Source of the DNA: an uncultured Actinomycetota bacterium
GTDB taxonomy: Bacteria > Actinomycetota > Acidimicrobiia > Acidimicrobiales > Bog-793
Length of the DNA: 64,000 nucleotides
Direction of reading: 5' to 3'
Assembly (NCBI GenBank): GCA_963758515.1
Contig: CAVWVO010000001.1
Span: 201,511-265,510, forward strand
Shown here: positions 1-64,000 of the stretch, one piece after another
How the letters are laid out: each line of letters starts with the position of its first letter
How positions within the stretch are numbered: the first letter of the stretch is position 1
Notes under the pieces: generated by a model
The model's database searches: none
What the model was told of the DNA's origin: nothing
What the model saw: only the letters and a program-made list of their open reading frames with translations
Program-made: the position numbers and the translations under genes

Positions 1-973
1 GGACCGCACCGGAGGAGCCGCCCCGGGCCACTCCGAGGCCGGCGAGCACCTCGAGCACCGCACGGTGGGCGTTGTTGACAGTCAACTCGGCCCAGTCGTA
101 GGGAGGCGACACCTCGACGACGTCCATCGCGACGATGGGGGTCTCGAGAGCGAGCTTGCGCACTGCGCGCAGCAGATCCGCCGGCGCAAGGCCGCCGGGC
201 TCCGGCGTCCCCGTACCGGGTGCAAATCCGGGATCGAGCACGTCGACGTCGAGCGACAGATAGATGCCGTCCGCAGACTCGAGCGCCTCGGCGACGGCGT
301 CCTCCATCACTGCCGGCAAGCCCCGCTCCCACACCTCCTGCATGAAGTGCCACCGCATGCCCTGCTCACGCATCCATTCGAAGGTTTCCTGAGGCGGCCA
401 GTAGCCGCGGAGGCCGACCTGGACGAAGTTCGCCCCCCGGACCGCCCCCGACTCGATCAACCGACGCATCGGGGTGCCGTGGCTGGCAAGGTTGCCGTCG
501 ATGCTGTCGGCGGTGTCGGCGTGGGCGTCGAAGTGGACGACGCCGACCCGGCCCCAGCCCCGCGCCTCGGCGACCGCCGTCGCCGCCGGCCACGTGATGG
601 AGTGGTCGCCGCCGAGGATGATCGGCACGATGCCCCGCTCGGCGACTTCCCCGACGCGGCGGCGGATATTGGCATGGGAGATCTCGGCGAGCCCGTGGGG
701 GCACATGGCGTCGCCGTAATCGACCACCTCGAGGTGCTCGAAGATCTCGATCCCGAGATCGAGGTGATAGGTGCCCGGGCCGTAGGCGAGCGCCCGCAGG
801 GCTCTCGGGCCGAAGCGGGCCCCTGGCCGGTAGGTAGTCGAGTCGTCCCAAGGGGCGCCGACGATGGCGACGTCGGGCTGCCAGCGATCGAGGTCGTCTG
901 TCTCGGTGAGGAGCGGGCACTGGGCAAAGGTGGCCGGCCCGGCGTACGAGGGGCCGCTCAGCTGATCCCGCAT
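1..973 (-). CDS. speB: Agmatinase (arginase-family ureohydrolase); 3' end runs off the window
   Basis: Not in the ORF track because the frame has no stop before position 1. Hand translation of the minus frame from ATG 973-971 gives MRDQLSGPSYAGPATF...IILGGDHSITWPAATAV...VVHFDAHADTAD...YLSLDVDVLDPGFAPGTGTPEPGGL. These are the GGDHS, DAHxD and DVDxxDP Mn-binding motifs of the family. Confidence 0.85.
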   Translation of the reverse strand, partial: MRDQLSGPSYAGPATFAQCPLLTETDDLDRWQPDVAIVGAPWDDSTTYRPGARFGPRALRALAYGPGTYHLDLGIEIFEHLEVVDYGDAMCPHGLAEISHANIRRRVGEVAERGIVPIILGGDHSITWPAATAVAEARGWGRVGVVHFDAHADTADSIDGNLASHGTPMRRLIESGAVRGANFVQVGLRGYWPPQETFEWMREQGMRWHFMQEVWERGLPAVMEDAVAEALESADGIYLSLDVDVLDPGFAPGTGTPEPGGLAPADLLRAVRKLALETPIVAMDVVEVSPPYDWAELTVNNAHRAVLEVLAGLGVARGGSSGAV

Positions 974-1250
974 CCCGGGGGGGATGGCCCGGCCCGGCGG
1001 GGACCGTCGCCCGCGGAGCCGTCACCTGCCGGCGCGGGCGGCGGCCCGGGCTGCTCGTAGCTCATCGGTCGCTGTTGATAGCACATCGGCCGCTCCAGGC
1101 CGGAACCGGGACCGCCGGCTCGTCGGCACCTACTGCGGCATCGGGCCGGCCTTCGTGCAAGGATGGCGCCGTGATGGGAACCGACCGATCCGAGGGGCGA
1201 GCCGGCGACGCCCTCACATCGCCCATCGGCCCGCTCCGGGACGGCACGTC

Positions 1251-2084
1251 GTGACCGGCGAGCCCGGCGCGTCGCCGGCCGAGGGGTCTGAGCTGTCGCT
1301 CATCCCGCTTGCAGAATTCGATCCCGACCCGACGGCGATGATCGAGCCGTCGTCGCATTTCGGCTTCGGCCGCGACGAGAGGCCGGACATGCCGCCCGTC
1401 GGCGTGGCGTGCTTCTTCGGCGACGTCGTGGAGAGGCTCGCCATAGAGCAACGTGCTCGCCTCGTGACGAGGCTGACGGCGGAGCACGGGCGTCATGCCG
1501 TCTGGGAGATCGAGCACGAGGGCGAGAGGCTGGCGTTCTTCCAGCCGGGACTCGGGGCGCCGTTGTCGGCCGGGTTTCTCGAGGAGGTGATCGACTACGG
1601 CTGCCGGACGCTGATCGTCTGCGGCGGGTGCGGCGCCCTCGATCCCGATCTGGCGCTCGGCCAAGTCGTCATCGTCTCAGAAGCCCTCCGCGACGAGGGG
1701 ACCTCTTTCCACTACCTGCCGCCGTCGCGCACGGTGAAGGCCGACCCGTCAGTCGTGGCCATCCTCGAGCGCCTCCTCTCGAGCCGCGCCGTCCGGTCCG
1801 CCACCGGGATGACGTGGACGACAGACGCCTTCTACCGGGAGACTCACGGCAAGGTCGCCCGCCGCCGGCAGGAGGGCTGCATCATCGTCGAGATGGAGGC
1901 TGCCGCTCTCATCGCCGTCGCAGGCTTCCGCGACGCCCGCCTCGGCCTTCTGCTCTATGCCGGCGACACCCTCGCCGGCGAATCGTGGGACCATCGCGAC
2001 TGGGTGAGCGCCCACGACGTCCGCTCCCAGCTGTTCTGGCTGGCGGCCGACGCTGCCGTCGAGGTGGCTGCCGACGCCCACTGA
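1251..2084 (+). CDS. Nucleoside phosphorylase family protein (PNP_UDP_1-like)
   Basis: C-terminal ~280 aa of track ORF 984..2084: ...LIVCGGCGALDPDL..GQVVIVSEALRDEGTSFHY...TWTTDAFYRET...CIIVEMEAAAL. The upstream part of the ORF is Arg-rich noise and would collide with the speB start. GTG 1251 was chosen as the start and is uncertain. Confidence 0.6.
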   Translation: MTGEPGASPAEGSELSLIPLAEFDPDPTAMIEPSSHFGFGRDERPDMPPVGVACFFGDVVERLAIEQRARLVTRLTAEHGRHAVWEIEHEGERLAFFQPGLGAPLSAGFLEEVIDYGCRTLIVCGGCGALDPDLALGQVVIVSEALRDEGTSFHYLPPSRTVKADPSVVAILERLLSSRAVRSATGMTWTTDAFYRETHGKVARRRQEGCIIVEMEAAALIAVAGFRDARLGLLLYAGDTLAGESWDHRDWVSAHDVRSQLFWLAADAAVEVAADAH

Positions 2085-2087
2085 GGC

Positions 2088-3441
2088 TCAACGCCGTTCG
2101 GCGAACCATCCCCACCGGTCGAGGCGGGCGAGCCACCGGGGCTGGCGCACGAGCGGGGGAGCGGGCTCGGCGGCATCCTCGACCGTGCCGGGAGGCGCCG
2201 TCTCGTCGTCGGCTGTGCCGACCTCGGTCTCCCGTGAGGCCGATGCCACCTCTTGCCTCCGCCGTGAGCGAGCCGAGGGCGGCCCGGCGCTCGGGCCAGC
2301 TGGCGCCACGGCCGACGCGGAGCGAGACCCAGCATCCGGCGCCCGCAGGTATGGGAAGCCAGAAGCTGAACAGGCGCCAGCCGAGGACGGCGAGGGCGCC
2401 GATCCCGATCGGCACGCCGAAGCCGCGGAGCACCGCCGGAACGGCCGCCTCCACCGGGCCGAGCCCCCCGGGGTGAGGGGGATGGCGGCGAGGACGTTGC
2501 CCACGCCGTAGGCGACGAAGAGGTCGATCGGGTTGAGGGCGTAGTTGAAGGCCGCAAGGCAGACCCACAAGCAGGTGGCATCGAGGAGCCAGTTCGACGC
2601 CGCCCAGACGACCCCCTTCGTGAGGAGCGCCCGGTTGTCAGCCAAGGAGTGAAGCCGGCTGGGCGATGTGGCGGACGGCATTCTCCATTCGGTCCTCTGG
2701 TATGAAGCGCACCCGCCGGGCGAGGTAACGCAAGGCGTTGGCCGCCCAACCGCGTCCCTCGGCGAAACCGACGACGAGGGCGGCGAAGAGCGCCAGCAGG
2801 ACGGCGGAGATGATCGCCACCGTCACATAGACGGGCCGGAAGCCGTTGATCGGGATCGACACGACGAGGGCCAGCCACAACATGGCATTGAGGACGACGG
2901 CCGAGCCGATGCCCTGGCTGGCTGCGGCGAAGGCGACATCAGTCCCTTTCACACCGTTCGTGGTCATGAGGCGGTAACCGAGGCCCGTCCCGCCTGCCGT
3001 GCCACCCGGAAGGACGTGGCTCACCCCGAGGGCGGCGACGTTGATCCGGAACCCCTTCGACAAGCTGAGCGAGTCCGGCGGCAGCAGCACGAGAGTGAGC
3101 TTGGCGTAGGCGAGCTGCGCGAGCACCTCGAGGCCGAGGCCGAGCAGCAAGAGGGCGATGTTGACGTGCTCGAGGGCATGGATGCTCTTCTTTGCGAGCA
3201 GGAGCTCCGGGATGACGAGGTACTCCACGATGAGCAGGAAGATGATGACCACGAGGCCCCGGCGGAGGAAGCGGGGGACGTGCCACCAGTTGCGTCTCTT
3301 CCCCGGTCGCGGGGCGGCTGTGAAGTCGCGCGTCGAGACGAGCTCGATCTCGGAGGCGGAGGTGCCGCCCGGGCCGCCGCCGGCCGTGTCGGGGCCGCGA
3401 CGGGCGCTCCTGGGCGGCCCGCTCCGCCCGACCTCTGCCAT
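2088..3441 (-). pseudogene. Flippase-like / UPF0104 (lysyl-PG synthase TM-region family) membrane protein, frame-broken 2-3 times
   Basis: Track ORFs 2638..3573, 2088..2681 and 1909..2568 each carry a consecutive piece: multi-TM N-part; ...LADNRALLTKGVVWAASNWLLDATCLWVCLAAFNYALNPIDLFVAYGVGNVLAAIPLTPGG; then LGPVEAAVPAVLRGFGVPIGIGALAVLGWRLFSFWLPIPAG. One break lies at the C6/G4 run 2464-2473. Start taken at MAEVGRSG (3441). Confidence 0.6.
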
Positions 3442-3665
3442 CCCACCATGCTTGCAGGCACCGCCGCCGGTGGCGAGCACCGCAGCAGCTTCAACGGCGT
3501 CCCGGGGATTACCGCCCCAGGCGAAAGGGCATCCCTGTCGCCGTGGAGAGACCGCCGGCGTGCCGCGGCACATGCCCCGCCGGCGAGCCTCACCGGCCCG
3601 CTCCGGAGCCGGGGCAGGACCAGGACCACGTCAGGTGCGCCCTGGATGGAGTTGACTTGAGAGGT

Positions 3666-4964
3666 ATGGCCGAGCCGTCCGGAACGCGCCCCGACCCCTC
3701 GTTGGCCTCGAGGGTGCCGGGTCTCGGCAACGATGCCGTCCGGGCCGCCCGCCGCGAGTTCGAGCGCCGCGTGATGCGGGGCACGCTCATCGTCGACGCC
3801 ATCGTCGTCGTAACGATCGTGTTGGCGCTCATCGTCTGGCGGCTCCGGGCGATCCTCCTCCTCGTCGTCGTGGGGCTGTTCCTCGCCGCCGTCCTTCACC
3901 CGATAGTGAGGTTCTTCGAGCATCGGGGGCTCCGTCGCGGCATCGCGACGACGGTCGTCTTCTTCCTCGCCTTCATCGTCGCCCTCGGCGTCGGCGCCGT
4001 CATCGTCAACCCGATCATCAGTTCGGCCACGCACTTCGTGAAGGTGCTGCCCCGCCTCGTCAGCCAGGCCCAGCACGGAAGGGGCCAGATCGGCCATCTG
4101 GTTGCACGGTTCCACCTGCTCAACTTCGTCAAGTCGAAGCAGGCCAACCTGCAGAATCTCGTCACCAAGGTGGGTAAGCCCGCCCTCGCGATCGGCAAGA
4201 GCGTCGTGAGCGGGCTGGCGGCGGTCGTCACCATCATGTTCCTCACCTTCTTCCTCCTCCTCGAGGCGCCCCGGCTGGCGAGAGGAGTGTTCCTGTGGAT
4301 GCAGCCGGAACGCGCCGAGCGGACGCGGCACATCCTCGACGAGGTGAACAAAGCCGTCGTCGGCTACATGCTCGGCAACTTCGTCACTTCCGTCATCGCC
4401 GGTGTCGTGATCGGCGTGACCCTCTACGTGCTCGGCGTGCCCTTCCCGGTCGTGCTTGCGGTGTGGGTGGCTCTCGTCGACTTCCTGCCGATGATCGGTG
4501 GCCTGCTGGCCGGCCTTCCGACCGTCATCATCGCCGGCCTCCACTCCCTTCCGGCCGGGATCGTCACGCTGATCGTGTTTCTCGTCTACCAGGAGGTGGA
4601 GAACCACATCCTCAACCCGGTGATCATGAGCAGGACCGTGCGCCTCAACCCCCTCTGGGTGATGCTGGCCGTCCTGCTCGGTGCCGAGCTCGGTGACCTG
4701 ATCGGCTCCGTCTCGGGCGCCCTCATCGGTGCGCTTCTCGCCGTTCCCACCGCCGGCGCCGTCCAGGTCATCGCCCGCGATCTCTGGCTCCACCGAACGG
4801 GCGCATCGATCCTCGGCCTGAGCGTGGACGGAGCCGGCGCAGATGGCAGCGAGCTGTCCGGCAAGGACGAGGGCGGCGTCATCGGAACCGGGAGAGGCAT
4901 CGTGGCAAAGGGGGGCGCCACCGTCCGCCGCTACCGCCGGGAGGTTCCGAGAAGACGCCGGTAG
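3666..4964 (+). CDS. AI-2E family transporter (PerM/UPF0118)
   Basis: Track ORF 3543..4964. Multi-TM protein with the family-typical ...VNKAVVGYMLGNFVTSVIAGV...VALVDFLPMIGG...LVYQEVENHILNPVIMSRTV. ATG 3666 is preceded by gagagg. Confidence 0.8.
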   Translation: MAEPSGTRPDPSLASRVPGLGNDAVRAARREFERRVMRGTLIVDAIVVVTIVLALIVWRLRAILLLVVVGLFLAAVLHPIVRFFEHRGLRRGIATTVVFFLAFIVALGVGAVIVNPIISSATHFVKVLPRLVSQAQHGRGQIGHLVARFHLLNFVKSKQANLQNLVTKVGKPALAIGKSVVSGLAAVVTIMFLTFFLLLEAPRLARGVFLWMQPERAERTRHILDEVNKAVVGYMLGNFVTSVIAGVVIGVTLYVLGVPFPVVLAVWVALVDFLPMIGGLLAGLPTVIIAGLHSLPAGIVTLIVFLVYQEVENHILNPVIMSRTVRLNPLWVMLAVLLGAELGDLIGSVSGALIGALLAVPTAGAVQVIARDLWLHRTGASILGLSVDGAGADGSELSGKDEGGVIGTGRGIVAKGGATVRRYRREVPRRRR

Positions 4965-4973
4965 GCTGCACCT

Positions 4974-5777
4974 GTGCGAGTCCTGGTGGTGCTGCCCACC
5001 TACAACGAGGCATTGAACATCGCCAATGTCCTCGAGCGCGTCCGGAGCGTGCTGCCCGAGGCCTCCATCCTCGTCGTCGACGACAACAGCCCGGACGGGA
5101 CGGCAGACCTCGCAGAAAAGTGCGCCGTCGATCTCGGCGGGATCTACCTGCTCCGGCGAGTCGGCAAGGCGGGTCTCGGGAGCGCCTACCGGGACGGTTT
5201 CCGGTGGGGCCTCGAACGAGACTTCGAGGTCCTCGTGGAGATGGACTCCGACCTCTCGCACGACCCGGAGGCCCTCGCCGCGTTGCTGGCTCCGCTCGAG
5301 GATGGCTACGACGTCTCGATCGGCTCCCGGTACGTGCCGGGCGGCTCGATCCCCCGCTGGACACTCAGCCGGCGGCTCTTGTCGCGGGGCGGCAACGTCT
5401 ACGCCGACGTGCTCCTCGGGCTCGGGGTGAAGGACTCGACAGCCGGGTTTCGCGCCTACTCGGCTCCGCTGCTCCGGCGGATCGACCTCGACGGGGTCCG
5501 CGCCGGCAGCTACGGCTTCCAGATCGAGATGACGTACCGGGCGATCGAGGCCGGCGGCCGGATCCGTGAGGTGCCGATCCGGTTCGTGGACCGCACGCTC
5601 GGCACCTCGAAGATGTCGACGTACACGGTGCTCGAGGCGCTCTTCCTCGTCACCGTGTGGGGTCTCCGACGCCTGGTCGGGCACATCCTTCCTGCCGAGC
5701 GGTCGGAGCGCCCGGACGGCCCGGTCTCGCGCCGCTCGAAGTCGCCGACGAGGTTGGTCGGGGGGTCACGTAGCTGA
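4974..5777 (+). CDS. ppm1: Polyprenol-phosphate mannosyltransferase (GT2, Ppm1/DPM1-like)
   Basis: MRVLVVLPTYNEALNI...ILVVDDNSPDGT...LVEMDSDLSHDP...GSRYVPGG...GFRAY...GFQIEMTY is the canonical GT2 Dpm1 pattern. Confidence 0.85.
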   Translation: MRVLVVLPTYNEALNIANVLERVRSVLPEASILVVDDNSPDGTADLAEKCAVDLGGIYLLRRVGKAGLGSAYRDGFRWGLERDFEVLVEMDSDLSHDPEALAALLAPLEDGYDVSIGSRYVPGGSIPRWTLSRRLLSRGGNVYADVLLGLGVKDSTAGFRAYSAPLLRRIDLDGVRAGSYGFQIEMTYRAIEAGGRIREVPIRFVDRTLGTSKMSTYTVLEALFLVTVWGLRRLVGHILPAERSERPDGPVSRRSKSPTRLVGGSRS

Positions 5778-5842
5778 TCGCCGGCGCCGGTACCTCTGAC
5801 GGAGCGGTTACCGCGGCGATCGAGGCGGGAAGCGGGCGGTCT

Positions 5843-6619
5843 GTGCTGCTCGTGCACGGGCAGCCCGGCTCGGGTGCGGACTGGGGGCCTCTTTCGCGCC
5901 TCCTCGCCGCCGATCATCACGTCATGGCGCCCGACCGGCCGGGGTGGGGCCTCAATCCGCGGTCGCCCTCCGGCCTGCGGGGGAACGCGAGGGCGCTCGC
6001 CGACGCCGTTGCCGCCTTCGGCCTCCGCCCCCCGGTCACCGTCGTGGGCCACTCGCTCGGCGGCGGCATCGCCCTCGAGCTGGCCCTCGAGCGGCCCGAT
6101 CTCGTCGGCGCCCTCGTCCTGATCGGCTCCGTCGGAGTGGGGCTGGCGCTCAACCGCCTCGACAGGCTGCTCGGCGTGCCGATGGTTGGCGAAGGGATCG
6201 TTCGCGCCGGCGTCGCAGCCCTCCGCGGCACGGTGGCCGCCGCCGCCCGCCTCCCAGAAGGCGGCCGCCCCATCTCGCCGGCCCGCCGCCTCGGGCGGAT
6301 CGCCTCGGTCGTCACGTCCTTCGATGACACCAATCCCGTCGTCGGCCGAGCCCGCACAAGCTTCCTCGTCGAGCAGAAGGCGCTCCTCGCCGAGACGCCG
6401 TCGCTCGAGCGGCGCCTCGGGCTCCTCGGCGTCCCAGCCGTCGTTGTGCACGGGGCGGGGGACCGGATCGTCCCGCTCCCGGCCGCCCGGCTGCTCGCCG
6501 AGCGGATCCCGGGGGCCGAGCTCGTCACCATCCGCGGCCAGGGCCACAGCATCGCTTCGGAGGAGCCGGCGCTCGTCGTCCCGATCGTCGCCCGTTACGC
6601 CCGCCTCGGCGGCGATTAG
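5843..6619 (+). CDS. Alpha/beta-fold hydrolase
   Basis: LLVHGQPGSGADW...VVGHSLGGGIALELA (GxSxG nucleophile elbow)...VVHGAGDRIVP...GHS. The frame is open upstream to 5774 with no canonical start, so the true start may be earlier. Confidence 0.7.
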   Translation: MLLVHGQPGSGADWGPLSRLLAADHHVMAPDRPGWGLNPRSPSGLRGNARALADAVAAFGLRPPVTVVGHSLGGGIALELALERPDLVGALVLIGSVGVGLALNRLDRLLGVPMVGEGIVRAGVAALRGTVAAAARLPEGGRPISPARRLGRIASVVTSFDDTNPVVGRARTSFLVEQKALLAETPSLERRLGLLGVPAVVVHGAGDRIVPLPAARLLAERIPGAELVTIRGQGHSIASEEPALVVPIVARYARLGGD

Positions 6620-7900
6620 GGCCGGACGGCGGCGGCTAGGAAAGCCTGCAGCTTGAGCTGTGTCTCGGCAAGCTCGCCGGCCGGATCGGAGTCGCTCACG
6701 ATGCCCACGCCGGCGAAGAGGCGGGCCGTGCGGCCGGCGACGAGTGCACAGCGGATGCCGAGGTACCACTCGCCGTCGCCGTCGCCCCTGATCCACCCGG
6801 CAGCGCCGCCGTAGCGGTCCCGGTCGAGCTCCTCCGCCTTCTCGAGGTAGTCGAGCGCCAGGTCGGCCGGTGTGCCCGCCACCGCCGGCGTCGGGTGAAC
6901 GAGCGCCAGCACGTCGAGGGCAGTGGGCAGCCTCCCGTCCGGCCCGGTGCTCAGGTTGCCGCCAATCCTCGTCCCGAGATGCGAGACGTTGCGGAGCTCG
7001 ACGATCTGAGGGGCTTCGGGCACCTCGAGGTCGTCGGTCGCGGGCAACAGGGCGGCGGAGATCGCCTCCACGACGGCTCGGTGCTCGGCCCGCTCCTTCG
7101 GGGAGCTGAGAAGAGCCGCCTCGGCCCGGCGGTCGGCGTCCGGGTCCCCGCTCCGCGAAGCCGTCCCGGCGAGTGGATGTGACTCGACGCGCCGTCCCGC
7201 CCTCCGGACGAGGAGCTCCGGGCTCGCGCCGAGAAACCCGCTCCAGGGCGAACGTCAGGCACGACGGGTGCAGAGACCGCAGCCTCTCCAACAGGTCTGC
7301 CTGGCGGAAGGGCCGGTTAGCCTCGACAACCACCTCGCGTGCCATCACCACCTTTTCGAGGCGGCCACTGCGCACCTCGCCGACAGCGTCGGCGACGCGG
7401 CGCAGGAAGTCGGCATGGGGTCGCGCCGAGCGCAGCATGAAGCCGTCCGGTGGAGGCTCTCGCCTTAGCGGCGGGGCGGCAAGAAGGTCGTCGAGGGGCC
7501 GGAGGCTTGCCGTCTCGCCCGTTACGACGGCAACGGGGGCGGAGCCGTCCCGCGACACCACCTGCACCGCAGGCACGACGAGGAGGGACGGGCCTCCCGG
7601 GAGGAACTTGAACGCCCCCATGGCACAGGGAAGCTCTGCGGGGGAGCGGCTGCTCCGGGAAGGACCTCCTTCTCGGGGCTCCCCCCGGTGGCGTATCTCG
7701 CCCAGCTCCCGGACCACCCCCTCGAGAGCTGCAGGATCTTGGAGCCCGTTCGGCAACTTGAGGAGGCGGGCCACTCCGAGACCGAGAATCGACAGGCCGT
7801 CCCGCTCGACCACCATCCCCTCCGAGAAGGCCCGTTGCCGCAGCCGGCTGAATTCGGCCTCTTCGAGCGTGCGGCAGGCGAAGCCGAGCTCGACCATCAA
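6616..7900 (-). CDS. menF: Isochorismate synthase (menaquinone pathway); one frame break near 7234-7239
   Basis: The N-part is the first ~220 aa of track ORF 5510..7900 (...RSLHPSCLTFALE). Hand translation one frame over continues FLGASPELLVRRAGRRVESHPLAGTASRSGDPDADRRAEAALLSSPKERAEHRAVVEAI, joining track ORF 6616..7071 (...YGGAAGWIRGDGDGEWYLGIRCA...AGVGIVSDSDP). ATGA overlap with the menG stop. Confidence 0.75.
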
Positions 7901-8697
7901 GGCTCCGCCGTCAGCGCGTCCGGCCGGACCGTCACCCGCGGCATGCCTGCCCGTGTGGCGGTGACGACCTGCGCCACGCCGCCCGTCATGAGGTCACGCC
8001 GCATGCCCGTGAAGCCGGCATCGCCGAGCATGGCGGCGAGCTGGGCATAGACGGGGAGATAGGAGACCGAACGGGGAAGATAGCGGTAGGCGGCGGGATC
8101 TGAGAAGAGACCGCCGATCCGGGGCACGACGTGGTTGAACCAGATCGAGTGGCCGGCCCGGATGAGCCTGTTGGGGGGCTCGGCCACCTCGAGCAGCGAT
8201 ATCCGACCACCCGGCCGCACGACTCGCGCAAGCTCCACTGTCACCGCCGGCAAATCAGAGAAGTTCCGCAGCGCAAAGCCGCTCACCACGCCGTCTACTG
8301 CCGAGTCGTGAAGCGGCAGCATCGCCGCGTCCGACTGGACGAGGGGCGCCACGCTCCGGTCGCCGGTCCTCAGCATGCCGATGGACAGGTCGATGCCGAC
8401 AGAGCGGTAGCCGCGGCGAACGAGAGTCCGGGCGAGATCCCCGGTCCCGCAGCCGACGTCGGCAACAAGGGCCCCCGGCCCGAGGGCGAGCAGCCGGATG
8501 GCCGTGCGCCGCCAGAGCGAGTCGAGGCCGAAGGTGATGAGCCCGTTTACGAAGTCGTAGCGCGGGGCGATCGAGTCGAACATCTCGCGCACGAACGTCC
8601 GCTTGTCGGTGCCGGTTGGCAGCGCCTGCTCAGCGTCCACCGATGCCACTTTAAAGGGTGGGGCGGCATGCACGGTAGGCTCCCGCCGCTCCGACAT
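7897..8697 (-). CDS. menG: Demethylmenaquinone methyltransferase (UbiE/MenG family)
   Basis: ...VREMFDSIAPRYDFVNGLITFGLDSLWRR...VADVGCGTGDL (SAM motif I)...ISLLEVAEP. The start is uncertain: ATG 8697 or in-frame GTGs at 8673, 8649 and 8640. Confidence 0.85.
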   Translation of the reverse strand: MSERREPTVHAAPPFKVASVDAEQALPTGTDKRTFVREMFDSIAPRYDFVNGLITFGLDSLWRRTAIRLLALGPGALVADVGCGTGDLARTLVRRGYRSVGIDLSIGMLRTGDRSVAPLVQSDAAMLPLHDSAVDGVVSGFALRNFSDLPAVTVELARVVRPGGRISLLEVAEPPNRLIRAGHSIWFNHVVPRIGGLFSDPAAYRYLPRSVSYLPVYAQLAAMLGDAGFTGMRRDLMTGGVAQVVTATRAGMPRVTVRPDALTAEP

Positions 8698-9319
8698 GGA
8701 AAAGAACCGCATCGAGGCATTTAGCGACGGGGTCATGGCCGTGGCGATCACACTGCTTGTGCTGGACCTCTCCATCCCGATCGCCCGGCGGCACGCTCAG
8801 CTGGCATCGCTTCTCGGAGAGGAATGGCCCCGGTTCGCCGCCTACGGGGTCAGCTTCCTCGTCATCGGGATCATCTGGGTCAACCACCACACCCTGTTCT
8901 CACTGTTGAGCCACGTCGACCGCCCGCTCCTCTTCGTCAACTTGTTCCTGCTCGCGGACGTCGTGCTGATCCCCTTCGGCACGGCGCTCCTCGCCGACAA
9001 CATCAGACAGGGTGGGAGCAATGCCCACGTGGCGGCCGCCATCTACTCGGCCATCTCGCTCCTGATGGCCGTCGGGTTCAGCGCCATGTACGTGTACATG
9101 ACAGTCGACGGGAGGCTGCTCCGCGATGGTGTGGACCTTGAAGCGGCACGAGCGTGTCGCCTTCGCTTCAGTGGTGGCGGAGTCTTCTATCTCGTCCTCG
9201 TCGGGCTTGCCTTCGTCAATGCCTACCTGACCCTTGCCTGTCAGTTCGCCTTAGCCGCCTACTACGTGTTCAACCGGCTGCCGGTGCCGCCGGCGCCGGC
9301 GGAGGCAACCGGCTCCTGA
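8696..9319 (+). CDS. TMEM175-family (DUF1211) potassium channel
   Basis: MEKNRIEAFSDGVMAVAITLLVLDL carries the RxxxFSD signature of TM1, and 6 predicted TM segments follow. ATG 8696 lies inside track ORF 8603..9319. Confidence 0.75.
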   Translation: MEKNRIEAFSDGVMAVAITLLVLDLSIPIARRHAQLASLLGEEWPRFAAYGVSFLVIGIIWVNHHTLFSLLSHVDRPLLFVNLFLLADVVLIPFGTALLADNIRQGGSNAHVAAAIYSAISLLMAVGFSAMYVYMTVDGRLLRDGVDLEAARACRLRFSGGGVFYLVLVGLAFVNAYLTLACQFALAAYYVFNRLPVPPAPAEATGS

Positions 9320-9725
9320 AGCACGGCCGCGAGCGCCGCCAGGAAGACCCGTTCTCCTCCGGCCGAAGACAGCCCTCGAGCCCCTCGGGGGCAAGTGGCC
9401 TCGAAGACGACCACTGCCCGTCCCGGTTCTCCGTAGGCGGGCATCAGGCACTGAAGCACCTCGTTCGACCCGTTCGCGCAGAAGATCCGGTCGGCGCCGA
9501 CCCCGTGGTGCCGTCCGATCGCGTCTCGAACGACAACCGGCGCGGCGGTCGGGGCAACGGTTAACGGCGATCTCTGTGACTGCGGCCGCCAATTGCTCCC
9601 CGAAGGCGTCGGCGGCGGCCCGCCGACTCGTTCGTGTTCAGCCGGACGCTGGCGGCAGCGTCGGGGAGTGATAGCCGGCTCCGAGAGCAGCTGGGTTCGG
9701 CGGTCGGGAGGCCGACCGCTGTCAC
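9262..9725 (-). pseudogene. hisC: Histidinol-phosphate aminotransferase remnant (N-terminal ~150 codons, at least 2 frame breaks, rest of gene absent)
   Basis: Pieces lie in three minus frames directly downstream of hisD: VRLNTNES; DAFGEQLAAAVTEIAVNRCPDRRA; VVVRDAIGRHHGVGADRIFCANGSNEVLQCLMPAYGEPGRAVVVFE. The similarity then stops and the frame runs into the convergent channel gene. Confidence 0.55.
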
Positions 9726-9737
9726 GCCGGCCCGGTC

Positions 9738-11028
9738 CTATCGGGCTCGGTGCGCCCGCACCGCGACCGACTCGGCGTGGGCGAAGAGCCCTTCGGCCTC
9801 GGCGATCGCCGTCAGGTGCGGCGCTGCAAGGCTGAGGCCGGCGGCGTCGGTGGAGATGACATGGACGCGGCGGAGGAAGTCGTCGACGCCGAGGGCGCTC
9901 GCGAACCGTGCGGACCGGAACGTTGGCAGCACGTGGGAGGGTCCGGCCATGTAGTCGCCGAGTGACGCCGGCGACCACGGCCCGACGAACACCGCGCCTG
10001 CGTTGCGGACGGATGGCACGAGGGCATCGGCCCCGGCACAGCACAGCTCCAGATGCTCAGGTGCGACCTGGTTCGCCACCGCGAGCGCCTCGGCGCTCCC
10101 GTCCACGAGGACGGCGTAGCCACCGCGGGCGAGCGTGGAAGCGATCTCCTCCCGGCGGGGGGCGCCGCTCGACGAAGCGCCCGACGGCGGCGTTGATCGC
10201 CTCGAGGGCCGACGGCGACCAGGTCACGAGCCACGCGAGGCCGTCAGGGCCGTGTTCGGCCTGCACGACGAGGTCGATGGCGGCGCACTCGGGCGGGACA
10301 GTCTCGTCGGCGACGACGACGACCTCGGACGGGCCGGCGAAGGCCGCCGGCACCCCGACAGCGCCCCGTACCTCCTGCTTCGCGATCGACACCCACCGGC
10401 TGCCGGCGCCGACGATCACGTCGACCGCCCGGATCGACTCCGTCCCGTAGGCGACGGCGGCGATCGCCTGTGCTCCTCCGATGCGGTAGATCTCGTCCAC
10501 GCCGGCGACGGCGGCGGCCGCGAGCACCTCGTCGGAGATCCGCCCGTCTCGGCCGGGCGGCACACAGAGAACCACCTCGCTCACGCCGGCAACCTTTGCC
10601 GGGATGGCGGTCATGAGGACCGACGACGGGTAGCGAGCCCGTCCGCCCGGCACGTAGGCAGCCGCCCGCTCGACGGGGAGCTCGAGCAGCTCGACACGGA
10701 CGCCGCCCCGCTCGAAGGGGGCGAGGGGGGCCGGACGGCGGCGGTGGAACGCCTCGATGCGCTCGCCCGCCTCGGTGAGCGCCTCGAGGAACACCGGATC
10801 GAGTCGGCTGCGGGCGGCGTCGGCTTCGGCCAGAGGGACGCGCAGCTCGCCGATCTCAGCCTGATCGAACCGGGAAGTGAAGGCGCGAACAACCCCGTCC
10901 CCGCCCGCCCGTACGGCGGCGATGATCTCGCGGACCGAGGCGACGGCGTCTCCGCCGCCGAGGTCGGGCCGGGGGAGCAGCGGCATCTGCCCGGGGGCGT
11001 GCCCCCGGAGGTCGAGCACCCGCAGCAT
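9738..11028 (-). CDS. hisD: Histidinol dehydrogenase; one frame break in G6 run 10157-10162
   Basis: Track ORF 10057..11292 from MLRVLDLRG (ATG 11028): ...AAYVPGGRARYPSSVLMTAIPAKVAGV...IYRIGGAQAIAAVAYGT...QAEHGPD. It continues in track ORF 9738..10106 (...SLGDYMAGPSHVLPT...). Removing one C restores ERRPRREEIASTLARGGYAVLVDGSAE. Confidence 0.85.
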
Positions 11029-11107
11029 CGTCGCCGAAGCGTAACCGAGCCCCGTCTCGGCGCCCGAGCCGAGCCGGCACGGGACACCGGTCCGGCAGAA
11101 TCGGCCC

Positions 11108-11299
11108 ATGCAGACCGATATCGCAGAGCTGTCGTCGATCGCCTCCTCGATCGAGCAGCTGACCGGCCGCCTGTCCTCCATCGCAGAACGTGCCAACGCC
11201 CTTAAGGAGGAGAGAGTGGCGACCGAGTTGTTCGCCGTGGAGCGTGCGCTCCAGGGGGCGGGGCGGAGGCTGTCGCGTCTTATCATCGCCACGAGCTAG
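11108..11299 (+). CDS. Hypothetical small helical protein (63 aa)
   Basis: Track ORF MQTDIAELSSIASSIEQLTGRLSSIAERANALKEERVATELFAVERALQGAGRRLSRLIIATS. Composition is not Arg/Pro-skewed, third positions are GC-rich, and it is divergent from hisD. No family recognised. Confidence 0.35.
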   Translation: MQTDIAELSSIASSIEQLTGRLSSIAERANALKEERVATELFAVERALQGAGRRLSRLIIATS

Positions 11300-11371
11300 G
11301 CGGGCGCCGAACCGCACTCGGGTGCGGACGGCCGGCTGGCGGCTGCGCGCACGCAAATGTGTCCGGACGCG

Positions 11372-11399
11372 CCGACGGCGCCCCGAAGGGCGCCGTCGG
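11372..11399. terminator. Perfect 12-bp stem / 4-nt loop hairpin between convergent genes (no U tract)
   Basis: ccgacggcgccc cgaa gggcgccgtcgg lies between the 11108..11299 ORF and the 3' end of nth. Confidence 0.4.
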
Positions 11400-11519
11400 G
11401 AGCGGGTCGGGCGGCGGATCCCAAACTCCGCTCATATGGAACCAGGTGGCGGGAACCGGTTCCGCCGAACACGTTAGCAGCGCTGAGCGCATGCATGCGT
11501 GGCAAATGGGCCAGAATCT

Positions 11520-12308
11520 TCAATTCGCCTTTCGCTTGGCTGGCGCTCTGGTGGGCGCACGCTTCGCCGGCGGTCCTCCGGGCGGCCGTGGCGCCGGGTC
11601 TGGGGGCGGCCGGCGCGGCCGAGGCTTGGCCGGGCGCGACTGGCTCAGCGACCCGAGGCCTGCTGAGGGACAAAGTGGGGCGAGGCTGCAATCGAAGCAG
11701 CGAGGCTTACGGGCCGCGCAGACCCGCCTGCCGTGGAGTATCAGCCGGACGCTGAGTGCCCCCCAATCGTCCTCGGGGTAGAGGGCGCACAGGTCAGCCT
11801 CCACTTTTACAGGATCTGTCGAGCTCGTGAGCCCAAGGCGGTGGCTCACCCGCAGAACATGGGTGTCGACGGGAAGGCCTGGCAGCCCGAGGGCAACGGA
11901 GCGGACGACATTGGCCGTCTTGCGCCCTACGCCGGGGAGCGCCGTGAGCTCGCTCATCTCGGTCGGGAACCGGCGCGGGTGCGACTCGACGAGGACACCG
12001 GCCATCCCGATCAGGTGAGCCGTCTTGGACCTGAAGAAACCGGTCGGGCGGATGAGCATCTCCACCTCGCCCGGGTCGGCCGCCGCGAGCGCCCTTTGGT
12101 CCGGGAAGCGGGCGAAGAGCGCCGGCGTGACGAGGTTCACCCGCTCGTCGGTGCACTGGGCAGAGAGAATCGTGGCGACGAGCAGCTGGAACGGCCCCCG
12201 GTGATCGAGGGCACACAGCTCCTCGGCCGTGCCGGGGTACTCCTCGGCGAGGAGCGTGCCCACGGCCGCGGCACGTTGCGCCAGTGCGCGTCGTGACAGC
12301 CGGGCCAC
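11520..12308 (-). CDS. nth: Endonuclease III
   Basis: ...LVATILSAQCTDERVN...LPGVGRKTANVV (HhH-GPD)...VDTHVLRV...4Fe-4S cluster loop CAARKPRCFDCSLAPLC; basic Pro-rich tail. Confidence 0.9.
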   Translation of the reverse strand: MARLSRRALAQRAAAVGTLLAEEYPGTAEELCALDHRGPFQLLVATILSAQCTDERVNLVTPALFARFPDQRALAAADPGEVEMLIRPTGFFRSKTAHLIGMAGVLVESHPRRFPTEMSELTALPGVGRKTANVVRSVALGLPGLPVDTHVLRVSHRLGLTSSTDPVKVEADLCALYPEDDWGALSVRLILHGRRVCAARKPRCFDCSLAPLCPSAGLGSLSQSRPAKPRPRRPPPDPAPRPPGGPPAKRAPTRAPAKRKAN

Positions 12309-12347
12309 GGCGGCAGCGTAGCGACGACCCCCGAGTAGCCTTCAGCG

Positions 12348-13262
12348 GTGCACGAGGTCGAGGTCAAGCGCCGGATGGGCGAGGAGGAGATCGCCGCCCT
12401 CACCCGCCTCGTCGAGGCGGCCTCGGCTGCGGATGGCCACCGGGCCCTCGGTGAGCACCAGTGGCTCGACCTCGTCCAAGGGGGCCGCGAGGGCTTCGCC
12501 GGCTTTGTGGCGAGAGAGAACGGCCGTCGCCGGGTGATCGGCTACGCGCAGGTGAGCCGCGGTAGTGAGAGAAGCTGGGCGATCGAGTACGTCATCCACC
12601 CCGACTGGCGGAAGGAGGCGGGCCTGCGAACAGACCTCGTGAGCGCCGCCCTGTCTGAGATCGCCACCTCCGGTGGCGGCCATGTCCACCTGTGGGTGCC
12701 GAAGCCGACGGAGGTGGACGACGAGGTGGCGGTGGCGGTCGGGCTGAAACGGGGACGTGATCTGCTCCAGATGCGCCGGCCGCTGCCCTTCGACGGCGAG
12801 AGATCCTCGATCACGGTGCGGCCCTTCCGGCCCGGTGAAGACGAGGAGCGGTGGCTCGAGGTCAACAATCGCGCCTTTCGGTCGCATCCCGAGCAGGGCT
12901 CGTGGGATCTCGGCACAATCGCCGAACGGGAGTCACAACCGTGGTTCGACCCCGACGGCTTCCTCCTCCACGAGATCGACGGCGAGCTCGCCGGCTTCTG
13001 CTGGACGAAGATCCAGGAGGAGGAGGGCGAGATGATGGGCGAGATCTACGTGATTGCCGTCAGCCCTGACTTCCAGGGCCGCGGTCTCGGCAAGCAGCTC
13101 GTCATCGCCGGGCTCGAGTATCTCGGGAAGGTCTCCATGTCGACGGCGATGCTCTACGTGGACCGGGACAACCGCGAGGCGCGCGGCCTCTACTTCAGCC
13201 TCGGGTTCTCCGACGACCATGTCGACCGGGCCTACACCGCTGACATCGCCCCGGGCACATGA
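12348..13262 (+). CDS. mshD: Mycothiol synthase (mycothiol acetyltransferase, tandem GNAT)
   Basis: DLLQMRRPL...VNNRAFRSHPEQGSWDLGTIAERESQPWFDPDGFLL...FCWTKI...GEIYVIAVSPDFQGRGLGKQL...LYVDRDNREARGLYFSLGF matches M. tuberculosis MshD as I remember it. Confidence 0.8.
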   Translation: MHEVEVKRRMGEEEIAALTRLVEAASAADGHRALGEHQWLDLVQGGREGFAGFVARENGRRRVIGYAQVSRGSERSWAIEYVIHPDWRKEAGLRTDLVSAALSEIATSGGGHVHLWVPKPTEVDDEVAVAVGLKRGRDLLQMRRPLPFDGERSSITVRPFRPGEDEERWLEVNNRAFRSHPEQGSWDLGTIAERESQPWFDPDGFLLHEIDGELAGFCWTKIQEEEGEMMGEIYVIAVSPDFQGRGLGKQLVIAGLEYLGKVSMSTAMLYVDRDNREARGLYFSLGFSDDHVDRAYTADIAPGT

Positions 13263-14384
13263 GCCGATACGACCTCTCCCGCCCGCAGCTCGCCGATCTC
13301 CTCGCGGACGAGCCGCCCTACCGGGTCGACCAGCTGTGGGACGGCCTCCACCGGCGCCTCGCGGAACCGACCGAGCTGAGCGACCTTCCGGCGCCACTGA
13401 GGGTCCGGCTGGCGCACGAGCCTCTGCTCGTGCCCGCTTTCGAGGTGGTGGACGAGGTGCGAGCTGACAAGGGGGCCACCGTCAAGTGGGTGCTCGCGGC
13501 GGGCGACGGCACCCGGGTCGAGACCGTCCTCATGCGGTACCGCGACCGGCTGACGGCCTGCGTGTCGAGTCAGGCAGGCTGCGCGATGGGATGCGGGTTC
13601 TGCGCCACCGGTCAGGCGGGCTTCAACCGCCAGCTCTCGTCCGGCGAGATAGTCGAGCAGGTTGTGAGAGCCGCCAGGTTCGGCACCCGGCAAGGCTGGG
13701 GCCGGCTCGCCAACATCGTCTTCATGGGAATGGGCGAACCGCTTGCGAATTACCGCAACGTCCGGAGCGCCATCGGCCGCTGCAACGACGACCTCGGGAT
13801 CGGGGCGCGGTCGATGACGCTCTCGACGGTCGGGATCGTGCCGGGCATAAGAAGGCTGGCGGCGGACCCTGTGCAGCTCAACCTGGCCGTCTCGCTCCAT
13901 GCCGCTAACGACGGGCTCCGTGACGAGCTCGTTCCGATCAACAAGAGGTACCCGCTCGCAGCGCTCCTCGAGGCGTGCGAGGAATACGTCGCCGTCACCC
14001 GGCGGCGGCTCTCGTTCGAATGGGCACTGATCGCCGGAGTGAACGACAGGCCCTCCGATGCCGCCGAGCTCGCCGAGCTGGCACGTCCCCTCCGCGCCCA
14101 TGTGAACCTCATACCGCTCAACCCGACTCCCGGCTTCCTTGTCGCCGGGAGCGCTCGAAGTGTCGTCGCCCGCTTCCGGGACACCCTCGTCGCCTCGGGC
14201 GTGAACGCGAACAGTGCGCAACACCCGTGGCCGCGACATCTCCGGCGCATGCGGCCAGCTCGCCGGCGCCGTCCCCGCCTGCCGGAAGCGGGGAACTGAT
14301 CCCGCGCCGGCCGCTGCAAGCAAGGTCAGGCTTGGTCGCCTACCTGGCGAGGCGGACATGGCGACGACGGCGCGGCTCGCGTAG
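13259..14384 (+). CDS. rlmN: Radical-SAM 23S rRNA/tRNA adenine-C2 methyltransferase; frame break near 14210
   Basis: ...CVSSQAGCAMGCGFCATGQ (CxxxCxxC)...MGMGEPLAN...NLIPLNP. The track ORF ends at 14299 with GVNANSAQHPW. Dropping one A gives the conserved GVNATVRNTRGRDISGACGQL and a stop at 14382-14384. Confidence 0.85.
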
Positions 14385-14394
14385 CTTCTCGGCG

Positions 14395-14854
14395 ATGGGC
14401 ACCCACTTCGACCGGATCGAGGACATGAAGGCGAAGGTCGGCGAGCACCTCGGCTTCAGCGACTGGCACGACATAACCCAGGAGCAGGTCGACCTTTTCG
14501 CCGACGCCACCGGCGACCACCAGTGGATCCATGTCGATCCGGAGCGCGCCCAGCCGCGAGAGCCCTTTCGGCGGCCCGATCGCCCACGGGTACCTGACAC
14601 TGTCCCTCGGCCCGGTCCTGCTCGCCGAGGTCACGAGCGTCAGCGGCGTCTCGATGGCGATCAACTACGGCTGCAACAAGGTGCGCTTCCCGGCCCCTGT
14701 TCCTGTCGGCAGCCGGATGCGCCTCGGGGCGAGGCTCGACTCGCTCGAGGAGCTCGCCGGATCTGCTCAGGCCGTGATGACCCTCACCTTCGAGGTGGAA
14801 GGCCAGTCGAAGCCGTCATGTGTGGCCGAAGCGGTCTTCCGCTACTACCAATGA
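14395..14854 (+). CDS. MaoC-like (R)-specific hydratase/dehydratase; frame break near 14553
   Basis: MGTHFDRIEDMKAKVGEHLGFSDWHDITQEQVDLFADATGDHQWIHVDPERAQ (in track ORF 13975..14877), then SPFGGPIAHGYLTLSLGPVLL...NYGCNKVRFPAPV (track ORF 14531..14854). Confidence 0.75.
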
Positions 14855-15089
14855 CTTCCGTCGCGAGCTGCGCGTGACGTCGCCCTTGATCATCTCGTCG
14901 AGGGTGCCGTCGCAGGCGGCGCGAACCGCCTGCTCGCCGCCTCCATCCTCCATCTCGGCCGCCACAGCGTGGCGGAGGCGAAGAGGCATCTGCTTGCCGC
15001 CGGAGTCGTGGTGAGACCAGCGGGCAGCTGAGGCGGCGGCCTCGATTGCTGAAGGTCGAGCAGGCCGCCCGCGGTACCGTTGGCCTGTC

Positions 15090-15479
15090 ATGGCGAACGA
15101 AGAGGCAAACTCCGGGCGGGACCCGAGATCTCCGGCGGCGGTCCGCCTCGGGCCACCCACGGTCAGCGGCAAGCAGCCGGTGACGATGTTGAACGACCGG
15201 GTGCTCGTGCGCATGCCCCAGGCCGAGGGTGAGCGCCGGTCGCGCCTCGGCATCCTCATCCCGGCGACGGCCGAAGTGGCAAAGCGCCTCTCGTGGGCCG
15301 AGGTGGCGGCCGCCGGCCCGCACGTGCGCACGGTCCGGCCCGGCGACATCGTGCTTTTCAACCAGGAAGAATCCTTCGAGGTAGACGTGGGCGGGGAGGA
15401 GTACCTGATCCTGCGGGAACGGGACGTGCACGCTGTCGCGTCGGAGCGGATCGACGGCGGGACCGGGCTCTACCTTTGA
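15090..15479 (+). CDS. GroES-like (Cpn10-fold) co-chaperone family protein
   Basis: MLNDRVLVRMPQAEGERRSRLGILIPATAEVAKRLSWAEVAAAGPHVRTVRPGDIVLFNQEESFEVDVGGEEYLILRERDVHAV is the actinobacterial GroES-paralogue pattern. The start could also be ATG 15186. Confidence 0.65.
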   Translation: MANEEANSGRDPRSPAAVRLGPPTVSGKQPVTMLNDRVLVRMPQAEGERRSRLGILIPATAEVAKRLSWAEVAAAGPHVRTVRPGDIVLFNQEESFEVDVGGEEYLILRERDVHAVASERIDGGTGLYL

Positions 15480-15676
15480 GCCGGCTCGAAGCCGCAGGGG
15501 ACGGCCGGATCGGCGCCGGTGACGGCGAGGGGGAGAGCTCCGCCGGCCGCCGGCACGTGCGCCAGGGTCGCTTTGACTGCGACGATGACGCCGTGCTCGT
15601 GCTCGTCGAACAGGAGGGCGGCGGCGCCTGCCACGCCGGCGCGTGGACCTGCTTCCACCGGGCGCTCGGGGGCTGA
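15474..15676 (+). pseudogene. hisI: Phosphoribosyl-AMP cyclohydrolase C-terminal remnant (~65 codons)
   Basis: Tail of track ORF 15293..15676: GESSAGRRHVRQGRFDCDDDAVLVLVEQEGGGACHAGAWTCFHRAL, compared with M. tuberculosis HisI ...[41 protein letters not shown] (from memory). The N-terminal half is absent because the GroES-like gene occupies that space. Confidence 0.5.
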
Positions 15677-15690
15677 GGGGGTGCCCGGCG

Positions 15691-15780
15691 CAAGGACATG
15701 GCCGGCGCCGGGGCGAGCCGGCACCAAGGACATGGCCGGCGCCGCGGGCCGAGCCGGCACCAAGGACATGGCCGGCGCCG
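15691..15780 (+). repeat. Tandem direct repeat, units of 34 and 36 nt plus a 20-nt partial copy, each containing ATG
   Basis: caaggacatggccggcgccg starts at 15691, 15725 and 15761. The ATGs are at 15698 (out of frame), 15732 and 15768 (both in the trpE frame). Confidence 0.8.
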
Positions 15781-17345
15781 ACGGCGGCCGGATCCGGCCC
15801 GCCGTCTCGCCGACGCCGGCAGCCTTTGCCGAGCTCGCCGCCCGCCATCGCGTCGTCCCGGTCTGGGCCGAGCTGGTCGCCGACACCGTCACGCCCGTCG
15901 GGGCGTTCAGGTCGGTCGTCGGAGACGGCGACGGGTTCCTGCTCGAGAGCGTCGAACAGGGGGAACGGTGGAGCCGCTTCTCCTTCCTCGGCCGCTCGCC
16001 GGTGGCGACCCTCGTCGCCCGGGGACGCTCGGTAGCCGTCGAGTCCGGCGAGCTCGCCGTCGCCACCCCCCTCGACGAGGGGATCCTGGCGGCGATCGAG
16101 GGCATCCTCGCCGAGCTGCGCTCACCGACGCTCGAGGACCTCCCGCCCCTTCATGGCGGCCTCGTCGGCTACCTCGGCTATGACGTCGTGCGAGAGGTGG
16201 AGCGGCTCGGCTCTCCCCCGAAGGACGACCTCGGCCTTCCCGACGCCGTCATCTCGGTCATCGGCGAGCTGGCCGCGTTCGACCACTGGCGCCAGCGGGT
16301 CACGCTCATCGACAACGTCATCGTCCCTCTCGCCCCGGACGGGAGAGCAGATGTCGGTGCGGCCGTCGAGAGGTACGGCCTCGCCTCGGGCAGGCTCGAG
16401 CAGTTGCGGAACGATCTCGAAAGGCCTGCCGGCGAGCTCCTCGTGCCTCCGCCGGCCCGCTCGGAACGTCCGCCCGAGGGGGACGTGAGGCGGGTGACGT
16501 CCTCTCACGACTATCAGCTCGCGGTGGAGGCGGCAAAGGAGTACATACGAGCCGGGGAGGCGTTCCAGATAGTCCTCTCACAGCGCTTCGACCTCGAGAT
16601 CGGCTGTGAGCCCTTCGACATCTACCGGGTGCTCAGGCAGGTGAACCCGAGCCCGTACATGTTCTTCCTCCGCCAGGGCGGCGTCACCGTCGTCGGTGCC
16701 TCCCCCGAGCCTCTCGTCCGGTTGCTCGGCCGGCGGGTCATCTCGAGGCCCATCGCCGGGACGAGGCGCAGGGGCGAGACCGAGGAGGAGGACCTGAGGC
16801 TCGAGGCGGAGCTGGCAGAGCACCCGAAGGAGCTCGCCGAGCACGTCATGCTGGTCGACCTGGCCCGGAACGACGTCGGGCGCGTCGTCAGTTTCGGAAG
16901 CGAGCACATCGGGGAGCTGATGACCGTCGAGCGGTACAGCCATGTGATGCACCTGACGTCTCAGGTCTCGGGTGAGCTCGAGGAGGGCAAGGGGCCGATA
17001 GACGTGCTGCGAGCGACGCTGCCGGCCGGGACGGTCTCTGGAGCACCGAAGGTACGGGCGATGCAGATCATCGACGAGCTCGAGACGACCAAGCGCGGCC
17101 CTTATGCCGGAGTGGTCGGCTACATCGACTTCTCGGGCAATCTCGACACCGCCATCGCCATCCGGACGCTCGTGGCGACACCGGACGGGCATGGGTCGGT
17201 ACAGGCCGGTGCCGGCATCGTCGCCGACAGCGACCCGCAGGCCGAGGACGAGGAATGCGCTGCCAAGGCGGCCGCGATGCTCGCCGCAGTGGCCGGGGCG
17301 CGGAAGCTGTCGGCTGCCGAGAGTGTTGACAGAGGCGATGGCTGA
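15768..17345 (+). CDS. trpE: Anthranilate synthase component I
   Basis: ...FAELAARHRVVPVWAEL...FLLESVE...NPSPYMFFL...IAGTRRRG...EHVMLVDLARNDVGRV...GAPKVRAMQIIDELE...RGPYAGVVGY...AGAGIVADSDP. The alternative in-frame start 15732 lies within the repeat. Confidence 0.9.
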   Translation: MAGADGGRIRPAVSPTPAAFAELAARHRVVPVWAELVADTVTPVGAFRSVVGDGDGFLLESVEQGERWSRFSFLGRSPVATLVARGRSVAVESGELAVATPLDEGILAAIEGILAELRSPTLEDLPPLHGGLVGYLGYDVVREVERLGSPPKDDLGLPDAVISVIGELAAFDHWRQRVTLIDNVIVPLAPDGRADVGAAVERYGLASGRLEQLRNDLERPAGELLVPPPARSERPPEGDVRRVTSSHDYQLAVEAAKEYIRAGEAFQIVLSQRFDLEIGCEPFDIYRVLRQVNPSPYMFFLRQGGVTVVGASPEPLVRLLGRRVISRPIAGTRRRGETEEEDLRLEAELAEHPKELAEHVMLVDLARNDVGRVVSFGSEHIGELMTVERYSHVMHLTSQVSGELEEGKGPIDVLRATLPAGTVSGAPKVRAMQIIDELETTKRGPYAGVVGYIDFSGNLDTAIAIRTLVATPDGHGSVQAGAGIVADSDPQAEDEECAAKAAAMLAAVAGARKLSAAESVDRGDG

Positions 17346-18376
17346 TAATTCTGTCGAGGCGGCCTACAGGGCGATCCGCCACCAGGTCGCCTGGCGGCGT
17401 GGTGGAGAGGGATGCCGTCGTCGTCGAGGGCGCCGACGCGACGGACTGGCTGCAGGGCCAGCTGTCGCAGGATCTCGCCAAGCTGGAGGAGACGGGAGCG
17501 AGCGCCGAGACTCTCGTGCTGTCGCCGCAGGGAAGAATCGACTCCTACTGCCGGGTGACGAAGCTGGCGGACGACCCGCCGCGGTACCTCCTCGACCTGA
17601 AGGCCGGAGCCGGCAAGGCCCTTCACGAGCGTCTCCGGCGCTTCAGGCTGCGGGTGAAAGCCTCCGTCGAGGTGTTCGACGGCCTTCACGTCCTCGAGCA
17701 GAGGGGCCCGGCGAGTAAAGCGATCGCTCAAGGAGGAGAGGAGGCTGTCGAGATGGCGGCCGCGCTCGGGAGCGTCGCTGACATCGCCGTCTCCTGGCCC
17801 GGCTTCGAAGGGAGGGACTGGTTGTTCGCGGGGGACCCGTCGCGGATCCCGTCGCTTGCGGCCGCTCTCGGTCTTGACGAGGGCGGCGGAGGCGGTGCGG
17901 GCGTCGACGAGGCATTCGAGGCTGCCCGGATCGAGGCGGGAGTGCCCGAGCTCGGGCGCGAGCTGACAGAGCGGACCATCCCGCAGGAGGCGGGGGAGCT
18001 CGTGGCGCGAGCCGTCAGCTTCACAAAGGGCTGCTACACCGGCCAGGAGCTGGTAGCTCGCATCGACGCCCGCGGCTCGAACACTCCGAGGCGTCTGCGC
18101 GGCCTCGTCCTTGCCGGCGGGCCGGCGACGGGTGCTGCCGGAGTGAGTGGCTCGCCGATAACTAAGGATGGTCAGCAGGTAGGCGAAGTGACCAGCTCTG
18201 CCTGGTCGCCTGGGCTGGGGAAGGTCGTCGCACTGGCATACCTGAAGCGCGGGGTGGACGTCCCGTCCGAGGTGACGGTCGAGATCGGCGCGGGGAACGG
18301 CGGTGAACAGGAGGCGGCAGCGGGCGAGGTGCGGGAGCTGCCGATCTGCAGCCGGCCCGAAGTGGAGGCCTCCTGA
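17338..18376 (+). CDS. ygfZ: YgfZ/GcvT-like folate-binding protein; frame break near 17395-17399
   Basis: ATG 17338 (ATGgcTGA overlap with the trpE stop) gives MADNSVEAAYRAIRHQVAW, then one frame over VVERDAVVVEGADATDWLQGQLSQDL...SFTKGCYTGQELVARI (KGCYxGQE motif) = track ORF 17399..18376. Confidence 0.75.
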
Positions 18377-19290
18377 TGGCTGCCGTCCTGCTGGCGCTGG
18401 CGGCTGCGCTCTGCAATGCCCTCGCGACGGTCTTCGAGAGGCTCGGCGTCGAGACCGCGCCGGCGGGCGCCGAGATGCGATTAAGCCTCATCACCCACGT
18501 GCTGCGTCGCCCGGTGTGGTTCCTCGGCTTTGCCAGCATGATCGGTGCCTTCATGTTCCAGGTGGCGGCGCTCAGCCAGGGCGGCCTCACCCTGGTCCAG
18601 CCGCTTCTCGTCTCCGAGCTCATCTTCCTCGTGGCGATACTCCGCATCTGGTTCGGGCGCCCGCTCGGCTGGCGGGAGGCGGCCGGTGTCAGCCTGACCG
18701 TCATCGGCCTCGCCACGTTCCTCGTGGTGAGCAACCAGGGCGGCGGCAACAAGCTGCCGTCATCACTCGGTTGGATCCTCGTCATAGCCGCTTCGGCGGG
18801 CGGGGTGGTGCTGTCGGTCTTCATGGCCCGGTTCGGGTCACGTCCTTGGCGCTCGGCCTGGTACGGCGCGGGAGCTGCCGTCTCCTTCGCCCTCGTGGCG
18901 GCGTTCATGAAGTCGACGACGACGCTCGAGGCGAGGGTGGGTTTCACACACCTCTTCACCCACTTCGAGCCGTACGGGATCGCCGTCGGTGGCCTTTGCG
19001 GCCTGTTCCTCACGCAGAACGCCTTTCACGCCGGTCCGATCACGGCCTCGCAGGCGGCCCTTCTCATCGTCGACCCGATCGCGAGCATCGTGATCGGTGT
19101 CGGCCTCTTCGGGGACAACCTCCGGGGATCGCTCGGCGCCCTCGCGACGGATGCCTTCGCTCTCGCCGTCATGTCGGCCGGCCTGTTCATCCTTTGCCAC
19201 TCGCCCCTCATCGTGAACACGAAAGCCGAGGACCGCCTCTCGCGCCGGCGAGACGTCGGGCGGCCCTCGGAGGCGCCCAGCACGTCGTAG
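18376..19290 (+). CDS. DMT-superfamily (EamA/NIPA-like) integral membrane protein
   Basis: Track ORF of 304 aa with ~9-10 hydrophobic segments. Its start overlaps the ygfZ stop. Confidence 0.6.
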   Translation: MAAVLLALAAALCNALATVFERLGVETAPAGAEMRLSLITHVLRRPVWFLGFASMIGAFMFQVAALSQGGLTLVQPLLVSELIFLVAILRIWFGRPLGWREAAGVSLTVIGLATFLVVSNQGGGNKLPSSLGWILVIAASAGGVVLSVFMARFGSRPWRSAWYGAGAAVSFALVAAFMKSTTTLEARVGFTHLFTHFEPYGIAVGGLCGLFLTQNAFHAGPITASQAALLIVDPIASIVIGVGLFGDNLRGSLGALATDAFALAVMSAGLFILCHSPLIVNTKAEDRLSRRRDVGRPSEAPSTS

Positions 19291-19350
19291 CGCTGCGCCT
19301 CACGTGCCGGCGTCTCTCGGTGCGGGATCCGATAAGTAGGCTCCCCCAAC

Positions 19351-20221
19351 GTGGCGACCTACCTCGACGGCATCCTCGCCTGGCACCACGCCCGCGCCGC
19401 CGGGGACGGCCGCGACGTCGGGCGGCTGAGCGAGGAGGCCGCCTCACGAGGCGCCGCAAGGGACTTCTCGGGCGAGCTGGCGCGGCGCAGTGGCCGCCGT
19501 CCGGGCGCCGGAGCGGCCGCTCATCTTCCGGCGGTGATCGCCGAGGTGAAAAGGCGATCGCCCTCGAGGGGGGAGATCGACCTCGATCTCGATCCGGCCG
19601 CCGTGGCGGCCGACTACGAGCGGGGCGGGGCGGCCTGCCTGTCGGTGCTGACCGACGGGCAGTTCTTCGCCGGCTCGGCTGCGGATCTCGTCGAGGCAAG
19701 GGCCGCAACGTCGCTCCCCGTGCTCCGGAAGGACTTCACCGTCTGTGAGGCCGACGTCTGCGACGCCCGCTTGATGGGCGCCGACTGTGTCCTTCTCATC
19801 GCAGTGGCGCTCGACGACGACTCTCCTCCTCCGCTTGGCTGCCCTCGCCCGATCGCTCGGGATGGACGCCATCGTCGAGGTGCACGACGAGACCGAGGCG
19901 GCGCGGGCGCTCGCCGCCGGAGCGTCGATCATCGGGGTGAACCAGCGGGACCTCACGACCTTCGAGGTCGACCGCGGGCGGGCCGAGCGGGTGTCTGAGC
20001 AACTACCGGGCTCGGTCCTCAAGGTGGCCGAGTCAGGCATCTCGACCCCCGAGGAAGCCCGGCGGCTCGGGGATGCCGGCTATGACGCCGTGCTCGTAGG
20101 CGAGGCGCTCGTGCGGAGCGCCGACCGGGCGGCGGCGGTCCGCCGGCTCGTCGGGCCGGGCACCGCCGAGATGGTGGTGCCCGCTGCGACGAGGCTCGGG
20201 ACTGGGCGAGGAGCCTCGTGA
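19351..20221 (+). CDS. trpC: Indole-3-glycerol-phosphate synthase; frame break near 19820-19823
   Basis: Track ORF 19351..19998 (...[13 protein letters not shown]...[12 protein letters not shown]...LPVLRKDF...[15 protein letters not shown]) continues in 19787..20221 ([25 protein letters not shown]...[11 protein letters not shown]...AESGI). Confidence 0.85.
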
Positions 20222-20228
20222 CACCGTC

Positions 20229-20885
20229 ATGTGGGTGAAGATCTGCGGCATCACAAGTGAGGAGGACGCCCTCCTCGCGGTGGCGATGGGAGCCGACGCT
20301 GTCGGTTTCATCTTCGCCCCCTCCCCACGGCAAATGAGGCCGTCCGACGTTCACGCCATCGTCCGCCGGCTTCCTCCCGAGATACTCACGGTCGGCGTGT
20401 TCAAAGATGAACGGGCACAGAGGGTTGTCGAGGTGATCAACGAGACGAGGCTGAAGGCTGTCCAATTGCACGGCCACGAGAGCAGGGCGGACTGCGGCTA
20501 CGTCTCGGTACGGGTGCCTGTCATGATCAAGGCGTTCGTCGCCGGAGACGAGCGCCTCGAGCGCGCCGAGGAGTACGGCGCTGACATCATCCTGCTCGAT
20601 ACGCCTTCGCCCGGATCGGGCAAGGTGTTCGACTGGAGGCTGGCCGAGGGGGCGCCCCGGAGCCGGAGGATCGTCCTCGCGGGCGGCCTCGACGCCGGCA
20701 ACGTCGGAGAGGCGATCCGCACCGTGCACCCATGGGGCGTCGACGTGGCGAGCGGCGTCGAGTCGTCGCCCGGGAAGAAGGACCCGATGAAGATCCGTGC
20801 CTTTGTCCAGGCGGCGAAGGCGGCCGAGCCGGAGCCGTACGACTCCGACGAGCTCGGCCCATACGACTGGCAGGAGGAGTTTTGA
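20229..20885 (+). CDS. trpF: Phosphoribosylanthranilate isomerase
   Basis: MWVKICGITSEEDALLAVAMGADAVGFIFAPSPRQM...VQLHGHES...ILLDT...GSGKVFDW...VLAGGL...PWGVDVASGVES. Confidence 0.85.
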   Translation: MWVKICGITSEEDALLAVAMGADAVGFIFAPSPRQMRPSDVHAIVRRLPPEILTVGVFKDERAQRVVEVINETRLKAVQLHGHESRADCGYVSVRVPVMIKAFVAGDERLERAEEYGADIILLDTPSPGSGKVFDWRLAEGAPRSRRIVLAGGLDAGNVGEAIRTVHPWGVDVASGVESSPGKKDPMKIRAFVQAAKAAEPEPYDSDELGPYDWQEEF

Positions 20886-20926
20886 CCCCGCTTCGCAACT
20901 CGAGCACGTTCACGATCATCGGAGAG

Positions 20927-22094
20927 ATGATGAGGGAGCCGTCACGCCGCCGGGCGCTTCGGCGAGTACGGCGGCCGCTTCGTGCCCGAATCGCTCGTGC
21001 CGGCGTGCGAGGAGCTCGAAGCGGCCTTCCGGCAGGCCTGGGGCGACCCGGCCTTCCGCGGTGAGCTCGACCGGTTGCTCCGGGAGTACGGCGGCCGGCC
21101 GACTCCAGTGTGGCGCTGCCGCCGCCTGAGCGAGCACCTCAACCTGCGCGTGTTGCTGAAGCGGGAGGACCTCTGCCACACCGGCTCGCACAAGCTCAAC
21201 AACGTCATCGGCCAGGCCCTGCTCGCCAAGCAGATGGGCAAGACCCGGCTCATCGCCGAGACCGGGGCGGGCCAGCACGGTGTGGCGACGGCGACGGCGG
21301 CAGCTCTGTTCGGGATGTCGTGCCGGGTGTACATGGGCGCGATCGACGTCGCCCGCCAGGAGCTGAACGTCTTCAGGATGCGGCTTCTCGGCGCCGAGGT
21401 CATTCCGGTCGAGGCGGGCAGCCGGACGATGAAGGACGCGATAAACGAGGCGCTCCGCGACTGGGTGGCGAGCCTCGAGACGACGCACTACTGCCTCGGC
21501 TCGGTCGTCGGTCCGAACCCCTACCCCTTCATCGTGAGAGAGCTGCAACGGGTCGTGGGCGAGGAGGCCCGCGGGCAGTGCAGGGAGATGCTCCGCGCCG
21601 ACCCGGACGTCGTCGTCGCCTGCGTGGGCGGCGGCTCCAACGCGGCGGGAACCTTCGCCGGCTTCGTCGACTCGGGCGCCAGGCTCGTCGGGGTGGAGGC
21701 CGAGGGCGGGGCGGCGACGAAACGGGGCATCCCGGGCGTGGTGCATGGCATGCGGTCGATGTTCCTCCAGGACGAGGACGGTCAGATCCTCGAGGCGGAG
21801 TCGATCGCAGCCGGCCTCGACTACCCGGGGATCGGCCCCGAGCATGCCTTCCTCGGTGAGATAGGGCGTGCGGAGTACGTAGAGGCGGGTGATGAAGAGG
21901 TGTTGGAGGCGTTCCGACTGCTCAGCCAGCTGGAGGGGATCATCCCTGCCCTCGAGCCCTGCCACGCCCTCGCCTGGGTGATCCGCGAAGCGGGACGGTC
22001 GATCCCCGCCCGCTCGAGCGTGCTCGTCACGTTGTCGGGCCGTGGGGACAAGGATGTCGACCTCGTCATGAGACGCCTGCATGGCCTCCGTTGA
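20927..22094 (+). CDS. trpB: Tryptophan synthase beta chain; frame break near 20944-20952
   Basis: Track ORF 20982..22094 (...[13 protein letters not shown]-Lys...ETGAGQHG...GGGSNAAG...). The conserved [13 protein letters not shown] upstream has no in-frame start. ATG 20927 (MMREPS) sits one frame off, and removing one C joins them. Confidence 0.9.
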
Positions 22095-22945
22095 GGGCGG
22101 GCGGCCCGGAGCGGCCGCGGGGAGCCCTCCCGCTGGCGGCACGGCGAGGGCCGGGTCGGCGGCCGGGCGGGGATCACTCGAGGAACGGCTGCGCGGGCAG
22201 AGGTCAAAAGGGCGGAAGCTGCTCGTTCCCTACCTGACGGGCGGCCTCGGTCCGGATTGGGTGGCCTGCCTCGAAGCGGTGGCCGCCGCCGGCGCCGATG
22301 CGGTCGAAGTGGGTCTGCCGTTCAGTGACCCGATGATGGACGGCCCGGTGATCCAGCGGGCGTCGGTTCTCGCGCTCGAGGCGGGGGCGACGTCGCTCGG
22401 GATCATCTCTGCGGTCGGCACGGCTGACATCGGGATCCCCGTCGCCGTGATGAGCTACTACAACGTCGTGGCAAGGACGGGCCACCACCGGATGGCACGC
22501 CAGCTCGTCGAGGCCGGCATCGCCGGGACCATCGTGCCCGATCTGCCCGTCGACGAGCTCGACGGCTGGGGCGACGCCGCCCGTGAGGCGGGAGTGGAAA
22601 CGGTCCTGCTCGCCGCCCCGACGACGCTCGAGGCTCGTCTCAAGATGATCGGGGAGAAGACGAGGGGTTTCTTGTACGCCATCGGCCTGATGGGGGTGAC
22701 GGGGGAGCGGGACGAGCTCTCCGCCGAGCGCGGCGGAGACAGCTCGGCGTTGCAAGCAGGTGACCGACTGCCCCGTCCTCGTCGGGATCGGCATCACGAC
22801 CCCCGCCCAGGCCGTCGAGGTCGCAGCTGTCGCCGACGGCGTCGTGGTCGGTTCTGCTCTCGTCCGGCGGCTGCTCGAGGGCGGCGGCCCCGAGGACGTG
22901 GCGGAGCTCGTGGCTGAGTTCCGCGCCGCTCTCGACGTTGCATGA
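22081..22945 (+). CDS. trpA: Tryptophan synthase alpha chain; frame break near 22727-22733
   Basis: Track ORF 22081..22917 (...LVPYLTGG...[22 protein letters not shown]...YYN...[12 protein letters not shown]) continues in 22760..22945 (...[18 protein letters not shown]...[11 protein letters not shown]). Confidence 0.85.
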
Positions 22946-22975
22946 GTATGCGTATACCTGTATAGTCATGCTGTG
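22938..22975 (+). promoter_or_regulatory. Candidate sigma-A promoter of the arg operon (leaderless argC) overlapping ARG-box-like half-palindromes
   Basis: This is the only AT-rich patch for kilobases. TTGCAT (22938-22943), 17-nt spacer, TATAGT (22961-22966), then argC GTG at 22973. Two 18-nt units, tTGCATgagtATGCgtat and cTGTATagtcATGCtgtg, resemble ArgR operators, and argR is in the cluster. Confidence 0.45.
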
Positions 22976-23992
22976 AAGTGCGGACTGGTCGGTGCCACCG
23001 GATACCTCGGGGCAGAGCTGCTCAGGCTGCTCGCCGGCCACCCGGACCTCGACGTCACCGTCGCCCAGGCGGATTCGACGGCAGGCGCCCTGCTCGCCGA
23101 AGTCCATCCCGGGCTGGCGCAGGCCTACCCCGACCTACCCGTCGAGAGCCTCGAACCAGAGCGACTGAAGGGTTGTGAAGTGGCCTTCGTCGCCCTGCCG
23201 TCCGGGCTGTCCCAGCAGGTCGTGTCGTCAATCGCCGGCAGCGTCCGGCTCGTCGTCGACCTCGGGGCTGACTTCAGGCTTCGCGATCCGACTCTCTACG
23301 CGACTTGGTACGGCTTTGCCCACTCATGTCCCGAGCTGATCGCCACCGCCGTCTACGGGCTGCCCGAGCTGTACCGTTCCGAGCTCCGTGGCGCCTCCCT
23401 CGTGGCGGCCCCGGGCTGCTACCCGACAGCCGCCGCCCTTGCTCTTCAGCCGCTCGTCGCTTCGGGGCGGGTCGATCGCAGCGGCATCGTCGTCGATGCC
23501 GCGAGCGGCACGTCGGGCGCAGGCAAGAGCCCCGCTCCGGCACTGCACCATCCGCTCGCGAACGAGCGTTTCGCGCCTTACGGGCTGCTCACCCATAGGC
23601 ACACCCCGGAGATGGAACAGGTGATCGGTGCCGAGGTGCTCTTCACTCCCCACCTAGCCCCGATGTCGCGGGGGATCCTCGCCACTTGCTACGCCCGGCT
23701 TGCGGCCGGCGGCGAGATGGCGACTGATCAACTGCTCGACGAGCTCCGGGAGCGATACGCCGACGAGGCGTTCGTCCATGTGACCGACGGGCTCCCTTCG
23801 ACCTCGGACGCCTACGGCTCGAACGTCTGTCATCTGACTGCGCGCTCCGACCGGCGCACCGGTTGGGTCGTGGCCATCGCGGCGATCGACAACCTCGTCA
23901 AGGGAGGTGCGGGCCAGGCGATCCAGGCGGCGAATATCGCCCTCGGGCTGTCGGAGACCTCCGGGCTGCCGCTCGCGGGGCTCTCGCCGTGA
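22973..23992 (+). CDS. argC: N-acetyl-gamma-glutamyl-phosphate reductase
   Basis: MKCGLVGATGYLGAELLRLL...AAPGCYPTAAALAL (active-site Cys)...IDNLVKGGAGQAIQ. Confidence 0.9.
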   Translation: MKCGLVGATGYLGAELLRLLAGHPDLDVTVAQADSTAGALLAEVHPGLAQAYPDLPVESLEPERLKGCEVAFVALPSGLSQQVVSSIAGSVRLVVDLGADFRLRDPTLYATWYGFAHSCPELIATAVYGLPELYRSELRGASLVAAPGCYPTAAALALQPLVASGRVDRSGIVVDAASGTSGAGKSPAPALHHPLANERFAPYGLLTHRHTPEMEQVIGAEVLFTPHLAPMSRGILATCYARLAAGGEMATDQLLDELRERYADEAFVHVTDGLPSTSDAYGSNVCHLTARSDRRTGWVVAIAAIDNLVKGGAGQAIQAANIALGLSETSGLPLAGLSP

Positions 23993-24858
23993 TCGCGGGC
24001 GAGCTGACGTCAGCGGTGAAGGCGGCAGTGCTGTGCGACGCGCTGCCCTACATCCGGCGCTTTTCCGGGCGAATCGTCGTCGTCAAGTACGGCGGCAGCG
24101 CCATCGCCGGCGAGAGCGAGATGCTGGCGCGCTTCGCCGAGGATGTCGTCCTGCTGCGCTCGATCGGCATCTGCCCGGTCGTGGTCCACGGGGGCGGTCC
24201 TCAGATCGGCGCCCTGATGGAGCGCCTCGGCAAGGTGCCTGTGTTCCGCGACGGGCTGCGCGTGACGGACGCCGAAACCCTCGACATCGCCCGGATGGTC
24301 CTCGTCGGGAAGATCAACCGGGACATCGTCGGGGCGATCAATGCGCACGGGCCGCTCGCCATCGGGATGTCGGGCGAGGACGCCGGCTTGATCAGCGCGG
24401 CGCAGCGGGACCCGGCTCTCGGCTATGTCGGTGACGTCATCGCCGTCGAGGCGTCGATCCTCCGCCGGCTCGTGGCGGAGGGACTCGTTCCCGTCCTCGC
24501 CACGATCGGTGCCGACGCGAGCGGGCAGGCGTACAACATCAACGCCGACACCGTCGCCGGCGCCGTCGCGGAGGCGCTCGGCGCAGAGAAGCTGTTGTTC
24601 CTCACCGATGTCGAGGGCATCCGTTCGAACCCGGCTGACGCCGGCTCGCTCGTCGCCGATATGTCACCCGCCGACGTGGACGCCCTCATCGCGTCCGGCG
24701 TCGTCTCCTCCGGGATGATCCCGAAGGCGACCGCCTGCGCCCGTGCGGTCCGCCACGGCGTGGCCGCTGCCCACATCCTCGACGGCCGGGTCACTCACTC
24801 ACTCCTTCTCGAGCTGCTCACATCGGATGGCGTCGGATCGATGGTGGCTGCCCCGTGA
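23989..24858 (+). CDS. argB: Acetylglutamate kinase
   Basis: GTG 23989 (GTGA overlap with the argC stop) inside track ORF 23863..24858: ...IVVVKYGGSA...PVVVHGGGPQI...YNINADTVAGAVA...LTDVEG. Confidence 0.9.
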   Translation: MIAGELTSAVKAAVLCDALPYIRRFSGRIVVVKYGGSAIAGESEMLARFAEDVVLLRSIGICPVVVHGGGPQIGALMERLGKVPVFRDGLRVTDAETLDIARMVLVGKINRDIVGAINAHGPLAIGMSGEDAGLISAAQRDPALGYVGDVIAVEASILRRLVAEGLVPVLATIGADASGQAYNINADTVAGAVAEALGAEKLLFLTDVEGIRSNPADAGSLVADMSPADVDALIASGVVSSGMIPKATACARAVRHGVAAAHILDGRVTHSLLLELLTSDGVGSMVAAP

Positions 24859-26006
24859 CCCTGATGAACACCTACGCCCCCGTCCCGGTGACCTTCACGC
24901 GGGGCGAGGGGACCATTCTTTTCGATGACGCGGGCCGGCAGTATCTCGACTTCCTGAGCGGTATCGCGGTCACCTCGCTCGGCCATGCGCACCCTCGGGT
25001 CGCCAACGCCGTCGCCCGCCAGGCGCTCCGGCTCGTCCACGTGTCGAACCTCTTCGGCAACGAGCTCGCCGCGCCCTTGGCGGCGGCGATCGACGAGCTG
25101 ATCGGTGACGGCAAGGAGGCGGGCGGGGGGATCTTCTTCTGCAACTCGGGTGCTGAGGCCAACGAGTGCGCCATCAAGCTCGCCCGGCGTGTCGCCGGAT
25201 ACGGTCGCTACGCAGTCGTATCGGCCTACGGCTCGTTCCACGGCCGGACGCTCGCCACCTTGCACGCCACTGGCCAGCCGGACAAGCACGAACCGTTCCA
25301 GCCTCTGCCGGAGGGCTTCCGGCACGTCTCCTACGGCGACATCGACGCCCTCGCGGCGGCCTGCGACCCGACAGTGGTGGCGGCCGTGCTCCTCGAGGCG
25401 ATCCAGGGCGAGGGTGGAGTGGTGACGCCGCCGCCGGGCTATCTCGAGGGGGTCCGGCGGCTCTGCGACGATCGCGGCATCCTCCTCATCCTCGACGAGG
25501 TCCAGACGGGCCTTGGCAGGACCGGCCGCTGGTTCGCCTTTCAGCACTCTCACATCCGGCCGGACATCGTCACGATCGCGAAGGCGCTCGGCAACGGGAT
25601 GCCGATCGGGGCGTGCTGGGCGGGAGCAGGCGTCGCGAGCGCCTTCCGACCGGGCGACCACGGGAGCACTTTCGGCGGCCAGCCGCTCGCGTGTGCTGCG
25701 GCGCTCGAAACAATCGCCATCCTGCGGGAGATCGACGCGCCGGCGCGGGCGGAGCGCTTAGGCAGCCGGCTGGCGGCAGGCCTCGGGGAGATCGCCGCCG
25801 TCGAGGAGGTCCGCGGGGCCGGACTGTTGAGGGGCGCCGTGGTGGGCGGTGCCGCAGACGCCAAGAGGGCGGCGGCGGCAGCGCTCAGGCGGGGGCTCGT
25901 CGTCAACTCGCCCGTGCCGGGCGTCCTGCGCCTGGCGCCCCCGATCACAGTCTCGGAGGACGAGATCGACGAGGGTGTCCGGATCCTCGCGGCGGTGCTC
26001 GCGTGA
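24855..26006 (+). CDS. argD: Acetylornithine aminotransferase
   Basis: ...FFCNSGAEANECAIKLAR...LLILDEVQTGLGRTG...DIVTIAKALGNG (PLP-Lys)...GSTFGG. Confidence 0.9.
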   Translation: MTLMNTYAPVPVTFTRGEGTILFDDAGRQYLDFLSGIAVTSLGHAHPRVANAVARQALRLVHVSNLFGNELAAPLAAAIDELIGDGKEAGGGIFFCNSGAEANECAIKLARRVAGYGRYAVVSAYGSFHGRTLATLHATGQPDKHEPFQPLPEGFRHVSYGDIDALAAACDPTVVAAVLLEAIQGEGGVVTPPPGYLEGVRRLCDDRGILLILDEVQTGLGRTGRWFAFQHSHIRPDIVTIAKALGNGMPIGACWAGAGVASAFRPGDHGSTFGGQPLACAAALETIAILREIDAPARAERLGSRLAAGLGEIAAVEEVRGAGLLRGAVVGGAADAKRAAAAALRRGLVVNSPVPGVLRLAPPITVSEDEIDEGVRILAAVLA

Positions 26007-26524
26007 GAGAGACGCCTGACGTCGACCGCCGCCCCGTCGGAAAGCCGCGGCGCCAGCACGTGATCCAGCGGTTGCTGGTCGACAACCACGTCACGAACCA
26101 GGAGCAGCTCGTCGAGCTGCTCGCAGCCGAAGGACTTGCCGCCACACAGGCCACGGTCTCGCGGGACCTCGAGGAGCTGGGGGCGATCAAGGTCAGGGTG
26201 GCCGGCGCGGAGCGAGCCGTCTACGCGGTCGCCGAACTGCCGAAGGACCAGTTCATACCGACTGATCACCTCCGACGGGTGCTCGGGGAGTGGGTCGTCG
26301 ACCTCGCCTGGTCGGGCAACCTCGTCGTCTTGCGCACTCCTCCCGGCTCTGCCCATGTCGTGGCGTCCGCCCTCGACCGGAGCAGCCTCGACGGCGTCAT
26401 CGGGACGGTGGCCGGCGACGACACGGTTCTTGTCATAGGGGGCGAGGGGAGCGGGTCGGCACTTGCCGGCAACCTTTCGGACCTGGCGGGGGACGGGCGG
26501 CCGGTCACGGGGGGATCCGGTTGA
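26003..26524 (+). CDS. argR: Arginine repressor
   Basis: GTG 26003 (GTGA overlap with the argD stop) in track ORF 25166..26524: ...RQHVIQRLLVDNHVTNQEQLVELLAAEGLAATQATVSRDLEELGAIKV...IGTVAGDDTVLVI. Confidence 0.85.
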   Translation: MRETPDVDRRPVGKPRRQHVIQRLLVDNHVTNQEQLVELLAAEGLAATQATVSRDLEELGAIKVRVAGAERAVYAVAELPKDQFIPTDHLRRVLGEWVVDLAWSGNLVVLRTPPGSAHVVASALDRSSLDGVIGTVAGDDTVLVIGGEGSGSALAGNLSDLAGDGRPVTGGSG

Positions 26525-26576
26525 CTGAAGCAGTGAGGTGTCTTGCGGCGCGAGGCGCCGGGAAGGAGTCTGTTAG

Positions 26577-27851
26577 ATGTCACGTCGCGTAGTGCTCGCC
26601 TACTCCGGAGGCCTCGACACCTCAGTCGCCGTGCACTGGCTCAGTGAGGAGCTCGGCTTCGAGGTCGTCGCCGTCGCGGTCGATGTCGGCCAGGGCGGCG
26701 ACCTAGGCCCGTTGCCGGAGCGGGCCTTGGCGGCCGGGGCTGTCGATGCTGTCGTGGTCGATGCCCGTCACGAGCTCGCCGCCGACGTCATCCTTCCCGT
26801 GCTCGCCGCCAACGCCCGGTACGAAGGGCGGTACCCACTCGTGTCGGCTCTCTCGCGGCCGGTGATCGTGCGTCACCTCGTCGCCGAGGCCCGCCGGCAC
26901 GGTGCGGTCGCCGTCGCCCACGGCTGCACCGGGAAGGGAAACGACCAGGTGCGCTTCGACGTCGCCACCCGGGCGCTCGCGCCGGACCTGGAGATCGTCG
27001 CCCCCGTGCGGACGTGGGGCATGACGAGGGAGCAGACGATCGACTACGCGGAGAAGCACGAACTGCCGATAACCATCTCCCGCGACCGCATCTACTCGAT
27101 CGACGAGAACCTGTGGGGCCGCTCGATCGAGTGTGGCATCCTCGAGGATCCATGGGCGGCGCCGCCGGCGGACATCTTCACACGGACCGTGCCGACGGCC
27201 TCCGAGGAGATCGAGCTGGTGGTGGGCTTCGAAGCCGGGGTGCCGGTCAACCTCGACGGCGAGGCTCTCGATCTGGTGGAGCTGATCGGGAGGCTCGACC
27301 GGGTCGTCGGCTCGTTCGGCATCGGGCGGGTTGACATGGTCGAGGGCCGCCGCGTGGGGATCAAGAGCCGGGAGGTCTACGAATGCCCGGCCGCCGTCGC
27401 GCTCATCGCCGCCCACCTCGACCTCGAGGGTCTCACCCTCGAGCGTGAAGTAGCACACGAGAAGGCGAGGATGGAGCCGCGTCTTGCCGAGCTCGCCTAT
27501 GACGGGATGTGGTTCTCGCCCCTTCGGGAGGCGGTCAGTGCCTTCATGAGGAGCACGCAGCGCCACGTCACCGGTGAGGTGCGCCTGCGACTCACCCCCG
27601 GCGGGGGGATGGAGGTAGTCGGCCGGCGGAGCCCGCTCGGGCTCTACGACTACGGCCTCGCGACGTACGATTCGGCCGACTCGTTCCGCCATGAGGATGC
27701 CGAAGGCTTCGTGCGGCTCTTCGGGCTCGGCATCCAGACCTGGGCGGGGCGGCAGGGTGGCGTCTCTGGCGCCGGGACCGGTCCCTCGGGCGGTGACGGC
27801 AGGCGAGCGGCCGGTGAGACCGAAGCCTCGGGCGGTGGCACCGCTTCATGA
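26577..27851 (+). CDS. argG: Argininosuccinate synthase
   Basis: VVLAYSGGLDTSVAV...AHGCTGKGNDQVRF...SIDENLWGRS... Confidence 0.9.
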   Translation: MSRRVVLAYSGGLDTSVAVHWLSEELGFEVVAVAVDVGQGGDLGPLPERALAAGAVDAVVVDARHELAADVILPVLAANARYEGRYPLVSALSRPVIVRHLVAEARRHGAVAVAHGCTGKGNDQVRFDVATRALAPDLEIVAPVRTWGMTREQTIDYAEKHELPITISRDRIYSIDENLWGRSIECGILEDPWAAPPADIFTRTVPTASEEIELVVGFEAGVPVNLDGEALDLVELIGRLDRVVGSFGIGRVDMVEGRRVGIKSREVYECPAAVALIAAHLDLEGLTLEREVAHEKARMEPRLAELAYDGMWFSPLREAVSAFMRSTQRHVTGEVRLRLTPGGGMEVVGRRSPLGLYDYGLATYDSADSFRHEDAEGFVRLFGLGIQTWAGRQGGVSGAGTGPSGGDGRRAAGETEASGGGTAS

Positions 27852-29235
27852 CGTTGTGGTCTCACAGGATGGGCGCGCCGCCCGCCCGGGAGATGATGGC
27901 CTTCACGGCGAGCCTCTCCTTCGACCGCCGGCTCGCCCCCTTCGACATCGAGGCTTCCGTCGCTCATGTGCACGGGCTCGAGCGGGCAGGGATCGTCAAC
28001 GAGGCCGAAGCTCGGCTTCTCGTCGGGGCGCTTCGCCGTGCCGGCGACGAGATCGCCGCCGGCACGTTCGAGTTCGAGCCGGGCGACGAGGACATCCACA
28101 CGGCGATCGAGCGCCGCGTCCGGCAGCTGGCCGGCGATGCCGGCGCCAAGCTCCACAGCGGGCGGAGTCGCAACGACCAGGTGGCGACGGCGCTTCGCCT
28201 CTACGCCCGGGAGGAACTGGTCCGGATCGCCGACCTCGTGCTCCAGCTGCAGCGGGCTCTGGAGCGGCGGGCGACCCAGGCAGGCCAGGCGTACCTGCCG
28301 GGGTACACCCACATGCAGCGCGCCCAGCCAGTCCTTCTCGCCCACTACCTCCTCGCCCACGGGTGGGCACTTGCCCGCGACATCGACCGGCTGATCGCCA
28401 CTGTGGAGCGCCTCGACGCTTCCCCCTCGGGGCCGGTGCCCTCGCCGGGAGCTCTCTTCCGCTCCTGCCCGACGAGGTGGCCGCCGAGCTCGGGATGGCT
28501 GGGCGCTGCGAGAACTCACTCGACGCGGTGAGCGACCGCGACTTTGTCGCCGAGGCCCTCTTCGACATCGCCCTCCTCGGCGTGCACCTGTCGGGCCTCG
28601 GCGAGGAGATCGTCATCTACTCGACGGAGGAGTTCGGCTTCTTCCGTCTCGACGACGCCTGGGCGACGGGGAGCTCGATGCTGCCCCAGAAGAAGAATCC
28701 TGATGTCGCCGAGCTCGCCCGGGCGAAAGCGGGGAGGCTCGTCGGGCACCTGACAGGTTTCTTGACGACGTTGAAAGGGCTTCCCCTCGCCTACAACCGC
28801 GACCTTCAGGAGGACAAGGAGCCGCTGTTCGACTCTGCGGACCAGATCAGCCTCGCCCTCGTCGCGATGCAGGGCCTCATGACCACCGTCGCGTTCGACA
28901 CCGAGACTATGCAGCAGGCGGCGAACGGCCCGGCTCTTGCAGCCGTCGATCTGGCAGAGTGGCTCGTAGGCCGGGGGGTGCCGTTCCGGGACGCCCACGG
29001 CATCGTCGGGGCACTCGTGCGGGAGTCGCTGGAGCGCCGGGTGCCACTCGCCGAGCTGATCGAGTCGCATCCCGCTCTCGGTGAGGAAGCCCTCAGCCTG
29101 CTCGAGCCGGGTGTGGCGCTCCGGAACCGCCGTACACCCGGAGGCAGCGGCCCGGAACCGGTGGCGGCCCAGCTCGAGCAGTTCCGCGATCAGCTGCTGG
29201 AGGATTCCGAGCGGCTGGCGGCACGCCGCCGGTGA
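27848..29235 (+). CDS. argH: Argininosuccinate lyase; frame break in C5 run 28422-28426
   Basis: Track ORF 27848..28531 (...LHSGRSRNDQVATA...GYTHMQRAQP...ERLDASP) continues in the 27691..29235 frame (LGAGALAGSSLPL...GSSMLPQKKNPDVAEL...). Adding one C restores DASPLGAGALAGS. Confidence 0.85.
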
Positions 29236-29903
29236 GCCCGGGCCTGCAGCCGGACGCCGACTGGCTCAGGCAGCTCCTCGCCGGCGACCCCGTCGATGTG
29301 GCGCCGCAGCTGCTCGGTATGCGGCTAGAGGCGGGTAGCGATGTCGCCGGGCGGATCGTCGAGGTGGAGGCGTACTGCGGGGCCGACGATTCGGCCTCGC
29401 ACGCCTACCGGGGCGAGACGGTGCGGAATCACGCCATGTTCGGCCGTCCGGGCCTGCTCTACGTCTATTTCACCTACGGAATGCACCACTGCTGCAACGT
29501 CGTCTGCCGCCCGGAGGGACAGGCGGGAGCTGTTCTTATCCGGGCGCTGGCGCCGGTCACCGGCCTCGAGACGATGCGGTCGAGGCGGCCCCGGGCCCGC
29601 CGGGACACCGACCTGTGCTCGGGCCCCGGCAAGCTCTGCCAAGCCCTTGGCCTCGACCGGGGCCACGACGGGATCGACCTCCTCGACCCGGCGAGCCCGG
29701 TCCGTCTCGTCGTGGGTCGCCCCGACGCGAGCCGCCCCGACGTGAGTGGCCACTTGACGGCGGTGGGCTGCGGAGCAAGGGTCGGGCTCTCAGCGTCCCT
29801 CGCGACGGCCGGCGAACCGTGGCGCTTCTTCGTGCTCGGCGACCCGAACGTGTCGCGGGCGCCGAAGCCGGCCGCTATTGTCTCAACAGCGCCCCCGGAC
29901 TGA
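29232..29903 (+). CDS. mpg: DNA-3-methyladenine glycosylase (Mpg/AAG family)
   Basis: ...GRIVEVEAYCGADDSASHAYRGETVRNHAMFGRPGLLYVYFTYGMHHCCNVV...GPGKLCQALG. Confidence 0.85.
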   Translation: MSPGLQPDADWLRQLLAGDPVDVAPQLLGMRLEAGSDVAGRIVEVEAYCGADDSASHAYRGETVRNHAMFGRPGLLYVYFTYGMHHCCNVVCRPEGQAGAVLIRALAPVTGLETMRSRRPRARRDTDLCSGPGKLCQALGLDRGHDGIDLLDPASPVRLVVGRPDASRPDVSGHLTAVGCGARVGLSASLATAGEPWRFFVLGDPNVSRAPKPAAIVSTAPPD

Positions 29904-29936
29904 GTCCGGAGGTGCAGATGCCGCCCCGGTTGTCGG

Positions 29937-29964
29937 TTGACAATCAGAGCGGCGGTGATAAGAT
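29937..29964 (+). promoter_or_regulatory. Candidate rRNA operon promoter (TTGACA, 16 nt, TAAGAT)
   Basis: ggTTGACAatcagagcggcggtgaTAAGATgaaaag lies ~360 nt upstream of the 16S gene, directly after the mpg stop. Confidence 0.5.
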
Positions 29965-30122
29965 GAAAAGCCGCTCGGAGCAGGAGTACCTGTTCCGGCA
30001 CGCGCCCGGAAGAGCTTCGGCTCACAGCACCGGGAACAGAGCGTGGGTCGCTCTCCGCAAGGAGGGCCACACCCGGCAGAGCGCGGTGGCACCTCCTTCC
30101 GCAAGGAAGTGTGTCCCGGCGT

Positions 30123-30134
30123 CGCTCCTTGACA
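30123..30134 (+). promoter_or_regulatory. BoxA-like antitermination element in the rRNA leader (alternatively the -35 of a second promoter)
   Basis: gctccttgacaa matches E. coli boxA GCTCTTTAACAA at 10/12. Read as a promoter it would be TTGACA (30129-30134), 16 nt, TAAAAG (30151-30156), which is a weaker -10. Confidence 0.4.
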
Positions 30135-30319
30135 ACGGAGAAGGAACAGCTAAAAGCCAGTGCGGGTGACCGACGGCGCCCTCGGCGTCCTCGGTCATCG
30201 AAGTCAATGCACTTGGACGGACAACAATCCGTTTCTGGTGCCAGTCGGCAAGGGGCGACCGTAGCCCCGACGCCGGCTCTCCTGATCGAAGCCCGTGGGT
30301 TCAACCCGCGGTGCGAGAT

Positions 30320-31847
<1,528 letters not shown>

Positions 31848-32114
31848 AGTCACGGTCAGTTCCGGATCGAGGCGCAACCAGCAACTTGTGGCGCCGTCTC
31901 GAGCCGGCAAACTGAGCACTCCCAGTTGATCACTGGCTATTCGGCACTGTTTCCGATCAGCTCTCGGTCTTGATTGCCGGTGGGTTCTGCGGGCTACTGC
32001 CCGCCGTGCCCGCTGGGACTCCCGGGACTTGCTGACCGGGACGGATGGCCGAGCTGTTCCTCCTCCGTTGCCAGGGAGCGGCGCCACGACATGCCGTCGT
32101 GCCCCTTGAGAACT

Positions 32115-32131
32115 CCATAGCGAGCACGAGC
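32115..32131 (+). other. 5' strand of the 23S processing stem (pairs perfectly with 36990-37006)
   Basis: ccatagcgagcacgagc (32115-32131) is the exact reverse complement of gctcgtgctcgctatgg (36990-37006). The two bracket the 23S gene in the way RNase III stems do. ttgagaactccatag just before it resembles mycobacterial spacer boxA. Confidence 0.6.
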
Positions 32132-33290
32132 ATCTGAATTTTTGTTCTCCAAGCTACAAAGAGCCAACGGTGGATGCCTTGGCGCCTGAAGCCGAAGAAG
32201 GACGTGGATGGCTGCGATAAGCCACGGGGAGCTGCCTATCAAGCTTCGATCCGTGGATGTCCGAATGGGGAAACCCGGCACCTGTCATGAGGTGTCACTC
32301 CGGTCTGAATGAATAGGACCGGCAGAGGGAACCGGGGGAATTGAAACATCTCAGTACCCCGAGGAGAGGAAAGCAACAGCGACTCCCTGAGTAGCGGCGA
32401 GCGAAACGGGAAGAGCCTAAACCGATGCGGTGTCAAGCCTGGTGGCGTTGCCGGATCGGGGTCGTGGGACGTGGAAGAAGGGGCACCAGACCCTTCACGG
32501 AGTTACAAAGTTGCTGCTTAGTGGAAGTGCACTGGAAAGACGCGCCATAGCGGGTAAGAGCCCCGTACACGAAAAGCAAGCAGCCTCCGTCCACCAATCC
32601 CGAGTAGCGCCGGATCCGGGAAAGCCGGCGTGAATCTACGAGGACCACCTCGAAAGGCTAAGTACTCACAGGCGACCGATAGCGAACTAGTACCGTGAGG
32701 GAAAGGTGAAAAGCACCCCGGGAGGGGAGTGAAATAGTACCTGAAACCGTTGGCTTACAAACAGTCAGAGCGTCGTCATCTCCTAAGGGAGGTGGCCGTG
32801 ATGGCGTGCCTTTTGAAGAATGAGCCAGCGAGTTACCGTGTGTGGCGAGGTTAACCCGAATGGGGGAGCCGGAGCGAAAGCGAGTCTGAACAGGGCGTTC
32901 AGTCGCATGCGGTAGACCCGAAGCCGAGTGATCTAGCCATGGGCAGGCTGAAGCGGGGGTAAGACCCCGTGGAGGGCCGAACCCACTTTGGTTGAAAACA
33001 AAGGGGATGACCTGTGGTTAGGGGTGAAAGGCCAAACAAACTCGGTGATAGCTGGTTCTCCCCGAAATGCATTTAGGTGCAGCGTCAGACGTTCAGCATC
33101 GGAGGTAGAGCACTGAATGGGCTAGGGGGCCTACAAGCTTACTGACCCCAATCAAACTCCGAATGCCGATGCTCCAGAGTCTGGCAGTGAGACCACGGGG
33201 GATGAGCTTCGTTGGTCGAAAGGGAAACAGCCCAGACCGCCAGCTAAGGCCCCAAATTCTAGGCTAAGTGGGAAACGATGTGGGAACGCA

Positions 33291-33360
<70 letters not shown>

Positions 33361-34225
33361 GTCCCGCGCGGACAATGTAACGGGGCTCAAGCCTAGAGCC
33401 GAAGCTGCGGGCTCCTGCCTAGAGCAGGAGCGGTAGGGGAGCGTCGATCTTGCTGAGAAGCGGCGGTGGGAACCGTCGTGGAGCGTGATCGAGTGAGAAT
33501 GCTGGCATGAGTAGCGAGAGAGGAGTGAGAAACTCCTCCGCCGTAAGCCCAAGGGTTCCTGGGGAAGGCTAATCCACCCAGGGTCAGTCGGGAGCTAAGG
33601 CGAGGCCGAGAGGCGTAGTCGATGCACAACTGGTTGATATTCCAGTACCACCGTGTCCGCGCCCATTCCAATCCGGGGGAACTACGGGGCTGGTCTTCGG
33701 ACCGATCTGTTGGAACCCGAGGCGGACAGCAAAGGGGGGACGCAGGAGGATAAGTGAACCCAGGCGCTGGTTGTCCTGGGGGAAGCGTGTAGGGGGAGTC
33801 CTAGGCAAATCCGGGGCTCACATACCCTGAGACGTGATCCCGAGCCATTCCAGGCGAAGTCACTGAGTCCATGCTGCCAAGAAAAGCCCCTAGCGAGTTG
33901 GCACGGTGCCCGTACCCCAAACCGACACAGGTGGGCGGGTAGAGCATACCAAGGCGATCGGGAGAACTGTGGTTAAGGAACTCGGCAAAATTCCTCCGTA
34001 ACTTCGGGAGAAGGAGGACCTCGATAGGGTGACGGACTTCGCGTCCCGAGCTCGAGGAGGTCGCAGAGAATTGGGGGAAGCGACTGTTTACTAAAAACAC
34101 AGCAGCGTGCGAAGTCGTAAGACGATGTATACGCTGTGACGCCTGCCCGGTGCCGGAAGGTTACGGGGAGGGGTTAGTCCTTCGGGACGAAGCTCTGAAC
34201 CTAAGCCCCGGTAAACGGCGGCCGT

Positions 34226-34977
34226 AAAGACAAGTTGCGGCTCCGGTTGGGTAACCGACCGGATCAAACCCTGCTATTTGCTGGAAACCCCGTGTATCCG
34301 GCGGTACTCGTCCATGGTGGCGCTCTCGAGCGCTGTCACATCCTCTTCGTAGGGTGAGAGCCATGGGCAGTGACAATCCGTCCGGTGCGGACAATCAGCA
34401 GGAAAGGCCCAGTTCCTCAGACTGGTTGGATCGTGTCCCGTATGACCTGGGCAACTGGGTCGCGGGCTTCGTCGACGGAGAGGGGAGCTTCAACGTCCCC
34501 GTCCGTCGAGAGCGTGATCGCGGCTTGCCATGGCGAGTCTCGTTGTCGTTCAATGTCTCGCAGATCGGTCCGGAACTCCCTGAGCTCCTGAGGTCGGTCT
34601 TCGGGGTGGGAACGGTTCGAGGTCGTGGGGACGGCGTCTTCTACTTTGAAGTCACTCGTCCCGGGGCGCTCGCAGAGCGGGTCTTCCCGTTCTTTGAGCG
34701 CTTCCCACTGCGCAGTCCGAAGCGGACAGATCTTGCGATCTTCCGCAGATCACTGAGCTCATCCAGTCAGGCCGGCACCGTACGCCGGCGGGCATCGGAG
34801 AGATCCTCATCCTGAGGTCTCCGATGAACCGAGGCGGAAAGCGCCGGTACGACGAGCGCTACATCCTCGCCGTACTTGAGAGTTGGGAATCCTCAGAGGC
34901 CATACGCAGGGCTCCGTCTTTGAAGCAAGACGGATGAAGATATGGTCCACGCCCTATGGCGACATAGGGGTAACGGG
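34226..34977 (+). mobile_element. Group I intron after U1911 (E. coli numbering) of 23S rRNA, ORF-containing, 752 nt
   Basis: Exon ...ggcggccgT | intron ...taacggG | aactataacggt. Guide gcggct (34237-34242) pairs with exon GGCCGU including the U.G wobble. Q-like aatcagcagg, R-like tcagaggcc, S-like aagatatggtcc. The junction could formally slide by 1-2 nt (AA is ambiguous), but only this placement gives U(-1)/G(omega). Confidence 0.8.
34354..34937 (+). CDS. LAGLIDADG homing endonuclease (single-motif, I-CeuI-like), frame break near 34746-34749
   Basis: Track ORF 34354..34815: ...LGNWVAGFVDGEGSFNVPV...SLSFNVSQ...GVGTVRGRGDG...RVFPFFERFPLRSPKRTDLAIF. The -1 frame then continues ITELIQSGRHRTPAGIGEILILRSPMNRGGKRRYDERYILAVLESWESSEAIRRAPSLKQDG, with its stop at 34935-34937. 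The likely start is ATG 34363. Confidence 0.75.
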
Positions 34978-34989
34978 AACTATAACGGT

Positions 34990-35295
34990 CAACCCAGGCC
35001 GTGGGTAAACCTGGCTATATGCTGGAATCCCCGTGTATCCGGCGGTACTCGTTATCCATCCATGGCCTCTGGCCATAGATTGATGGCAGTGACAATCCGT
35101 CCGGTGCGGACAATCAGCAGGAAACCGCGTTGTACAGCGGGATCCTCAGAGACTGCACGCCAGGCCTGTCAGCCTTCGCTGGCGGTGAAGGTACAGTCCG
35201 ACCCTCGTGGCGACACGAGGAATCAGGCAGAAATGGCCTGATCACTCTTCGAAAAGGCTCGGGTAACTGAGCTCCAGAAGAGGAGTAACAACGTG
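34990..35295 (+). mobile_element. Group I intron after U1923 of 23S rRNA, ORF-less, 306 nt, paralogous to the 34226 intron
   Basis: Exon ...tataacggT | caaccc...aacgtG | cctaaggtagcgaaa. Guide gccgtg (34998-35003) pairs with exon ACGGU. It shares gctggaaNccccgtgtatccggcggtactcgt and ggcagtgacaatccgtccggtgcggacaatcagcaggaaa with the upstream intron. R-like tcagagactgca. Confidence 0.75.
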
Positions 35296-35350
<55 letters not shown>

Positions 35351-35603
35351 CGACTTCCCCACTGTCTCAACCACAGACCCGGCGAAATTGAACTACGAGT
35401 AAAGATGCTCGTTAGCTGCACCAGGACGGAAAGACCCCGTGGACCTTTACTGCAGCTTGATGTTGAGTTTTGGTACTGATTGTGTAGGATAGGTGGGAGC
35501 CTAGGAAGCTTCGGCGTTAGCCGGGGTGGAGGCAACCTTGAAATACCACCCTGTTAGTGCTGGGGCTCTAACCTCGACCCGTAAGCCGGGTCAGGGACAG
35601 CGT

Positions 35604-35675
<72 letters not shown>

Positions 35676-35859
35676 GTTGGCAATCAGCCGTCGAGTGCAA
35701 TGGCAAAAGGGAGCTTGACTGCGAGACCTACAAGTCGAGCAGGTGCGAAAGCAGGCCATAGTGATCCAGCGATTGCGTGTGGAAGCGTCGTTGCTCAACG
35801 GATAAAAGGTACCCCGGGGATAACAGGCTCATCTTCCCCAAGAGTCCATATCGACGGGA

Positions 35860-35905
<46 letters not shown>

Positions 35906-35906
35906 C

Positions 35907-35942
<36 letters not shown>

Positions 35943-35965
35943 TACGCGAGCTGGGTTTAGAACGT

Positions 35966-36684
35966 AGATCACTGCGTCCCCAGGGAGTAATCCCTGGGTG
36001 CTCACCGGCTCATATCGGTGGAACCCCGACTGATACACCCGAACTGTACGGTCAGGGCAATACCGAGGGAAGGCCAACACCGGTGAAAGTGTTGCAAGCG
36101 TCCTATGTTGCAGGATTTCTCGATGGCGATGGAAGTATCCACTTCCAGCTCGTCAAGCAGAAGGAGTATCGATTCGGGTACTACATCCGGTCGAGCGTCT
36201 CCTTCTCGCAGAGCACCTCCGCCAGAGGAGGCCTGGAGATCCTCCAGAGCCTCGTTGGCGGTGGCTACCTGCGGGATCGTGGTACCGGAATGAGTGACCT
36301 CGTTGTCACCAGCCGGCCGCTTCTGCTCGACTTGTTGCGCTCTCTCGAGCCGTTCGTGATCTTCAAAAGGGAGCACGTGCGGCGAGCTCTCGATCTGCTT
36401 CCCCGCCTTGGCGGGGTGCGTGATCCGGAGCGGTACCTGCAACTGGCACGTGAAGTCGACGCCTTTGCCACCCTAAACTATTCGAAGACGAAGCGGATAA
36501 CCGCCGTAGATGTTGAGCGACATCTACGTAGCATGGGAGTGTTGTGCCCCTGTAACGACTTCCTCGCTTGCCACAGCGGGGGGATGGCGTCAGAAGTAAT
36601 CATCTCACGGACGCCATGACACGCCGGCCCCTCGAAAGAGGGTGAAGGTATAGTCTATGCCCGTAGTAATACGGGAGTTTCATG
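35966..36684 (+). mobile_element. Group I intron at L2593 of 23S rRNA, ORF-containing, 719 nt
   Basis: Exon gggtttagaacgT | agatcactgcgtcc...gagtttcatG | cgtgagacagttcgg. Guide gcgtcc (35974-35979) pairs with exon AACGU/GAACGU. S-like aaggtatagtct near the 3' end. Same site as the Chlamydomonas chloroplast Cr.LSU intron. Confidence 0.85.
36083..36619 (+). CDS. LAGLIDADG homing endonuclease (single-motif, I-CreI-like)
   Basis: Track ORF 35918..36619 starts in the exon. GTG 36083 is 9 nt after gagggaagg. VLQASYVAGFLDGDGSIHFQL...GGGYLRDRGTGMSDLVV...LEPFVIFKREHV...ATLNYSKTKRITA parallels I-CreI YLAGFVDGDGSI...GVGYVRDRGSVSDYILS...LQPFLKLKQKQA...AALNDSKTRKTTS (from memory). Confidence 0.85.
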   Translation: MKVLQASYVAGFLDGDGSIHFQLVKQKEYRFGYYIRSSVSFSQSTSARGGLEILQSLVGGGYLRDRGTGMSDLVVTSRPLLLDLLRSLEPFVIFKREHVRRALDLLPRLGGVRDPERYLQLAREVDAFATLNYSKTKRITAVDVERHLRSMGVLCPCNDFLACHSGGMASEVIISRTP

Positions 36685-36826
36685 CGTGAGACAGTTCGGT
36701 CCCTATCCGGTGCAGCCGTAGGAGATCTGAGGAAGGCTGTCCCTAGTACGAGAGGACCGGGACGGACGCAGCTCTTGTGTGCCAGTTGTCTTGCCAAAGG
36801 CACGGCTGGTTTGCGACCTGCGGAAG

Positions 36827-36858
<32 letters not shown>

Positions 36859-37104
36859 TCGTTCCAAGATGAGATCTCCCACAGGGTTAACCTGGTAAGG
36901 CCCGTGGTCAGAACACCACGTTGATAGGCCGGAGGTGTAAGCACGGCAACGTGTTCAGCCGACCGGTACTAATCGGCCGAGGGCTTGGGGCTCGTGCTCG
37001 CTATGGAAGGCTCACAGGGGCGACGGTTCGTCGTCGTCCTGACGGCTGCTGATATGTCGGCTCCAGAACTGGAGGCTGCCCCTCAGCGGCCGGAAGAGCG
37101 AAAG

Positions 37105-37224
<120 letters not shown>

Positions 37225-37237
37225 TTGATCTGAGGAA

Positions 37238-37268
37238 GAGCCCCGTGCCGCTTGGCGCGGGGCTCTTT
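37238..37268 (+). terminator. Intrinsic terminator of the rRNA operon
   Basis: gagccccgtgcc gctt ggcgcggggctc (12-bp stem with one G.U) followed by ttt. Confidence 0.6.
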
Positions 37269-37281
37269 CGCCGTCCGGGCT

Positions 37282-38033
37282 ATGGTGCGTCGCATGCCTC
37301 CCCGGAGCCCGCAGCAGCCGCGCGCCCGCGGCCCGGGCCCGCCAGCCTCAGGAGGCGGCCGGGGGGCCACGCCCTCACTACCAATCGCGCCAGGAGCGCA
37401 ACTTCGAGCTGCCGGCAGCCGTCAGCCGGGAGCTGCGCGATGCCTCGACCGGACGAGGGGTGCCGAGCCTCGAGCGGCGGTTGGGAGCAGCGGCGCGGGC
37501 TTACGAGCGGGACCGGTATCCCGAGGCGCTCGCCGCCATCAAGCCTGTCGTGGATGCCGCCCCCTCGTCGGCGGCGGTCCGCGAGCTGTACGGGCTCATC
37601 CTCTACCGTCTCGGGCGCTGGCGGAACGCCGCCAAGGAGCTGCGGGAGTTCCACGCCTTGAGCGGGTCGTTCGACCAGCACCCGGTGATCGCCGACTGCG
37701 AGCGGGCGATGCGGCATCTAGAGCGGGTGGAGGAGCTCTGGACCGAGATCCGCCGGGCAGGTGTCGACAGGGACGTGCTCGTCGAGGGGCGCCTCGTCAT
37801 GGCCGGGGCCCTTGCAGATGCCGGGCGGCTCACGGAAGCCATAGAGCTATTGAAGGCCGAGTCGCGCTCCCGCAAGCATCCCGACCTGGCGCACCTACGC
37901 GAGTGGTATGCCCTGGCGGACCTGTACGAGCGGGCAGGCGACCTCCCGAGGGCGCGGCGAGCTCTTCCGCAGGGTGGCGCTGGCGGCGCCCGAGCTGTTC
38001 GACGCCCCGCAACGGCTGGCGGAGCTTCGCTGA
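37282..38033 (+). CDS. TPR-like helical-repeat protein conserved upstream of ychF; about 2 frame breaks (G6 run 37361-37366 and ~37955)
   Basis: Core = track ORF 37460..38149: RLGAAARAYERDRYPEALAAIKPVV...VRELYGLILYRLGRWRNAAKELREFHALSG...ADCERAM...EWYALADLYERAGDLPRAR. One frame over it ends ELFRRVALAAPELFDAPQRLAELR with the stop at 38031-38033. No in-frame start exists upstream except via ATG 37282 in another frame. Confidence 0.5.
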
Positions 38034-38085
38034 GCCGGCCCTATCCCGTCCCGTCGCGCCCCACCGGCAGCTACGGTCGTCCGAC

Positions 38086-39186
38086 GTGGATCGCCTCGGC
38101 CTCGTCGGGCTGCCGAACTCGGGCAAGTCGGCCCTCTTCAACGCCCTGACAGGCGGGGACGCAACGGTCGCATCCCACCCGTTCTCCACCACCGAGAGCG
38201 AGATAGGTGTTGCTCAGGTCCCCGACGAGCGGCTTGAAGCCCTCGCCGAGATGAGCAAGAGCCGGAAGGTCGTCCAGGCCGCTTTCGAGGTCGTCGACAT
38301 CGCCGGCGTGCAGAAGTCCGCCGACCACGGCCAAGGCGGCGGCGGGAGCGACGGGCTCGGGACGAGGTTCCTGAGCGGCATCCGGGAGGTGGACGCCCTC
38401 GCCTACGTGCTCCGCAGCTTCGAGGACGAGTCGGTGCCGGGAGAGGTCGACCCCGAGGCTGCACTCGAAGTGCTCGAGCTCGAGCTCGTGCTGGCCGACG
38501 CCGCCACCCTCGAGACCCAGCTCGCCAAGAAACGCAAGCCCGGCTCCGTCGAACCCTCCTTCCAAGCGGCTCTCGGCGCCGCCCCCGCCGCCCTCGCCGT
38601 ACTGCACGGCGGCACGCCGCTCTACCGGTCCGGCCTGCCGGCAGATCAGCGGGAGGCGCTGCGGCCGCTCTTTCTCCTCACCAACAAGCCGGTGCTGGCG
38701 ATCGTCAACACCGGTGAGGATGCCGCTCAGTCGGCGGCCACCGATGCCGCCTCGGAGCGCCTCTCCGAGCAGCTCGGCGGCCATGCAGAGGTGCTCGCAG
38801 TCTCGGTCCAGCTGGAGGCCGAAGCCGCCCGCCTCGACGCCGCCGAGCGGGCAGAGCTGCTCGAGGGCCTCGGCCTCGGAGAGGGTGCCCTCGTCCGGGT
38901 GGCAAGGGCGGCCTATGCGATCTTGGGGCGGAACACTTTTCTCACCACCGGAGACAAAGAGTCCCGGGCATGGACGTTCCGGGCGGGAGCAAAGGCGCCC
39001 GAGTGCGCCGGCGTCATCCACTCGGATCTGCAGCGGGGTTTCATAAAGGCAGATGTCATCTACTGGTCCGATCTCCTCGCAGCCGGCTCGTTCGCGGCAG
39101 CCCGGGCCAAGGGACAGGTGCGACTCGAGGGGAAGGACTACGTCGTGAAGGACGGCGACGTCCTCGAGATCAGATTCAACGTGTGA
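38086..39186 (+). CDS. ychF: Redox-regulated ATPase YchF
   Basis: GTG 38086 in track ORF 37252..39186: [22 protein letters not shown] (G1)...VDIAG...C-terminal TGS domain ...[12 protein letters not shown]...[18 protein letters not shown]. Confidence 0.9.
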
Positions 39187-39235
39187 GTCACCGCCGGTAG
39201 GCTCCCCTATCGAGCCGGACGATAGGAGACCCGCT

Positions 39236-40291
<1,056 letters not shown>

Positions 40292-40385
40292 CCCTGCGGC
40301 CGGCTCGTCGAGCCAAGAACCGCCAGCTCACGCAACCCGGCTACTAAGCTTTGACCAGCGAAATATCTCGCGGGACGGAGATGAC

Positions 40386-42347
40386 GTGACGAGCAGGGCC
40401 GGCACCCAAGGGCAGGTGCGCAGGGTCGTCGAGATCGATCAGGTCGTGATCCGCTTCGCCGGTGACTCAGGCGACGGCATGCAGGTCACGGGGGACCGCT
40501 TCACGAACGAGAGCGCCATCTTCGGCAACGACCTGTCGACGCTGCCGAACTTCCCTGCCGAGATCCGCGCTCCCGCCGGGACGCTCGCCGGCGTGTCGGC
40601 CTTCCAGGTCCACATCTCGGACCACGAGATCCTCACGCCCGGTGACGCTCCCAACGTGCTCGTGGCGATGAACCCGGCCGCACTGAAGGCGAACGTCGAC
40701 GACCTGCCTGTCGGCGCCACGATCGTCGTGAACGCTGACGCCTTCGACGAGCGGGCGATAGAGAAGGCGGGCTACGTCGACAACCCACTCACCGACGGCA
40801 GCTTGCACCGCTACAAGGTCTACGAGGTCCCGATGACCACGCTCACCCTCGAGGCGTGCAAGCCGACCGGTGCCAAGCCCCGGGACGCCGAGAGGAGCAA
40901 GAACTTCTTCGCCCTCGGGATCATCTCCTGGCTCTACCAGCGACCGACCGAGACGACCATCCGCTGGATCTCCGAGCGCTTCGGGCGGAAGCCGACCGTG
41001 GCCGAGGCGAACACGCTTGCATACAAGGCCGGCTACCACTTCGGCGAGACCGCCGAGCTCTTCGAGTCCGCCTACGAGATCCATGCCGCCACCCACGAGC
41101 CCGGCACCTATACGAACATCACCGGTAACAGCGCCCTCGCCTGGGGCCTCATCGCAGCGGCCAGGCTCGGCAACGTGCCTCTATTCCTCGGCTCCTACCC
41201 GATAACGCCGGCATCCGACATCCTCCACGAGCTGTCGAAGCACAAGAACTTCGGCGTCCGCACACTGCAGGCCGAAGACGAGATCGCCGGCATCGGCGCA
41301 GCCCTCGGCGCAGCCTTCGGGGGCGCCCTCGGTGTCACGACCACGAGCGGCCCCGGCATCGACCTCAAGTCCGAGACTGTCGGGCTGGCCGTCTCGCTCG
41401 AGCTGCCTCTCCTCATCGTGGACATCCAGCGGGGCGGCCCGTCGACCGGCCTGCCCACGAAGACCGAGCAGTCGGATCTGCTCCACGCCATGTTCGGCCG
41501 CCACGGTGAGGCGCCGGTGCCGATCGTCGCCGCCATGACTCCCTCGCACTGCTTCGAGGCCGCCATCGAGGCGGTCCGCATCGCCCTCAAGTACCGCACC
41601 CCGGTCTTCCTGCTCTCCGACGGCTACCTCGCCAACGGCTCGGAGCCGTGGCGGCTGCCGCTCGTCGAGGAGCTGCCGGACATCTCGACGGAGCTCGCCA
41701 CCGAGCCGAACGTCACCCTCGCGGACGGCGAGAAGGCGTTCTGGCCTTACCTGAGGGACCCCGAGACGCTCGCCCGGCCGTGGGCGATCCCCGGGACGCC
41801 CGGCCTCGAGCACCGGATCGGGGGGCTCGAGAAGGCCGACGGGACGGGCAACGTCTCCTACGAGCCTGAGAACCACGACAAGATGGTCCGGCTCCGCAGC
41901 GCCAAGATCGCCGGGATCGCGAGGGACATCCCTCTCGTCGAGGTAGACGACCCGACCGGCGACGCCCGGCTGCTCCTCCTCGGCTGGGGCTCGACGTACG
42001 CGGCGATCACAGCCGGCGTCCGCCGGGTACGGCGACGGGCGGGACTGGCGGTCGCCCAGGTCCACCTCATGCACCTCAACCCGTTCCCGGCCAACCTCGG
42101 CGAGGTGCTCCGGCGCTATGAGCGGGTCATAGTCCCAGAGGCGAACCTCGGCCAGCTCGTGAAGCTCATCAGGGCCGACTTCCTCGTAGACGCCCGCTCC
42201 ATCACGAATGTCCGCGGCACGCCCTTCAGGGTGGGCGAGATCGAGGCCGACATCCTCGACGAGCTGCGGGCGCTCGATGGGCTACAGCCTGCAGCGACGG
42301 ATCTCGAGACGAGCCCAACCGGGATGGCGATGAGTGATGACAGGTGA
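40386..42347 (+). CDS. korA: 2-oxoacid (2-oxoglutarate):ferredoxin oxidoreductase alpha subunit
   Basis: 653 aa: ...RFAGDSGDGMQVTGDRF...FPAEIRAP.GT...GSYPITPASDILHEL...TTSGPGIDLK.E...; coupled to the beta subunit (overlap 42344-42347). Confidence 0.85.
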   Translation: MTSRAGTQGQVRRVVEIDQVVIRFAGDSGDGMQVTGDRFTNESAIFGNDLSTLPNFPAEIRAPAGTLAGVSAFQVHISDHEILTPGDAPNVLVAMNPAALKANVDDLPVGATIVVNADAFDERAIEKAGYVDNPLTDGSLHRYKVYEVPMTTLTLEACKPTGAKPRDAERSKNFFALGIISWLYQRPTETTIRWISERFGRKPTVAEANTLAYKAGYHFGETAELFESAYEIHAATHEPGTYTNITGNSALAWGLIAAARLGNVPLFLGSYPITPASDILHELSKHKNFGVRTLQAEDEIAGIGAALGAAFGGALGVTTTSGPGIDLKSETVGLAVSLELPLLIVDIQRGGPSTGLPTKTEQSDLLHAMFGRHGEAPVPIVAAMTPSHCFEAAIEAVRIALKYRTPVFLLSDGYLANGSEPWRLPLVEELPDISTELATEPNVTLADGEKAFWPYLRDPETLARPWAIPGTPGLEHRIGGLEKADGTGNVSYEPENHDKMVRLRSAKIAGIARDIPLVEVDDPTGDARLLLLGWGSTYAAITAGVRRVRRRAGLAVAQVHLMHLNPFPANLGEVLRRYERVIVPEANLGQLVKLIRADFLVDARSITNVRGTPFRVGEIEADILDELRALDGLQPAATDLETSPTGMAMSDDR

Positions 42348-43405
42348 CTGACACCGCCGTCCCGGCCACTGACGCCGTCCCGGCCACCACCAGGAAGGAC
42401 TGGACGAGCGACCAGGACGTCAGGTGGTGCCCCGGTTGCGGGGACTACTCGATCCTCGCCGCCGTCCAACTGCTCATGCCCGAGCTCGGCGTCCGCCGCG
42501 AGAACGCCGTCTTCATCTCGGGCATCGGTTGCGCCGCCCGCTTCCCCTACTACATGAACACCTACGGCATGCACTCGATTCACGGCCGGGCGCCGGCGGT
42601 GGCCACCGGCCTCGCCGTGACGAGGCCAGATCTCGACGTCTTCGTCGTGACCGGCGACGGCGATGCGCTCTCGATAGGCGGCAACCACCTCGTCCACGCC
42701 CTCCGGCGCAATGTCAACCTCACGATCCTGCTCTTCAACAACCAGATCTACGGCCTCACGAAGGGCCAGTACTCGCCGACGTCCGAGGTGGGCAAGGTGA
42801 CGAAGTCGACGCCGTTCGGCTCGCTCGACACGCCGTTCAACCCGATCAGCCTCGCCCTCGGTGCTGAAGCGACGTTCGTCGCCCGTACCCACGACATGGA
42901 CCGCAAGCACATGATGGAGGTCTTCCGGCGGGCGCACGCCCATCGTGGCGCCGCTTTCGTCGAGGTCTACCAGAACTGCAACGTCTTCAACGACGGCGCT
43001 TTCGAGAAGATCACGGCGAGAGCGAGCCGGGAGGAGATGCTCATCCAGCTCGAGCACGGCAAGCCGATCCGTTTCGGTACCGACGGGCACCGGGGAGTGG
43101 TCATGGACGCCCAGGGACGGCTTGGCCTCGTCGAGGTCGGGGGCGATGGCGGCGTGGACGAGAGCTCGCTCGTCGTGCACGACGAGGCGCGTCCGGACCC
43201 CGGGCTCGCCTTCGCCCTCTCGAGGCTCTCCCTCGGTCCCTACGAGCCGACGCCGGTCGGGATCTTCCGGGCGGTGGAGCGGCCCGACTACGGATCGCTC
43301 GTCGATGCCCAGTTGCTCGACGCGAAGGCGCGCAAGGGCACGGGCGACCTGGCGAACCTGCTCCAGTCGGGCACGACGTGGACGGTGGAGGCCGATACCG
43401 AATAG
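42344..43405 (+). CDS. korB: 2-oxoacid:ferredoxin oxidoreductase beta subunit (TPP-binding)
   Basis: ...WCPGCGDYSIL...SGIGCAARFPYYM...HGRA...VVTGDGDALSIGGNH...NNQIYGLTKGQ. Confidence 0.85.
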   Translation: MTDTAVPATDAVPATTRKDWTSDQDVRWCPGCGDYSILAAVQLLMPELGVRRENAVFISGIGCAARFPYYMNTYGMHSIHGRAPAVATGLAVTRPDLDVFVVTGDGDALSIGGNHLVHALRRNVNLTILLFNNQIYGLTKGQYSPTSEVGKVTKSTPFGSLDTPFNPISLALGAEATFVARTHDMDRKHMMEVFRRAHAHRGAAFVEVYQNCNVFNDGAFEKITARASREEMLIQLEHGKPIRFGTDGHRGVVMDAQGRLGLVEVGGDGGVDESSLVVHDEARPDPGLAFALSRLSLGPYEPTPVGIFRAVERPDYGSLVDAQLLDAKARKGTGDLANLLQSGTTWTVEADTE

Positions 43406-43424
43406 CGTCGGCCGAGCGGGTGCC

Positions 43425-44618
43425 TCAGCAGGCGTCAGGCCTTGGGGGGTCGAGCTCCCGGAAGACCATGCCGGTCCTCAGCTTCGGATAGAAGAACGTC
43501 GACTTCGGCGGCATGCGCTCGTCGCCGTGCGCCGTCCGGGCGATCCGGCTGACCGTCACGGGCCGCAGCAACACGGCCGCTTCGGCCCGCCCTTCGTCAA
43601 CCGCCGCTTTCGTGGCGGCGAGGCCGTGCTGGTAGACGACGTCGTAGATCCCGAGATGGGAGAGCGCCCCGGCGAGGAGGGCGGCGTCGACGTCGTCTCC
43701 CGGGTCCTTCGCCGGGCGCAAGAGGAAGGACCCCTCCTTCGTCACGAGGCCGAGCGCGCCACCGGCTGACATGAGCTCGTAGAGCACGTGCGGATCGGAC
43801 GTCGAGGCTGGCTCGACCTCGAACCAAGGCTCCAACTCGGACGGGAGGGTCCGCCCGTCCACGCCCCGGAGGAGCCGGTGGATCGGCTGCACGTCCAGCT
43901 GGTCCTCGGCCAGCTCGACGACGAAGGCGAGGATGGATCCGGCGCCGGCGAGCGCCGGCTGCTCCTCGTGGAACGTCCTCGCCGTCTCGTAACGGTGGTG
44001 GCCGTCGGCGATCAGCACCGGCATGCTCGCCGACGAGCGCCGAGATCCGCCCGATCTCGTCGGCGCCGGTGACCGGCCATGACTCGTGAAGGACGCCGTC
44101 GTCGTCGAGGGCGGCGAAAGGCGAGGCGGCCGTCGGCAACGGCCTCGGCCGCCTGTCCGAGGCCTGCTGCGGTCGAGAGCCCCCAGATCGGTGAGAAGTT
44201 GGTCCGGGCTGCTCGCAGCAGCGAGAGCCGGTCGTGCTTGTCCTTCGGAGTCGTCTGCTCGTGCGGGAGGACCTCCTCGGGATCGATGCCGAGGGCGCCG
44301 AGCACCCCGGTCGTCGACCTGACGGTTCCGCCCTCGGTAGGAAACGTCATCCTGTAGATGAAGAAACCCGCCTCTGCTCCCGACACGCACCACCCCCTCC
44401 CGGTGCCACGCGTCGAAGAGCCGGGCGGCGGCGGCGTAGGGGTCCGTCGTTGCCTCGGCCACTGGAAGCTCGACGTGGATGGCGTTGTAGGGGCTTCTCG
44501 CCGCCAGGCTCGCCCGCTCGACCGGCCCGACGACGTCATAGGGAGGAGCGATGACGTCCTCGGCCCGGACGCGGCTCGCGTCGTACGTGGTGGCGCGAAA
44601 AGGCTCGAAACGTGCCAT
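43425..44618 (-). pseudogene. DUF1015 family protein, 3 frame breaks (~44365-44390, ~44112-44122, ~44030-44040)
   Basis: MARFEPFRATTYD...VIAPPYDVV (track ORF 43425..44801 from ATG 44618); GFFIYRMTFPTEGGTVRSTTGVLGALG...VLPHEQTTPKDKHDRLSLLRAARTNFSPIWGL (44012..44539); AALDDDGVLHESWPVT (43597..44139); then back to PVLIADGHHRYETA...FFYPKLRTG. Confidence 0.7.
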
Positions 44619-44679
44619 GGAGGAGAGGAGTCTAGGTAGCGATGCGTCCTGCCGGCGCTTCATCTGGCATGGTGGCCAC

Positions 44680-45520
44680 ATGACCTGGGTGCTCGACTGC
44701 GACGGAGTGGTGTGGCTGGCGGACGTGCCGATTCCGGGGGCGGCCGAGGCTGTCGCCCGCCTGAAGGCTTCCGGGCAACGGGTCGTCTTCCTCACGAACA
44801 ACTCGTGGCCGCGGCGCGCCGATCACCTCGAGAAGCTGAAGCGGATGGGGATGCCGACAGCGGGCGAGGACCTCATCAGCTCACCGATGGCCGCCGCCTC
44901 ACTGCTCGAGCGAGGGGACAGGGCACTCGTGCTCGGGGGGCCGGGAGTCATCGAGGCCCTCACCGACCGCGGGGTGGAGGTCACCGAACCCGGCGGTGCC
45001 GGAGCGGGCGACGCCGCGGCCGGAGCAGTCGCGGCCGGAGCGAACCCGGCGGCGGGCGCATCCCCCCGGCGGGAAGGCTTCGGGGTTCACGGCTGTCGTG
45101 GTGGGCTTCGACTCGTTGTTCGACTTCGACCGGCTGGCGGCGGCGACGACCGCCCTGCGGGGAGGTGCACGCCTCATCGCCACGAACGACGACGCCACCT
45201 TCCCGACGAGCAAGGGGCTGCTTCCCGGCGCAGGCTCATTCGTCGCTGCCGTCGCCAAGGCGGGCGGAGTCACCCCGGTCGTCGGCGGCAAGCCTTACGA
45301 GCCGGTCGCCGACCTCGTCCGGAAGAGCGTCGGCGCCGTTGACGTCGTGGTGGGGGACCGTCCTTCGACCGACGGACGTTTCGCACGCCTCCTCGGAACG
45401 CGGTTCGGACTCGTTCTGACCGGAGTCACTCCTGCCGGCCACGGTCGGCTCGACCCCGAGCCGGACGTCGAAGCAGACGATCTCCTTGCTCTCGTGGAGC
45501 CGGATGCTGGCGCGCTAGCT
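44680..45520 (+). CDS. HAD-IIA family hydrolase (NagD-like); frame break near C6 run 45062-45067; 3' end uncertain
   Basis: MTWVLDCDGVVWLADVPIPGAAEAV..LK.SGQRVVFLTNNS (ATG 44680 in track ORF 44551..45342), then ...FTAVVVGFDSLFDFDRLAAATTALRGGARLIATNDDATFP...GGKPYEPV...VVGDRPSTD (track ORF 44996..45670). That frame reads through the next promoter, so the true stop is probably ~45517-45531 in another frame. Confidence 0.6.
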
Positions 45521-45577
45521 GCAGCACATGACTGCTTACTCCGGCTAAAAGACCAGTTCAGCAGCTATAATGCAGAC

Positions 45578-46710
45578 ATGGCACCTACGAACCCCCTGCA
45601 GCGTTCGCTCGCCGCCGGCATGGCCTTCACTCGAGATCACGCGCAAGCGCGCCGAGGAGATGGTGCGTGACTTTGTGCGTGAGGGAGAGGTGGGGCGGGA
45701 GCACGCCGAGGAGTGGGTCGAGGAGATCATGACCCGCAGTCGCCGGAATGCCGAGCTCCTGACCGAGCTCGTCACAGGCGAGGTGCGACGCCAGGTGGAG
45801 GCGCTCGGGCTGATGCGCTTCGACGAGGCGCCGAAGCTGTTCGAGCAGTTCCTCACCCAGGCATGGTCCACCGGCGAGCGGACAGTGCGCGACGTCGCCG
45901 GGCGCGCCGAGCGGGTGCGCCGGACTGCTGCCGGCGGCGCCAGCACGGTCAAGCGCGAGACGGAGGGGCCGGCGTCCCCAGCTCGCCGGAGTGCCGCCGG
46001 CAAGAAGGCGGCAGCTACCGGTGGGCGCAGCCGGTCCGAGAGCCGGCGAGCCGCAGCGAGCGGCTAGCGGCCACCACGACGCCCAGCAAGGAAGCGGCAG
46101 GCAGAGCAAGGGCGCCGACGCGGCACCCGCGGACACGCCAGGCGACGGCCGAAGGCTGCCGGCACCCGCAAGGCCGCCGGCACCGGCAAGGCCGCCGGCA
46201 CTCGCAAGGCCGCCAACGGGCGGCGAACAGCCGCCGCGTCGGGCGATGGCCAGAAGGCGCGCCGGCACCAGAAGGCGCCGCCGGCACCGGCAAGGCCGCC
46301 AAAGGCCAGCGATCAGCGCGGCGCGTCGGGTGGTGGCCGCAAGGCACGCCGGCACCCGCAAGGCCGCCGCCAACGGTCGGAAGGCTGCCGGCACCGGCAA
46401 GGCCGCCAACGGGCGGCGGACGAGCCCGACGGGCAGATCGACGCGCACCCCCGGCGCAGGGGACAGCTCGGGCTCGGCGGCGAGGAGCGCTCCCGGCGCC
46501 CCCAAGCGCGCCGCCAGCGGGTCTGCCCGGGCGAGCGGGGCGAGGAAACGCCAGACGCGGGTTCCGGCCGCTCGACAGCCGGCTGAGACGAGCTTCGGCA
46601 CCGGCGGGTCCGGACCGTTTCGCACGGCGCGCCCCGGAGGCATGCGGCGGGCCGGGCGATGCCAGGCGACGGATGCTGGCGCGTCCCGAGCCGCAAGGAT
46701 GACCGCGTGA
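45578..46710 (+). CDS. Phasin-like (PHA-granule-protein-like) helical protein with a long basic Ala/Lys/Gly/Thr-rich repeat tail; several frame breaks
   Basis: ATG 45578 (7 nt after TATAAT 45566-45571) gives MAPTNPLQRSLAAGMAFT, then one frame over EITRKRAEEMVRDFVREGEVGREHAEEWVEEIMTRSRRNAELLTELVTGEVRRQVEALGL (track ORF 45570..46067). The tail is read piecewise in three frames: KAAGTRKAAGTGKAAGTRKAANGRR ... AGTRKAAANGRKAAGTGKAANGRR ... It ends with a GTGA overlap onto nadK at 46707-46710. Confidence 0.45.
46130..46440 (+). repeat. Degenerate 18-nt coding tandem repeats (aaggccgccggcaccggc = KAAGTG)
   Basis: gccggcacccgcaaggccgccggcaccggcaaggccgccggcactcgcaaggccgcc... The motif recurs at ~46152-46215, ~46290-46305 and ~46345-46415. 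Confidence 0.6.
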
Positions 46711-47550
46711 GCATCCGGTCGGTCCTCCTCGTCGTGCACCCGACCCGGCTTGAGGCCGACGGACCTCGCCAAGAGCGCCCGGGAGTGGTGGGAGCGCCGT
46801 GAGGTGGAAGTGGTCGAGCTCGATCCTTACGCCGAGCCTGAGCACACCCGTCCGGCCGGGTTCGATCTCGCCGTGAGCCTCGGTGGCGACGGGACGATGC
46901 TTCGCACCGTCGAGGCCGCTCTTCCCGCCGGGGTGCCTGTCCTCGGCGTGAACCTCGGTCGGATGGGCTACCTGACGGGAGTCGAGCCGGCCGGCATGGA
47001 GGCGGCCTTTGACTTCGTTGCCGCCGGTGACTACCGGGTCGAGGACCGGATGGCGCTCGAGGTCGAGCTCCGCAGGGCAGCGGATGGGAACAGGGTCGAG
47101 ACCTACCACATCCTCAACGAGGCGATCGTGGAGCGGGAGTCCCACGGGCACACGATCAGGGTGAGCGTCTCGATCGCCGGGAGGCCGTTTCTCACCTATG
47201 CCGCCGACGGCCTGCTCGTGTGCACGCCGACCGGCTCAACCGCATACAACCTCTCCGCCCGCGGCCCGATCGTCTCGCCCCTCATGAGGGCGATGGTGTT
47301 CACGCCGATAGCACCTCATCTCGTCTTCGATCGCTCGCTCGTGCTCGAGCCGGAAGAGCCCCTCACTCTGACCGTGCTCGACGAGTGGACTGCCGTCCTC
47401 GTCCTCGACGGCGACCTCCGGGCGCAGCGGCTCGGTCCGGGCGACTCGGTCACATGCCGGGCGGCGGACCGCTCGGCACGGCTCGTGACCTTTGCCGAGC
47501 GGGACTTCCACGCCGTGCTCCGTTCGAAGTTCAGGTTGACGGATCGATAG
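46707..47550 (+). CDS. nadK: NAD kinase; frame break near 46755-46762
   Basis: GTG 46707 gives VSIRSVLLVVHPTRLEA, then track ORF 46750..47550: DLAKSAREWW...VSLGGDGTMLR...GVNLGRMGYL...CTPTGSTAYNLSA. Confidence 0.85.
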
Positions 47551-47556
47551 CGGGGC

Positions 47557-49267
47557 ATGCTCGTCGAAATAAGGGTCCGCGACCTCGGCGTGATCGACGA
47601 TCTCGACCTCGTTCTCGGGCCGGGCATGACGGCCCTCACGGGGGAGACCGGCGCGGGAAAGACCCTCGTCGTCGAGGCGCTCGAGCTGCTCGTCGGGGGG
47701 CGGGCGGACGCGACGCTTGTCAGGCGGGGCGCCGAGCAGGCCTTCGTGGAGGGCCGGTTCGTGGTCGAGGCGCCTGACACCGCGTCGGTGGAGGGCGAAT
47801 CGCCCCAACCGGCGGCAAAGGGCCGGCGGGTGAATGAGGGCCAAGAGCGCGAGCCCAGACGGCGCGAGATCATCGTGAGTCGCGAAATACCGGCCGATGG
47901 GCGCTCCCGCGCCTATCTCGACGGGAGGATGGCGACGGTGGCGGCGCTGGCAGAGGAGGGTGCCACCCTCGTAGACCTCCATGGCCAGCACAGCCACCAG
48001 TCCCTCCTCCATCAGGAGGCGCAACGCCAGGCTCTCGATCAGTTCGGGGAAGTGGACCTCACCGAGGTCGAGGCCGAGCGTCTCGTCGTACGCAGTCTGG
48101 ACGACCGGCTGGCCGAGCTCGGGGGCGACGAGCGCCAGAGGGCGAGGGAGGTTGACCTGCTCGCTTTTCAGGTCGCCGAGCTCGAGGCGGCCGCTCTCGG
48201 CGATCCCGACGAGGAAGCAGCCATCGGGGCGAAGGTGGCGCTGCTGAGCGCGGCCGAGAGCCTTCGTCATGCGGCGGCAGCCGGCTACATCCTCCTCACG
48301 GGAACGAGCGACGGAGCCCCAGACGCCTCCCTCTCAGGCGCACAGCCTGACGCGCTCGACGCCCTCGGGCGCGCCGGCTCCCTGCTCGGCGAGCACGAAC
48401 CGCTCCGGGACCTGGCGGGGCGACTAAAGGATGCCGCCGCCGAGGTGGCCGATGTGGCAGCAGAGCTGCGGACGCGAGCAGAAGGCTTCGAGGATGACCC
48501 GGCGATGCTCGAGGAGCTCATGGGACGGCTGCGACTGCTCGCTGAGCTCCGGCGTAAGTACGGCGAGTCTCTCGGCGATGTCATCGGTTACGAGCTGGCA
48601 ACGCGCGCACGGCTGGCGGACCTGCGGGCCGGGGAAGCGCGCCGAGGCGAGCTCGAGGCCGAGCGCGGCCGTGCCGTCGCCAGGCTGGCGCAGGCGGAGG
48701 AGCGGGTGGGCGACGCCCGGCGGGCAGCGGCCGGCGCCCTCGCAGCAGCTGTCGAGCGCCACCTCGCCGAGCTGGCGCTTCCGAAGGCCCGCCTCGAGAT
48801 CCACGTCCCCGAGCGTGGACTCGGGGAGGCGGTGTCGTGGTTGTTCGGGGCGAACGCCGGCGAGCCGGCACTGCCGCTCGCCAAGGTTGCCTCCGGCGGG
48901 GAGCTGGCTCGGGCGATGCTGGCGACGCGGCTCGTCTTGAGCGAGGCGCCCCCGACTTTGATCTTCGACGAGGTGGACGCCGGGATCGGGGGCGAGGCCG
49001 CCCTGGCCGTCGGCAGGTCTCTCCACCAGCTGGCTGAGGCCGGGCATCAGGTGATCGTCGTCACGCACCTGCCTCAGGTGGCTGCGTTCGCCGACGCTCA
49101 CGTGGCCGTCCGGAAGGAGGAGCGCGGCAGGCCGTACCATCGCCTCGGTCGCCACGGTCTCAGGCGAGGAACGGCTCGTCGAGCTCTCCCGGATGCTCTC
49201 CGGCCAGCCGGGCTCGGCAGCGGCCCGGCGCCACGCCAAGGAGCTTCTCAGCCTGGCCTGGGGCTGA
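47557..49267 (+). CDS. recN: DNA repair protein RecN; frame break near 49128-49131
   Basis: MLVEIRVRDLGVIDDL...LTGETGAGKTLV (Walker A)...coiled coil...VASGGELARAMLA...LIFDEVDAGIGG...VTHLPQVAAFAD. One frame over, the end reads GRTIASVATVSGEERLVELSRMLSGQPGSAAARRHAKELLSLAWG with the stop at 49265-49267. Confidence 0.9.
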
Positions 49268-49318
49268 AAGTGCCGGTGACGCCGCCGAGGCGTTGGAGCC
49301 TTGTGCACGACTTGGTAG

Positions 49319-51663
<2,345 letters not shown>

Positions 51664-51683
<20 letters not shown>

Positions 51684-52668
51684 GAGGCTCGTCGGTCGGC
51701 GGCGACAGGCAGCCGCTCAGCCGCGACGCCGAGGAGTTCCTGTCATTCCTCGCCGTCGAGAAGGGGCGGGCGCCGGCCTCGATAGCCGCCTACCGCCGCG
51801 ACCTGCTCGCGTACGAGGAGTTCCTCGCCATCCGTCGCTGTGCCCTCTTTGATGCCGGTCCGGCGATCGTGGAGGACTACATGGGGTTTCTCGCCGCTAC
51901 GGGCCGCCAGGCGACCTCGAACGCCCGCTCCTTCTCGGCGATCCGCGGCTTGCACCGCTTCTGCCTCGACGAGCGAGGGGCGCCCACGGACCCGACCGAG
52001 GGCCTGAGCGGGCCGCGGCTGCCACGGGCGATCCCGAAGGCGCTCACGGAGGCCGAGATCGAGCGACTGCTCGGAGCGGTGGGCGGGGACGACCCTCGAG
52101 GGCGGCGAGACCGGGCCATCCTCGAGCTCGCCTATGCCACCGGCATGCGCATCTCGGAGCTGGCCGGCCTCCGTCTGTCGGACGTCGACCTCTCGCGCCT
52201 GCTCGCCATCGCCTTCGGCAAAGGATCAAAGGAGCGCGTCGTGCCGTTCGGGCGCCAAGCGGCCTCGGCACTCCGGGCATGGCTCGCCGGTCCCGGCAGG
52301 CCGGCGATGGCGCCGGAACGGTGGGGGAGGCGGGCTGACGAGGAGGCGCTCTTCATCTCGACACGGGGGCGCCGCATGTCCCGCCAGGGAATCTGGGTCG
52401 TGGTGAGGGCGGCGGCCGAGAGGGCAGGCCTCGAGGACCGGGTCACCCCCCACGTGCTCCGGCACTCGTGCGCAACCCACCTGCTCGAGCAGGCGCCGAC
52501 ATCCGCGTCGTCCAGGAGCTGCTCGGACATGCCGCCATCACGACGACCCAGCTCTACACGAGCGTCTCCTCCGAGCTGCTGCGGAGGGTGTACGACGATG
52601 CCCATCCCCGGGCGCACTCCCGCAGCCGGCGATGGGTCGTGCCCTCGACACAGGGCGGTGGAGGATGA
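51664..52668 (+). CDS. xerD: Tyrosine recombinase XerD; 2 frame breaks (~51700-51720 and ~52487-52493)
   Basis: [33 protein letters not shown]...[18 protein letters not shown]...[12 protein letters not shown]...[16 protein letters not shown] (track ORF 51869..52723 and its upstream open frame), then [23 protein letters not shown] (track ORF 52468..52668). The only upstream ATG (51664) is one frame off. Confidence 0.8.
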
Positions 52669-52732
52669 CCATGAGGTCGACGGCGGCGCCGGCGGGGCAC
52701 GTCGCAGCCCAGGCGCCAACTAGTGTGTCACC

Positions 52733-53074
52733 GTGGCAAACGATGCAGCCGTCGACTACCGAGCCCTGCTCGAGGAAGAGCGCCAATCGCTCGAACAGCA
52801 GCTCCGCGAGATCGGCTTCGGGGACAATGGCAGCCTCGAGTACGACTCGAATTTCGCGGACTCCTCGCAGGTCACCGCGGAGCGAGGCGAGGCCGAGGCC
52901 CTCGCGGCGCAGCTGCGCGAGGCACTCGATGCTGTCCGGATGGCACTGAAGAAGCTCGACGGTGGGACCTACGGCGTCTGTGCGCGGTGCGGCAAGCCGA
53001 TCGCTCCGGCGCGTCTCGAAGCCAAGCCCGCCAGCGCCTACTGCATCGACTGCGCCTCCGTAGCTCGCCGTTGA
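52733..53074 (+). CDS. TraR/DksA-family C4 zinc-finger protein
   Basis: Coiled-coil N-part, then GVCARCGKPIAPARLEAKPASAYCIDCAS (CxxC-17-CxxC). Confidence 0.75.
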   Translation: MANDAAVDYRALLEEERQSLEQQLREIGFGDNGSLEYDSNFADSSQVTAERGEAEALAAQLREALDAVRMALKKLDGGTYGVCARCGKPIAPARLEAKPASAYCIDCASVARR

Positions 53075-53983
53075 GCAGCGGCCCTTTCGGCCCTCCCGGC
53101 CAGCCACCTCTGCCTCCCGGGGCACCGGGCCCGCCACCTCCTCCCGGGGGTTCCACGGTCCCCCCTTCTCGTCCGGCCAATCCGGTCCGTCGACACCGCC
53201 AGGCTCACGGGGGGGCCGGCCACGACGCGGCGGCCTCCTCCGCTACCACACGCCGAACGTCCTCATCGCCCTAGCAGTGCTCGCCATCCTCGGCGTCGTC
53301 CTCGCCGAAGGCGGTCCGCCGCGGCTACATCCACAGCGACACGGTGATCTTCCTGGCATGCTTCGTGCCTTCGGTCATCTGCCACGAGGTGAGCCACGGC
53401 GTCGATGGCGCTCTGGTGCGGGGACGACACGGCGAAGCGTGCCGGGCGCCTCACGCTCAACCCGATCAAGCACATCGACCCGGTCGGCTCGATCATCGTG
53501 CCACTCGTGTTCGCTCTCTCCGGGCTGCCGGCCTTCGGTTGGGCAAAGCCCGTCCCGGTCTCGATCAACAACCTCCGCCACCCGCGCAATCAGGCGGTGC
53601 TCGTCGGCCTCGTCGGGCCCTGCGACGAACATCGCTCTTGCCGCCATCGGCGGCCTCGTCTTCCACCTCACCGCATCGTTCAGCGTGATCAACGGCATCG
53701 CTCTACGGGGCGCCGCTGCCGTCCCAGCCATTGCTCGCCCAGATCGCCTTCGACTTCGGCGATCGTCAACATCATCCTCGCCGTTTTCAACCTGATCCCG
53801 ATCCCGCCCCTCGACGGCTCCGCTTTGGTGGAGCGCCTCTTGCCGGCGGCGGTGCTGCCGCAGTACTACCGGATGCGGTTCGGCTTCATGATCATCGTGC
53901 TCGGGCTCGTGCTCTTCGACCAGAGCCTGCTTCAGCGCCTGTTCTGCGACGTCGAGAACTGGTTCGTGACGCTCTCGGCCTGA
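53071..53983 (+). pseudogene. Site-2 protease family (peptidase M50) membrane protein, at least 5 frame breaks
   Basis: Pieces lie in all three frames: VLAILGVVLAEGG; VIFLACFVPSVICHEVSHGV (HExxH); ALWCGDDTAKRAGRLTLNPIKHIDPVGSIIVPL...FGWAKPVPVSINNLRHPRNQAVLVGLVGP; ATNIALAAIGGLVFHL; LLAQIAFDFG; IVNIILAVFNLIPIPPLDGSALVERLLP. The possible start TTG 53071 (TTGA overlap with the previous stop) would add a Pro-rich N-terminus. The conservative start is GTG 53277. Confidence 0.6.
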
Positions 53984-54000
53984 GCCGGCTGCGTCGGCGC

Positions 54001-54995
<995 letters not shown>

Positions 54996-55109
54996 TCAAT
55001 GATACTGGCGGGTCCTGGCGCCGACCCGGAGCATCCCCGGAGACGCTGCCGGCCTCGACCGGAGGACCATCCCCGGCTCGCGGCCGGTGTCGGCGGTAGC
55101 CTCGCCGCG

Positions 55110-55897
55110 ATGCCCTACGAGGTCCGGACCGACGTCTTCGAGGGGCCCTTCGACGTGCTCCTGAGGCTGATCACCGAGCAGCGGGTCGACCTCTACGAGG
55201 TCCGGCTGAGCGACATCGTAGACAGCTTCCTCGCCGAGATCACAGCAGCTCGAGAAGGTCGATCTCGAGGTGGCGACCGAGTTCCTCCTCATCGCGGCGA
55301 TCCTCGTCGAGCTGAAGAGCCGCCGGCTGCTGCCCGCAGCGCGACTGCCGACGTGAGCGAGCAAGACCTCGCCCTGCTCGAGGAGCGGGACTACCTGTTG
55401 GCACGCCTCGTCGAGTGCACGGCTTTCTCGGCAGCCGGCAGGCGACTGGCCGAGCTCGAGGCAGCAGCAGGACGCTCCGTGCCGAGACTGGCCGGTCCGG
55501 ACGAGCGCTTCGAGTCCATCGCGCCCGACCTGCTTTCGGGTGTCACACCCGAAGCGCTCAGCGAAGCCGCCGTCAGCGAGCGCTGGCCGAACGGCCGAAG
55601 CCGGTCGTCGACATGGAACACGTGCTCGTCGACGAGGTGACCGTCGCCGACGTCGTCGAGCGGCTCGCCGCCGTGCTGCCGGGCATCGGCCCGATCACGT
55701 TTCGCAAGCTGACGGAGAACGCCCGGCACCGCATCGAGGCGGTTGTCCACTTCCTCGCCCTCCTCGAGCTGTACAAGCAGGAGCTCGTCGAGCTGGACCA
55801 GGCCGTCACCTTCGGCGACCTTGTCGTCACCTGGGTGTCCTCGCCGGACGGGGCGGGGGCGAGAGGTGCGCTCGCTGACGCCGACTACCGGGGCTGA
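55110..55897 (+). pseudogene. scpA: Segregation and condensation protein A, 3 frame breaks (~55243, ~55340, ~55585)
   Basis: MPYEVRTDVFEGPFDVLLRLITEQRVDLYEVRLSDIVDSFLAEI; QLEKVDLEVATEFLLIAAILVELKSRRLLP; ...LLEERDYLLARLVE...; ...ERPKPVVDMEHVLVDEVTVADVVERL...AVVHFLALLELYKQELVELDQ (track ORF 55415..55897). Confidence 0.8.
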
Positions 55898-55955
55898 GAC
55901 GAGTTGGCCGTGACACCGCCGCCGCACGCTGCCGGCCGCGACGGAGGGACGTCGG

Positions 55956-56531
55956 GTGAGCCCGACCCCGTCGACCGAGGCGGCGATCGAGGCGGTCCTC
56001 GTCGTGGCTGTCGAGCCGGTGCCGCCCGGCCTCCTGGCCGAGCTGCTCGAGATGCCCGTCGACACGGTCGAGGCGTACTGCAGGCAGCTCCAGAGCAGTA
56101 CGAGCATGACGAGCGGGGCTTCCGCCTCGCCCGGGTCGCCGGCGGCTACCGGCTGCAGAGCCACGAGACGTGCTCTGAATACGTCGAGCGCTTCGTGCTC
56201 GACGGCGCGCCGACGAAGCTCTCCCCGGCGGCGCTCGAGACGCTTGCCGTCATCGCCTACAAGCAACCGGTCTCCCGCTCACAGATCAAGCGCCATCCGG
56301 GGTGTCAACGCCGACGGCGTGCTGCGCCTTCTCACGGCTCGGGGGTACGTTCAGGCGATCGGCCGGGACAGCGGCCCAGGGCAGCCTGTGCTGTTCGGGA
56401 CGACGGAGCTGTTTCTCGAACGGCTCGGCCTGGACTCCCTCGCCGAGCTGCCGGCGCTCGCCGGCTTTGTCCCGCCTGCCTCGACGGTCGAGATGCTCGA
56501 GACCGCTCTTCGGCCCGAACCGGAGGGATGA
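55956..56531 (+). pseudogene. scpB: Segregation and condensation protein B, 2 frame breaks (~56095, ~56290)
   Basis: [27 protein letters not shown]...; middle in the 55904 frame: [28 protein letters not shown]...[24 protein letters not shown]; then [20 protein letters not shown]...[20 protein letters not shown]. Confidence 0.8.
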
Positions 56532-57272
56532 CGGCCGAGCCTGCCGACAGGGCGGCAGCCGAAGGCGAGCGCCTCCAGAAGGTGCTCGCGCGGGCGGGCT
56601 TCGGCAGCCGGCGTGCCTGCGAGGAGCTGATCGCGTCGGGGCGTGTGACCGTCAACGGCTCAGTGGCGCCTCTCGGGCGACGGGTGGCCGTGGAGAAGGA
56701 CGCGATCAGCCGTGGACGGGGTCCCAGTCGGCGTGCTGCCCGGGCTCGTCTACTACGTGCTGAACAAGCCGGCGGGTGTCGTCACGACGGCATCGGACCC
56801 GGAGGGGCGACCCGCCGTCGTCGACCTCGTGCCGCCGGAGCCCCGGGTGTTCGCCGTCGGGCGGCTCGACGCCGGCACCGAGGGCCTCCTGCTGCTCACG
56901 AACGACGGTGAGCTCGCCCAGCTACTGGCGCACCCGAGCCACGGCGTCGAGAAGGAGTACCTCGCCGAGGTCGCGGGAGTCCCGTCCGCCGGCGCGATCC
57001 GGCGGCTCCGGGAGGGTGTCGAGCTTGCCGACGGCATGACCTCGCCGGCCAAGGTCTCGGCTGTGGCGCCGGGAGTGCTCCGGATCACCATCCACGAAGG
57101 AAGAAACCGCCAGGTGCGCCGGATGTGCGAAGCCGTCGGGCACCCTGTCCTGCGGCTCGTGCGGACGCGGATCGGCCCGCTCAGCGATCGTCGCCTCGCC
57201 CCGGGGCAATGGAGAGAGCTCTCCGTCGAGGAGGTGCGGGCGCTCGCCCGATCGGGCACTGTCTCTCAGTAG
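56528..57272 (+). CDS. rluB: Pseudouridine synthase (RluB/RsuA family); frame break near 56711
   Basis: ATG 56528 (ATGA overlap with scpB). S4 domain [31 protein letters not shown], then track ORF 56712..57272: [13 protein letters not shown]...[18 protein letters not shown]...KEY...[10 protein letters not shown]. Confidence 0.85.
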
Positions 57273-57375
57273 CGAGGCTTTTCGTCATCGGTCTGCGGCG
57301 GCTCCCCGAGCGGGAAGTGCGGCCCGCCGAGACGCTCGGTCTCCTCGGGGGCCCGGCTCGATAGGCTGCGCGGCC

Positions 57376-57744
57376 ATGCCGGCGGCTCTGCGAGCACTGC
57401 GTGGCGCGACCACCGTGGACGAGGACACTGCGGCGCACGTGACCGCCCGCGTGCAGGCACTCGTCCAGACGATGCTGGAGCGAAACGGCGTCGACCACGA
57501 CGACCTCGTCTCGATCCTGTTCACGGCGACCGACGACATCGTCTCGGTCTTCCCGGCGACGGCCGCCCGTGCGACGGGCCTCGGCGACGTGCCGCTCATC
57601 TGCGCGAAGGAGCTGTCCATCGCCGGCTCGGAGCCGATGTGCATCCGGGTGCTCATGCATCTCTACACCGAGAGGGAGCGAAACGAGCTCCACCACGTCT
57701 ACCTCGAGCGCGCCCGGGGCCTGCGTGACGATCTGCCCGCATGA
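57376..57744 (+). CDS. aroH: Chorismate mutase, AroH class
   Basis: LRALRGATTVDEDT...LVSILFTATDDIVSVFPA.AAR...CIRVLMHLYT......HHVYLERARGLRDDL parallels B. subtilis AroH (IRGIRGATTV...LLSATPDLHAVFPAKAVR...CIRVMMTVQT...HVYLEK...LRPDL). Confidence 0.8.
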   Translation: MPAALRALRGATTVDEDTAAHVTARVQALVQTMLERNGVDHDDLVSILFTATDDIVSVFPATAARATGLGDVPLICAKELSIAGSEPMCIRVLMHLYTERERNELHHVYLERARGLRDDLPA

Positions 57745-58837
57745 GCAGTACCGGTGCAGTGCTCAGCCGACGCGCCCAGGTGATCGGGCTGGGGCTTGTC
57801 GGCGCGTCGATCGGGAGTGGGCTTCGCACACGCGGCTGGCACGTGACGGGGACGGACAGGGACGAGGAACGGGCGTTGCGGGCACACCAGCTGGGGATGG
57901 TCGACGGGCTCGGCCACGACCCGGATGCCGAGCTCGCCTTCGTGGCGACGCCGGCCTCCTCGGTAGTCGGCGTGGTCGAGGATCTGCTGCAAGGCGGCCC
58001 GATGGGCCCGTCGTGACCGACGTCGCAGGAGTGAAGGGCCCGATCACGGCAGCGATCGACGACCCTCGTTTCGTGGCCGGCCACCCGATGGCCGGCTCGG
58101 AGCAGGAGGGCCCTGAGGGGGCCGACCCCGACCTCTTCGTCGGCGCCACTTGGGTGCTCGCCCCGGGCGCCCGCACGGACCCGGGCGCCTTCACGCTCGT
58201 CCAGTCGGTCGTCGCCCTGCTCGGCGCCGACGTCGTCGCCCTCAGTGCCGAGCGGCACGACGAGCTCGTCGCGCTCGTCTCGCACGTGCCCCACCTCACT
58301 GCGGCGACACTGATGAGCCTGGCCGGCGAGTCGCCCCTTGACCATGCGGCGCTGATGCGTCTGGCGGCGGGCGGGTTCCGTGACATGACCCGAATCGCCG
58401 CCGGGTCCGCCACCATCTGGCCGGACATATGCGCGGACAACGCCGGCGCGATCGTTCCGGCCCTCGACCGGCTGATCGGGCGCCTGAGCGATGTCCGCCG
58501 CCTCGTGTCGGCCGGCGATCGGCCGTCGCTCGAGCGCTTCCTCGAGGGGGCAAGAGCAGCCCGGCGTAACCTTCCCCCTCGTGGACCGCGCCCGGCAGAG
58601 GTCTCCGAGCTGCGCGTGCTCGTCCCCGATCGGCCCGGGGTGCTCGCCGAGGTGACGACGGTGGCCGGGGAGCTCGGTGCCAACATCTTCGACCTCGAGA
58701 TCGCCCACTCGGCCGAGGGCCCCCGCGGGGTTCTCGTCCTCGTCGTCGACGCCGAGGCCGCGAGCGCCGTCATCGACGCGCTGCGGGGCCGCGGGTACCG
58801 CGTCGCCTCGGCGGAGCCGGGGGGCCGGACGGGATGA
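57741..58837 (+). CDS. tyrA: Prephenate dehydrogenase with C-terminal ACT domain; frame break near 57990-58010
   Basis: ATG 57741 (ATGA overlap with aroH): VIGLGLVGASIG (GxGxxG), then the 57569..58837 frame: VVTDVAGVKGPI...FVAGHPMAGSE...SHVPHL...; ACT-like ...ELRVLVPDRPGVLAEVTTVAGELGANIFDLEI. Confidence 0.8.
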
Positions 58838-59637
58838 GCTGTGGCGACGCCAGTACGGTGACAGGCGGCACGGACGGAGCCGGTGGCGACCGCTCGACGG
58901 CAGCCGGCCGCCAGGTCATAGCCATCGACGGGCCGGCCGGGTCCGGGAAGTCGACGATTGCCCGGGCCGTCGCCGATCGGCTGGAGCTCGCCCGCCTCGA
59001 CACGGGGGCGATGTACCGGGCCGTCACATTGCTCGCTCTTCGCCGGGACGTCGATCCGGCGGACGAGGAGGCCACTTCGGCCCTCGCCCGGGGGATGGAT
59101 CTGCAGCTCGGGGAAGAGGGAGGCCCGGGTGGAGGCGACGACGTGAGGCTCGATGGGGAGGACGTCTCAGAGGCGATCCGCTCACCGGCTGTCGATGCCG
59201 CCGTCTCGGTCGTGGCTGCGCATCCGGCCGTCCGCCGCCTGCTCGTCGAGAGCCAGCGGGCCTGGGCGCTTGCGCACGGCGGGGGCGTCGTCGAGGGGCG
59301 TGACATCGGTAGCGTCGTCTTCCCCGACGCCCGGCTCAAGGTCTACCTGACGGCATCGCCGGACGAGCGAGCCCGGCGGCGGATGGAGCAGGCCGCCCGC
59401 CTGACGAGGGGGGTGCCCCGGCCGGTGAAGGGGAGCAACGCCCTCCCCGGTGATGCCACCGGGGACAGACCCGAGGAAGAAAAGGCTGAGACTGTTGGTG
59501 GCGTGCTTCACCGGCGCGACCACCTCGACTCGACACGGGCGAATTCACCGCTCGTGGTCGCCGGCGGCGCCGTCGTCGTCGACTCGACCGGACGGACGAT
59601 CGAGGAGGTCGTGGAGGAGGTGCTCTCCCACCTATGA
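58834..59637 (+). CDS. cmk: Cytidylate kinase
   Basis: ...VIAIDGPAGSGKSTIARAVA..L....LDTGAMYRAVT...VVEGRDIGSVVFPDA..KVYLTASP.ERARRR. Confidence 0.9.
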   Translation: MSCGDASTVTGGTDGAGGDRSTAAGRQVIAIDGPAGSGKSTIARAVADRLELARLDTGAMYRAVTLLALRRDVDPADEEATSALARGMDLQLGEEGGPGGGDDVRLDGEDVSEAIRSPAVDAAVSVVAAHPAVRRLLVESQRAWALAHGGGVVEGRDIGSVVFPDARLKVYLTASPDERARRRMEQAARLTRGVPRPVKGSNALPGDATGDRPEEEKAETVGGVLHRRDHLDSTRANSPLVVAGGAVVVDSTGRTIEEVVEEVLSHL

Positions 59638-60360
59638 GAAGCCCGGACGAGGTCCCGTCCCCGCCGACCCGGCGGGCGCTCTTGTTCTATCGCGTGTGCA
59701 GGCTGATCGTCGTCGGGCTCTCGCAGGCCATCTTTCCCGGTCCGGTCCTCGGCCGCGAGAACCTGCCGGCAGAAGGGCCGTACATCCTTGCGCCGGTGCA
59801 CCGCTCGTACCTCGACTGGCTGATCGTCGCCCGCGTGACGTCACGAAGGATGCGCTACATCGCCAAGGCGGAGCTGTGGAAGGTGGGACCGGTCGGCCAG
59901 CTGCTCGGGGCCCTCGGTGCGTTCCCTGTCAACCGGTCGGGCGCCGACCGGGAAGCCCTCGAGCGGTGCCGGGCCGTGCTCGCCGGCGGTGAGCCTCTCG
60001 TGATGTTCCCCGAGGGCACCAGGCGGACGCGGGCCTGTGGTCGAGGATCTCCGGGAGGGCGTCGCCTACCTCGCGATGCGCGCCGGCGTGCCCGTCGTAC
60101 CGGTGGGCATCGGCGGGAGTGAACGGGCGATGCCCCGCGGCTCTGTGCTTCCACGCCCTCGCCGGGTCGACGTCGTCGTGGGCAAGCCTGTCGTCCCGCC
60201 CGCCCCCGGCGGGGCCGCCCGAGACGGGGTGACGGAGAGCGAGGGGTCAAGAGGCCGGACGGTCCGGGTCTCGCGGCGGGCGCTCCACGACTTCTCCGGT
60301 GAAGTGGGAGCGGCGATCCAGGCCGTCTTCGATCAAGCCGAGGCCCGGCTCCGGAAGTAA
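59634..60360 (+). CDS. plsC: 1-acyl-sn-glycerol-3-phosphate acyltransferase; frame break near 60025-60035
   Basis: ...ILAPVHRSYLDWLI (HX4D)...LVMFPEGTRR (track ORF 59634..60122), then PVVEDLREGVAYLAMRAGVPVVPVGIGGSE (track ORF 60037..60360). Confidence 0.8.
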
Positions 60361-60390
60361 CTGTACCGTCTGGACGGTACAGTAGAGGGC

Positions 60391-60990
60391 ATGGCACGAC
60401 CGACGGAGACGCGCAGCCGCATCGTCTGTGCCGCCGAGGAAGTCGTGATCAGAGACGGCGTCGCCAAGCTGACACTCGATGCCGCCGCCCACGAGGCCGG
60501 CGTCAGCAAGGGGGGTGTCCTCTACCACTTCCCGACCCGGGCGGCGCTCGTGGCGGCGATGGTGGAGCGGTTCGTCGTCAGCTTCGACGCCGACCTCGCC
60601 CGGCGCGGCTGTGCCGGTGGCCGGCCGGGGGACTTCGTCCGAGCCTACATAGACGCGACGGTGTCTCCGTCTCTCGAGCCGGGAGATCCGCGCGAGCAGC
60701 ACCTCGGCGCCGCCCTGCTCGCCGGCGTTGCTTCGGACCCGGACCTGCTCGAGCCGCTGCGGGCTCGTTTTGCCTCCTGGCAGGCCTCGATCGAGGCAGA
60801 CGGGATCGACCAGGTCGTCGGCACGGTCATCCGGCTCGCCTGCGACGGCATGTGGCTGAGCGACCTGTTCGGGCTGGCCCCCGTCGCCGGCCGGCTGCGG
60901 ACCGAGGCGGGAGCCGACCTTCGCAGGCTCGTCGACCGCTCGGCCGCCGACGCCTCTTCCTTGGCGCCGCCGGCGACGAGCGCCGCCAGG
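60391..60990 (+). CDS. TetR-family transcriptional regulator (no stop codon before the following MFS gene in this assembly)
   Basis: N-terminal HTH: RIVCAAEEVVIRDGVAKLTLDAAAHEAGVSKGGVLYHFPTRAALV. The ligand domain extends to ~aa 195. The end coordinate is nominal because the frame stays open to 62358. Confidence 0.65.
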
Positions 60991-61092
60991 AGCCGGCCAA
61001 CCGGAAGGCTCGCGCCCTGCCAGCCGGTCAGCCGGGCGCCGCCGCCAGCCGGAGAAGGACACCCACCCCACGAAGCACCCGCGGGCAAGATC

Positions 61093-62358
61093 ATGAGAAT
61101 GATCGCGAGGCGCCGCCTGGCGCCCGCAGATCCGGTTGGCGACCGCCGTGTGCGCCGCGTCGTCGCCGCCTTGTCGATCAGCGCCTTCGCCGAGTGGGGG
61201 GGTGCGAGTGTCGTCCTTCCCCTCCTCCCCGTCTACCTCCGCCACGAGGGGTCATCGGTCGCGCTCGTCGGGTTGACGATGGCGGCCTTCTTCGGGGCGG
61301 CGCTCATCGTGCAGTACCCGCTCGGCAGGTTGTCGGACCGGATCGGCCGGCGCCAGATCCAGGTCGTCGGACTGGCCGTGTTCGCCGCTGCAAGCCTGCT
61401 GTTCGCCTTTGCCACGAGCCCCGCGCTGGCGCTTCTATTCCGGGCCCTCCAGGGTGCGGGGGCGGGGAGCGTCGACGTCGCCAACGCCGCCACGATCGGC
61501 GACGTCGTCCCGGCGAGCCACCGGGGGCGCGCCTTCGGCACGTTCTACGGGGCGCGCACGGTGGCGATGGCCGTCGGCCCGTTCTTCGGGGGCCTCGTCG
61601 GGATCTCCGGGATGCGGTGGCTCTTCCTCGCGTCTGCTGCCTGCGCTGCCGCCGCCATCGCGCCGATCGTGTTGCTGATCCCGAAGCGAGCCGTCCACCG
61701 CCCCGTGCCCCGGTCCGAGAGGACCGTGCTCTGGCGCAACCGCTCCATCGTGGGCGTGATGATGGCCTTCATCGCCGGCGGCCTCATCATCGGCGTCTAC
61801 GAGGTCTGCTGGAGCCTGCTGCTGGCGTTCCGTGGGGCGACATCCTGGCAGATAGGGCTGTCATGGACGCTCTTCGCCCTGCCGTTCGGCATCGTCTCGT
61901 TCCCCGCCGGCTGGCTCGTCGACCACTTCGACCGGCGCTACCTGATAGTGATGGCGATGGTCGGAGCGGCTGGCTTCGCGGCGACGTACCCCTTCGTCCA
62001 CAGCGTCGCCTGGCTGCTCGGCCTCGGAGCCGCCGAGGCAGTTCTCGTCGCGATCGGGATGCCGGCCGAAGCCAGCCAGCTCGCCCACTCGGTTCCGAGC
62101 CACGACCTCGGTCGGGCGCAGGGAGCCGCCGCCACCGCCCAGACGGCGGCGACAGGCGTCGCCGCCCTCGTCGCCGGCAGCCTGTTCGGCATACACCCGT
62201 GGCTGCCCTTTGCCGGGGCCTCGGCCGTCATCGTCCTCTGCTCCGCGTCGCTCAGGCCATTGTGGCGCGGCGTTCCCGGGCGCAACCGGCCGCGGGCGCC
62301 GGCAGAGCCGGCAGAGGTCGTCCGAGCCGCCACCGCCGGCGGTCCGCCGCCCCTCTGA
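61093..62358 (+). CDS. MFS transporter
   Basis: ATG 61093, in frame within track ORF 60391..62358. 12 hydrophobic segments and motif A: YPLGRLSDRIGRR. Confidence 0.75.
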   Translation: MRMIARRRLAPADPVGDRRVRRVVAALSISAFAEWGGASVVLPLLPVYLRHEGSSVALVGLTMAAFFGAALIVQYPLGRLSDRIGRRQIQVVGLAVFAAASLLFAFATSPALALLFRALQGAGAGSVDVANAATIGDVVPASHRGRAFGTFYGARTVAMAVGPFFGGLVGISGMRWLFLASAACAAAAIAPIVLLIPKRAVHRPVPRSERTVLWRNRSIVGVMMAFIAGGLIIGVYEVCWSLLLAFRGATSWQIGLSWTLFALPFGIVSFPAGWLVDHFDRRYLIVMAMVGAAGFAATYPFVHSVAWLLGLGAAEAVLVAIGMPAEASQLAHSVPSHDLGRAQGAAATAQTAATGVAALVAGSLFGIHPWLPFAGASAVIVLCSASLRPLWRGVPGRNRPRAPAEPAEVVRAATAGGPPPL

Positions 62359-62461
62359 GCCCGTCGCCCGGGATCCCCAGGCGGCGGTCGCTGCGGGCAC
62401 ATCCGGCTCCCCGCAGAGCCGGCCTGTGGCCGGCCGGCACGGCGGAGAAGATACGAGACGC

Positions 62462-63544
62462 TCAGCCAGTCCGCTCGAGCAGCTTGCCGCTCTCCGGCGG
62501 CGGCCGGAGCACGTCGGCGGCCGACACCGCCCGATCCTCCGCACCAGGTCCCTCCCCGCCGGCGGGCGCACCGAGGGCGAAGACCGCCGCTGCCCCGACC
62601 GCCCGCAGGAGGTCGCGCAGCTCCGGCGGCGGCGGGAAGTACTCGTCTTCTTCGGTGACGTGGACGAGCTCGACGCCGTCCGCCGGCTCGAGCCGCTCGA
62701 CGATCTCCCGCACGAGCCACTCGGGCGCCGAGGCGCCGGCGGTGACGCCGACGACGCCGGCCAGGTCGTCGGGGAGCTCGCTGGCGGCGTTCACGCGCAT
62801 GACGCGCCGGCAGCCGGCCGCTTCGGCCACCCGGACGAGAGAGACGGTGTTGGACGAGTTCGCCGATCCGATGACGACGACGGCATCACAGCCGGGAGCG
62901 AGCGCCCGCATGGCGGCCTGGCGGTTCGTCGTGGCGTAGCAGAGGTCGGAGCGCCCCGGCATCCACAGGTCGGGAAAATGCTCGCGGGCGGCATCGACGA
63001 GGCCGGCCCACTCGTCATGGGGGAGCGTCGTCTGGGCGAGGAGGGCCACCGGGGCGCCGGCGGGAAGCTCAGATGCCGCCGCCAGCACATCCTCCTCGTG
63101 CTGGACGAGGCGGACCGACGTCGGGGCGACGGCCATCGTGCCGACGGCCTCCTCATGATTCTCGTGGCCGACGTAGAGGACGGTGTAGCCCTTCCGGGCA
63201 CGGACCTTCATCTCGTGGTGGACCTTCGTCACGAGCGGGCAGCAGGCGTCGACGACGACGCGCCCGTGCTCGGCGGCGGCGGCCTCGACGGCGGGCGCCG
63301 AGCCATGGGCGGACAGCATGAGGGGCGCCCCGGGCGGCACCGTCGTGACGTCGTCGACGAAGATGACGCCCTGGCGCTCGAACTCCTCCACGACGATGCG
63401 GTTGTGGACGATCTCGTGGTAGCAGTACACGGGCGGCTCGAAGACGCGCACCATCCAGGCGAGGGCCTTGATCGCCATCTCGACCCCCGCACAGAAACCC
63501 CGCGGCTCGGCCAGCCGGACCCGCTCTACCTGCACCGCAGCCAC
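62462..63544 (-). CDS. ispH: 4-hydroxy-3-methylbut-2-enyl diphosphate reductase
   Basis: From GTG 63544 in track ORF 62462..63856: VAAVQVERVRLAEPRGFCAGVEMAI...YHEIVHN...LSAHGSAP...DACCPLVTKVH.E...GH.NHEE..G...ATTNRQ...VIGSANSSNT. The upstream 100 codons of the track ORF are noise overlapping the next gene. Confidence 0.9.
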   Translation of the reverse strand: MAAVQVERVRLAEPRGFCAGVEMAIKALAWMVRVFEPPVYCYHEIVHNRIVVEEFERQGVIFVDDVTTVPPGAPLMLSAHGSAPAVEAAAAEHGRVVVDACCPLVTKVHHEMKVRARKGYTVLYVGHENHEEAVGTMAVAPTSVRLVQHEEDVLAAASELPAGAPVALLAQTTLPHDEWAGLVDAAREHFPDLWMPGRSDLCYATTNRQAAMRALAPGCDAVVVIGSANSSNTVSLVRVAEAAGCRRVMRVNAASELPDDLAGVVGVTAGASAPEWLVREIVERLEPADGVELVHVTEEDEYFPPPPELRDLLRAVGAAAVFALGAPAGGEGPGAEDRAVSAADVLRPPPESGKLLERTG

Positions 63545-63568
63545 GCTACCCGGCGGTAGCCTTGCCGT

Positions 63569-64000
63569 ATGCCACTGCCCCGTGTGGTGGCCGTGGCCGC
63601 AACGTCGCCGGCATCGCGTGCCGGTCTGCTGCCGGGCGACGAGATCCGCTCGATGAACGGCCAGGTGCCCCGCGACATCATCGAGTACCAGCTCATCGCC
63701 GACGAAGCCACTCGTCGACCTCGACGTCGCGCGGGGCGGCCTCGAGGTGACGCTCTCGGTCGAGAAGGCGGCCGGCGAGCCGCTCGGGGCCGAGATCGCC
63801 TCGGCGCTGTTCGACCAGGTGCGCACGTGCGACAACCACTGCGAGTTCTGCTTCATCTACCAGCTGCCGAAAGGGATGCGGAAGAGCCTCTACATGAAGG
63901 ACGACGACTACCGGCTGTCGTTCCTCTACGGGAACTTCACCACGCTCACCCGCTTCACCGAGGCCGACCTCGAGCGGGTCGTGACCGAGCGGCTGTCGCC
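63569..64000 (+). CDS. PDZ + radical-SAM (DUF512 family) protein, 3' end off window; frame break near 63705-63712
   Basis: Not in the track because it runs off the edge. ATG 63569: MPLPRVVAVAATSPASRAGLLPGDEIRSMNGQVPRDIIEYQLIADEA (PDZ-like), then one frame over LVDLDVARGGLEVTLSVEKAAGEPLGAEIASALFDQVRTCDNHCEFCFIYQLPKGMRKSLYMKDDDYRLSFLYGNFTTLT (CxxxCxxC). Confidence 0.75.
   Translation, partial: MPLPRVVAVAATSPASRAGLLPGDEIRSMNGQVPRDIIEYQLIADEATRRPRRRAGRPRGDALGREGGRRAARGRDRLGAVRPGAHVRQPLRVLLHLPAAERDAEEPLHEGRRLPAVVPLRELHHAHPLHRGRPRAGRDRAAVA

Follow-up and report, generated by a model that had tools for sequence, protein, structure and literature searches.

To our knowledge, group I introns have been described in the rRNA genes of few bacteria, namely Coxiella, Simkania, Thermotoga, some cyanobacteria, the giant sulfur bacteria, and the CPR lineages. 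In the Chlamydomonas chloroplast, the group I intron Ce.LSU.5 is reportedly inserted after position 1923 and encodes I-CeuI, an endonuclease of the LAGLIDADG type with a target that extends across the helix 69 (H69) region. Fungal mitochondria have group IB introns at rnl-1923, a site mentioned in PMC13190283. Among the archaea, the L1923 and L1931 introns are classed as IB4 (Nawrocki et al. 2018; PMC6125680, Table 1), and in KP308720.1 the L1923 intron (21440-21763) and the L1931 intron (21772-22514) are separated by a micro-exon of 8 nt (PMC6125680), so that there is a precedent here for introns in tandem lying very close together. In the CPR the sites are given as 1917, 1931, 1952, 2593, 2604, and 2657, positions which are approximate by the paper's own statement (Tsurumaki et al. 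2024; PMC11270868). Site 1911 is occupied in the mitochondrial rnl of Gloeotilopsis planctonica by an intron of group II that includes a LAGLIDADG ORF (Turmel et al. 2016, PMC5630911; PMC13190283).

No group I intron in the Acidimicrobiia is described in the literature searched, and searches on L1911, L1923, the Acidimicrobiia, the Actinomycetota, and the Microflora Danica rRNA introns yielded nothing directly relevant. U1911 had been supposed to be an uncatalogued group I site, which agrees with the literature searched, where no L1911 group I intron was found. The window, i.e., the whole stretch of 64,000 nucleotides that was analysed, contains a 1070-nt interval within H69 of a 23S rRNA gene, the host being a soil actinobacterium of the class Acidimicrobiia. 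At a probability of roughly 90%, we interpret this interval as two separate group I introns, members of an L1911 and an L1923 lineage, which would excise themselves from the precursor rRNA and would have been spread by homing. The features are collected in Table 1.

Table 1. Coordinates in the window of the 23S rRNA gene, its inserts, and their parts
Feature	Positions	Strand	Evidence or remark
23S rRNA gene, host of three inserts	32147..36993	+	Rfam RF02541, 2348 bits, model 1-2925
Intron-1 P1 exon strand GGCCGU (E. coli 1906-1911, H69 5' strand)	34220..34225	+	splice site after U1911
Intron 1 (752 nt), L1911 group I intron	34226..34977	+	same-site orthologs, covariation, score of ORF-less ortholog
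Intron-1 internal guide	34233..34242	+	AGUU (34233-36), P10 strand; GCGGCU (34237-42), P1 strand
Intron-1 P2 hairpin, GUAA tetraloop, not in intron 2	34242..34263	+	compensatory changes in 9/9 pairs
Intron-1 P3 5' strand, P4, P5, P5a/b extension, P4 3' strand (Q block), P6 5' strand	34269..34403	+	covariation
Single-motif LAGLIDADG homing endonuclease gene, P6 loop of intron 1	34363..34937	+	Pfam PF00961
Intron-1 3' core: P6a/P6 3' strands, P7, P3 3' strand, P8, P9.0, P9	34880..34976	+	covariation
12-nt micro-exon AACUAUAACGGU, E. coli 1912-1923	34978..34989	+	H69 loop and most of H69 3' strand
Intron 2 (306 nt), L1923 group I intron without ORF	34990..35295	+	RF00028, L1923 alignment
Intron-2 internal guide GGCCGU	34997..35002	+	identical to H69 5' strand 1906-1911
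Intron-2 core and periphery, no P2	35010..35282	+	L1923 alignment
Presumed group I intron after U2593 (I-CreI site), with LAGLIDADG ORF	35966..36687	+	725-nt insertion in LSU model

The inserts of the 23S rRNA gene and their boundaries

The full-length bacterial LSU rRNA match (Rfam) encloses both H69 inserts and resolves the 3' part of the gene to position 36993; the 16S, the 5S, and the remaining 23S are likewise full-length. The E. coli numbering was anchored on known residues of H69, i.e., pseudouridines 1911, 1915, and 1917, A1913, and A1919. The layout at the RNA level is GGCGGCCGU, 752 nt, AACUAUAACGGU, 306 nt, and CCUAAGG, which corresponds in the DNA to ggcggccgt (ending at 34225), the insert 34226-34977, aactataacggt (34978-34989), the insert 34990-35295, and cctaaggtagcgaaattcc from 35296 onward. 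When both inserts are taken out the universal H69 sequence is regained, with exons which are continuous and in register. Direct reading of these boundaries confirms the original prediction that the inserts follow U1911 and U1923 and stand 12 nt apart in H69. Each insert is preceded by U and ends in G, as had been pointed out, the omega-G residues being G34977 and G35295; this is an independent observation for the window only, because the search patterns required a G and the omega-G of the relatives is thus partly forced.

The third insert of the gene is bounded by gaacgt/agatc...ttcatg/cgtgag, contains an ORF with a match to PF00961 (E value 3e-6), and shares 77-82% identity with the inserts at the same site in L054, L049, L079, and L014. 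The covariance model RF00028 did not score this insert, since the ORF interrupts the model. None of the five 23S inserts of L054 (0/5) was scored at the gathering threshold either, so that a missing RF00028 match is uninformative.

The two ribozymes

Both inserts had been taken for group I introns from their letters, and this identification is borne out by the covariance model together with covariation. The RF00028 search itself gave a divided result: intron 2 scored 52-53 bits, 2-3 bits above the gathering threshold of 50, whereas intron 1 obtained no score, because an ORF of about 480 nt interrupts its P6, and only an ORF-less ortholog at the same site did. The latter belongs to the closest 16S relative (L035; 96.8% identical 16S) and reached 62.6 bits; its match spans the full model, and P1 is placed on the exon. 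In intron 2, the model put P1 wrongly, onto the 3' end of intron 1.

The guides of both introns lie where they had been predicted, 34237-34242 pairing with 34220-34225 and 34998-35002 with 34985-34989. In intron 1, the P1 helix GGCCGU/GCGGCU, including the U.G wobble, is invariant in 19/19 L1911 introns, the AGUU strand of the guide pairs as P10 with AACU of the 3' exon, and GUUGCGGC is kept in nearly all L1911 introns. In intron 2, P1 is formed by GCCGU and ACGGU; the wobble pair, G34998.U1923, has its counterpart in 20/20 L1923 introns, while G34997 is able to pair with C1924 and P10 is a single base pair. The micro-exon contributes its first 3-4 nt to the P10 of intron 1 and its last 5 nt to the P1 of intron 2.

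The core of intron 1 includes a P7 formed by 34896-34903 and 34942-34948 (G[A]GGCCAU/AUGGUCC, with the bulged nucleotide), a P3 3' strand at 34906-34911, a P8 at 34913-34934, and P9.0 and P9 at 34952-34969, with GAAGAUAU as J8/7. Two mismatches occur in the window copy, a C.A at the start of P5 and an A.G in P9.0. In intron 2, P3 is formed by 35010-15/35159-64, P4, P5, and P5a/b are present, and P6 is a hairpin at 35125-35140; these are followed by P7 (35149-55/35194-99; G[A]GACUG/CAGUCC, again with the bulged nucleotide), P8 (35166-85), P9 (35203-20), P9.1 (35222-42), and P9.2 (35245-82), and J8/7 reads GAAGGUA. The stretch agaaatggcc, which had been proposed as the S element of intron 2, proves to be the loop of P9.1; the true S element, consisting of J8/7 and the P7 3' strand, is gaaggtacagtcc at 35188-35200.

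In the alignment of 19 L1911 introns (A3), 95.9% of cells are paired, as compared to 37-43% in slid controls, and compensatory changes are found in 45/74 pairs. The alignment of 20 L1923 introns (A4) gave 95.7% of paired cells against 31-44% in slid controls, with compensatory changes in 41/70 pairs. The P3/P7 pseudoknot is included among the pairs that change in both alignments, and neither result was matched by any of the shuffles (0/500 in each case). In both families, P7 has inner pairs that covary and outer G-C pairs that do not vary.

The endonuclease gene of intron 1

The product of the ORF in intron 1 matches PF00961 (LAGLIDADG_1; E value 1.5e-13) with 51.9 bits against a cutoff of 23.1. 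Its LAGLIDADG motif is LGNWVAGFVDGEGSF, in which the acidic residue is present, and the half-domains of I-OnuI and I-SmaMI from the PDB align over the frameshift described below, with PDB relatives down to an E value of 3e-32. The gene overlaps the ribozyme core from P5 through J8/7. As had been recognized, the ORF of the long intron takes the position of a small hairpin in the short one; this position is P6. Intron 2 carries the hairpin only, at a place where its relatives carry an endonuclease gene.

The orthologous endonuclease ORFs (n=31) are 49-99% identical, and in most of the orthologs of about 735 nt a single frame of about 190-200 codons is open to the stop; intact examples are the ORFs of L077 and L068. 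Such an uninterrupted full-length single-domain reading frame is absent from the window copy, where a 1-nt deletion relative to the orthologs, between 34746 and 34747, splits the gene into frame A (34363-34746) and frame B (34749-34937, including the TGA stop). At the deletion site the orthologs have TTCCGCGAGATC and the window TTCCGCAGATC. The deletion may represent either a real pseudogene or a read error.

Proposed mechanism, and decay as an alternative

Judging from the fold, each intron would be cut out of the precursor rRNA by two guanosine-initiated transesterifications, and ligation of the exons would yield the canonical H69. Either order of splicing would be possible, because the bases of the micro-exon that form P10 and those that form P1 do not overlap. 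Tandem group I introns are able to yield exon-skipped products (PMC10136302), which in this gene would have 1911 joined to 1924. At the DNA level, the lineages would spread when the endonuclease drives homing into H69, a conserved target, both the activity and the target of the enzyme being predictions. In the window copy, neither intron would now be self-mobile unless the frameshift is a sequencing error.

It might be argued that the inserts are decayed remnants that no longer splice, or intervening sequences of the fragmentation type, and that the rRNA gene is a pseudogene or its rRNA is used in pieces. The frameshifted endonuclease gene, the loss of the ORF from intron 2, and the few P5 and P9.0 mismatches of the window copy are compatible with this, and the L1931 intron of Simkania is reported as unspliced in the title of a study cited in PMC11270868. 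We nevertheless consider decay unlikely. All core helices, including P1, P3, P7, and P9, are intact in both window introns and are held by compensatory change between species, which points to selection for the folded RNA; the 16S, the 5S, and the remaining 23S are full-length; and since H69 is essential, an unspliced insert would not be tolerable there. The known RNase III intervening sequences are simple extended stem-loops that take the place of the tip of helix 25 or 45 and are removed with no ligation, whereas the inserts described here lie in H69, have a pseudoknotted group I core, and include a coding region for a homing endonuclease.

Relationship between the two introns

The original prediction had the two inserts arise by ectopic spread of one intron into a neighbouring look-alike site. 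The relatedness stands, inasmuch as both belong to one broad intron family and share blocks that were found again at 40/40 nt and about 44/47 nt; the local duplication does not, and a recent in-genome origin of intron 2 from intron 1, by reverse splicing or illegitimate homing and with later loss of the ORF, is very improbable. Besides the near-identical blocks, the overall P3-P9 architecture is alike and the ORF and the hairpin share the P6 position. The blocks, however, are equally conserved in the L1911, L1923, and L1931 introns of other species: in a Hamming scan, the 40-nt block was recovered with 0-3 mismatches from introns at L1911 and L1923 and from many at L1931, so that its identity reflects conservation at the family level. 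P7, P2, and P9.1/P9.2 differ between the two introns, L1923 introns are abundant in contigs without an L1911 intron (among the matches listed), and, by direct reading of the sequence, the intron-1 guide GCGGCU is unable to pair with AACGGU at L1923.

Relatedness was measured on the aligned cores of 192 introns (247 columns), with UPGMA and with nearest-neighbour tests under bootstrapping. For ranking relatives, global alignment at a low cost of gap extension had been dropped as misleading for long introns, and the extraction of fixed core blocks as unsuited to introns with indels. Every one of the 15 nearest neighbours of intron 1 is an L1911 intron (p-distance 0.13-0.15); for intron 2, the 15 nearest among the matches listed are without exception L1923 introns of other assemblies (p-distance 0.17-0.25), headed by those in L176, L080, L162, and L128. 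The distance between the two window introns is 0.376, and in the order of neighbours of intron 2 among the same matches, intron 1 comes 136th of 191. The nearest neighbour was an intron of the same site in 500/500 bootstraps, and UPGMA at k=6 gave main clusters of L1911 (57(+1)), L1923 (77(+4)), and L1931 (47), besides three small outlier groups. On this comparison of sequences the introns group by insertion site and not by genome, which refutes recent paralogy, and both are members of widespread site-specific lineages. An ancient switch of site between lineages is compatible with these data, but it would not be peculiar to this genome.

Distribution and pairing of the introns

Full L1911 introns are present in about 57 species-representative genomes, mostly Acidimicrobiia. 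Group I introns in bacterial rRNA genes had been called rare, which is true of the literature and not of public sequence, given this number. The genome scan employed a 21-nt degenerate pattern and returned 89 matches, about 17 of which fell outside 23S genes, a number consistent with the approximately 35 chance matches estimated by hand; these were set aside and include four Paenibacillus, Prevotella, Odoribacter, Chitinophagales, Saccharofermentanales, and others. The match in Afifella (L007) lies in the 23S gene, with no insert seen. Minimal L1911 introns occur in three CPR genomes (L001, L065, and L073). L1923 introns were found, among the matches listed, in at least 86 metagenome contigs and indeed in more, with diverse hosts by the identity of the downstream exon, a noisy signal that allows no finer assignment.

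The tandem of L1911 and L1923 introns recurs in L080, whose 23S exons are 97.6% identical to those of the window, and, among the matches listed, in the metagenome contigs L107, L149, L155, L162, and L186. That the interval is an assembly artefact, i.e., a chimera of rRNA operons or of reads from different organisms, is scarcely credible: metagenomes make the assembly of rRNA operons difficult, and the nucleotide missing from the ORF may reflect a faulty read, but the same order of L1911 intron, 12-nt exon, and L1923 intron is present in the independent assembly L080 and in at least five metagenome contigs from other samples, and the exon sequence runs through continuously and in register.

The L1911, L1923, and L1931 lineages are related and site-specific, and their pairs are separated by micro-exons of 12 or 20 nt. 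Among the L1911+L1931 pairs with a clear size class, 32/38 combine one intron large enough for a homing endonuclease gene (HEG) with one short intron (Fisher p = 2e-5, uncorrected). Exactly one HEG-size member is likewise found in 5/5 distinct resolved L1911+L1923 pairs among the matches listed (window, L107, L149/L155, L186, and L162). We tentatively suggest that H69 and its 3' flank are a stacking hotspot in the Acidimicrobiia and several other phyla, and that in pairs with one HEG the other intron hitch-hikes. If so, ORF-less introns would persist by co-conversion on the endonuclease of their neighbour, and the pair would act as a single mobile unit. Of the two strands of the H69 stem, each P1 helix captures one, and the L1923 guide copies the 5' strand letter for letter; because of this, the introns may aid each other's folding, H69 being kept apart until splicing.

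The observations add a mainstream soil lineage (Acidimicrobiia, Actinomycetota), with up to five inserts per 23S gene, and identify U1911 of H69 as a regular site for group I homing, served by a separate lineage of ribozymes and endonucleases. A functional rRNA can apparently be put together across a micro-exon of 12 nt, and such 23S genes will be missed or given a wrong size by rRNA-based annotation, by primers, and by long-read amplicon methods. The L1911 enzymes are a prospective new source of rDNA-specific meganucleases, and the pattern of one endonuclease per pair is a testable case of cooperation or hitch-hiking of selfish elements.

Comparison with known systems

The archaeal IB4 introns (PMC6125680) resemble the window introns in the L1923 site and in the occurrence of forms with and without LAGLIDADG genes; their hosts are archaea, and the table of that paper includes no L1911 intron. 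Ce.LSU.5 and the fungal rnl-1923 introns are likewise alike by site, but their hosts are organellar rather than bacterial, and intron 2 of the window is without an ORF. The Gloeotilopsis intron shares insertion after 1911 and the endonuclease superfamily, while its ribozyme is of group II and its host a eukaryotic organelle.

The CPR rRNA insertions (Tsurumaki et al. 2024; PMC11270868) are similar in comprising many group I introns at conserved 23S sites, with or without LAGLIDADG genes, and ORF-containing and ORF-less forms at one site. Unlike the present study, that paper covers no Actinomycetota, and part of the introns that it places at '1917' may belong to L1911.

The two 23S introns of Coxiella burnetii, Cbu.L1917 and Cbu.L1951 (Raghavan et al. 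2007, as cited in PMC11270868), also include one with a LAGLIDADG gene. Their sites are 1917 and 1951 (PMC1995217) as compared to 1911 and 1923 in the window, where the micro-exon of 12 nt is wholly within H69 and the host is an actinobacterium. Several group I introns per gene are known also from the 23S of Synechococcus sp. C9/S. lividus and of Thermotoga (L1917, L1931, and L2593; PMC1995217). The list of bacterial sites in that paper (Haugen et al. 2007) includes neither L1911 nor L1923. Its introns are comparable in other respects: they carry single-motif LAGLIDADG ORFs that begin in a peripheral loop and extend into the core of the ribozyme, the introns as well as the endonucleases group according to the site of insertion, and one of their sites, L2593, is occupied in the window as well.

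Two group I introns in helix 69

A second reading of the sequence confirmed the boundaries of the original prediction, i.e., inserts of 752 nt (intron 1) and 306 nt (intron 2) separated by a 12-nt exon, and the universal helix 69 (H69) region was recovered once both inserts were deleted in silico. The insertion points, U1911 and U1923 (E. coli numbering; sites L1911 and L1923), were set by reference to well-known H69 residues (pseudouridines 1911, 1915 and 1917, A1913, and A1919). The paired inserts are a real, well-supported feature comprising two standard group I introns, and the micro-exon between them is unusually short.

Coordinates of the 23S rRNA gene, its inserts and adjacent features (intron helices P1-P10 and omega-G from the helix list)
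Feature	Position	Strand	Remark
Bacterial 23S rRNA, full-length	32147-36993	+	Rfam; 16S upstream, 5S downstream
5' exon end, ggcggccgt	last base 34225	+	sequence read of 34100-35420
Intron 1	34226-34977	+	after U1911
Intron 1 P1	34220-25/34237-42	+
Intron 1 P10 partner	34233-36	+
Intron 1 P2	34242-63	+
Intron 1 P3	34269-74/34906-11	+
Intron 1 P5 extension hairpin	34313-34333		ggtggcgctctcgagcgct
Intron 1 P7	34896-903/34942-48	+
Intron 1 P8	34913-34	+
Intron 1 P9	34952-69	+
Intron 1 omega-G	34977	+
Micro-exon aactataacggt	34978-34989	+	between the two inserts
Intron 2	34990-35295	+	after U1923
Intron 2 P1	34985-89/34998-35002	+
Intron 2 P3	35010-15/35159-64	+
Intron 2 P6 hairpin	35125-40	+
Intron 2 P7	35149-55/35194-99	+
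Intron 2 P8	35166-85	+
Intron 2 S element gaaggtacagtcc	35188-35200	+
Intron 2 P9	35203-20	+
Intron 2 P9.1	35222-42	+
Intron 2 P9.2	35245-82	+
Intron 2 omega-G	35295	+
3' exon start cctaaggtagcgaaattcc	directly after 35295	+	sequence read
Third insert, ~722 nt	35966-36687	+	after U2593; preceded by U, terminal G; S-like gaaggtatagtc
GC-rich hairpin and T run	37234-37269		directly after 5S gene

With the Rfam model RF00028, intron 2 scores 52-53 bits (gathering score 50); P3-P8 are aligned correctly, but P1/P2 are put in the wrong place, over the 3' end of the preceding intron. Intron 1 itself receives no score because an ORF of ~480 nt interrupts P6. An ORF-less ortholog of it, from the closest 16S relative found (L035; 16S 96.8% identical), scores 62.6 bits across the whole model, with P1 formed by exon GGCCGU and GCGGCU. 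Covariation supports the group I assignment of both inserts. When intron 1, with its ORF removed, was aligned with 18 ORF-less L1911 introns from other genomes, RNAalifold recovered P1, P2, P3, P4, P5, P5a, P6, P8, and P9. Once P7 was included as a pseudoknot, standard pairs made up 95.9% of cells and compensatory changes were seen at 45 of 74 pairs, values matched by none of 500 shuffles (slid controls, 37-43% pairing). For a set of 20 ORF-less L1923 introns, this test gave 95.7% pairing (slid controls, 31-44%) and compensatory changes in 41/70 pairs. The sequence agaaatggcc, earlier taken for a weak S-like element of intron 2, is actually the P9.1 loop, and the real S element lies upstream of it. 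The P5 extension of intron 1 includes an extra ~17-19 nt, a small palindromic hairpin, which is missing from orthologs.

The insert at U2593, the classic I-CreI site, contains a LAGLIDADG ORF (Pfam E value 3e-6) uninterrupted by stops. Inserts at this site in four other genomes (L054, L049, L079, and L014) share 77-82% identity with it, and it is missing in L080, the closest relative by the 23S 3' region. The hairpin downstream of the 5S gene weakly matches Rfam F6 sRNA on either strand (27 and 22 bits; threshold 46); the simplest reading is a terminator of the rrn operon.

Relationship between the two introns

The original prediction described the inserts as clearly related paralogs and suggested ectopic spread into a neighbouring look-alike site. 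The relatedness stands. One block, GGCAGTGACAATCCGTCCGGTGCGGACAATCAGCAGGAAA, is identical in both introns, and in other species L1911, L1923, and many L1931 introns carry it as well, with 0-3 mismatches. When the cores of 192 introns were aligned and trimmed to 247 columns, all 15 of the introns closest to intron 1 were L1911 introns (distance 0.13-0.15), and all 15 of those closest to intron 2 were L1923 introns (0.17-0.25). Introns 1 and 2 are 0.376 apart, intron 1 being the 136th of 191 neighbours of intron 2. A same-site intron was the nearest neighbour in 500/500 bootstraps. UPGMA with six clusters gave main L1911 (57+1), L1923 (77+4), and L1931 (47) groups plus three small outlier groups. 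The endonucleases follow insertion site too, those of L1911 introns being 49-99% identical mutually and 25-47% identical to the L1923 and L1931 enzymes. Introns 1 and 2 therefore belong to distinct, though related, site-specific lineages and did not arise by local duplication; local spread is rejected.

Distribution in relatives

A species-representative genome collection was scanned for L1911 introns with a query of omega-G, exon 1912-1923, and either continuation. The 89 loci include about 72 true 23S matches and 57 fully bounded introns of 217-923 nt. The hosts are mostly MAGs of Acidimicrobiia or other Actinomycetota, many of them long-read assemblies; further record titles name Gaiellales, Omnitrophota, Planctomycetia, Anaerolineae, Acidobacteria, Caldisericales, Eubacteriales, Fraserbacteria, and three CPR genomes. 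L1911 introns of a minimal form, about 200-255 nt long and lacking the P5 extension, are present in genomes of CPR (Patescibacteria) and Fraserbacteria (L001, L065, L073; L021) after a slightly different upstream exon, GTCGGCCGT or GCCGGCCGT. In four Paenibacillus genomes (L029, L037, L053, and L078) the match G-AACTATAACGGT-CAAACCGG lies outside any 23S gene, and was treated as a single chance match inherited by related species.

Relative to the spliced 23S of the window, the 23S genes found carry up to five inserts each (e.g., five in L054; also L002, L016, and L027). Recurrent sites in Acidimicrobiia are L1911, L1931, about L1951, near 2430 (numbered on the window 23S after splicing), L2593, and about L2601. 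L054, another Acidimicrobiales MAG, also has an RF00028 match of 81 bits at 7489-7822 on the minus strand. This match overlaps that of the 16S rRNA at its 3' end (model 1305-1533 at 7762-8000) and probably marks a group I intron close to that end of the 16S gene. The 16S-closest relative carries L1911+L1931, not L1911+L1923, and intron content thus turns over between close relatives.

A metagenome scan for L1923 introns (omega-G plus exon 1924 onward) returned at least 120 loci, at least 86 of them with a bounded insert of 254-803 nt. Among the matches listed, the guide GGCCGU and the 3' terminal GUAACAA..UG of intron 2 are shared by nearly all, and most contigs are without an L1911 intron. 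An assembly artefact is excluded, since the L1911+L1923 tandem of the window is also found in L080 (23S exons 97.6% identical to the window) and in metagenome contigs L107, L149, L155, L162, and L186.

Adjacent-intron pairs nearly always have exactly one endonuclease-size member. The L1911+L1931 pairs comprise 20 long+short, 12 short+long, 5 long+long, and 1 short+short (Fisher p = 2.4e-5, uncorrected for phylogeny), and all resolved L1911+L1923 pairs are one long and one short. This pattern, the most interesting lead of the analysis, suggests that ORF-less introns hitch-hike on the enzyme of their neighbour by co-conversion.

Endonuclease and splicing

The ORF of intron 1 has a match to Pfam LAGLIDADG_1 (E value 1.5e-13) and aligns with half-domains of I-OnuI/I-SmaMI-type enzymes (PDB); having a single motif, the enzyme is presumably homodimeric. 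The ORF is split: frame A extends from the ATG at 34363 to about 34746, and the C-terminal third (…QITELIQSGRHRTPAGIGEILILRSPMNRGG…) is read in a different frame, with its stop TGA at 34935-37. Between 34746 and 34747 there is a 1-nt deletion (TTCCGCAGATC in the window vs TTCCGCGAGATC in orthologs), and in most ~735-nt orthologs a single frame of ~190-200 codons is open to the stop. The homing endonuclease gene (HEG) runs from P5 to J8/7 and thus overlaps much of the ribozyme core. In HEG-bearing L1923 relatives the ORF lies between the Q and R elements, i.e., in P6, so the equivalence proposed between the ORF of the long intron and the hairpin of the short one was right.

The guide GGCCGU of L1923 introns (34997-35002 in the window) is exactly the H69 5' strand (1906-1911), so that P1 and a 1-bp P10 imitate the stem of H69, with splicing at the natural G1907.U1923 wobble. 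In L1911 introns the guide, GCGGCU, is a variant of the H69 3' strand, and it too pairs with the 5' strand 1906-1911. The micro-exon AACUAUAACGGU contributes its first 3-4 nt to P10 of intron 1 and its last 5 nt to P1 of intron 2, and because these needs do not overlap, either splicing order is possible. Each intron would self-splice by the standard two-step pathway, and the L1911 and L1923 lineages would have spread via endonuclease-mediated homing. In this copy the intron-1 enzyme is presumably disabled, unless the deletion is a read error, and intron 2 has no enzyme.

Comparison with known introns

Haugen et al. report L1917, L1931, L1951, and L2593 as bacterial 23S sites (PMC1995217). A CPR survey lists 1917, 1931, 1952, 2593, 2604, and 2657, calling its own positions approximate (PMC11270868); its '1917' class may include minimal L1911 introns such as those found here. 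At site 1911, the searched literature contains only a group II intron, from an algal mitochondrion, which carries a LAGLIDADG ORF (PMC5630911; PMC13190283). It describes neither L1911 group I introns nor any group I intron of Acidimicrobiia or Actinomycetota, though its coverage is incomplete and this is therefore absence of evidence only. Relative to that literature L1911 is new as a group I site. The rarity originally expected is borne out there by the lack of descriptions from the host phylum, but not by public MAGs, in which such introns are common. Neighbouring introns have been reported in Archaea, where IB4 introns at LSU/1923 and LSU/1931 occur 8 nt apart on one contig (PMC6125680), and in Coxiella, where a 34-bp exon is flanked by two introns according to a title cited in PMC11270868. 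The overlap of ORF and core seen in intron 1 is the same as that in cyanobacterial rDNA introns (Haugen et al., PMC1995217).

Follow-up and report, generated by a model that had tools for sequence, protein, structure and literature searches.

The window analyzed here is a stretch of 64,000 nt from the genome of an uncultured soil actinobacterium of the class Acidimicrobiia. It contains an rRNA operon (16S, 30321–31841; 23S from 32147; 5S, 37108–37224), the only one detected in the assembly, whose 23S rRNA gene is interrupted by three group I introns. The first of these carries a gene for a putative LAGLIDADG homing endonuclease that is distributed over two reading frames. The interrupted gene is built up as follows.

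32147–36990, plus strand: 23S rRNA gene with three group I introns; 3′ end approximate (Rfam LSU match, 32147–36002)
34226–34977, plus strand: group I intron 1, 752 nt, after U1911 in helix 69 (placed by exon junctions, the U...G rule and the P1–P9 model)
34237–34242, plus strand: internal guide sequence GCGGCU of intron 1, predicted to pair with exon GGCCGU (34220–34225) in a P1 helix with a U1911–G wobble
34978–34989, plus strand: exon between introns 1 and 2, AACUAUAACGGU, 12 nt, 23S positions 1912–1923, the same as in the uninterrupted sequence of a relative from the same genus (G001)
34990–35295, plus strand: group I intron 2, 306 nt, after U1923, an ORF-less paralogue of intron 1 (Rfam RF00028, 53 bits)
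35966–36684, plus strand: group I intron 3, after U2593 (exon junction gaacgt / ...catg / cgtgagacag, tblastn match and ORF listing)

Compared with an uninterrupted helix 69, the pieces follow each other in the order GGCCGU / intron 1 / AACUAUAACGGU / intron 2 / CCUAAGGUAGCG. A U before the intron combined with a G at the intron end is obtained solely with junctions at U1911 and U1923, the terminal G of intron 1 being 34977, as group I introns require. Guide sequences in the two introns (the above GCGGCU in intron 1; GCCGU, 34998–35002, in intron 2) match both exons, and P1 was 100% paired in 27 of 27 introns, including one sequence with a compensatory C-G to G-C change. The exon junctions thus agree with an earlier, sequence-only reading of this DNA that had assigned the LAGLIDADG gene to the U1911 intron and considered the U1923 intron ORF-less. 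In Rfam searches, intron 2 passed the RF00028 threshold of 50 bits and intron 1 gave no match to this family at E ≤ 1, presumably because ~470 nt of ORF occupy its P6a. The Rfam match to the 23S rRNA gene stops at 36002 because of intron 3; past this intron the exon resumes, as can be read directly from the sequence, and the real end of the gene lies near 36990. Intron 3 itself contains a second, intact-looking single-motif LAGLIDADG ORF (VAGFLDGDGS) at U2593, an I-CreI-type site. This frame is open from 35918 to 36619 and has its probable start at GTG 36083, so that the ORF likely spans 36083–36619.

A comparison of introns 1 and 2 yielded a secondary structure model from P1 to P9, which was then tested on a set of 27 homologous introns. 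Over the 74 pairs of this model, 94.6% of cells are paired, versus 38–44% for slid partners. Both sides changed in 25 of the pairs, and the observed score was reached by none of 500 shuffles. The conserved P3–P9 core, including the P3/P7 pseudoknot, is present, supported by covariation and alignable with intron 2. Judged by these sequence features, intron 1 is a group I intron and would be expected to splice. The endonuclease gene sits in the loop of P6a, the helix of CCCAGU with GUUGGG that closes the ORF-bearing loop, and extends at both ends into the ribozyme core, by ~49 nt at the ORF start and ~57 nt at the ORF end.

34363–34746, plus strand: endonuclease ORF, frame A, N-terminal 128 codons with VAGFVDGEGSF, FNVSQ and RSPK; 85–90% identical to 191-aa homologues
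34747–34748, plus strand: missing-base site, the 'ag' left of a CAG/GAG/AAG codon (protein and DNA alignments)
34749–34937, plus strand: endonuclease ORF, frame B, C-terminal 62 codons, with the TGA stop at 34935–34937
34363–34413, plus strand: 5′ overlap of ORF and ribozyme, comprising the 3′ strands of the P5 extension and P5, J5/4, and then strands of P4 (3′, 34395–34400), P6 (5′, 34401–34403) and P6a (5′, 34408–34413) in the P1–P9 model
34882–34937, plus strand: 3′ overlap of ORF and ribozyme, comprising P6a 3′ (34882–34887), P6 3′ (34890–34892), J6/7, P7 5′ (34898–34904), P3 3′ (34906–34911) and P8 (34913–34934), with the stop codon in J8/7
34941–34977, plus strand: P7 3′ strand (34941–34947), P9 hairpin (34952–34969) and terminal G (34977) in the P1–P9 model

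That the ORF begins within conserved intron core, in nucleotides shared with the ORF-less paralogue, had already been proposed from the sequence. Indeed, introns 1 (34367–34406) and 2 (35086–35125) share an identical stretch of 40 nt, GGCAGTGACAATCCGTCCGGTGCGGACAATCAGCAGGAAA, and the covariation data agree. Going beyond that observation, the 3′ end of the ORF likewise overlaps the ribozyme core: in P3, C-G is replaced by U-A in 13 and 8 sequences, P8 contains five covarying pairs, and the covariation of P3′ and P8 falls within the coding sequence. As a separate observation, the P4–P5 block is 100% identical between the two introns, which lie 12 nt apart, and P3, P7, P8 and P9 differ between them by compensatory changes. 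The identity of the 40-nt block reflects either very strong constraint or gene conversion between adjacent introns.

Frame A can start at ATG 34363 or at GTG 34354, and the 5′ overlap, judged from sequence and a structure model, is an open frame that may not be translated throughout. This is because residues 1–19 are predicted by AlphaFold with low confidence (pLDDT 46–53), as also are residues 182–191, and because distant U1917 homologues have stops in the same conserved nucleotides, their ORF beginning after them. The ATG is, moreover, located within the P5-extension helix. If translation instead started downstream, e.g. at the TTG/ATG of W-[L/M]-D, the N-terminal 'GSDNPSGADNQQERPSS' would remain untranslated and the 5′ overlap would be only apparent. 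We regard such a start as possible though doubtful, given that every complete U1911 copy is open from an ATG or GTG at that position and that GGGUGAGAG, read from the sequence just upstream of the ATG, is a candidate ribosome-binding site. The choice of start bears on how far the overlap reaches and has no bearing on the frame break.

Two further peculiarities were noted in this region. The P5 extension contains, at ~34322–34340, an insertion of 17–19 nt with the palindrome GCGCTCTCGAGCGC (alignment columns 106–124); none of the other introns among the 27 has a comparable insertion, three having 3–4 extra nt at that place. Inside the 5′ end of the ORF, GUUCCUCAGAC (34411–34421) resembles the functional AAUCCUCAGAG (34887–34897; P6′–J6/7), and this proximal copy drifts in several relatives. 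The likeness of the two segments may have been left by a duplication when the ORF was inserted.

As for the identity of the gene, frame A matched the Pfam family LAGLIDADG_1 (PF00961) with an E value of 3.3e-13 and, as had been claimed, holds one LAGLIDADG motif, VAGFVDGEGSF. The similarity reaches beyond this motif across full-length homologues. Frame B, too, aligns with the homologues over its full length and keeps GRH, PMNRGGKRR and WESSEAIR. Because homologues numbered 1,187 in the database (the best 80–90% identical, and typically 191 aa in a single frame) and were found at 277 genomic loci, both the gene and its break are beyond chance. Alignment of 54 sequences revealed G35, F36, D38, G39, E40 and G41 as invariant, and the window retains the Glu of the catalytic helix as well as the motifs FNVSQ, SPK and PMNRGG. 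An AlphaFold model was built for P0004, a natural homologue 90% identical to the window protein. The model (pLDDT 89) adopts the alpha-beta-beta-alpha-beta-beta-alpha core fold of single-motif enzymes and resembles the structures of I-TnaI, I-Vdi141I, I-CvuI, I-CreI-type enzymes and I-CeuI (Z 15–19). Sequence and model together identify the gene as one for a single-motif LAGLIDADG homing endonuclease (PF00961) of the homodimeric type, which would be predicted to cleave DNA.

Among Actinomycetota loci with a mappable junction, the gene resides at U1911 in 26 of 26 cases. Distant homologues occur in Planctomycetota, Gemmatimonadota, Omnitrophota and CPR bacteria at U1917, plus one at U1931; the endonucleases of U1917 introns are the nearest by sequence (42–52% identity). 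A quick IQ-TREE analysis, from which U1923-site and U1951-site proteins and broken copies were left out, recovered a U1911 clade (SH-aLRT 98), a U1917-containing clade (93) and a U1931 clade (93), with the branching order left unsettled. On the strength of this sequence comparison, the protein is placed as a member of a separate, U1911-specific clade.

The affinity to I-CeuI that the sequence-only reading had suggested did not hold up beyond the level of the fold. I-CeuI (2ex5), from the U1923 intron of the Chlamydomonas chloroplast, is likewise a single-motif homodimer of the same fold (151 residues aligned) with a target at a neighboring site in the same helix. However, it is only 21% identical and, with a Z score of 15.5, ranks sixth among the structural representatives, below I-TnaI, I-Vdi141I, I-CvuI, I-LtrI and an I-CreI variant; nor does it appear among the best 60 profile matches. 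As the U1911 intron harbors the window gene, and the intron at U1923, the very site of I-CeuI, is ORF-less, membership in the U1923-site family of I-CeuI was rejected. "I-CeuI-like" is therefore true for the fold only, since I-TnaI is closer (Z 18.7 vs. 15.5). I-TnaI (5gkk), a single-motif enzyme of a bacterial 23S group I intron (Thermotoga, U1931), is the best match in both structure and sequence among the solved single-motif structures compared with the window protein (rmsd 2.1 Å over 142 residues, 32% identity, profile E value 5e-23). In contrast to the window protein, its site is U1931 and it belongs to another clade, U1931 proteins being 35–38% identical to the window protein. When all solved structures are considered, the profile search ranked halves of two-motif I-OnuI-type enzymes first and I-TnaI next.

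Known introns offer further parallels. The L1917 introns of Synechococcus sp. C9 and Thermotoga subterranea are 743–774 nt long and encode proteins of 168–181 aa (Haugen et al. [quoted passage not shown] Intron 1 shares with them the helix 69 target region, the size and the overlap of the ORF through P7, P3 and P8. It differs in its insertion after U1911, 6 nt further upstream, in its guide sequence, in proteins that fall into a clade of their own (the above SH-aLRT of 98), and in an open frame that additionally covers P5, P4 and P6 on the 5′ side. In CPR bacteria, LAGLIDADG_1 genes were surveyed at sites 1917, 1931, 1952, 2593, 2604 and 2657, with 1911 not listed (PMC11270868), and for the enzyme I-ShaI, cleavage of the insertion site and dimerization were demonstrated (Tsurumaki et al. 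2024, PMC11270868). As in the window, one CPR 23S gene can contain several group I introns that bear single-domain LAGLIDADG_1 genes; the host of the window introns, unlike these, is a member of the Acidimicrobiia with a genome of free-living size, not a CPR bacterium.

Set against over 1,000 homologues with lengths of about 191 aa, the window lacks exactly one base at the break in the reading frame. Where homologues read DLAxFR-(Q/E/K)-ITELV, the window has cgc-ag-atc and is one base short in the protein alignment. In the DNA alignment of 27 introns, the corresponding gap at column 545 is found in the window alone, and the remaining 26 of 26 introns have the extra base. These alignments pin down to a single missing base what had been described from the sequence as a break near 34746–34749, with the frame resuming into a real C-terminus. 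A second lesion was not found in the gene: conserved residues are intact on both sides of the break, and the branch of the endonuclease in the IQ-TREE analysis is short (0.075). In the protein database, the truncated protein (P0003) comes solely from the window's own contig and hence is no independent record of the break. A search for a second gene copy in the rest of the genome, covering the assembly outside 16 kb around the locus, found none.

Frame changes are, however, not confined to this gene. Within the window, hisD (~10157) and argH (~28422) are each split over two frames that match consecutive Pfam profile coordinates. As controls, hisD is in a single frame in 7 of 7 other relatives, and hisC in 6 of 6 where it is complete. 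A GC3 frame-plot scan called only ~0.9 Mb of the genome as coding and returned noisy candidates; in its place, 110 proteins from 295 kb of a relative (G005; 94% complete) were compared with the whole assembly by tblastn. Of 51 orthologue-like pairs, 22 were broken, with 38 frame changes in 72 kb, which for conserved coding DNA corresponds to a rate of at least 0.53 frame-shifting indels per kb. The broken genes include gyrB, lepA, mfd, pckG (PEP carboxykinase) and those for methylmalonyl-CoA mutase and the transhydrogenase beta subunit (pntB). No clean nonsense codon was seen in 26,030 aligned codons. Eleven in-frame stops inside matches all fall at match ends or within short out-of-frame stretches, so the lesions are indels only. 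Indels that are not accompanied by clean nonsense codons are the signature of long-read consensus errors. As in the endonuclease gene, the breaks sit in ordinary contexts, in runs of 2–3 bases; there was no link to homopolymers, the maximum run length equaling that of random windows, and none to GATC (6 seen vs. 4.75 expected). Consensus errors probably also explain why a genome of 3.17 Mb in six contigs is scored as only 52% complete, members of the family mostly having 2–4.5 Mb.

Broken copies of the gene were likewise encountered at five other loci (L018, L024, L025, L031 and L036), all of them in metagenome-assembled genomes (MAGs) with MFD names; most of the close loci are in MAGs with MFD isolate names. 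According to their description, the MFD MAGs were assembled exclusively from Nanopore reads and polished once with Medaka (PMC12313526); the window's own genome may or may not belong to this set. The breaks at these five loci are probably assembly errors of the same class. As an observation on the DNA alignment, the one-base indels of L018, L024, L025 and L031 are each unique, L031 having three; the break in L036 is seen only in the tblastn comparison. In the other assemblies that were checked, the gene is in a single frame at the loci L012, L014, L016 and L021, and at L017 it has no frameshift and stops a few codons early.

Taken together, we consider it probable that the base missing at 34747–34748 is a long-read consensus error and that the gene is intact in the organism. 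An artefact is favored because frame-shifting indels are common across the assembly and occur in essential genes: a rate of 0.53 per kb leads to an expectation of about 0.3 breaks in 576 nt, and thus by itself to a chance of ~26% for at least one. At the level of sequence, the good conservation of both gene halves and the short branch also make an artefact the most likely origin of the break. The deletion might nonetheless be real, in which case the endonuclease gene would have just been inactivated, as a first step of decay once the only detected rRNA operon was occupied, with the intron still splicing. The single operon in the assembly would fit such a course, as would the ORF-less derivatives that exist both at U1911 in another genome of the family (G016) and at U1923 in the window. 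The broken copies at other loci could be genuine decay as well as errors, and the 23S exons are free of indel errors; for instance, in the 2,075 nt of upstream exon not one indel is specific to the window, against an expectation of 1.1 at 0.53 per kb, an outcome with a probability of ~0.33. We nevertheless judge genuine inactivation unlikely in view of the indel rate of the assembly and of a gene that, on a short branch, has no second lesion and intact conserved residues. Also, the broken copies all come from MFD-named MAGs, a set described as Nanopore-only, and L012, L014, L016 and L021 retain a single frame, as L017 is without a frameshift.

A third way to account for the two frames would be programmed –1 ribosomal frameshifting or another form of recoding that joins them. 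The frames overlap, and re-reading one base would restore the protein. Recoding was nonetheless rejected as extremely improbable, because there is no slippery heptamer at cuuccgcagauca and the extra base is present in all 26 of the other introns; intact homologues are read in one frame, and the gap is confined to the window. Among the three causes offered by the sequence-only reading, the assembly indel is thus preferred on the basis of the assembly-wide indels, early degeneration keeps a minor chance and recoding is discarded. The "broken" gene should accordingly not be read as evidence of decay and, as about one frame-shifting indel is present per 2 kb of coding DNA, any pseudogene call in this assembly needs the support of reads.

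The gene was present in 3 of 300 genomes sampled from the class and 3 of 80 sampled from the family. These carrier genomes consist of few contigs, and the frame is open except for one TGA in G163, with no frameshift reported. G001, which belongs to the same genus, has an uninterrupted helix 69 (L111, 1380–1520) and therefore supplies a natural intron-less target sequence. As its exons are 99% identical to those of the window, the intron arrived or was lost recently, a point that also speaks for an artefact at the frame break. G016, from the same family (L112, 1920–2700), has a 274-nt ORF-less intron at U1911, which shows the same P6a hairpin with a 6-nt loop and keeps the segments that match the 3′ ORF overlap. 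An ORF-less U1923 intron follows 12 nt downstream of it, and a U1931 intron is present in addition. Three states thus exist within one family, in which the site can be empty, hold an intron with the gene or hold an intron that lacks it. That the endonuclease gene is truly lost at times in this family is exemplified by G016 and by intron 2 of the window.

From these data, the element is best explained as a mobile group I intron that is inserted after U1911, in the helix 69 loop of 23S rRNA, and carries a single-motif LAGLIDADG gene in its P6a loop. The intron would self-splice from the pre-rRNA, with P1 formed by exon GGCCGU and the guide GCGGCU, including the U-G wobble, and with the terminal G at its end. 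The protein, acting as a homodimer, would cut intron-less helix-69 rDNA, and repair of the break would then copy the intron into the cut gene.

A literature search of partial coverage found nothing relevant on the L1911 site or on 23S group I introns in Acidimicrobiia, and the site may be recorded elsewhere. It is close to an even call, if slightly short of one, that U1911 is a previously undescribed rDNA intron site with its own endonuclease clade, in an intron-rich lineage outside the CPR. This clade may be common in soil metagenomes (>1,000 database proteins) and patchy among Acidimicrobiia, in which paralogous introns were found at 1923, 1931, 1951 and 2593. If so, U1911 would add an insertion site in helix 69, together with an endonuclease clade of its own, to the known 23S intron sites, and enzymes directed against the highly conserved helix-69 rDNA could become new meganuclease scaffolds. 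The last 19 codons of the gene covary as the RNA helices P3 and P8 and are a clear example of a single sequence that is constrained at once as protein and as RNA. Soil Actinomycetota, which lie outside the CPR, can have three or more group I introns per 23S gene. The Acidimicrobiia would be a non-CPR lineage with intron-rich 23S genes and would provide a natural system for studying how an intron, together with its endonuclease, shifts its target by 6 nt inside a single rRNA helix.

Follow-up and report, generated by a model that had tools for sequence, protein, structure and literature searches.

The window, that is, the whole stretch of 64,000 nucleotides (nts) analyzed here, contains one rrn operon according to an rRNA model search within it, and no tRNA was found in the rrn spacer. 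The 23S gene is 92% identical to those of Acidimicrobiia-like genomes. Alignment to the bacterial LSU model, together with inspection by eye, located three inserts in this gene, after U1911, U1923 and U2593, and their coordinates are collected in Table 1 with those of the other features. When the inserts are taken out, the 23S gene is intact (2348 bits) with a spliced length of 3068 nts, and the 16S and 5S genes are intact as well. The identity of the 23S gene, its spliced length and the tRNA-free spacer suggest that the DNA probably comes from an Acidimicrobiia-like actinobacterium.

Table 1. Features of the rrn operon and of the inserts in its 23S gene, in positions of the window.
Feature	Position	Strand	Basis or remark
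16S	30321-31841		rrn operon of the window
23S	from 32147		same rrn operon; full-length bacterial gene
23S exon 1, 3′ end, GGCCGU	34220-34225	+	H69 5′ strand, 1906-1911; P1 exon strand of intron 1
Intron 1, group I, after U1911 (L1911), 752 nt	34226-34977	+	exon boundaries, same-site homologues
Intron 1 internal guide	34233-34242	+	AGUU 34233-34236 (P10), GCGGCU 34237-34242 (P1)
Intron 1 P2 hairpin, CCGGUUGG-GUAA-CCGACCGG	34243-34262	+	strong compensatory covariation; no equivalent in intron 2
Intron 1 single-motif LAGLIDADG gene	34363-34937	+	ORF list, three-frame translation, Pfam PF00961
Micro-exon, AACTATAACGGT (AACUAUAACGGU)	34978-34989	+	E. coli 23S 1912-1923
Intron 2, ORF-less group I, after U1923 (L1923), 306 nt	34990-35295	+	Rfam Intron_gpI, homologues
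Intron 2 internal guide, GGCCGU	34997-35002	+	homologue alignment, pairing
23S exon 3	35296-35965	+	opens CCUAAGGUAGCGAAAUUCC (1924 onward); LSU alignment
Intron 3, insert after U2593 (L2593)	35966-36684	+	junctions GAACGT / ... / CGTGAGACAG
5S	37108-37224		same rrn operon

The first two inserts both interrupt helix 69 (H69), which spans 1906-1924, with a loop of 1912-1918 and a stem formed by 1906-1911 and 1919-1924 (PMC2602781). The first exon terminates as ...AACGGCGGCCGT at 34225, the base corresponding to U1911, and the downstream exon restarts with CCTAAGGTAGCGAAATTCC at 35296. The micro-exon left between them holds the entire H69 loop and five of the six bases of the 3′ strand. Its sequence, AACTATAACGGT, occurs only once in the window, where the chance expectation is 0 even with one mismatch allowed, and joining of the exon pieces as GGCCGU/AACUAUAACGGU/CCUAAGGUAGCG gives the universal H69 sequence. 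We also considered a twintron, which was rejected because the introns lie side by side with genuine exon sequence between them. The first-pass annotation had described a 12-nt H69 micro-exon with an intron on either side, and the exon boundaries bear out both its coordinates and its description.

Same-site homologues of intron 1 were found in L001-L004, L030, L105 and about 40 metagenome contigs (three-digit handles denote matched sequences, and four-digit names denote insertion sites). The last base of the intron, G34977, is the omega-G, and a terminal G is present in all aligned homologues. GCGGCU of the internal guide forms P1 with the exon strand GGCCGU, with the wobble U34225.G34237 at the splice site, and the adjacent AGUU forms P10 with AACU (34978-34981) of the micro-exon; the earlier claim that the dodecamer serves as the 3′ exon of intron 1 is borne out. 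The P1 pairing, the U.G wobble and the terminal G are invariant in the ORF-less homologues (11 of 11). In addition, GTTGCGGC is present in all 45 of the L1911 introns listed, where the next base is T in 43 and C in two, and GUU of the P10 guide is kept in the same 45 of 45.

The Rfam model Intron_gpI (RF00028) gave no match to intron 1 itself in the window, because the 575-nt reading frame divides the core. ORF-less L1911 homologues are called by the same model, with 65.5 bits for L139, 56.6 for L171, 55.0 for L236 and 53.8 for L211 against the gathering score of 50, and in L139 both members of the tandem are called side by side. The P5 region of intron 1 (~34312-34330) has an extra insertion of about 19 nts, GGTGGCGCTCTCGAGCGCT, which is a self-complementary hairpin; it is missing from L001, L003, L004 and L030, and a 3-nt remnant is present in L105.

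The reading frame in intron 1 matches PF00961 (E 1.5e-13) with the motif NWVAGFVDGEGSF, and its PDB matches include the half-domains of I-SmaMI and I-OnuI, with E values down to 1e-31. Both ends of the gene, the first 12 and the last ~17 codons, overlap the ribozyme core. The frame is broken by the lack of one G within 34741-34751 (TTCCGC^AGATC versus TTCCGCGAGATC in five homologues), and a premature stop at 34813-34815 ends the uninterrupted frame. The read-through protein is 75-88% identical to many intact proteins of 191 aa and has 2767 relatives at E<=1e-10. The 1-nt deletion could be a real frameshift or an error of sequencing or assembly. Another disturbance of the L1911 endonuclease gene is seen in L030 (1032-1763), where a +1 insertion lies in the core-encoded N-terminus (AATCCGAGCCGG) and a compensating -1 follows ~80 nts past it, so that the frame is recovered after a scrambled stretch.

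Intron 2 is matched by RF00028 with 52.0 bits against the gathering score of 50 (E 2.6e-10). The match begins at 34946, as the model mistakes the end of intron 1 for P1, and the alignment of the P3-P9 core lies within intron 2. ORF-less homologues of intron 2 in related loci exceed the gathering score as well. The last base, G35295, is the omega-G, and all aligned homologues end with G. P1 is formed by GCCGU (34998-35002) and the last five bases of the micro-exon, ACGGU (34985-34989), with the wobble U34989.G34998. The first-pass annotation had named ACGGU as the P1 partner of intron 2, which agrees with our alignment, where all 40 homologues keep this pairing; the same holds for the U.G wobble at the 5′ splice site and the terminal G (40 of 40 aligned L1923 homologues). 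G34997, the first base of the guide, has two possible partners, C34990 of the intron before the first step, or C35296 of the exon as a 1-bp P10. A P10 of the form CCU/AGG was rejected, since the correct register permits only C35296-G34997. Some L1923 introns (L138, L148, L183 and L203) start with CCTAAT..., in which five bases copy the opening of the downstream exon (CCTAAGG). This look-alike of the exon directly after the 5′ splice junction may be relevant for endonuclease recognition or for the exchange of P1 and P10.

No I-CeuI-like endonuclease is encoded in the L1923 intron of the window, which is ORF-less. In relatives, L1923 introns of ~750 nts carry a LAGLIDADG gene at the very position that is empty in intron 2, indicating that intron 2 lost its gene. 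The L1911 and L1923 endonucleases are 40% identical, and I-CeuI is absent among the best 60 of the 96 PDB matches of the L1911 endonuclease.

The third insert lies in the same 23S gene, outside the H69 pair, after U2593, the I-CreI site. GAACGT ends at 35965, and CGTGAGACAG starts at 36685. The insert contains an apparently intact, I-CreI-like LAGLIDADG reading frame (~36083-36619) whose PDB matches include I-CreI and I-MsoI (E values of ~1e-21 to 1e-36), and Rfam made no group I call on it within the window. In L001 (4604-4630), the 23S reads GAACGT CGTGAGACAGT and then diverges, which suggests, from this sequence, an insert after ~U2604 in place of L2593. A site after ~U2604 is also listed for CPR bacteria (PMC11270868).

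The secondary structures of the two H69 introns were examined by covariation within each lineage. Among the 40 ORF-less homologues of the L1923 lineage, compensatory changes were observed in 40 of 72 predicted pairs, located in the P3, P5, P6 and P9 regions, and in the L1911 lineage compensatory double changes were observed in 28 of 74, located in P2, P3 and P6; the P3/P7 pseudoknot lies outside both predictions. The clearest covariation is that of P2 in the L1911 lineage and that of P3 and P6 in both lineages. P4 and P7 are invariant in both alignments and hence uninformative in this respect. Intron 2 is without P2, whereas P2 of intron 1 is well supported.

Introns 1 and 2 share an identical 40-mer, and a recent duplication or gene conversion would be one way to explain it. 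This was rejected, as the 40-mer is present, identical or nearly so, throughout the whole intron family and doubles as coding sequence for the N-terminus of the endonuclease (SDNPxGADNQQE), and as the two lineages differ at P7 and P3. The diagnostic P7/P3 sequences, GGCCAUACGC...AUAUGGUCC versus GACUGYACGC...AUACAGUCC, separate the lineages whatever the genome. Judged by these sequences, introns 1 and 2 are sister lineages, each specific to its site. The long-range P3 strands of the co-resident introns differ in 36 of 37 tandems and are identical in L139. We rejected an explanation of these differences as an adaptation, since they are a property of the lineage and the P3 strands of L139 are identical. 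The L1923 intron of L099, a delta-proteobacterial MAG, has a P7 of the L1911 type (GGCCAT...ATGGTCC), which hints that the two lineages have recombined or that this intron is intermediate between them.

A pattern scan of genomes, with one genome per species and blind to the state of L1911, yielded ~30 true L1923 introns among the matches listed, mostly from MAGs of Acidimicrobiia and other Actinomycetota. Among these same matches, the L1911+L1923 tandem is present in three of the ~30 species bearing an L1923 intron (L030, L105 and L122), and most of the species have no L1911 intron. A scan of metagenomes for the tandem junction gave at least 65 true tandems among the first 120 matches listed; the intron sequences of these tandems are diverse, and the samples belong to many different projects on soil and peat. 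The tandem is thus common in uncultured soil actinobacteria, and the window offers a new example of a known arrangement and not a one-off.

Other combinations were found as well. Alleles with L1911 only and with L1923 only both exist, loci found through the L1911 enzyme have L1911+L1931 with a 20-nt exon between them, and the pair L1923+L1931 is present in the relatives L060, L069, L077 and L093. The tandem is often accompanied by a third intron, at L1931. L105 and L122 bear one, and triples of L1911, L1923 and L1931 are found in L105 (OY970155.1), L122, L127, L158, L165, L166, L223 and L195, leaving consecutive micro-exons of 12 and 8 nts (CCTAAGGT). Among the tandems, endonuclease genes are full, partly deleted or absent, in both introns. 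L195 is the closest relative found by exon identity (96.5% in the exons versus ~82% in the introns), and in a single allele of it all three sites are occupied, the endonuclease genes of the L1911 and L1923 introns being intact. An excess of ORF-less L1923 introns in tandems (35 of 55 versus 6 of 23) was discounted because it is confounded by short metagenome contigs.

The recurrence bears on the question of whether the tandem was produced by an assembly artefact or chimera that fused two intron-bearing alleles. The window is probably derived from a metagenome, and a read error could account for the base missing from the endonuclease gene. Nevertheless, the same junctions are present in many independent assemblies from different projects and in contigs of RNA runs that span 34884-35025, and we consider such a fusion barely credible.

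The frequency of the tandem also bears on the relationship of the two homing sites. The first-pass annotation placed a ~26-bp I-CeuI target in this region, with the home position of the enzyme at L1923; this agrees with the known properties of I-CeuI, and the L1923 endonucleases of relatives match I-CeuI (2EX5, E 3.9e-11). From the location of both junctions within this string, the annotation went on to propose that each intron destroys the target of the other endonuclease, giving immunity or mutual exclusion and making the co-occurrence exceptional. The distribution does not bear this out. The tandem is present in three of the ~30 L1923-bearing species among the matches listed and in at least 65 metagenome contigs, and in L195 the endonuclease genes of both introns are intact and L1931 is occupied as well. 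Co-occurrence is common and extends to alleles in which neither enzyme is disrupted; the two introns are therefore not mutually exclusive, and exclusion is an improbable account of the locus. The geometry of the sites may be read in the same way. Position 1911 is presumably only the first base of the 26-bp string, and we assume that I-CeuI cuts 5 bp downstream of 1923, with a 22-bp footprint of roughly 1916-1937. A LAGLIDADG site of ~22 bp centered at ~1911-1914 would end at ~1922-1925, and a 22-bp site centered at 1913/1914, GGCGGCCGTAACTATAACGGTC, would be fully retained in the allele of the window because intron 2 starts with C.

From the anatomy, homology, guide pairings, covariation and recurrence described above, which are observed directly, we infer that H69 of this 23S is interrupted by two tandem, separate group I introns that splice themselves, with the 12 nts included and with no obligatory order. 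The probability of this reading is, in our estimate, about 0.8. Intron 1 would find its 5′ splice site through GCGGCU/GGCCGU and its 3′ exon through AGUU/AACU, and intron 2 would find its 5′ splice site through GCCGU/ACGGU, at the end of the micro-exon. The two P1 helices are predicted to be local hairpins that could form during transcription. The two excisions would be independent and could take place in any order, and ligation of the micro-exon to both neighboring exons would restore H69. The elements would have arrived by endonuclease-driven homing, and the allele of the window would be in the decay phase of the homing cycle, with its L1911 gene frameshifted, unless this is a sequencing error, and its L1923 gene cleanly deleted.

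The first-pass annotation had reached a different conclusion, namely that the two ribozymes compete for one short segment or must use it in turn, which implied an obligatory order of splicing or cooperative folding. We found no support for this. Positions 1-4 of the micro-exon take part in P10 of intron 1 and positions 8-12 in P1 of intron 2, with 3 nts between them; as these segments do not overlap, the introns do not compete for the same bases, and as each intron family is also found alone, neither depends on the other. An obligatory order or cooperative folding, in which the ribozymes would be unable to act independently on a 12-nt exon, is unlikely, though several points speak for it. The gap of only 3 nts from the intron 1 P10 to the intron 2 P1 may be too short for both cores to dock simultaneously, and steric interference or a preferred kinetic order is possible. 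The two guides are mutually complementary, with a fold energy of -8.6 kcal/mol that equals that of intron 1 P1, and tandem introns of Tetrahymena can cooperate (PMC10136302). Furthermore, in the fold prediction with intron 1 removed, the lowest-energy local fold is the H69 stem, which competes with P1 of intron 2 and sequesters its 5′ splice site, and the order of splicing may therefore affect the rate. However, every L1923-only intron always faces the same competition with H69, so that no obligatory order follows from the sequence. Both lineages also appear to function alone at their own sites in many genomes, the partner varies freely, L1911 being found with L1931, with L1923 or with both, and the difference of the P3 strands in 36 of 37 tandems disfavors a hybrid fold.

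The complementarity of the guides can be viewed in another way. The guide of intron 2 (GGCCGU) is identical to the 5′ strand of H69, which is the 5′ exon of intron 1, and is complementary to the guide of intron 1 (GCGGCU). The two introns interrupt opposite strands of a single hairpin, and in consequence each guide mimics the H69 strand that belongs to the other intron. Through these four-way, interchangeable pairings the tandem might be a coupled unit, in which a helix between the guides or an early H69 times splicing or prevents exon skipping. We regard such coupling as doubtful; if true, it would be a form of cross-talk between ribozymes that is so far undescribed among natural tandems of group I introns.

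RNA data were inspected for both the independent splicing favored here and its alternatives. In public RNA and DNA runs, the best match contained at most 15% of the sampled words, and at most 9% when only the introns were used as the query. Four metatranscriptomes from soil or peat showed huge depth at the exons and low depth at the introns of the region, a pattern in which, for community samples, spliced RNA is indistinguishable from intron-less relatives. Contigs of relatives assembled from RNA runs cross the junction of intron 1, micro-exon and intron 2 (34884-35025), indicating that the precursor is transcribed somewhere, if this is not carry-over of DNA. In the peat metatranscriptomes X26 and X27, contigs join ~34406-34413 to ~34883-34886; these joints represent relatives whose L1911 introns have undergone an exact deletion of the endonuclease gene, and the same is found in DNA contigs (L139, L171, L211 and others).

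These data also concern the removal of the whole 1070-nt block by exon skipping, or the rrn copy being a dead pseudogene. Exon skipping is documented for Coxiella and phage Twort (via PMC10136302), the L1911 endonuclease gene is broken, and a joint 34226>35296, with unreadable letters in between, occurs in run X4. However, the X4 joint is not assignable to the organism of the window, without the H69 loop there would be no bridge B2a, and the rRNA genes are otherwise intact. The splice elements and helices of both introns are conserved with covariation in dozens of divergent tandems, which is not as expected of dead copies. We therefore judge skipping or a pseudogene to be very improbable, and independent excision of the two introns remains the preferred reading.

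Group I introns in bacterial rRNA have long been regarded as rarities. The present results reveal a whole family of them packed into H69 of uncultured soil Actinomycetota (Acidimicrobiia-like), which occupies L1911, L1923 and L1931 singly, as pairs and as triples, with exons of 12 and 8 nts between the sites. The family offers natural material for the study of how tandem ribozymes avoid exon skipping, of the limit to which homing sites can be packed, and of the decay of endonuclease genes while the ribozymes persist. In practical terms, such inserts break the annotation of 23S genes and the mapping of reads in soil metagenomes.

The literature searched, which left out much of the subscription literature, yielded no group I intron at L1911, and on this basis the site seems undescribed for group I introns. 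The only intron recorded at position 1911 in the literature searched is a group II intron in the mitochondrial rnl of Gloeotilopsis planctonica, and this intron contains a LAGLIDADG ORF (Turmel et al. 2016, PMC5630911). It resembles intron 1 in that rRNA position 1911 holds a LAGLIDADG-bearing intron, but it is group II and organellar, whereas intron 1 is a group I intron on a bacterial chromosome. Intron 2 shares its insertion site with CeLSU.5, the I-CeuI intron of the Chlamydomonas chloroplast at L1923, and differs from it in having no endonuclease gene.

Very short exons between group I introns have been described in other 23S genes. In Coxiella burnetii, Cbu.L1917 and Cbu.L1951 flank a 34-nt exon (Raghavan et al. 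2007, via PMC10136302), and some skipping of this exon is reported there. As in Coxiella, two putatively self-splicing group I introns surround a very short exon of a bacterial 23S; unlike those of Coxiella, which belong to different subgroups (IB2 and IA3) and lie at other sites, the two introns of the window are closely related to each other. The archaeal contig KP308720.1 has introns at LSU/1923 (21440-21763) and LSU/1931 (21772-22514), both of IB4, the subgroup in which Nawrocki et al. (2018, PMC6125680) place introns at L1923 and L1931. Like the window, it has a tandem pair of group I introns at H69 that includes L1923, and its micro-exon is even shorter (8 nts), but its host is archaeal and the partner intron is at L1931 instead of L1911.

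A further known system is the 23S of Synechococcus sp. C9, in which L1917, L1931 and L2593 are occupied by group I introns (Haugen et al. 2007, PMC1995217). Both are bacterial 23S genes with three group I introns of the LAGLIDADG type, L2593 included, both have two introns in or beside H69 with a micro-exon between them (14 nts in C9), and in both the endonuclease ORFs extend into the ribozyme core. They differ in the sites, which are L1911 and L1923 with a 12-nt exon in the window and L1917 and L1931 in C9, and in the state of the H69 introns, which in the window are one ORF-less and one with a broken ORF. The host differs as well, being a cyanobacterium in the case of C9 and an actinobacterium-like soil organism in the case of the window.

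Follow-up and report, generated by a model that had tools for sequence, protein, structure and literature searches.

A probable L2593-lineage group I intron with an I-CreI-family reading frame in the 23S rRNA gene of an uncultured actinobacterium

The 23S rRNA gene and its insertions

The window, that is, the whole stretch of 64,000 nucleotides that was analysed, contains a single rRNA operon according to Rfam, with the 16S gene at positions 30321-31841, the 23S gene at 32147-~36992 and the 5S gene at 37108-37224. Only one copy of the 23S gene was seen in the window. The genome has a GC content of 70%, and the closest relatives of the host genome that were found in our search are Acidimicrobiales MAGs. 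Exon arithmetic based on the sequence revealed three inserts in the 23S gene, namely at 34226-34977, 34990-35295 and 35966-36684. The gene, its inserts and the exon ends that border the third insert are listed below.

32147..36992, + strand: host 23S rRNA gene (Rfam LSU_rRNA_bacteria matches; exon sum of ~3069 nt)
34226-34977: group I intron after U1911, 752 nt, with its own LAGLIDADG ORF
34990-35295: group I intron after U1923, 306 nt, without an ORF, matched by RF00028
35953..35965, + strand: end of the 5' exon, GGGUUUAGAACGU, in the peptidyl-transferase loop; invariant in 76 loci
35966..36684, + strand: group I intron at L2593, 719 nt (from the sequence and a 76-locus alignment)
36685..36699, + strand: start of the 3' exon, CGUGAGACAGUUCGG (C2594 onward), as read from the sequence

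The present study concerns the third insert. The 5' exon sequence ...gctgggtttagaacgt stops at position 35965, the last base being U2593, and the exon restarts at 36685 with cgtgagacagttcgg (also given as CGUGAGACAG). The intervening 719 nt start with an A and end with a G, and their boundary cannot be slid in either direction. The assignment to U2593 was anchored on psi2580, A2602 and psi2604/2605 of 23S rRNA. When the LSU model was applied to one relative, the insert was found to follow directly on GAACGU and to end right before the 6 consensus positions that lead up to ACAGUU. The insertion is thus located after U2593 of the E. coli 23S rRNA, which is the site of the L2593 lineage. A preliminary description of this DNA had reported that the 23S sequence is split exactly after U2593 by 719 nt ending in G, and both its coordinates and its wording proved to be correct. 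The listed exon ends also represent the left (35953..35965) and right (36685..36699) halves of the presumed homing site, and they include the exon strands of helix P1 (ACGU, 35962-35965) and helix P10 (GUGA, 36686-36689), respectively.

Relatives of the element were collected as 79 loci by scanning genomes with the encoded protein as the query. Nearly all of these loci belong to soil or peat MAGs labelled Acidimicrobiaceae or Acidimicrobiales. The label is Actinomycetota or Frankiales in a few cases, and Chloroflexi in one. Many of them are located on long-read contigs of 0.4-5.5 Mb, and one on a complete chromosome. An insert terminated by G was present at the identical site in 76 of the 79 loci. 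Since these genomes were assembled independently of each other, neither chance nor an assembly artefact can account for an insert that recurs at one and the same position. The element is widespread in soil and peat Acidimicrobiales MAGs.

These observations also bear on the idea that the window might represent an assembly chimera, or a plastid or cyanobacterial contamination in an actinobacterial rRNA operon. It is true that metagenomic rRNA operons are easily misassembled, and no public sequencing run holding this exact genome was found, the best word shares being 0.19 and 0.10 in searches with the intron and a 6-kb flank. However, 76 assemblies that are independent of one another contain the insert, among them contigs of 1-5.5 Mb and the one complete chromosome. 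Moreover, the GC content of the intron (0.58) equals that of the surrounding rRNA exons, the flanking exons are contiguous and actinobacterial, and the divergence of the intron follows the divergence of the hosts. We therefore regard the probability of a chimera or contamination as practically nil.

The two upstream inserts in the same 23S gene are further group I introns, at L1911 and L1923. The guide of the L1911 intron is textbook-like, with AGUU pairing with AACU in the 3' exon, and GCGGCU pairing with GGCCGU in the 5' exon. Both introns are parted by a micro-exon of 12 nt that corresponds to the loop of helix 69. Among the relatives, introns at L1911, L1923 and L2593 occur in variable combinations, some relatives have another intron after U2604, and some genomes carry further inserts between 1924 and 2593.

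Intron structure and RNA from relatives

The structure of the L2593 insert was tested on an alignment of 76 full-length introns. This comparison revealed a group I intron fold, which comprises P1-P10 as well as P7.1 and P7.2, with all helices in the canonical order. The structural elements identified in the window are the following.

35969..35977, + strand: internal guide sequence, with UCAC (35969-72) as the P10 strand and GCGU (35974-77) as the P1 strand
35979..35998, + strand: P2 hairpin CCCAGGGA-GUAA-UCCCUGGG, with compensatory changes in 7/8 pairs
36005..36078, + strand: 5' strand of P3, P4, P5 and 5' strand of P6; P3, P5 and P6 with compensatory changes, P4 invariant
36541..36560, + strand: 3' strand of P6 (36541-51), J6/7 GUAAC and 5' strand of P7, GACU (36557-60)
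36561..36617, + strand: P7.1 (36561-66 with 36577-82) and P7.2 (36584-91 with 36610-17), between P7 and P3'
36623..36675 in part, + strand: 3' strand of P3 (36623-27) and P8 CCCUC-GAAA-GAGGG (36629-42)
36623..36675 in part, + strand: J8/7 UGAAGGUAU, 3' strand of P7, AGUC (36652-55), and P9 CCCGUA-GUAA-UACGGG (36660-75)
36684..36684, + strand: omega-G, the terminal guanosine of the intron, a G in all 76 loci

In this fold, P3 is formed by 36005-09 with 36623-27, P4 by 36016-20 with 36061-65, P5 by 36025-31 with 36050-57, P6 by 36067-78 with 36541-51, and P7 by GACU at 36557-60 with AGUC at 36652-55. On the resulting 72-pair structure, 97.8% of the cells pair, as compared to 34-44% when the partners are slid by 1-3 columns. 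Compensatory changes in which both sides of a pair are altered were found in 36 of the 72 pairs, and none of 500 shuffles reached any of the observed measures. The helices showing such changes are P2, P3, P5, P6, P7.1 (6/6 pairs), P7.2 (7/8 pairs), P8 and P9. P1, P4 and P7 are invariant across the 76 introns, so that covariation is silent on these helices; such invariance is expected for the core. With RNAalifold applied to the ORF-deleted core, P2-P6, P7.1, P7.2, P8 and P9 were recovered, and P7 was placed by hand on the basis of the invariant GACU/AGUC. P7, which is pseudoknotted with P3, is absent from the RNAalifold result. The two hairpins following the 3' strand of P6 had been considered as extensions of P6. 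This assignment was dropped since the invariant AACGACU represents J6/7-P7, and the hairpins are hence P7.1 and P7.2. The string spanning J8/7 and P7, GAAGGUAUAGUC, agrees with the RF00028 consensus gAAGAUAUAGUC. An S-like element had been noted previously in this insert, and this element (aaggtatagtc, 36646-36656) indeed corresponds to J8/7 plus the 3' strand of P7.

P1 is a helix of 4 bp formed by 35962-65 with 35974-77 (ACGU/GCGU), including a wobble of U35965 with G35974 at the splice site, and it is invariant in the 76 introns. The guide sequence gcgtcc that had been proposed from a first reading therefore stands as far as GCGU (35974-35977) is concerned, which pairs with the exon sequence ACGU, whereas C35978 mismatches A35961. 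P10 is formed by 35969-72 with 36686-89 (UCAC/GUGA). The middle A-U pair of P10 is replaced by G-C in the 8 loci where the exon has a C instead of a U at position 2596. The guide thus tracks the exon, as is expected if splicing is under selection. Altogether, the insert displays the U.G pair at P1, the omega-G together with P10, a conserved core with the P3-P8 and P4-P6 domains and the P3/P7 pseudoknot, and the J8/7-P7 consensus that characterize group I introns.

A search with cmsearch and RF00028 had been suggested as a check, and this search gave no support: neither the window copy nor an ORF-deleted relative (L076) was matched at the gathering threshold or at E≤10. The same Rfam scans did detect the upstream L1923 intron (52-53 bits). 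Since the RF00028 model misses this type of intron, the negative result is uninformative. We read it as reflecting a limited sensitivity of the model for a subgroup with a long L6 and with P7.1 and P7.2, and not as counter-evidence, the comparative structure being decisive.

Intervening sequences (IVSs) do occur in bacterial 23S genes. The insert might therefore be viewed as an IVS, in which case RNase III would excise it but the ends would stay unjoined, so that the 23S rRNA would be in pieces, as it is in Salmonella or Leptospira. The blindness of RF00028 to the insert would fit with this possibility. The known IVSs are located in helices 25 and 45, where they form one long hairpin. The present insert, by contrast, is located in the peptidyl-transferase loop and displays the full set of group I helices with covariation, the U.G wobble, the omega-G and a guide that pairs with both exons. 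It also has a homing endonuclease gene aboard, and contigs from RNA show junctions at the omega-G that are consistent with circles, as described below. An IVS is therefore an extremely improbable explanation, and a group I intron remains the preferred reading.

Junctions of this kind were encountered in peat metatranscriptomes (X7, X14 and X17), which contain contigs that join the 3' end of the intron, ...CAUG, to nucleotides 3-5 of the intron. At least 4 sequence variants were present among these junctions, and the junctions were absent from the DNA runs X1 and X13. They were observed in assembled contigs of relatives, and represent neither raw reads nor this organism. Such junctions are the product expected when a group I intron, once excised, is attacked by its own omega-G close to its 5' end, and they are consistent with circles. 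As derived from the assembled contigs of relatives, they provide supportive evidence for catalytic activity of this intron family in nature. Variants of the intron from which the homing endonuclease gene (HEG) is deleted are present in the RNA runs as well. The exact joint that is obtained by skipping the 719 nt was likewise considered as evidence for splicing and then dropped, as it turns up throughout the contigs of related metagenomes and metatranscriptomes, DNA runs included. Indeed, other bacteria whose 23S genes lack the intron yield an identical joint sequence, which makes the 719-nt skip uninformative.

Taking together the comparative RNA structure, the homology of the encoded protein and the putative circular-junction RNA of relatives, we identify the insert with high confidence as a mobile, subgroup-IA-like group I intron of the L2593 lineage that carries an I-CreI-family ORF and resides in a 23S gene. 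The same three lines of evidence bear out the core of the preliminary description, namely an L2593 group I intron with a single-motif I-CreI-family LAGLIDADG gene in an actinobacterial 23S gene.

We infer self-splicing of this particular copy, the nuclease activity of its protein and the target of this nuclease. Once transcribed, the intron would fold such that its guide binds the final four bases of the 5' exon, U2593 and G35974 forming a wobble pair. The 5' splice site would then be cut by an external guanosine, P10 (UCAC/GUGA) would position the 3' exon, and the exons would be ligated after the omega-G at 36684. This ligation would restore the universal sequence of the peptidyl-transferase loop, and the excised intron could subsequently circularise. 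A homodimer of the 178-aa protein is presumed to cut the intron-less 23S allele near ...GAACGU|CGUGAGACAG..., with TTTAGAACGTCGTGAGACAGTTCGG as the putative intron-less homing target. Enzymes of the I-CreI family act on a pseudo-palindromic target of 22 bp, and by analogy with I-CreI the cut would be expected to give a 4-nt 3' overhang at GTGA. Repair from an intron-bearing copy would then spread the element by homing.

The endonuclease gene and the history of the element

The ORF of the intron was identified by its homology to I-CreI and by a Pfam match.

36083..36619, + strand: homing endonuclease gene, GTG..TGA, 178 codons (I-CreI homology, Pfam LAGLIDADG_1)

This ORF begins in loop L6 and continues through the 3' strand of P6, the 5' strand of P7, P7.1 and P7.2. 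The column in which it starts contains an ATG in 55 of the 76 relatives, which supports GTG 36083 as the start. The ORF had been described before as having its own GTG start and a Shine-Dalgarno-like element. The former holds, and the SD-like GAGGGAAGG is indeed present, but it lies inside the invariant 5' strand of P6 (36067-78), so that its likeness to an RBS may be secondary. If it is used, GAGGGAAGG would probably be masked in the folded intron.

When the 178-aa protein was compared with PDB sequences using phmmer, the matches included I-CreI (E 8e-21), I-CvuI (2e-18) and I-MsoI (1e-14). Residues 8-150 align with residues 12-154 of I-CreI, with 49/142 identical positions (34.5%) and only two 1-residue indels. 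Pfam assigned one single LAGLIDADG_1 domain to the protein. The match to I-CreI that had been proposed before for a ~178-aa single-motif LAGLIDADG protein was thereby confirmed by database searches, and the three proposed stretches of similarity (YVAGFLDGDGSI, GYLRDRGTGMSD and ATLNYSKTKRITA) are present in the HMMER alignment to the PDB sequence of I-CreI. The equivalents of the catalytic Asp (D20) and of G19, Q47, K98, R68, R70, D75, K139/T140, Q26 and Y33 are conserved. Those of K28, S32, Q38, S40, Q44 and R51 are altered, R51 being replaced by Ala next to an R52 that is retained. The I-CreI literature assigns functions in the active site or in DNA contacts to these positions. The protein thus combines one LAGLIDADG domain of the ~160-190-aa type, homologous to I-CreI over its full length, with the catalytic acidic residue and its partners. 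About half of the base-contact residues of I-CreI differ in the present protein, which makes it plausible, judging from the sequence, that the ORF encodes a new specificity variant of the I-CreI family. The family of homologues is large, with 1055 protein clusters at E≤1e-3 in metagenomes and top matches that are 75-83% identical.

The ORF is intact in 50 of the 76 genomic copies. The remaining 26 copies have frameshifts, stops or a deletion of ~360 nt, indicating that, with about one third of the related ORFs broken, some copies are decaying. Some of the frameshifts may be indel errors of long-read sequencing. The median dN/dS of codons 2-150 in the 50 intact ORFs was 0.18, which means that purifying selection maintains the protein. 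The distances between introns were strongly correlated with the distances between host exons (Spearman rho of 0.90 for the 26 loci with comparable exon segments). The intron has the same GC content as the rRNA exons (0.58), and the GC3 of the ORF is 0.68, the genomic GC content being 70%. The value of rho together with this GC3 suggests a long residence and mainly vertical descent in this clade, and does not support a recent transfer from an organelle. The preliminary description had called the intron and endonuclease organelle-type and had seen in this a pointer to horizontal movement of the element. In view of these data, and because bacterial pairs of L2593 introns and LAGLIDADG genes were already known (PMC1995217, PMC11270868), this was overstated. 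On a longer timescale, the spread of such elements over chloroplasts, cyanobacteria, CPR, a Chloroflexi MAG and Actinomycetota makes ancient inter-phylum transfers of L2593 elements likely.

The same observations can be read in another way, namely that the element is a fixed relic that still splices, but whose protein has no nuclease action, being either inactive or a maturase, so that the element is no longer mobile. The covariation of intron and host exon distances (rho of 0.90), which fits with vertical descent, would be in line with such a relic, as would the ORFs that are broken or deleted in 26 of 76 relatives, the Ala at the position of R51 of I-CreI, and the Tyr that replaces the catalytic Asp in the Chloroflexi copy (L068). 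On the other hand, the ORF in the window is intact and keeps the equivalents of the catalytic Asp, Q47 and K98. The dN/dS of 0.18 in the 50 intact ORFs also speaks against a relic, though it would fit equally well with a maturase or a nuclease role. On balance, a relic seems unlikely, if clearly less so than an IVS or a chimera, and a mobile intron with an I-CreI-family endonuclease is the interpretation that we favour.

The intron in relation to known systems

Within the library covered, our literature search for 23S introns of Acidimicrobiia or Actinobacteria returned nothing relevant. It is possible, and we propose this tentatively, that the soil and peat Acidimicrobiales harbour a hot-spot of rRNA group I introns that lies outside the CPR and had not been reported before, comprising the sites L1911 (apparently undescribed), L1923, L2593 and L2604. 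If so, exons of 11-12 nt would necessitate an ordered splicing of multiple introns around helix 69 and the peptidyl-transferase loop for correct ribosome assembly. Likewise, natural homologues of I-CreI, numbering more than 1000 and differing in their DNA-contact residues, would constitute a panel of specificity variants. The layout with micro-exons of 11-12 nt offers a good natural system for studying ordered ribozyme splicing in one rRNA precursor. The endonuclease family provides a large pool of I-CreI-like scaffolds, with a near-identical core target and differing contacts, which is of some use for meganuclease engineering. There is also a practical side, in that the introns add 0.7-1.8 kb to 23S genes, which causes rRNA gene callers to break, and rRNA introns can make protein gene callers output spurious ORFs across the rRNA.

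A close counterpart of the encoded protein is I-CreI of the Cr.LSU intron in the chloroplast 23S gene of Chlamydomonas reinhardtii, with its relatives I-MsoI and I-CvuI. Cr.LSU occupies the same rRNA position as the present intron. The two proteins are homologous over their full length (E 8e-21, 34.5%) and share the catalytic Asp as well as the DNA-contact residues R68, R70, D75, K139, T140, Q26 and Y33. The central target sequence, AACGUCGUGAGACAG, is identical, whereas the outer bases are TTAGAAC...GTTCGG in the window as compared to CAAAAC...GTTTGG for I-CreI. Unlike Cr.LSU, the present intron has a bacterial host, and the equivalents of K28, S32, Q38, S40, Q44 and R51 are altered in its protein. 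In addition, the ORF described here adds a C-terminal tail of ~25 aa that is encoded by P7.1/P7.2.

Within the bacteria, the cyanobacteria Synechococcus sp. C9, S. lividus C1 and Thermosynechococcus elongatus are reported to have group I introns at L2593 of the 23S gene that contain single-motif LAGLIDADG genes (Haugen et al. 2007, PMC1995217). These introns have a length of 744-748 nt and encode homing endonucleases of 159-189 aa. They were described as having a short P2 and P5, P7.1 and P7.2, and an ORF that extends from a peripheral loop into the core (PMC1995217). The present intron resides at the same site, its 719 nt are close in size, and its 178-aa protein falls within the reported range. 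It also agrees with the published description of the lineage in its short P2 and P5, in the position of P7.1/P7.2 between P7 and P3', and in the ORF that runs from a loop into the core. The hosts are different: thermophilic cyanobacteria in the one case, and an Acidimicrobiales-like member of the Actinomycetota with 70% GC in the other.

A further set of inserts with LAGLIDADG_1 genes is known from the rRNA genes of CPR/Patescibacteria, where they count among the common inserts and were found at the 23S positions 1917, 1931, 1952, 2593, 2604 and 2657, and where several introns may occur within one rRNA gene (Tsurumaki et al. 2024, PMC11270868). Inserts at L2593 and L2604 are also present among the loci studied here. 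In contrast, our hosts are free-living Actinomycetota with large genomes, and L1911 and L1923 lie outside the list of sites in PMC11270868. Bacterial L2593 introns with LAGLIDADG genes are thus already known, and it is the host group that is new. The present findings add a third bacterial group, high-GC Actinomycetota that abound in soil and peat, to those with L2593 introns that bear an endonuclease gene.

Two group I introns around a micro-exon in helix 69

Group I introns interrupt the 23S gene of the window after U1911 and after U1923, leaving only a very short exon between them. The following features were distinguished:

34226-34977: L1911 intron, a group I intron (752 nt) whose insertion site follows U1911 in the helix 69 stem of 23S
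34354-34815: LAGLIDADG_1 ORF of 153 aa inside the L1911 intron (Pfam, 3.9e-13)
34978-34989: micro-exon AACUAUAACGGU of 12 nt, covering A1912-U1923 in the loop of helix 69, flanked by the two introns
34990-35295: L1923 intron, an ORF-less group I intron (306 nt) whose insertion site follows U1923 of 23S

The L1911 intron can be paired with both of its exons: its GCGGCU (34237-42) pairs with the 5' exon GGCCGU, giving a U.G at the splice site, and its AGUU (34233-36) pairs with AACU of the 3' exon. Its last base is G34977. The L1923 intron likewise has a final G (G35295), which is followed by the exon CCUAAGGUAGCG. The U1923 position is the I-CeuI site. Helix 69 must depend on both events, being rebuilt only if the L1911 and L1923 introns are both correctly excised.

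The single match to the Rfam group I intron model RF00028 in the window is the L1923 intron, with 52-53 bits, in an alignment that wrongly places the 5' end of the model into the preceding L1911 intron. The cores of these two introns are strikingly alike (UGCUGGAA.CCCCGUGUAUCCGGCGGUACUCGU ... GGCAGUGACAAUCCGUCCGGUGCGGACAAUCAGCA), and this likeness suggests that they have a common origin. Most of the related loci hold an L1923 intron, some with an ORF and some without.

Deleted L2593 introns and further inserts in relatives

Natural variants of the L2593 intron, which carries the I-CreI-type homing endonuclease ORF, were found among the related loci. The introns of L074-L079 are missing about 360 nt, corresponding to endonuclease codons ~6-120, and that of L073 is missing about 170 nt; the ribozyme core is retained in all of them. 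Endonuclease-deleted L2593 introns were also seen as metatranscriptome contigs (RNA runs X7, X8, X14, X15 and X17). L019 represents the opposite case, in which the 3' core is missing and the intron terminates within the ORF.

An extra insert of 322-750 nt is present after U2604, directly 3' of the L2593 intron, in L001, L009, L025, L036, L038 and L075, where an 11-nt micro-exon separates the two inserts. This L2604 insert is preceded by CGUGAGACAGU and has the 3' end ...AAUG, followed by UCGGUCCCUAUC; the window 23S gene is without it. In six further loci (L048, L053, L054, L058, L068 and L071), the exon segment 1924-2593 measures 932-1597 nt versus about 670 nt in the window, an excess implying that some relatives carry additional inserts elsewhere in 23S.

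Open reading frame calls and a probable operon terminator

Mechanical listing of ORFs yielded long spurious ORFs spanning rRNA exon and intron, at 35918-36619 and in other frames over 35700-36880. One of these, of 233 aa, begins with a TTG in the 23S exon and enters the endonuclease frame. Endonuclease relatives in the protein database measure 170-212 aa, and over-extended forms of the endonuclease may be reported by gene callers.

One feature lies directly 3' of the 5S gene:

37234-37269: perfect GC-rich hairpin GGAAGAGCCCCGUGCC...GGCGCGGGGCUCUUUC

This hairpin is probably the operon terminator. Against the F6 sRNA model it yields no more than a chance match below threshold.

The L1911 site and described bacterial insertion sites

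The L1911 intron was also found in the relatives L015, L023, L028, L054, L076 and L078. The bacterial 23S insertion sites given in PMC1995217 and PMC11270868 are 1917, 1931, 1951/1952, 2593, 2604 and 2657. Since position 1911 is absent from these, L1911 may be an undescribed insertion site.
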